Shown here: in pieces, positions 1 through 22,113 of the stretch | Layout of the letters: each line of letters starts with the position of its first letter | Position numbering within the stretch: the stretch's first letter is position 1 | Assembly (NCBI GenBank): GCA_023231475.1 | Contig: JALJEE010000232.1 | Span: 62,001-84,113 of the forward strand | DNA: 22,113 nucleotides | Direction of reading: 5' to 3' | Source: Seison nebaliae | Lineage: Eukaryota | Made by a program: the position numbers and the translations under genes | The notes under the pieces: model-generated | What the model was told of the DNA's origin: nothing | What the model saw: the letters and a program-made list of their open reading frames with translations, nothing else | Database searches by the model: none

Positions 1-3000
1 ATGTTTTCCCATCTGAACCGCAAATCGGCATATATTCCATTGTACAAACTGGTGATTTGCAATCATCTTTAACGCAAGTTTTACAACAATCTTCGGAATT
101 CTTTTTCTTTAATACATAACCAGCCATGCAGTGAGGTAGAAGACATGCATACGGATCACAGTCTAAAGAAATAATTGGTAATATGATAAATAAACCGTCA
201 TGAGACGTATTTGATGCTTATCAAAAATTATTCAAACCGCATGCTACTTCCTTGGCTACTGTGATTTCTTTTCCAGTGGTACAAGCTGCGTTATCTAGAA
301 AACATTTGTTCGAATAAGTTTTCCCATCACTACCACAAACAGGGTCGTGGATCGTCGCGCAGAGTCTCATACATAATCGAGGTTCTTTTAATAAAATCGA
401 TTAAAATATTTTTTTAAAATTAAATTCGAGAAATTGAAGAACCTTGACAAAACATCATATCCTTCAGTGTAAGGAAAGGTAATTTACATTGAGCAATCTC
501 AAACAGACATTCATTACTATAAATTTCTTTATCCGAACCACATACCGGTTTATTTATTTTAGGACATGGTTTATCACATTTTCTTTTTCTACATGATTGG
601 CAACACTCTCCTGGTGGATAATAGGGTTCAGCATCAATTTCACACATTGCCGCCACACATCTGACTACTCTACAATCCATAATGCATGTTGGACAACATT
701 GACCATTTGACGGAGGAATTGGATTTGGGCAAAAAACTTGGGCGCATTTAACAGTGTTACAATTAGTTTCCGTAGATGGACAATAAAATTTCTTTGTCTC
801 ATGATACTTCAAACAATTGCCCCTACATGAATTCTGGAGGAATAATTCAATTTATAATTATAGAATTTGAAATAAATTAACTGAGCAAATTCTCTTATTT
901 TGAAATAGTTTAACACATTTGGCATCCGGTTGTGGACATGGTGCTCGGATGCACATGATAACTTGTTGAATACAACCATAACCAAACGGACAGGATAAAG
1001 CGGCACATCCAGGTGGTAAGGTACTTGTTTCTTCTTTATGATATTGAAAATATTAATTCTTATAGAAGAAAAGAATTAACGGCATTTAGACATAGGTACT
1101 TTTTTTAATTTTTTGTTTTTGCATTTGGCATTTTTGAGGAAACAGCCATTAAAATATATTTTTCCATCATTACCACATACTTCTTTTTTTCGAGGATTAC
1201 ATGATTGCTCACAAGTTCCACCTTCCATAATTTGTCGGTTAGAAATGAAAATGGGAATTTATTTCAAAATTAATCAAATTCAATTAGACTGAAATGTTAA
1301 CTGCATGATCCTCTTCGATCAATCCAAATTCGATTTTTCGTACAACGTCGTAATTGATAGAACATACAATAATTATAATAGTTCTTACCATCTGTACCAC
1401 AAACAATTTTCTCCTTCTTCCTCGCACATTTAGCAGCGGCTGCTGAACATGATTCTACACATGTTCCATCATAATACCATATCGTCTTCTTCTTGTCACA
1501 TTCACGAGCTTGGTCAAATAGACATCTATTCGAATAAGTTCTATCACTAGCACATACCGGTTTAGCTTCGCGTGTACATTTCTTAGGACAATCGGCATCT
1601 ATAAAAAAATGTTATAATTTTCAATTTAAAATTTGGAAATCTTTTTAACTTGGACAACTTCCCAACGTTAATTCTTTGACATCACATTTGGCATTATCAA
1701 ACATACATCTGTTTCCATAAATGTTGCCGTTCGTGTCACATACCGGTCGACGTTCTTTTGTGCACACCTTCTTCTCACATGGAGGACAAGCCATTTTCGT
1801 GCACATTAACTTACCATTCGAACATGAACATGTGTTGCAATCTACTTTAATCGATCCACCATGAACTATCTCGTTTCCACCTTGTTGGCATGGTTTGTTG
1901 CCTAATTAACAAATTAACAAATTTTGAAAATTACGAAAATTTCGCCAAACCTTGACATGATCCCAATTTTAAATTTTTATTATCACATTGGGCATTTTCA
2001 AAGACACAATTATTTGAATATTGTTTACCATTCGTATCACAAACTGGTCGTAAAATTTTTGGACATGGTTTCTTACAAGGTGGACAAGCCATCATTGTAC
2101 ATCTGAGCATACCATTAGAACAAGAACATGTATTACAATCAACTTTTGTCGATCCACCATGTGGAACAATTTCATCACCATTTCTGCAGGATTTATTATC
2201 TAAAAAAATATAAAAATGATAAATGTCCAAATTCATCGAACCTCCACATACACCCAGTTTTAAATTTTTGTTGTCACATTGGGCATTTTTAAAGACACAT
2301 TCATTTGAATATTGTTTTCCATTCGTATCACAAACAGGATCAAAAACTTGGAAACATCCTGTTTTACATGGTGGGCAAGCCATCAATGTACACGCTGCCA
2401 TTCCATTCTTACAAGAACATGTATTACAATCAACTTTCGTTGATTCACCATGAGGTATTTCTTTTCCATCAATTATGCACGATTTTCCTTCTAAATTATT
2501 AATAAATATAATAATAAATATTAGTAATGAATTTGAATTAAACCACTTTGACAGAACGACATCTGTTTCACTGTCAACGATTTTTGGACACATCTTTTTT
2601 GATTGGAAAACATACAACGATTTCCGTAGATTTTTTTATCAGAACCGCAAACTGGTCGGTTAATTTTTGAACATGGTCGAAAACATCCAACTTTGCACGG
2701 TCCTTCATTAGCAAAATCGAGAGAATTATCATCACAATCTTTCTTTTTATATAACATACACAAATTGCCATACGTTTTACCATCCGATCCACAAACCGGT
2801 TTCAATTCTCTAGTGCAAGCAGCATTACAATCTATACAAATAAAAGATTCTTTTCTTTTCAATCAATATTCAAACTTGGACATGAAGGACAACATGATCC
2901 ATGACGGACGTAAGGTTGTGCATTATTAGGACAATGAGGCAAAGCACACATTTTCATTGCACATCTTATTTTACCATCAAAACATCCACAACTATTGCAA

Positions 3001-3993
3001 GGAGTATCTTGAAAAGACCATTCACCGTAACATTTCGAATTTGCGTTGCACATACCATTCTTCGCTTTCTTTTGTGATTTACAATTCATTTCACATGAGT
3101 TTCGGTAAGTGACACCATCTTTCCCACAAACTGCTTTCATCGGAAGTTTGTCACATTTAGAACAAGATTTACCGTCTAAAAATTAAAATTAAAATATGAG
3201 AATATAAAATAGATGAGGAACTGTTCTTACAGAATGTCATTGACTTTTTTGTCAATGATCGATTTCGACATTGTTTTTGATTGTCAAATAAACAATCGTT
3301 ATCGTACACTTTACCATCAGAACCACAAACCGGTTTCAGTATTTTAGTACAAGCTTTATCACATTCGTCTCGACATTGGCCATGGTGTTTAAATTCCAAT
3401 TTTCTATTGTTACAATCTCTTTCCTTATATAATAAACATAAATTGTTGTATGTTTTACCATCCGATCCACATACCGGTTTCATTTCTTTGGTACAGACAA
3501 CTTCACAATGTGGACATCCGGGACAACATTGACCTTCTTGGGTATAGGGTATATCCATATTTGGACACTGTGGCCAGTCACAGTGTATCGAATGACAAGT
3601 TAATCTGCCACTTTCACATGCACATTGTGTGCACGGCGTGACTTGATTTCGCCAAACTCCAAAACATGTTTTCGAATCACATTTGCCATCTTTCGCCTTT
3701 TTTGTTCCTTTACAATCCAACTCGCAACTAGTTCGATAAGTCACATCATCAACTCCACAAACCACCTGAGGTTTTTTAGATGAACATTCATCGATACATA
3801 AATCTTTACAAGCAATTTCTGTGCATTGTGTCAGATCTCCATTGTCACACCTACAGGTATTACAATCCACTTTGACAATTGCATTATGATCATAACGTTT
3901 ACCGTTGTAGAAACATGTATCGAATTCTAATTGGGAATAAGCGAAGACATGCAGCCAGAGAAGACTGAATGGAAATATGAGGAAAATTTTCAT
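1..3993 (-). CDS. Secreted multi-domain Cys-rich protease-inhibitor-like protein (>=15 Kazal, 4 pacifastin-like, 2 full and several partial VWC modules); 3'-truncated by the window edge
   Basis: ATG at 3993 with signal-peptide-like MKIFLIFPFSLLWLHVFA. Exons 3993-3222, 3175-2876, 2831-2544, 2490-2242, 2199-1951, 1901-1650, 1598-1302, 1221-1081, 1033-882, 833-443, 384-238 and 162-<1 join through 11 GT-AG introns into one open frame of about 1133 aa. Repeated Kazal signature C-x3-C-x7-C with (P)VCGSDGKTYxNxC, pacifastin-like DCNTCxCxNGxxxCTxxAC, and VWC CCPxC motifs. Two junctions have in-frame alternatives (acceptor 1034 vs 1031; donor 881 vs one 36 nt upstream). Confidence 0.92.
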
Positions 3994-4045
3994 TCTAGAT
4001 AAGATTGAAAGAAGGAAATATAGAAGAATTATTGTGCTCCCTTGC

Positions 4046-4052
4046 TTTTATA
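4046..4052 (-). promoter_or_regulatory. Candidate TATA box of the Kazal gene
   Basis: TATAAAA on the minus strand about 53 nt upstream of the ATG at 3993. The AT-rich background makes a chance match possible. Confidence 0.35.
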
Positions 4053-4585
4053 AGTTGCTAACTAATAGCTCAATTAATTATAAAATAAAAGGGAATTAAT
4101 GGATTTTATGTGTTAATTAACATAAGTTTTATTTAACACCTACGTAATTCATCCATTTAAACTACTTTACCATTAATACAATTGATGGCATAACTTGGTA
4201 ATTTGTTGATTTCAGCTCAATATATAGTCAATTATCAACTCCAGTCAATTTTTCAATTTATCTCGATTTTTCTAGTAAAACAAAAGTCTATTAACCAACT
4301 GGTTCGATTGAAAGAGAAAAATCTACTTTTTTCATTTTCTTTATTCGGGTATAGTTTTTATTTCTAATTTTAATTATTTCCTAACTAATTTACAGATTGT
4401 TTTAATAGGAAAGTGAGAAAAAGATCAATCAAATTCATATAAAGAAAGTCCTTCACAAAAGAATTTCATTAAGAAAAACTGGAAATTATTTAATTTCGTT
4501 AAAGAAGAGACGAGTTGTCTAATTCGTGCCAAATTTTTTTCCTAATTAAATTCCCATTGACTATTACCAATTATTTTAACTAGTT

Positions 4586-4612
4586 CAACAACAACAACAA
4601 CAACTACTACTA
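4586..4612. repeat. Compound microsatellite (CAA)6(CTA)3
   Basis: Read directly from the sequence, downstream of the eIF3h stop codon. Confidence 0.8.
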
Positions 4613-4738
4613 AATTTACAGTGAGAATTAATAGTAAATAGGAAATTGATTCGATCCATTAAAATTTTATTTTGAAAAGAAAATGGAAAGACAAAGAATA
4701 TTTCATTCATTGTCACCAATTGATAAGGATTGTGATGA

Positions 4739-6008
4739 CTAATTTGATTTTTTGACTAATCCACCAGCTCCCGCAATAAATAACTTTATTAAATTTTGAA
4801 TAACATATGACTGATATTCGTTGACACATAACTGACAAAAGAGAAAATATTATATGAATGATTGAGAGAAGAATTGAAGAACTTTCGCTTGGAATCCCAC
4901 GAATAAAATATCGAGATAACTGGCTTCGGTTGGAGCCGGAAATTCCTGATTCAATTCCTCTGTCGTTGGAATTGGTTTCAATTCTTCTCCATTATTCTCT
5001 CGAATTGCATTTTCTTGTTCCTATTTCGAAAGAAATTCGATTAATTATTTCAATTGTCAATTAGAGAATTGTTAACGATTCGTTTCAATGTATTCTGCTT
5101 TCCTGCCAATTGTTTCCTTAATTGTCGATAATAATTGAGGAATTTGTTCGTGTCTTGTGACAAGACTTCTAAAGATCCATTAAGAAATTTTGTCAATTGA
5201 TTCACCATATCACTAAAATTAAATTTCAAAATAAATTTTAAAATTAATTTTAAAATAAATTTATGAAACCCATTTGGCAATTTGAGATGTTGATAAGAAG
5301 TGAATTTTGGATTGATCGTTTTCAATTCATGAAGTGCTAACAAATTAAGTGTGGAAGTTCGATAAATGATTGGAATCTCTTTCAATAGATGATCGATATT
5401 AACGAAATATTCTTTCGTTAAACAATCGTTCAATTTTGGGAGACGTGAAGCGGTGGCGGAAGGACGATAAGCCTTCAACCATAAAGTTCCATAACTCGAT
5501 TTCGTATGATCTAGAAATGGAATAATGAATCTGGAAGAGAAAGACAATTAGAACCGTAAGTTAAAAGTATTGTCTCTGGTGTATCTCCCATCAAACCAAT
5601 CATATCATCCAACATTCTTTTATCGACTAATTTACCAAATACGACGGAAATATATCCGCCAACTCTCACATAATCGAAATTGCAATCTTTGAAACATTCC
5701 AAATAGTCGTAAATGTAATTCTCTTCGTTCGTCTCCGAAATGAGACGAGGGAAACAATGTGTCACTTCCAAATTCTTTCCAACGAGAATTCCTGTCAGAA
5801 TTCCATCAGCTTCCATTCCAGTCGGATTCATTTGTTGCTCCTTCAAATGTGATACATAACTGTTGTGGTGAAGGATACGTAACACGACCTATTAATAATC
5901 GATTGAAATTAGAAAAGAAACAATTGAACAAACTGAAGCATCGAGAATGACATTCTCCACTAAATTATCTGTATTTTCAGTTTGTTGCAAATTCGTCGAT
6001 TCACCCAT
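4739..6008 (-). CDS. EIF3H: Eukaryotic translation initiation factor 3 subunit H (non-catalytic MPN domain), 338 aa
   Basis: Exons 6008-5934, 5888-5555, 5510-5270, 5212-5077, 5020-4883 and 4831-4739 (1017 nt, TAG stop). The spliced product restores eIF3h-type motifs: VILDASVVLRILHH, GILTG...LEVTHCFP, LLTYDHTKSSYGTLWLKAYR, EIPIIYRTS, LSQDTNKFLNYYRQ, EQENAIRENNGEE and C-terminal QNLIKLFIA. Confidence 0.9.
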
Positions 6009-6463
6009 GTTGATGGTGAGAGTTGTGGTTAATTAAAACGTGTAATTTTGATGTTTGGGAAAGGCCAAACATTTAAATTGATTCCAATTCTCCAATTATT
6101 CTCTTTTAATTTTATTAGAAATTCTCATTAGAAAAATTATTATATTAATATTTACAAAATAGTATATTTCTTATTAGAATTAATTCAAATTATTTTTTTA
6201 ATATTTTTTCTAATTTATCTCGATGTGAATTTTGATAATAAATAATAATTATTATTATTATAATTAATATTATATAATAATTAATTAGTTTAACCTGTAA
6301 ATTATTTATTTATTCTGCATCAAAAATTGAGCTTTAAATTTAAAATTTCAAAAACATCAAATCTCTCATGTATCTTCATTTAATTTAGAAGTTCTATCAA
6401 TTTTCCTAATTCAAATTTGTATCTCGTTCAAATAACAACAGTCGCTACAAAACACGAGTCGAA
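6009..6463. promoter_or_regulatory. Divergent (probable bidirectional) promoter region between EIF3H and RPL37
   Basis: Only 455 nt of very AT-rich sequence separate the two oppositely oriented start codons. Confidence 0.55.
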
Positions 6464-6951
6464 ATGGTTGGTAATATTTTTTGAATGTGTTATATGGTGA
6501 ATCTTTAAAGACTAAAGGAACAACCAGTTTTGGGAAACGACATACGAAGACACATAGTCTTTGTAAAAGATGTGGTCGATCATCGTACCATTTGCAGAAG
6601 AAGCAATGTGCCTCATGTGGATATCCTCATCGTAAAATCAGAAAATGTTTCATCAAATCTTGACAAGAATCAATATATGTTTATATTCATTTAGATAATT
6701 GGAGCGAAAAAGCAATTCGCAGACATACTACTGGAACTGGACGATTACGTCATTTGAAAGTTGTTCGACGACGTTTTAAGTTCTCAATTTTTTCATAGTC
6801 TACTTTACAAATTTTTCATTTGATACTTTTTCAAAATTTCAGGAAAGGCTTCCTCGATGGACGACAATTGTTCATGAAGAAAGTGTTGTCTAAATTGGCG
6901 GAAAAGAAATCGGATAATGGAGACGACAAGACAACCGTCCTCAAATTGTAA
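6464..6951 (+). CDS. RPL37: 60S ribosomal protein L37 (eL37), 110 aa
   Basis: Exons 6464-6466 (ATG only), 6511-6646, 6695-6779 and 6843-6951. The product [40 protein letters not shown]...[29 protein letters not shown] carries the eL37 C2-C2 zinc ribbon and the TTGTGR motif. AATAAA at 6983-6988. Confidence 0.97.
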
Positions 6952-9900
6952 ACGTGTTTCCCATTGAATAGATTTTTAATTAAATAAAATTTATATGGAT
7001 ATCGATTAGGATATGACGGTTGAAGATATTAGTCATTCGTTGGAGTTATTTCTCGTTGAATTCCTCTCTAATTTTTATGATAGTGTTAATGTCTAAATGT
7101 CAGAGATAGTGTAAAATAGAATTTTAATTAATTTGAATTGAGCGAACATAATATCATAAATTTGTCATATAAGGCAATATGCAGAAGACGGAAATATTAA
7201 GAAAGTGAAAGGAGACGATCAATTGTTCTATGTAAATTGGAATATAATCGAATCAAGACGATCGTAAGAAGATTTAAGAACGATTGACTGAACTAAAGTA
7301 ACGAGTAAAGACAGAGATGGAAGGACATTGAAAATGATGAGAATTTTATAAATTATTCGACTACTTGTCCACTAATGCTTTTCATCAATTGAAACATTGC
7401 TACTCGTTCGATGGAATGTTGTGAGAGGATTTTGTAGCGAGAGATTTTTTTTATTCTCCTGTAACGGAGTGACATATATCACTTTTAATTGTATCAGGCA
7501 ATAGATGTCAAATCGATGAATGTCATCGATATCATCTTGTTTAGAATGGAAACAATTTGCTTTTGGGAGAGTGATATATGCAAATGAAGACCAGACAAAT
7601 AATTAGTTTCGGACTATTCAATTGGAGTCGAAGTATTTGGTAGGACTAATCCTCTTGTCAATCCTGGGAGAAAAGAAGATAATTAAAGATTCAATATTTT
7701 CACATAAATTCTCTCACGTGAACAAATCAGAGGAGTACAAATGAGAATTGCTGTTCACTTTAATAATAATTTATCGATCGTTCAATGTTGCTGTTGTCCC
7801 ACCCAAAGTGTCTATAATGTGGTACTAGATAGTTCAATGAGGGGGGAGAAGACTGTTCTCGCCTAATTCCATCACTTATTGCGTCATTCTCACTCATCCG
7901 AATTTTATTTATTTTCACTTAGTTCTATTGCCAATGGAGAGAATATTCCACCTAATGATCAACTTCAATTATGGGGATTGTTTATTGCTTCGTCTCTTCG
8001 TCATCATCATCATCATCCTCATCTAGAAAAATGTCCATGAAAATCTTTCTCTTCTTATTTCCACACAACACAATTTTTAATGTGTTAGGAATAACGATTC
8101 TTTTAATTTAGGATATATGTCTCACTTTATTCTCTCCACACTCTACATAACGACATGAGATCTTAACAATCTGCTAAATTATTTAAATTTGGAAGAAGAG
8201 AAGTAGTAGATATCTCCGCCAGTCATCCAATAGTAGTTGACTCTTTCATCTTATGGAGAGGATACATGTTTCATAAACTCTTAATGAATCTACCAGTCAG
8301 TATGTTTGGAGTCGACAAACGCAATCGTTATTCTTCCGATAACATAGCTTTGGGCAGCAATCTTCACCAGTAATCTCCAACAGTTTCCGATATGTAATAA
8401 GAAATTCTATTAAATTAAATTTGTATTTATTTACCTAAAACTTGTTGGAGTGTGGGAGGGGAGGATGTTGAGGAATTACGTCTTCTCGTTAGTAGTGGAT
8501 GGAAGGAGAATCGATTTGTTACGTTAAAGGTGGGAATTTCCCATATTCTCCACTTAACGTCCAAATTTAATATAAACAGTTATGTATTGTTTAAGTAAGA
8601 CAAAAAGCTCTATTTGAAGTTATAAGATACAACTGAAGTACAGATAAACTACTTTCAACTCCGATCCATATTTATTTTGCATTTCACAGACAAATCATAA
8701 AAAATGATAGCAGCTGCATAGCCATGGAACATCATTTATTTTTCATGATGACGATAATTGAAGAATAATGCGTTTAACTAAAACAATACGGCGATAAACA
8801 ACGTTATTAGTAGTAAGGTACATAAATGTATGAACTAATGATAAAATAAACTCATTAATAGAAATTCATGGGAATCGGCAGATATCTCTTATGTGAGAAG
8901 GAAATAAACATAGATATTATTTAACGAAATTCCCTCTGTTAATTACGTAACATAGATCGGCAAACTAATTTTTTTATGTTCTTTCCACAATTTCTCCTCC
9001 ATTACTACTACCGCGTTGCATTTACGACTGGATGAGAATAGAATTTCCCCTTCAAAACAGCTCAAATAAGTCAAATTTAGATATATGAATTTTTCAACTA
9101 ACTTATACAATTTGGAAGGTTATCGATTTGTCCTATACACAAAACTACTTAATACATTTGATATTTATAAAGAGGTTAGTTCGCATTCGTATGTCAAGTA
9201 CCAGGTTCATGTCAATGGATGATGGAATATATTGCCAAATGAAATTCAAAATTTTTCCTCTCAATGGAATTATATTCATTCATCGATTATATGTATATCT
9301 TTGTCTTGTGCTCAAAAAAAAATTCCCTACAATTTTCTTTTCTGCTCAATTATTCGAATTAACAATATTAAGTTAACAGGTGGATCTGCTAACTGTTTGA
9401 TCGTTCATCTACATCGCCATCTGCCTAAGAGATGTTATTTAATCAAATGAGTCGTGTGAATGAGAAGAAATATAAAGTAAAGTTAATCGGTAAATTATGA
9501 AAAAAAGATTTACATTCTCATTTCTCATTTCCGCTAAAGATTTTTGACGTTCGTACTGAACTGTAAGTTCAATGTCTTTCCAAAAATTTCCTCTTTTATG
9601 TTTGACTAGTTAATTGGGTTTGTGACGTGAATTCGACAGGTTTCTTTTAATTGTGACGACTTTATTCAATTCGATCAATTAAGTACTGGTATTAAAGATT
9701 TGTCACGTTATCATTTGGATATTTAGATACCATTGATATGTTACTATTAAGGCTACATCATAAGAATGTAGTAGTGCAACTGATAATTCTGGTAAGTGAA
9801 AGAATCAGTAAAGAATAGTTGTTAAATGATAAGTTTTGTTCTTCGAGGAATAATTGGTATATAAGGGAAGAATCAGTGAATAGGAATGATTAGAGAATGT

Positions 9901-10428
9901 AATGGAAGAAATTATTATGTAAAGTAATATTAATATTAGTTTGACATTATACGTCGTTTATATGGTTGCCTAAACATTATTTATTGATACATTGGTAGGA
10001 CGAAGGAAAAATGAATCTGAAATAATTAAACACCTTCCCATCAATATGCTTCTTTTACTTAAGTTGAATTATATATTGATGGACTAATGTGTACATTAAA
10101 TAATAATTGGATGTCAAAAAGATGCTGGAGGGAGGACCAGCAAAAAAGATATTATTCAAAAAATTATAATTACATACAACATATTAATACGTGCATTTAC
10201 ATAATTGAGCTCCGATGATTTTAAGGAATCATTAAGTTACAAATAAACCAGTTTGCTGGTTTCTCCAAATTGTAATTGATCAGTATTTCCCTCAATTCCT
10301 CCAAATTCTCTCCAACAATTATTTGAGTGACTAAGAAAATGTTTGATAAATTTCAAATGAGTTTTTTATAATTTCTCACATTACCCAACGAAAGATATGT
10401 TTTAGGAAATTATTGTGGGAGAAGCTTT

Positions 10429-13044
10429 ATGAAACTTCCAGATAATGGGACAATGGTGTCGGACGAACCATTATATCCAAAATTGCGAGCTGTGTCCATC
10501 CTCCTCCGAATTTACATACCGCCCTTTGTCATTGTTATCGGATGTATATGCAACATTTTAACGTTCATTATTATGCGACGTCGTCGTCTCCGTACATCCT
10601 CCACTTGTTTCTATATGGCTGTTTTGGCCATCGCTGATACGAGTGCACTAATCATCGGTTATCTTCAATTTTGGATATATCAAGCATTTGCATGGACACC
10701 ACTTTTGGTCTCAGATTTTGCGTGTAAAAGTTCCACATTCGCATTAATCACTTCATCGCATTATGCCGTTTGGTTGATTGTGGCGATGACGATCGAACGA
10801 TTTATTGCGGTGTCTTATCCTCTCAAATCAATGATTTTCTGCACAGTCCGTCGTGCTAAGATCGTTTGTGTTATGATTCTCTTGTTATGTATCATCATCA
10901 ATAGTCATTATTTCTTCACTAATCAATTACAACAAACGGTGATCAATTTGAAAACGAATGAATCGATTTTGGATTGTGGATTCAAACTCAAATATAAATA
11001 TTTCAATCAAAATATTTGGGTGCATATCGATGCCGTTATTTATTCATACGCTCCATGGACGATTGTTGTCATCTTCAATTTATTAATTGTCTCCTCACTC
11101 ATTCGTGCTAATCGAATGCAACAAGGATTAATTAATCGACAAGATGATCGAAGAGCAACTGCTTCTTCTTTATTTGAAGTCAATCAAATCGAACGACCAC
11201 TTATCAATGAAAGTAAGCGTATGTCATTGAATGATGCTATCACTAATAGATGTTCGAAGAGTATTCAAATTACATTACATAGTGCGCCAAACTCTCCCGA
11301 GATTGATAGACAAAAGAACTCCATCAAAATCAACATTGTTCAACAACCGTATGATAAGAAGAAAGTGACCGATCCTCAAACAAAAGAGAAACAACGATTA
11401 ACTGCCATGCTTCTCATTGTTTCGTTGTCATTCATTATTTGTACATTGCCCATCGTACTAGGACAAATTTCATGGAAGGGAGAAATGCAAAATGCCAAAT
11501 CAGAGTTCGTACAAGCCATTGGCACCTTATTCCAATATGTCAATCATTCAATTAACTTCTTTTTATACGCATTCATCGGCATCGTATTTCGACAACAACT
11601 CAAAATTCTATTCAAGGAAAATATCTTCTATCGATGCATCCAACATACGAAGCATTATATCGCTCGTAGTAATGGAGAATTAATTAAGCAAAAAAGCATT
11701 AAATCTCGCATTAGATCATCAAACAATTACCAATCTCACAAATTGTCCAACATACCATCTAATACCAGTGTACCCCAAATAAACTCGAAAATTGCCACAA
11801 AATATACGAAAAATAATGATGAGAATAAGCCTAACGAAAACTATAAAACTGACTTACCAATAGCTGATACTACATTTACGAAAAGGAACATCAAAGCAAT
11901 TGGAATGGAGAATGAAATTAATTCAAAACAAAAGAAATTAGAAGCGGATCATTTGGAAAATGATAATTTGATAGAAGAAAGTTCTAAAACTGATCATCCC
12001 GAAAGCCAACGAGACTTGGTGAGAGAAATTTCGAAGAATGACAAATTGAATGTGGAGAAATTGGAGGAAGAAGATGGAGATGCGAGAAAGAAAATTTTGG
12101 AGATCGAAAACTTACAAAGAGATCAAATAGACGAGAAGAATATAGAGAGAAATAATTTAGAAAAAGAAGAATTTGAAAAGAATATCATTTGGCTGAAACG
12201 ATTCGATGAAATACATCGAACACATTCAGTGCCCAATTTCTATTCGAGTTACATCGAAGATGATACTCTTGAAATTAATGAGATTAAAGAAACGAATCAT
12301 ATAGAGACAGATCGATGTAAGAAGACGCCTGATGTAACTCAATCAATGTTTACTGATGGAATGTGCAGAGAGTGTTATAAGAAGATTACAAAGATTCCTT
12401 TCGATACCAATAGATTATTTTACAGCGATGATCTAATCAGTTATTATTCAATCTCTCATTTGAATGTGACAAGTAGTGACACTAATCGAATTACAACGAC
12501 TATAAACGAATATTATGATGATACTCCACCAACTAGCGCAGTAGAATTGAAGAAAAGAAAGCGATTTTTTCGTAGAAAAGCAAAACCGAAACAGAAAATG
12601 AATTACGATATTAATCAACAATCAATCAACAATTGTATTTTCGAGCAAAGTTTATTCAATTCAATTTCGTCGACAACTGTTACATCTGATGTAACGGAAG
12701 GTGAACACGCTACCCCCAAACCAATTAGTGCGTATGATAATCATCCAAAATTAATTCTCAATTTCCAAGAGAGTTATTACGATAATAATAATTTTAATAT
12801 TAATAATAAATCGAATAATAATAATAATAATAATAATAATACCTCTAAAACTGTCACGAAGAATGAAGCAGATCAAACCTTGCCAACTAGTTTAGTTGAA
12901 GAGCCAAACAAATCGTTGTCACAATCAAAGCTTTCCATAGAAACGTCGAAGAATAATGAGAATGATGAGCCTTTGAGAAATATGCTAATATCTGCCGGAA
13001 AGATTATGGATCAAATACGTGAAAATAGTGGAACATTGGTTTGA
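10429..13044 (+). CDS. Class A (rhodopsin-like) peptide GPCR, FMRFamide-receptor-like group, with long ICL3 and a ~480-aa C-terminal tail
   Basis: 871-aa ORF with seven hydrophobic segments: TM1 GCICNILT, TM2 LAIAD, TM3 MTIERFIAVSYPL, TM5 YAPW, TM6 FIICTLP, TM7 NHSINFFLY. The ERF and NFFLY variants are typical of invertebrate FMRFamide-R-like receptors. A possible acceptor (ttttag, ending 10405) with open frame up to the ATG means an upstream exon cannot be excluded. Confidence 0.88.
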   Translation: MKLPDNGTMVSDEPLYPKLRAVSILLRIYIPPFVIVIGCICNILTFIIMRRRRLRTSSTCFYMAVLAIADTSALIIGYLQFWIYQAFAWTPLLVSDFACKSSTFALITSSHYAVWLIVAMTIERFIAVSYPLKSMIFCTVRRAKIVCVMILLLCIIINSHYFFTNQLQQTVINLKTNESILDCGFKLKYKYFNQNIWVHIDAVIYSYAPWTIVVIFNLLIVSSLIRANRMQQGLINRQDDRRATASSLFEVNQIERPLINESKRMSLNDAITNRCSKSIQITLHSAPNSPEIDRQKNSIKINIVQQPYDKKKVTDPQTKEKQRLTAMLLIVSLSFIICTLPIVLGQISWKGEMQNAKSEFVQAIGTLFQYVNHSINFFLYAFIGIVFRQQLKILFKENIFYRCIQHTKHYIARSNGELIKQKSIKSRIRSSNNYQSHKLSNIPSNTSVPQINSKIATKYTKNNDENKPNENYKTDLPIADTTFTKRNIKAIGMENEINSKQKKLEADHLENDNLIEESSKTDHPESQRDLVREISKNDKLNVEKLEEEDGDARKKILEIENLQRDQIDEKNIERNNLEKEEFEKNIIWLKRFDEIHRTHSVPNFYSSYIEDDTLEINEIKETNHIETDRCKKTPDVTQSMFTDGMCRECYKKITKIPFDTNRLFYSDDLISYYSISHLNVTSSDTNRITTTINEYYDDTPPTSAVELKKRKRFFRRKAKPKQKMNYDINQQSINNCIFEQSLFNSISSTTVTSDVTEGEHATPKPISAYDNHPKLILNFQESYYDNNNFNINNKSNNNNNNNNNTSKTVTKNEADQTLPTSLVEEPNKSLSQSKLSIETSKNNENDEPLRNMLISAGKIMDQIRENSGTLV
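12814..12840 (+). repeat. (AAT)9 coding microsatellite giving poly-Asn in the GPCR tail
   Basis: Nine perfect AAT units, preceded by a degenerate Asn-rich stretch from 12781. Confidence 0.9.
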
Positions 13045-15519
13045 GTAGGAAATGAAATGGAATTTAAGGATATGACAACAATTGCCAAATGGAACAAATC
13101 GTCGACGATTAAACTTAACGAAAACGATTTCTTCTAATCGAATTTATTTATTACAATTTCACCTTCTCCTTCTCATCACTTTCTTTTTCATTCACAATTC
13201 TCCAACTCCAAGTTTACTTTATCGATTGATTTATAAAATTTCATCTCAATTATCACTCTACAATTATATAAAACTCTCGTTTTACTAAACTTATTTGGTA
13301 TAAGTAGGTAGAAGTTGATATGTTTTGTCCAAACACTTTATGACTTGCTGTCCATCATCGATTCGTTCATATTAGGTAAATTAATAAAAGAAATCTCCAA
13401 AAACTTATTGACGTTACTCGTCGAAGAACTTTCAAGAGTAACCGATTCCGATGAGTGGAATATAAAATACTAGTAGTAGTTGTTGATTTGAATTGGAAAA
13501 TTATTAGGAAGAAATTCAATTCGTTTTTCTTCCAAGAATTTTTTCGGAATGAAAAATAGTTTGAGAAGATATGACCGTAAGTGATAATAAAGTTAAATTT
13601 TTTACTTCTTTGTAATAAAACAATAATTATTCCAATATAATTCCAGTATAATTCGATAAGTCTAACTTACAAAAACAAAAAATTTATTATTTATTCAATA
13701 TGGAACTCATAAAAATAAATTGAGTGATAGAAAGATCTCGAATATCTTTCCATTGTAATCGATTTATTTTATTACTCCAACATTTACTATTATACATTTA
13801 CGAGGGGGGAGACCTCAATCGGTAACATTAGTAAGTCAGATGGGAATCGATTGAGGAAATACTAGTGGAAATGTTTGTGTATTAAAATAAAAAGAAGGAA
13901 CAGTCAATAGGTATGACATGAATCGTGAATAAAATAGTGGGGATTAATAAAGTTCAAGTAATTATATATAATTTCTCTCCCAATGTATAATTATTCCAAT
14001 AAAATTATAGCAAAGAGAAATAAAGTAGGAATGTATTGTAGAATTCGGCGTAAGAGTGACTTGCTCTCATCTAATTCGACGAATTGTTATTATTTCTTCT
14101 TTATTCTTTAGTTCTCTCTTATGGAAATTCTCTTGAAGTTTCGTTCAACATCTTTCCCTCAATTGTAGATGAGAGAAATAATGGAAAATAATTCGATAAA
14201 CAAACAGGCTAGTAAAGTTAAGAAGTACGAGAGAATTGACAAAATTTCTTTATTTTCCAATCGAACCAATTGAGACATTGAAGATCGGGGAGAAAAAGTT
14301 CTATGCAAACTTGAATTATAATTATTCCGATGAATGTTTCGAGGTCGATCGATGAATTGCTTATTTGGAAATTTCATTTATTCATCGAACCACCTCTGAC
14401 TCGCTAGTTAGAACGACAGTTGCCCCCCAAAAGAACATTACGTATAATTTTTGTAAATTTCATTTTCTCGCTAGAATTATTCCGCACTTTATTTCCATTC
14501 CCAATCAGTCATCTGATGCATCGATATATAAGTGGTTTATGTTTTCCTCTCTCATATGACATCAATACATGTCAATTTATCACGTAGATACGCAATGAGG
14601 AATCATATACATTCTCGCATAATTATATTACGTGTCTAATTCATCCACCATAATCATCTCGTCATTCCTTTCTCTACTATTATTATTCTCTGTTTTCCTC
14701 AAATAATCATCTCAACTCAAATACTACGATTCATTTATGAATTTCATACTACTACTACTTATGTACTACAAAGAATTCTAACAATTATTTAATGTGATTC
14801 AATTTATTTGTAATTATTATTTTAATTGTAAGAATTATTTACTATTATTGAAAGTAAAATCGATGGTAATATATAATGAATAGGAAATAATTATATTTTG
14901 GAATTTTCTGTTAGAAAATTTATAATTTTTGAAAAATTGTCATATTTGAGATAAATTAAGTTACAATGAATTAATATCAGAAGTTATTTCGGTCTCTTGT
15001 TTATTATGATTATTATTCTTATCGAGTCAGATTCCATCATCGAAATAATGTGAATTTAATGAGACATTCTTCAGTTAAACGTTATGTGAACTAATCATTC
15101 AGAGATTAAGAAGGAAATCACATCTTAATATTATTCTGTAGAAGCAACATGATAATATTCTTCCTAATAGGCCACTTATGACGAATAATCGAATAAGACA
15201 TCTACTAGAAATATTCTATAGTTCATCTTCCAGAAAAAAAGAGTAATTTTAGAAATCTTATTTATTTTCATGTCGAATTACCCTAATGAAATTTAATAGT
15301 TCTCACAATATTCATCAGTATGATGTTATCATGTTCATTTTCTTCTTCCGCATCAAATTCATATTCAACTCCATCTCATTTGAATATAAAAGAAAAAGAA
15401 AATCAACAAAAGGAAAATTTATAAATTCGATTCCAATTTACATCTTCATTTTTCATTCCATTCTCTATCGATACCACCATTAGACGGATGATGATATGAG
15501 TTGATTTATGTGATAAAAA

Positions 15520-17396
15520 ATGACGGTGAAGTTTCTTCACATACCTGAAACATTATTACATTGTTGTTTATGCCAAAGTATTCTGGAAGATCCTCGAGTT
15601 CTACCATGTGGTCATATGATATGCAATACGGTTTAATTTTATTCCTTTAATTTTTAATCTAATTCTTCCCTCTCAATAAGCACATTAACCAATTAAAGAA
15701 TGCTGAACAATCAAAATTGAAAGATTCGTTCGATATTCATGATGATCAATATGAATTATTGAGATCGAGAATATCGGAAATCATTTTGGATTTCAGTAGT
15801 GAATTATCTCCCAACTGTCCTCCACCAACCGACTTAACGAGAAATCGAACATTCCGTTGTCCATTATGTCGAACAATCATAAGCGATGTCAATTCATCAT
15901 CTTCCATCATTACTCCTTATCAAGTGAAAGATATTGCCGATTATTGCCTCCATTCACAGAAGAATCATGATGAAAATAAATTATCTGGTTTGATGATAGA
16001 AATCAATAATTTATTGAATCAAAATTGTTTAATATTTCAGTTGTTGCAATTTTATTAAATTCTCTTCTTTCAGATTCGAATTTCCGGAAAGCATTCAATT
16101 CTTTCCCTAACAACTATTCGTCAATGGATGTGAAAGATTCGATGAGAAATGTGAAACAACAATTCCGTCTTTTATACGCATTGTCCATCAAACTGTTTCA
16201 CTTTTATCAATTAATTTCAACATTCAATTAATTTATTATTATTATTATATTTTGAAATGGATTAATTAGAATTGATCATATTAAACAGAAATTGAATCGA
16301 CTGAAAAAGAAATATCCTCATATCGATTGGACTTTCAAGACAACCCAAACTTTTAGGACGGCTGAAGAATGTTCATTTCTTTTGCAACGAATCGAATCGC
16401 TGTCAAAAAAAGTTTCGGTGAAGAAACTATATTTAATTCACGAACTCGTCAATGGACTAGTTAATTTTAATTGAATTCTTTATATTTAGTTATCATCAAA
16501 TTCAGCCGATTATTATTGAAGTTTTAGAAAAAAGAAAATTGAGTTCGGCTAAAGCGGAACAATTATCTCAAAATATTTTATCACAAATGGAAAATTTATT
16601 AAGACGTCTAATTGGAAATGCTACATTAACATCAACTGACCCTAATCGAACAAAGTTCAACATCGACGGCAATCCAATGAAATTTTCATTCGAATCTTTC
16701 CAAAAATCACACAACGAACTAGAGAACTCAATCGGAACATTCAAAAATGCTCCAAAACTTACCGCTAATTCACCTTATAAATCCGTGGCAATTTCATCGA
16801 TTGATTCTCATAAGAAATTAAAAAATTTGAAAGGTAATCGAGAAAAAAATCAGAATGAGAATCTCAAACAGAAATATCAGAAAAGAAAAACATTTGAGAA
16901 ACGCATAAAAGCAAAAAGCAAAACGGTTTTCGATTATATTTATGAAAACATGATACTTAAAGATCGACCCTTAAATTTTTTGGGTTATCCGAAAACTGAT
17001 AATTTTACTCTTAAACAAATTTTGATCGAGAATAATATCAGATTACTGATGGAATTCGAGAGGAGAACGATAATACTCAAATGTATTGAAGAAGATAAGA
17101 ATTGCAATTTGGAGCAATGTTCAAAGATTTTGGAGAAATTGTTAAATTTCTTAGAAGGAAATATTGTGACGAAAGACATTAGGACGAAAATCGAAGAATA
17201 TGATTCTTTTAGATTATTTTGCAATAAATATTTCGTTTCCTACAAGTTATTGGAGAATGGTGATAATTCAACATTGACAATTCAAATAATTGGAGAAGAA
17301 AACAAATTACGGCGACTGAAGAATAAGTTTGACAATGAACATCCTCCATGTATATCTAAATATCAACAACGCCGTTACCATAGAAATCGTGTGTAA
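15520..17396 (+). CDS. N-terminal RING-finger protein, putative E3 ubiquitin ligase, ~552 aa
   Basis: ATG at 15520 with an in-frame TAA just upstream. Exons 15520-15630, 15681-16026, 16074-16194, 16270-16459 and 16506-17396 join four ORF-track fragments in frame. RING ligands CCLC-x11-CGH-x2-C-x2-H-x58-CPLC, with the DPRVLPCGH motif. The fourth junction is the least certain. AATAAA at 17514-17519. Confidence 0.78.
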
Positions 17397-17743
17397 GATA
17401 TTCATAAGAAACGTATGACCTTCCATGAAATTTTACATTTTCCATTAACATTTTGTAAGTAATTATTCGAAATGGTTTATTTCGTTCCACATTCTTTGTT
17501 TTCAGCAGATTAGAATAAACTTTAATAATAATCAAAATTTAATTTTCTCCTAAGAACATCTTTTATCAATGCTCTTAATTTCTTTTCTCAATAGCATTTT
17601 TTTCAAATTAGGTAATAAATTATTAGTCCACTTTTCATAACCAGTACTAATATTAAGATGATCAATTCATATTCTGTAAAAATACGATTATTTCTCTCAT
17701 AATCGAAGATTTATTAGAGAAATTAGAATCTAAATGAAAATTG

Positions 17744-19454
17744 TCAATTTTTCCATGTATATTTTGCTTGCATTTCCGAAATGGGATCGGAAAACCGTTT
17801 TGGAGGAAGGGCATTAACATATTGCTTAACAGCGGGATGTTTATCTAAATCAGGCTTCTTAAACGATTCATTAGTAGTAGTTGAATAATATAATGCTGAA
17901 AATGAAATATAATTAATGAAGAACTACAAAAATTAAACATACGAACTACCACAGTCATCATGACCAGCCATGGTTTTGTGAGAATTTTTCACTAATTTCG
18001 GAATGTATTTTGGATGAATGGGTTGGTAAGTCAGACTCTGAACAGTGAGGAATTCATTCGGTTCATTTTCTCCCCGTAGATAACCAGCTGATTCTCTCAC
18101 CGTTAATTCTTCTTCCTCAAATGGTTTTGGCTATATGAAATATAGTTGTTTTGAATAAAAAATAATTAAGGACTTGGTATTGTGCGGCATATTCCGACGC
18201 ATTCTTTTCCTCAATGTTGTAAGGGAAGACGGCGGAATTATTTAAGTCCATTCTTATAGGATCAGGTCGTTTACCTAATTTCGGTCTGTTACAAATAAAT
18301 TAATTAGGAAAGACAAAAAATATCAACTTAAATTTGTCGATCGTTTCTGAAATGAATTGATTTGGTTGAGGACTACCTTCACGGAAATTATCAGTTTTAT
18401 AATCCGTCATTGGAAATCTATTCGCTTCCAATGCATCTTTCAATGAAACTTTCTTATACGAATGTTGTGTCTCTGTCTGAAGAAGCCGTAAGCTTATAAG
18501 AAAATAATATTTTTTAAGAACTTCGGGTGATCCCATTCCATAATTGAGAGGAAATCCATTGAACGGTATTATTCTGGGTTTCATTTTGGGCAGATGTTCC
18601 AAACTATGATCAACATAAGCACTCTGATAATTGGACTCGACCGGATCATCGTACTCCTTATTTTTCAGTTCCAAACTTTTTTTCACCAATTCTATTGAAA
18701 TTACTTAAAAATTTTAAAGTAAAAACTATGTTAACGATTCAAATTAGCGTCATATGTTTCTAGAGGAGTGTAATCCGAATTGTAAATTGACGAAGTTGGT
18801 TTTTTGGGGAGTCTCGCTAGGATGTCCGAATCATTGACGGGAAAAATTGGTTCAACTTTATCGATAGGGCGACTAGTATATTTTTCCGTGTACTCGGAAC
18901 TGAAAACTTTGTCGTCCGGAAATGTTTTACGATATAATTCAGAATGGCGATTTTTTTCACAGTTGTCCATTAAAGGCAATCTTTCTAATAAATCCTTCGG
19001 CATTTGCCGTTCTTCAATCTGATTGTCGTATATATTATAAAACTTTTTCGGTTCAGCATCGGCCTGACGAGCTATTTTTTCATTAATAATAGGTGTGTAT
19101 TTTTGTAAAGAACGCTGATACCATTCATCTTTAACCTTTCCAGTATAATAATCTTGGTAACGGTATGGTTTTTGATTATTTTCGCAGTGCTACAACAAAG
19201 TAGGAGAATTATAAATAGAATAATTTGATATAGATGAATAATGAGGAGATAAGAGAATCGGGTATAAAACAATCGATGAGAGAGAATCATGACGTATCAG
19301 AAAAACAATCAGCAATAAGATATTTCAGGTGTGACATATCATCACATTTTGATTAAATTTTAAATGAAATAACAGTGAACTAAACTATTGGTTTTTCTAA
19401 AGGATAGCGGATATAGCCATGACGATATTCGGTAAGCATGTTAGAATTGTTCAT
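17744..19454 (-). CDS. Mn-motif repeat protein, SAXO/FAM154-like axonemal microtubule inner protein, ~429 aa
   Basis: Exons 19454-19386, 19189-18736, 18691-18522, 18476-18328, 18285-18174, 18130-17947 and 17895-17744 (1290 nt, TGA stop). About ten [TS]-x-[YTQM]-x3-[YF] motifs separated by Pro-rich linkers: TEYRHGY, SEYTEKY, SIYNSDY, SNYQSAY, TETQHSY, SETIDKF, SEYAAQY, TVQSLTY, TTTNESF, SEMQAKY. The gene model is solid; the family call rests on motif resemblance only. Confidence 0.65.
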
Positions 19455-19930
19455 TTTAAACAATGTAGAACTGAACTTAAATAATGATGCTGGATAATTG
19501 AAATTTTATTAAAAAAATATTTGGTTTATCGTCAGATGTTCATTGTCAAGTTGTCAAATTGTTAACAATACGAAAACTTTTATAAATTTCCTATTAATTA
19601 AACTTAATTTCAATTTCAATTTTATTCTTCTAAATCTTTTCCAAACATCTTCAATTCTCTAATTGCCATTTAACAAACATAAGTATTAATGAGTATTAGG
19701 TTATATATTTTTTTATACTTTGTAATTAATTAACTGTTTGAATTAAATTACCATATGATGCATGTACGTATATCATCATGATATATACATAATAATACAT
19801 AAGTTTTTTAAAATTTTCAACATAAAATTCAACCTCTATATTCAATTTACTTTTAATTTGTTTTATTTCATTTTTTAACTAATATAGTTCAAGCTATTTC
19901 GATATTTAATTATTCTCAAATCAATTAACA

Positions 19931-21863
19931 ATGATCAATCCTTCAATGTTCATCAATAGTAAGAATAGCTTAAAGGTTGTTAGAGATCCATATGATAAGC
20001 CTGCAAATATTTTAGATATTGACGGTAATTGCTTATCCATTACTACTTTACAAATAATAATGACATCTCCTTCGTTAATGTTGTTATTTTATCAACATAA
20101 TTATTGCACCGCATTAACTTGTCTGCAAGTGCGACATAATATTGTAGAAAATAAACGAGGTAAATGTAAGTTAATAAAAGATATTGAATATTCATATTTG
20201 ATACATGAAGTGATGGTTATGATGGGTTTCCGGGCATCAGAAAAGGAGAAAAAAGGATTTTCATGTAACGAACATCCTTCATCTACCGGTTGTCACACTC
20301 CCAAGAATTGTCCTGATATTACAAACGGTAGTGTGGTGTTAAAGAATCTATGTCGCTTATATACTATGAGAGAAAATGAGGAGATTGCTAATGCAGAGCA
20401 TCAAGTATTTTCGAGAGTGCATTCCCAAAAATTATTACCGATAATTAATGTAAGAAAGATAAGACAAAATTTCTTGAATTACACCGATAATAAGGTAAAG
20501 AATCTGAAATTAAATGATGATAATGTCAGAAAAGGATTATCTTATTTCCCTACTAATGTGTTATGGAAAACGATCAACAATTACGAATATGATAAACGAG
20601 GATTGACTTCAGCAGTAATGACGCAACTTGCATACAAGTATTTAAATGTGCGATTTAAGACAATTTTAATATTTTTGATGAATATTCTTTTTGTCGAACA
20701 TGGTGGTACTCGTCAAAATGAAACTGTTGCTCATACATTTTATAAGACAACTCCATTGACACGTTTCTTTCAGGGTGAAGTAAAAGAATTGATATATAAA
20801 ACTCTTTGGCCTTTGTGGGACGAAATAACTACTGACCATGTTACACATTTCCCTCATTTAAGAATAATCTATCTGAAACTGACTCAAAAAATAGATAAAA
20901 AAGAAATTAACGGGACATTAAATAATTATCCATTTTGTTGGTATCAAACTTGGGAAGACGATATTTTTGATTTAGCCGAAGAATGGTTGCCAAAAAGAAC
21001 TTCCGATTTGATTGGTAGATATGGTCTACCATCAACTGTGTTCATTGATTTTGATTAACTTAATCACTCAATATATCAAAGTTTGGCTCTGCAAATATCG
21101 AGCCGTACTCTTTTCTCTTTAATTGATTTCGTCAAAGAATCACTTCAAGAGGTTGAAGGTCAAATACAGTTCGTTCCTAATCGAACAATGGTACATATGA
21201 CTTATCAGAAAGTTGTTCTTATTTTTCCCGACGAATTTTGGTGTGGCGATATACCCTGTAAGAGGAAGTTATTTATAAACCAATTGAGTGGTTCCGAGAA
21301 ACAAGAAGAGTTCGAAGTATTTGCAATAACTTTTAAACAACTGGTTATGCATTATAGAATCTCAGTAACTTTGGACACTTTGATAATAAACAATGTGTCT
21401 TACGAAGAATATAAATTGGAACGTACAAGAAAAATGTTTGACTGGCTGATGGAACTTCCAAAAATGAAGGATATTGTAGTTAAGCTTAATAAAGATATTA
21501 TGGCACACCTTACTTCAGAAGTTCAGAAGTATATTGATATTTTGGTTTTTAAAGAAACTATTCATAATTTATGGAAATTGAGGCAAACTAAAAATGGACA
21601 GAATTTCCCAGTACGGACAGTACGAAGAGCCGGGTGATTCATCAGTATTGGTGCGAACCTTCAATTTAAATTGGTGGTACATCAATAACGATAAAGTAGA
21701 AAAGGTTGAAAATCCAAAGATTTTTTTGAATAATTTTGTAGTAAAAATTAGCATGGACACTTGGCAAACCGCTTGGCAACTAGTTAGAACTTCTCATAAT
21801 ACCTTAAAAGATCTAAGAGCAGTTATACATCCGATAACTGAAAAAGACTTGTTTAATTCATAA
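19931..21863 (+). CDS. Uncharacterised protein, probably one spliced gene (~607 aa) with degenerate ubiquitin-specific protease (USP/C19)-like Cys and His boxes
   Basis: Three consecutive ORFs join via introns 21040-21081 (GTTCAT..AAG, phase 2) and 21545-21611 (GTTTTT..CCCAG, phase 0; less certain). N-terminal DGNCLSITTLQIIMTSPSL resembles the USP Cys box. C-terminal YGQYEEPGDSSVLVRTFNLNWWYINNDKVEKV resembles the His box. Coding status is well supported; the family call is tentative. Confidence 0.5.
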
Positions 21864-21917
21864 ATTAATTTTAATTTGTTCTTCTGTTTGTAAGTTTTCT
21901 TTTTTCACGAACAAACC

Positions 21918-21948
21918 GGCGTGCGTAGCGCAGTGGTCTACGCACGTT
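21918..21948. other. GC-rich hairpin containing a Pol III A-box-like motif
   Basis: CGTGCGTAG (21920-21928) is the exact reverse complement of CTACGCACG (21938-21946), with a 9-nt loop. TAGCGCAGTGG (21926-21936) fits TRGCNNARYGG. Confidence 0.55.
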
Positions 21949-22113
21949 CCACGCATATTTGCGAAATAACGTACTAGTGATGTCCATTTGGTAACAAAAA
22001 CGAAGAGCTCAAAAACGATTTTATAGAGGAAGAGAAAAAAATCCAGACTCTCGTTTTTGCCTCGTATACATACACTATTCGTTCTATTTTGGCAAAAAAC
22101 AGAACGAACAGTA

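Follow-up and report, generated by a model that had tools for sequence, protein, structure and literature searches.

Few splicing signals are as conserved as the purine at position +3 of the 5′ splice site. In Entamoeba, according to the account by Roy and Bowser (10.1101/2022.06.08.495308), introns instead begin GUUUGU(U), with GUUUGU at 88–90%, and U1 has co-evolved to ACAAAC; the same account describes a highly diverged Entamoeba U1-C and a canonical U1 retained in most lineages with atypical donors. Donors have also been divided into an NN//GURAG class, led by U6, and an AG//GUNNN class, led by U5 (Parker et al., PMC11732430). That review, in its treatment of donor choice, argues that U5 and U6, rather than U1, make the final selection, and places U6 G44 opposite +3, in a weak interaction with A or G. 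U1 has been lost altogether in Cyanidioschyzon merolae, a species with 38 introns whose spliceosome is heavily reduced; the review describing it saw no spliceosome reduction in animals, as far as its survey goes (PMC10158995). Our literature searches returned no report of a switch to GTT donors in Seison or any other animal.

The window analyzed here is a 22,113-nucleotide stretch of the genome of Seison nebaliae, a marine rotifer (Seisonidea, Rotifera). It supplies five genes with 29 short GT-AG introns, about six per spliced gene, and any genome-wide claim below rests on those. The genes, two of them housekeeping, are unrelated to one another and lie on both strands. Median intron length is 48 nt, with 25 of the 29 within 42–63 nt and ends of YAG or AAG, and the introns are about 80% AT (T 50.6%, G 6.3%). 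Donors were checked by exact spliced alignment of deposited proteins for the Kazal, eL37 and eIF3h genes, and against the Trinity/GMAP transcript alignments tabulated in Additional file 2 of PMC8351084, with rows for the Kazal, eIF3h and SAXO-like genes. Among the transcript rows listed, none belongs to eL37 or to the RING gene; the three eL37 introns have deposited-protein support, and the four RING introns were placed by reading frame alone. No snRNA gene was found within the window.

The 5′ part of a Kazal/vWC multidomain protease-inhibitor-like gene, which extends beyond the window, lies at 1..3993 on the minus strand. It carries Pfam Kazal_1/2, Pacifastin and VWC domains, matches the deposited protein P0056 (1819 aa) exactly over 1133 aa and contains 11 introns, all starting GTT. 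Protein and RNA agree on ten of these: 3176..3221 (46 nt, GTTCCT; D46 in the RNA rows), which leaves an in-frame GTAAGA 9 nt upstream unused; 2832..2875 (44 nt, GTTTGA); 2200..2241 (42 nt, GTTCGA); 1902..1950 (49 nt, GTTTGG); 1599..1649 (51 nt, GTTAAA); 1222..1301 (80 nt, GTTAAC); 1034..1080 (47 nt, GTTAAT); 834..881 (48 nt, GTTAAT); 385..442 (58 nt, GTTCTT); and 163..237 (75 nt, GTTTGA). At 1034..1080 an alternative acceptor at 1031 (50 nt) is also in use, giving RNA isoforms D47 and D50. The remaining intron, 2491..2543 (53 nt, GTTTAA), is placed by protein only; transcripts do not bridge it, and there is an in-frame GTG option 3 nt upstream.

The eIF3h gene (4740..6008, minus strand, 338 aa; Pfam eIF3h_C and JAB) matches deposited protein P0109 exactly. 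Its five introns all start GTT and are all supported by protein and RNA: 5889..5933 (45 nt, GTTTGT), 5511..5554 (44 nt, GTTCTA), 5213..5269 (57 nt, GTTTCA), 5021..5076 (56 nt, GTTAAC) and 4832..4882 (51 nt, GTTCTT). The eL37 (RPL37) gene, on the plus strand at 6464..6951, encodes 110 aa matching P0001 (SNEBB_001450 [Seison nebaliae]) exactly, with 100% exon identity, and has three protein-supported GTT introns. The first, at 6467..6510 (44 nt, GTTGGT), abuts the ATG; at this site, all nine other eukaryote loci with an exon ending in ATG have GTA or GTG. The second, at 6647..6694 (48 nt, GTTTCA), occupies a site that has GTA or GTG in 19 of 20 other loci, and the third is at 6780..6842 (63 nt, GTTCTC).

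A RING-finger gene model of 552 aa, with a weak Pfam RING match in exon 1 (E about 0.001), is an open frame at 15520..17396 on the plus strand. Its four GTT introns are frame-forced. For 15631..15680 (50 nt, GTTTAA) the chosen donor is the sole compatible one within 24 nt, as it is for 16027..16073 (47 nt, GTTTAA); 16195..16269 (75 nt, GTTTCA) and 16460..16505 (46 nt, GTTAAT) each have a single alternative, GTC. The fifth gene, a putative “SAXO-like” repeat-protein open frame of 429 aa at 17744..19454 on the minus strand, gave no Pfam match in either of two exons searched. All six of its introns are found in RNA: 19190..19385 (196 nt, GTTTAG), 18692..18735 (44 nt, GTTAAC), 18477..18521 (45 nt, GTTCTT, in frame and stop-free), 18286..18327 (42 nt, GTTGAT), 18131..18173 (43 nt, GTCCTT, the sole non-GTT donor) and 17896..17946 (51 nt, GTTCGT; D51). 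Near the last of these, in-frame GTAGTT and GTGGTA and an out-of-frame GTATGT are unused.

Read from the sequence, the donors are thus GTT in 28 of 29 introns and GTC in one, with no GTA or GTG. A first-pass annotation of the window had claimed this pattern, with +3 always a pyrimidine, and the claim holds: all 29 listed hexamers are present, and +3 is U 28 times and C once. Protein alignments reproduce all 19 placements they cover (Kazal 11/11, eL37 3/3, eIF3h 5/5), and the anchoring of eight GTT donors by eIF3h and eL37, also proposed there, is borne out by exact alignment of both proteins. For at least 21 of the 29 donors, RNA-derived transcripts give the coordinates that had been predicted (in the rows listed, Kazal 10/11, eIF3h 5/5 and SAXO-like 6/6), comprising 20 GTT and 1 GTC. 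The annotation had named RNA use of nearby GTA or GTG as evidence that would count against its pattern; none of the 21 RNA-confirmed donors is either.

Base composition does not account for this preference. GTT makes up 38.1% of GTN trinucleotides in the window, and AT bias sets a ceiling of about 50%; 28 of 29 has p = 3e-11 at the 38.1% background and 6e-8 at 50%, and the RNA subset (20/21) has p = 6e-8 at 38.1% and 1e-5 at 50.6%. The +3U is far above composition. GTC falls below the intronic C:T expectation (p = 0.018), a scarcity that fits an A reader of +3 better than a G reader. Beyond +3 the donors are loose, with 18 distinct hexamers and low information from +4 to +8, +4 being U in 11/29 and +6 U in 12/29. 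The exception is a weak enrichment of +5G, in 7/29 against 6.3% intronic G (p = 0.002). The scarcity of +5G and the lack of a fixed G at exonic −1 (9/29 G) are as first described; exonic AG precedes 3/29.

In class, these introns are of the U2 type. All 29 are GT…AG, at least 21 are removed in RNA-derived transcripts, and the 3′ ends are T-rich from −12 to −4 with TAG (16), CAG (8) or AAG (5) acceptors. The canonical GTRAGT donor is missing, with neither a +3 purine nor GURAG in any of the 29, which makes a canonical donor less likely and does not lower the case for splicing by the major spliceosome. Minor (U12-type) introns were considered and rejected (RTATCC donor 0/29, CTTAAC branch site 0/29). 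Shifted-register donors of the type attributed to Roca and Krainer, GTT-N-N-GT, reportedly start GTT and require G at +6 and T at +7; these were likewise rejected, with +6G in 2/29 and both bases in 1/29. Set against the two classes as Parker et al. outline them (PMC11732430), three Seison donors are AG//GUNNN, none is NN//GURAG and 26 are neither. Entamoeba, as described in 10.1101/2022.06.08.495308, resembles Seison in its near-universal +3U, GT-AG ends and major spliceosome, but it is a protist with few introns whose hexamer is strict, whereas in this animal GTT alone is fixed and GTTTGT occurs once in 29.

A closer comparison comes from bdelloid-like metagenome loci (L006, L007, L010 and L014), assigned by 90–92% eL37 identity to Adineta/Rotaria proteins. 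From 109 distinct intron calls, made from sequence and including orthologous pairs, 47 were kept; 36 donors are GTA and nine GTT (45 GTA and 28 GTT among 90 sense-strand calls before filtering). Like those of Seison, these major introns are GT-AG, about 50 nt in median length and T-rich, with loose +4 to +6 and weak +5G, and 32/47 fall outside both classes outlined in PMC11732430. Their +5G (18/47) is as loose as in Seison (7/29, p = 0.22), so the weak +5G put forward in the first-pass annotation as part of a re-wired recognition system is not a novelty; the changed donor preference itself stands, on composition, skipped purine sites and U1 pairing. The two differ at +3, where bdelloids have A and compensate GTT with exonic AG (7/9 GTT donors against 5/38 GTR donors, p = 4e-4), suggesting that GTT there acts as a mismatch. 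In Seison, without GTA and with so little exonic AG, GTT acts as the matched state. Because the loose tail is shared and +3 is not, the A-to-U switch at +3 is the new feature and the tail is probably the older one.

Of 31 unused GT dinucleotides lying 40–80 nt upstream of the acceptors in question, six read GTT, compared with 19/20 used donors (Fisher p = 6e-8); splicing passes over purine +3 sites at usable distance. Over −3..+6, canonical U1 matches used donors at a mean of 3.72 of 9 positions and decoys at 3.65 (p = 0.39), compared with 5.38 for bdelloid-like donors. Seven decoys pair better with canonical U1 than the chosen donor, among them the GTAAGA upstream of GTTCCT. Against a +3U U1 variant, used donors score 4.69 and decoys 3.68 (p = 3e-4), a direct consequence of the +3 count and not independent of it. 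Intron starts in Seison are likely read by a changed rule, with +3 the distinctive position.

Our tentative preference, to which we give somewhat less than an even chance, is that U1 carries an A facing +3 and acts alongside intron definition by length, an arrangement like that of Entamoeba but lacking the strict GUUUGU. The U2-type spliceosome would define each intron across roughly 50 nt; the acceptor side would set a search window within which U1 would pick the GT, and the short, narrow intron length would likely supply much of the remaining specificity. In a common ancestor with bdelloids, little of the donor beyond GT and +3 (GTA) may have been left. If the U1 stretch that reads the donor then changed, ACUUAC becoming ACUAAC or ACAAAC, the favored +3 base would turn from A to U, with T-rich mutation furnishing new GTT donors. 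Judged from Seison and the bdelloid-like loci, the switch would fall on the Seison branch after the bdelloid split. Counting against a U1 switch is a weak helix even with the variant (about 4.7/9). The co-evolved Entamoeba U1 is accompanied by a strict hexamer, by that account, as against 18 hexamers here, and most atypical-donor lineages described there keep a canonical U1 (10.1101/2022.06.08.495308). Final selection by U5 and U6, as argued in PMC11732430, also tells against it, and the bdelloid exonic AG compensation could be U5 pairing.

Those low pairing scores (3.7–4.8 of 9 with any U1) suit a protein reader of +3U, such as a diverged U1-C, LUC7, a TIA-1/Nam8-type U-rich binder or a B-complex factor (SNRNP27K or Prp8), with U1 RNA canonical or minor and length-based definition alongside. 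So do the 51% T of intron interiors, and the canonical U1 of most atypical-donor lineages and diverged U1-C of Entamoeba as reported in 10.1101/2022.06.08.495308. We nevertheless think it unlikely, if worth serious consideration: one complementary base is the simplest account of a near-absolute flip at a single position, and a general U-rich binder should not single out +3 when +4 is U in just 11/29.

Rather doubtful is a decision by U6, either through unchanged ACAGAGA, whose G44 would wobble with +3U, or through a variant with A, U1 being weak or lost. The position of G44 (PMC11732430, as outlined there), the pyrimidine in the sole exception and the enriched +5G fit this reading, but strong +5G and +6U would be expected, and a G reader should prefer the under-represented C. 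Cyanidioschyzon shows that donors can be recognized without canonical U1 pairing; that precedent has few introns and reduced machinery of a kind the review did not see in animals (PMC10158995, within its survey).

Unchanged machinery, with donors decaying under AT-rich mutation or a pattern confined to the window, is very unlikely. AT-rich introns, the loose bdelloid-like donors with their nine GTT and a sample of five neighboring genes would allow it, but neutral decay should give about 38–51% GTT and many GTA (p at most 6e-8 for what is found), the pattern spans unrelated genes on the two strands, two of them housekeeping, and canonical sites near enough to be used are passed over. That the donors are misplaced and the true sites neighboring GTA or GTG is scarcely credible: frame-compatible candidates lie within 24 nt in 7/29 introns, RING rests on frame and deposited proteins may derive from gene prediction, but four of the seven are excluded by RNA-derived intron lengths and three by deposited proteins, 22/29 have no such alternative, and the at least 21 RNA-derived junctions largely refute it.

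On these five genes, we consider there to be a good chance that the intron-rich Seison has recoded its 5′ splice sites genome-wide, to a GUU donor with +3 purines rejected, and that since the bdelloid split its reader, whether a switched U1 or a U1-replacing protein, has changed in step with introns numbering in the tens of thousands. Gene-prediction programs and splice-site models built on data from other animals can be expected to misplace Seison donors. With genome and RNA data publicly available for Seison, bdelloids, monogononts and acanthocephalans, placing and explaining the switch is feasible. The documented +3U case considered here, Entamoeba, is a protist that has few introns and a strict donor; Seison, an animal rich in introns whose donor is a bare GTT, would offer a natural experiment on whether donor preference is set by U1, by U6 or by a protein, and on how a signal common to many thousands of introns flips.

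The window, of ~31% GC, carries an eL37 gene. The second exon of this gene matches SNEBB_001450, a protein from the seisonid rotifer Seison nebaliae, at 100% identity, and its spliced product is the complete 110-aa SNEBB_001450 protein. Six-frame reading and frame tests place 29 GT-AG introns in five spliced genes: Kazal (11), eIF3h (5), eL37 (3), RING (4) and a repeat-protein gene labeled SAXO-like (6). The introns have a median length of 48 nt (range 42–196, n = 29) and behave like major-class short introns; U12-type introns were considered and rejected (0/29). No branch-point motif is prominent, the top 5-mers being AT runs, with CTRAY in 5/29, a tally in which two acceptors differ from the final models. 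The acceptor is AAG in 5/29 introns, and the Kazal gene has tandem AAG acceptors 3 nt apart at 1031–1034 (minus strand), both used by transcripts (RNA-derived intron lengths D47 and D50).

Elsewhere in the window, an intronless gene at 10429–13044 (plus strand) encodes a rhodopsin-family GPCR of 871 aa (Pfam 7tm_1) whose C-terminal tail is of low complexity and, at ~480 aa, unusually long. At 19910–21637 (plus strand), a single stop (TAA, 21056–21058) divides two long frames that share a phase and have no introns. Pfam gave no match for these frames, and a feature search with the first returned RAG1/transposase-like clusters at 0.90–0.92, with a low recognition score; the region is possibly a decayed Transib/RAG1-type transposase, though this is no more than a lead. 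Terminal inverted repeats were sought in 19400–22113, and none was convincing. A short GC-rich stretch (21915–21975), directly after the possible transposase frames, closes the AT-rich region. Rfam models had no match anywhere in the window.

Position +3 of the donor is T in 28/29 introns and C in one. At other positions, +4 is T11/C9/A7/G2, +5 is A12/G7/T6/C4, and the last exon base is A14/G9/C3/T3. The Seison donor signal consists of GT, an invariable U at +3 apart from the one C, and a slight preference for G at +5. Across the five genes, C at +4 is over-represented relative to its intronic frequency (9/29 versus 11.8%, p = 0.005 uncorrected), giving a GTTCT-like subgroup of donors.

Placement of these donors was assessed against proteins and RNA. 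The deposited proteins recover 11/11 Kazal, 3/3 eL37 and 5/5 eIF3h introns, with one GT-AG placement each. These proteins may be gene predictions, and RNA evidence was therefore sought in the genome paper (PMC8351084), whose Additional file 2 holds GMAP alignments of Trinity transcripts from S. nebaliae mRNA-seq. In the portion of that file available to us, the rows for TRINITY_GG_2686_c0, 2687_c0 and 2688_c0 fit the predicted exon and intron lengths at a single constant offset. They cover 21/29 introns, that is, all except Kazal 2491–2543, the three of eL37 and the four of RING, and yield 21 distinct donors, 20 GTT and one GTC. With the proteins in agreement, these junctions bear out the first-pass annotation, which had claimed GTT at 28 of 29 donors. 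A frame-compatible GTA or GTG lies within 24 nt of the donor in 7/29 introns; RNA rules out four of these alternatives and the deposited proteins the remaining three. Read contigs over 1–5200 are DNA-like, with patchy coverage and no intron joints, and count neither for nor against the placements. A crude gene finder blind to +3 called 18 introns in the window (15 GTT, 2 GTA, 1 GTC), overlooking or misplacing several, and was excluded from the evidence; its two GTA calls are contradicted by RNA or fall inside an unspliced last ORF.

GTT makes up 38.1% of GTN trinucleotides in the window, and T makes up 50.6% of intron bases. Against the former, 28/29 has p = 3e-11 and the RNA-only 20/21 has p = 6e-8; against 50.6%, the RNA-only set still gives p = 1e-5. 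The share of GTT among donors has a 95% interval of 82–100%. AT-bias as the cause is rejected, since 28/29 is too many even at 50% (p = 6e-8). Among GT sites 40–80 nt 5′ of RNA-confirmed acceptors, the 196-nt intron being left out, +3 is C14/T6/G6/A5 at unused sites versus T19/C1 at used ones (p = 6e-8). Each site was also scored over positions −3 to +6 against the canonical U1-complementary 9-mer: the mean match is 3.72 of 9 for used donors, 3.65 for unused decoys and 5.38 for bdelloid-like donors. Seven unused sites outscore the donor actually used, including an in-frame GTAAGA at 55 nt. The excess of +3 T and the skipping of these sites reflect a changed preference, not decay.

Shifted-register donors are rejected (+6G+7T in 1/29 only), as is the Entamoeba donor hexamer (1/29 only); likeness to Entamoeba is limited to +3. 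Neither of the two donor classes described in PMC11732430 fits 26/29 Seison donors. In the literature covered we came across no account of such GTT donors, whether from Seison, from rotifers or from any other animal; the annotation paper of Hagemann et al. (Hydrobiologia) lies outside that coverage and may bear on novelty. The available text of PMC8351084 uses "intron" twice and snRNA never, and does not discuss splice sites; PMC12256650 has zero matches for splic, intron or snRNA, and PMC10639083 does not mention Seison.

For comparison, bdelloid eL37 was used to scan metagenomes; of the 72 loci recovered, 15 at 85–94% identity were treated as bdelloid-like. Syntenic pairs annotated by a +3-blind comparative aligner gave 109 distinct intron calls. 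We retained sense-strand calls of 44–80 nt with a GT donor for which the partner locus has GT or GC at the aligned donor and AG at the aligned acceptor. The resulting 47/109, placed by comparative alignment only and including orthologous pairs, comprise 36 GTA, 9 GTT and 2 GTG; before filtering, the 90 sense-strand calls, many clearly spurious, held 45 GTA and 28 GTT. The L007 locus by itself has 18 GTA and 3 GTT (p = 1e-7 versus the Seison RNA-confirmed set). Short length and weak +5G are common to both groups (+5G in 18/47, no different from Seison). Exonic AG precedes 7/9 bdelloid-like GTT donors and 5/38 GTR donors, and 3/29 donors in Seison. Rfam in 14 bdelloid-like loci found a single snoRNA and nothing else. 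Across L001–L015, the eL37 match is unbroken at the sites of Seison introns 2 and 3, which suggests that bdelloids lost them. A gene with spliceosomal introns adjoins eL37 in two of these contigs (L007 6227–7788; L006 1711–3255, minus strand), and its product presumably resembles bacterial-type xylose isomerase. Horizontal gene transfers are known in bdelloids, and an intron-bearing gene of this kind would fit.

The first-pass annotation had also proposed re-wired donor recognition. The changed preference stands, on the skipped canonical sites and the RNA donors; every mechanistic step beyond it is inference. The reading we favor, tentatively, is that the U1 base opposite +3 changed to A, acting with intron definition across ~50 nt. 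It is favored because +3 is the position still conserved in bdelloid-like donors, because GTT needs exonic compensation there and none in Seison, because +3 C falls below the level that a G reader should tolerate (p = 0.018), and because Entamoeba offers a precedent (10.1101/2022.06.08.495308). Against it, the helix with a +3U-matched U1 would still be weak (4.7/9), and most lineages with atypical donors retain canonical U1, according to the same source; a protein that reads +3U is a less probable alternative. Final donor choice may fall to U5/U6, as PMC11732430 argues, which also counts against a U1 switch, and selection led by U6 with U1 weak or absent is unlikely. A neutral or local effect, set against the excess over composition, is improbable. 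That the donors are misplaced, the real sites being GTA or GTG, is rejected by the deposited proteins and RNA-derived junctions and deserves almost no credence.

In other eukaryotes (32 of the 72 eL37 loci), the eL37 codon-46 intron begins GTA/GTG in 19/20 and the intron after ATG in 9/9, with seven first-intron calls lacking an ATG exon end set aside (2 GTA, 1 GTG, 1 GTC, 3 GTT). Because these positions are shared, the Seison eL37 donors would be old introns converted to GTT rather than new insertions. The GTT pattern probably extends genome-wide in Seison, together with a changed reader.
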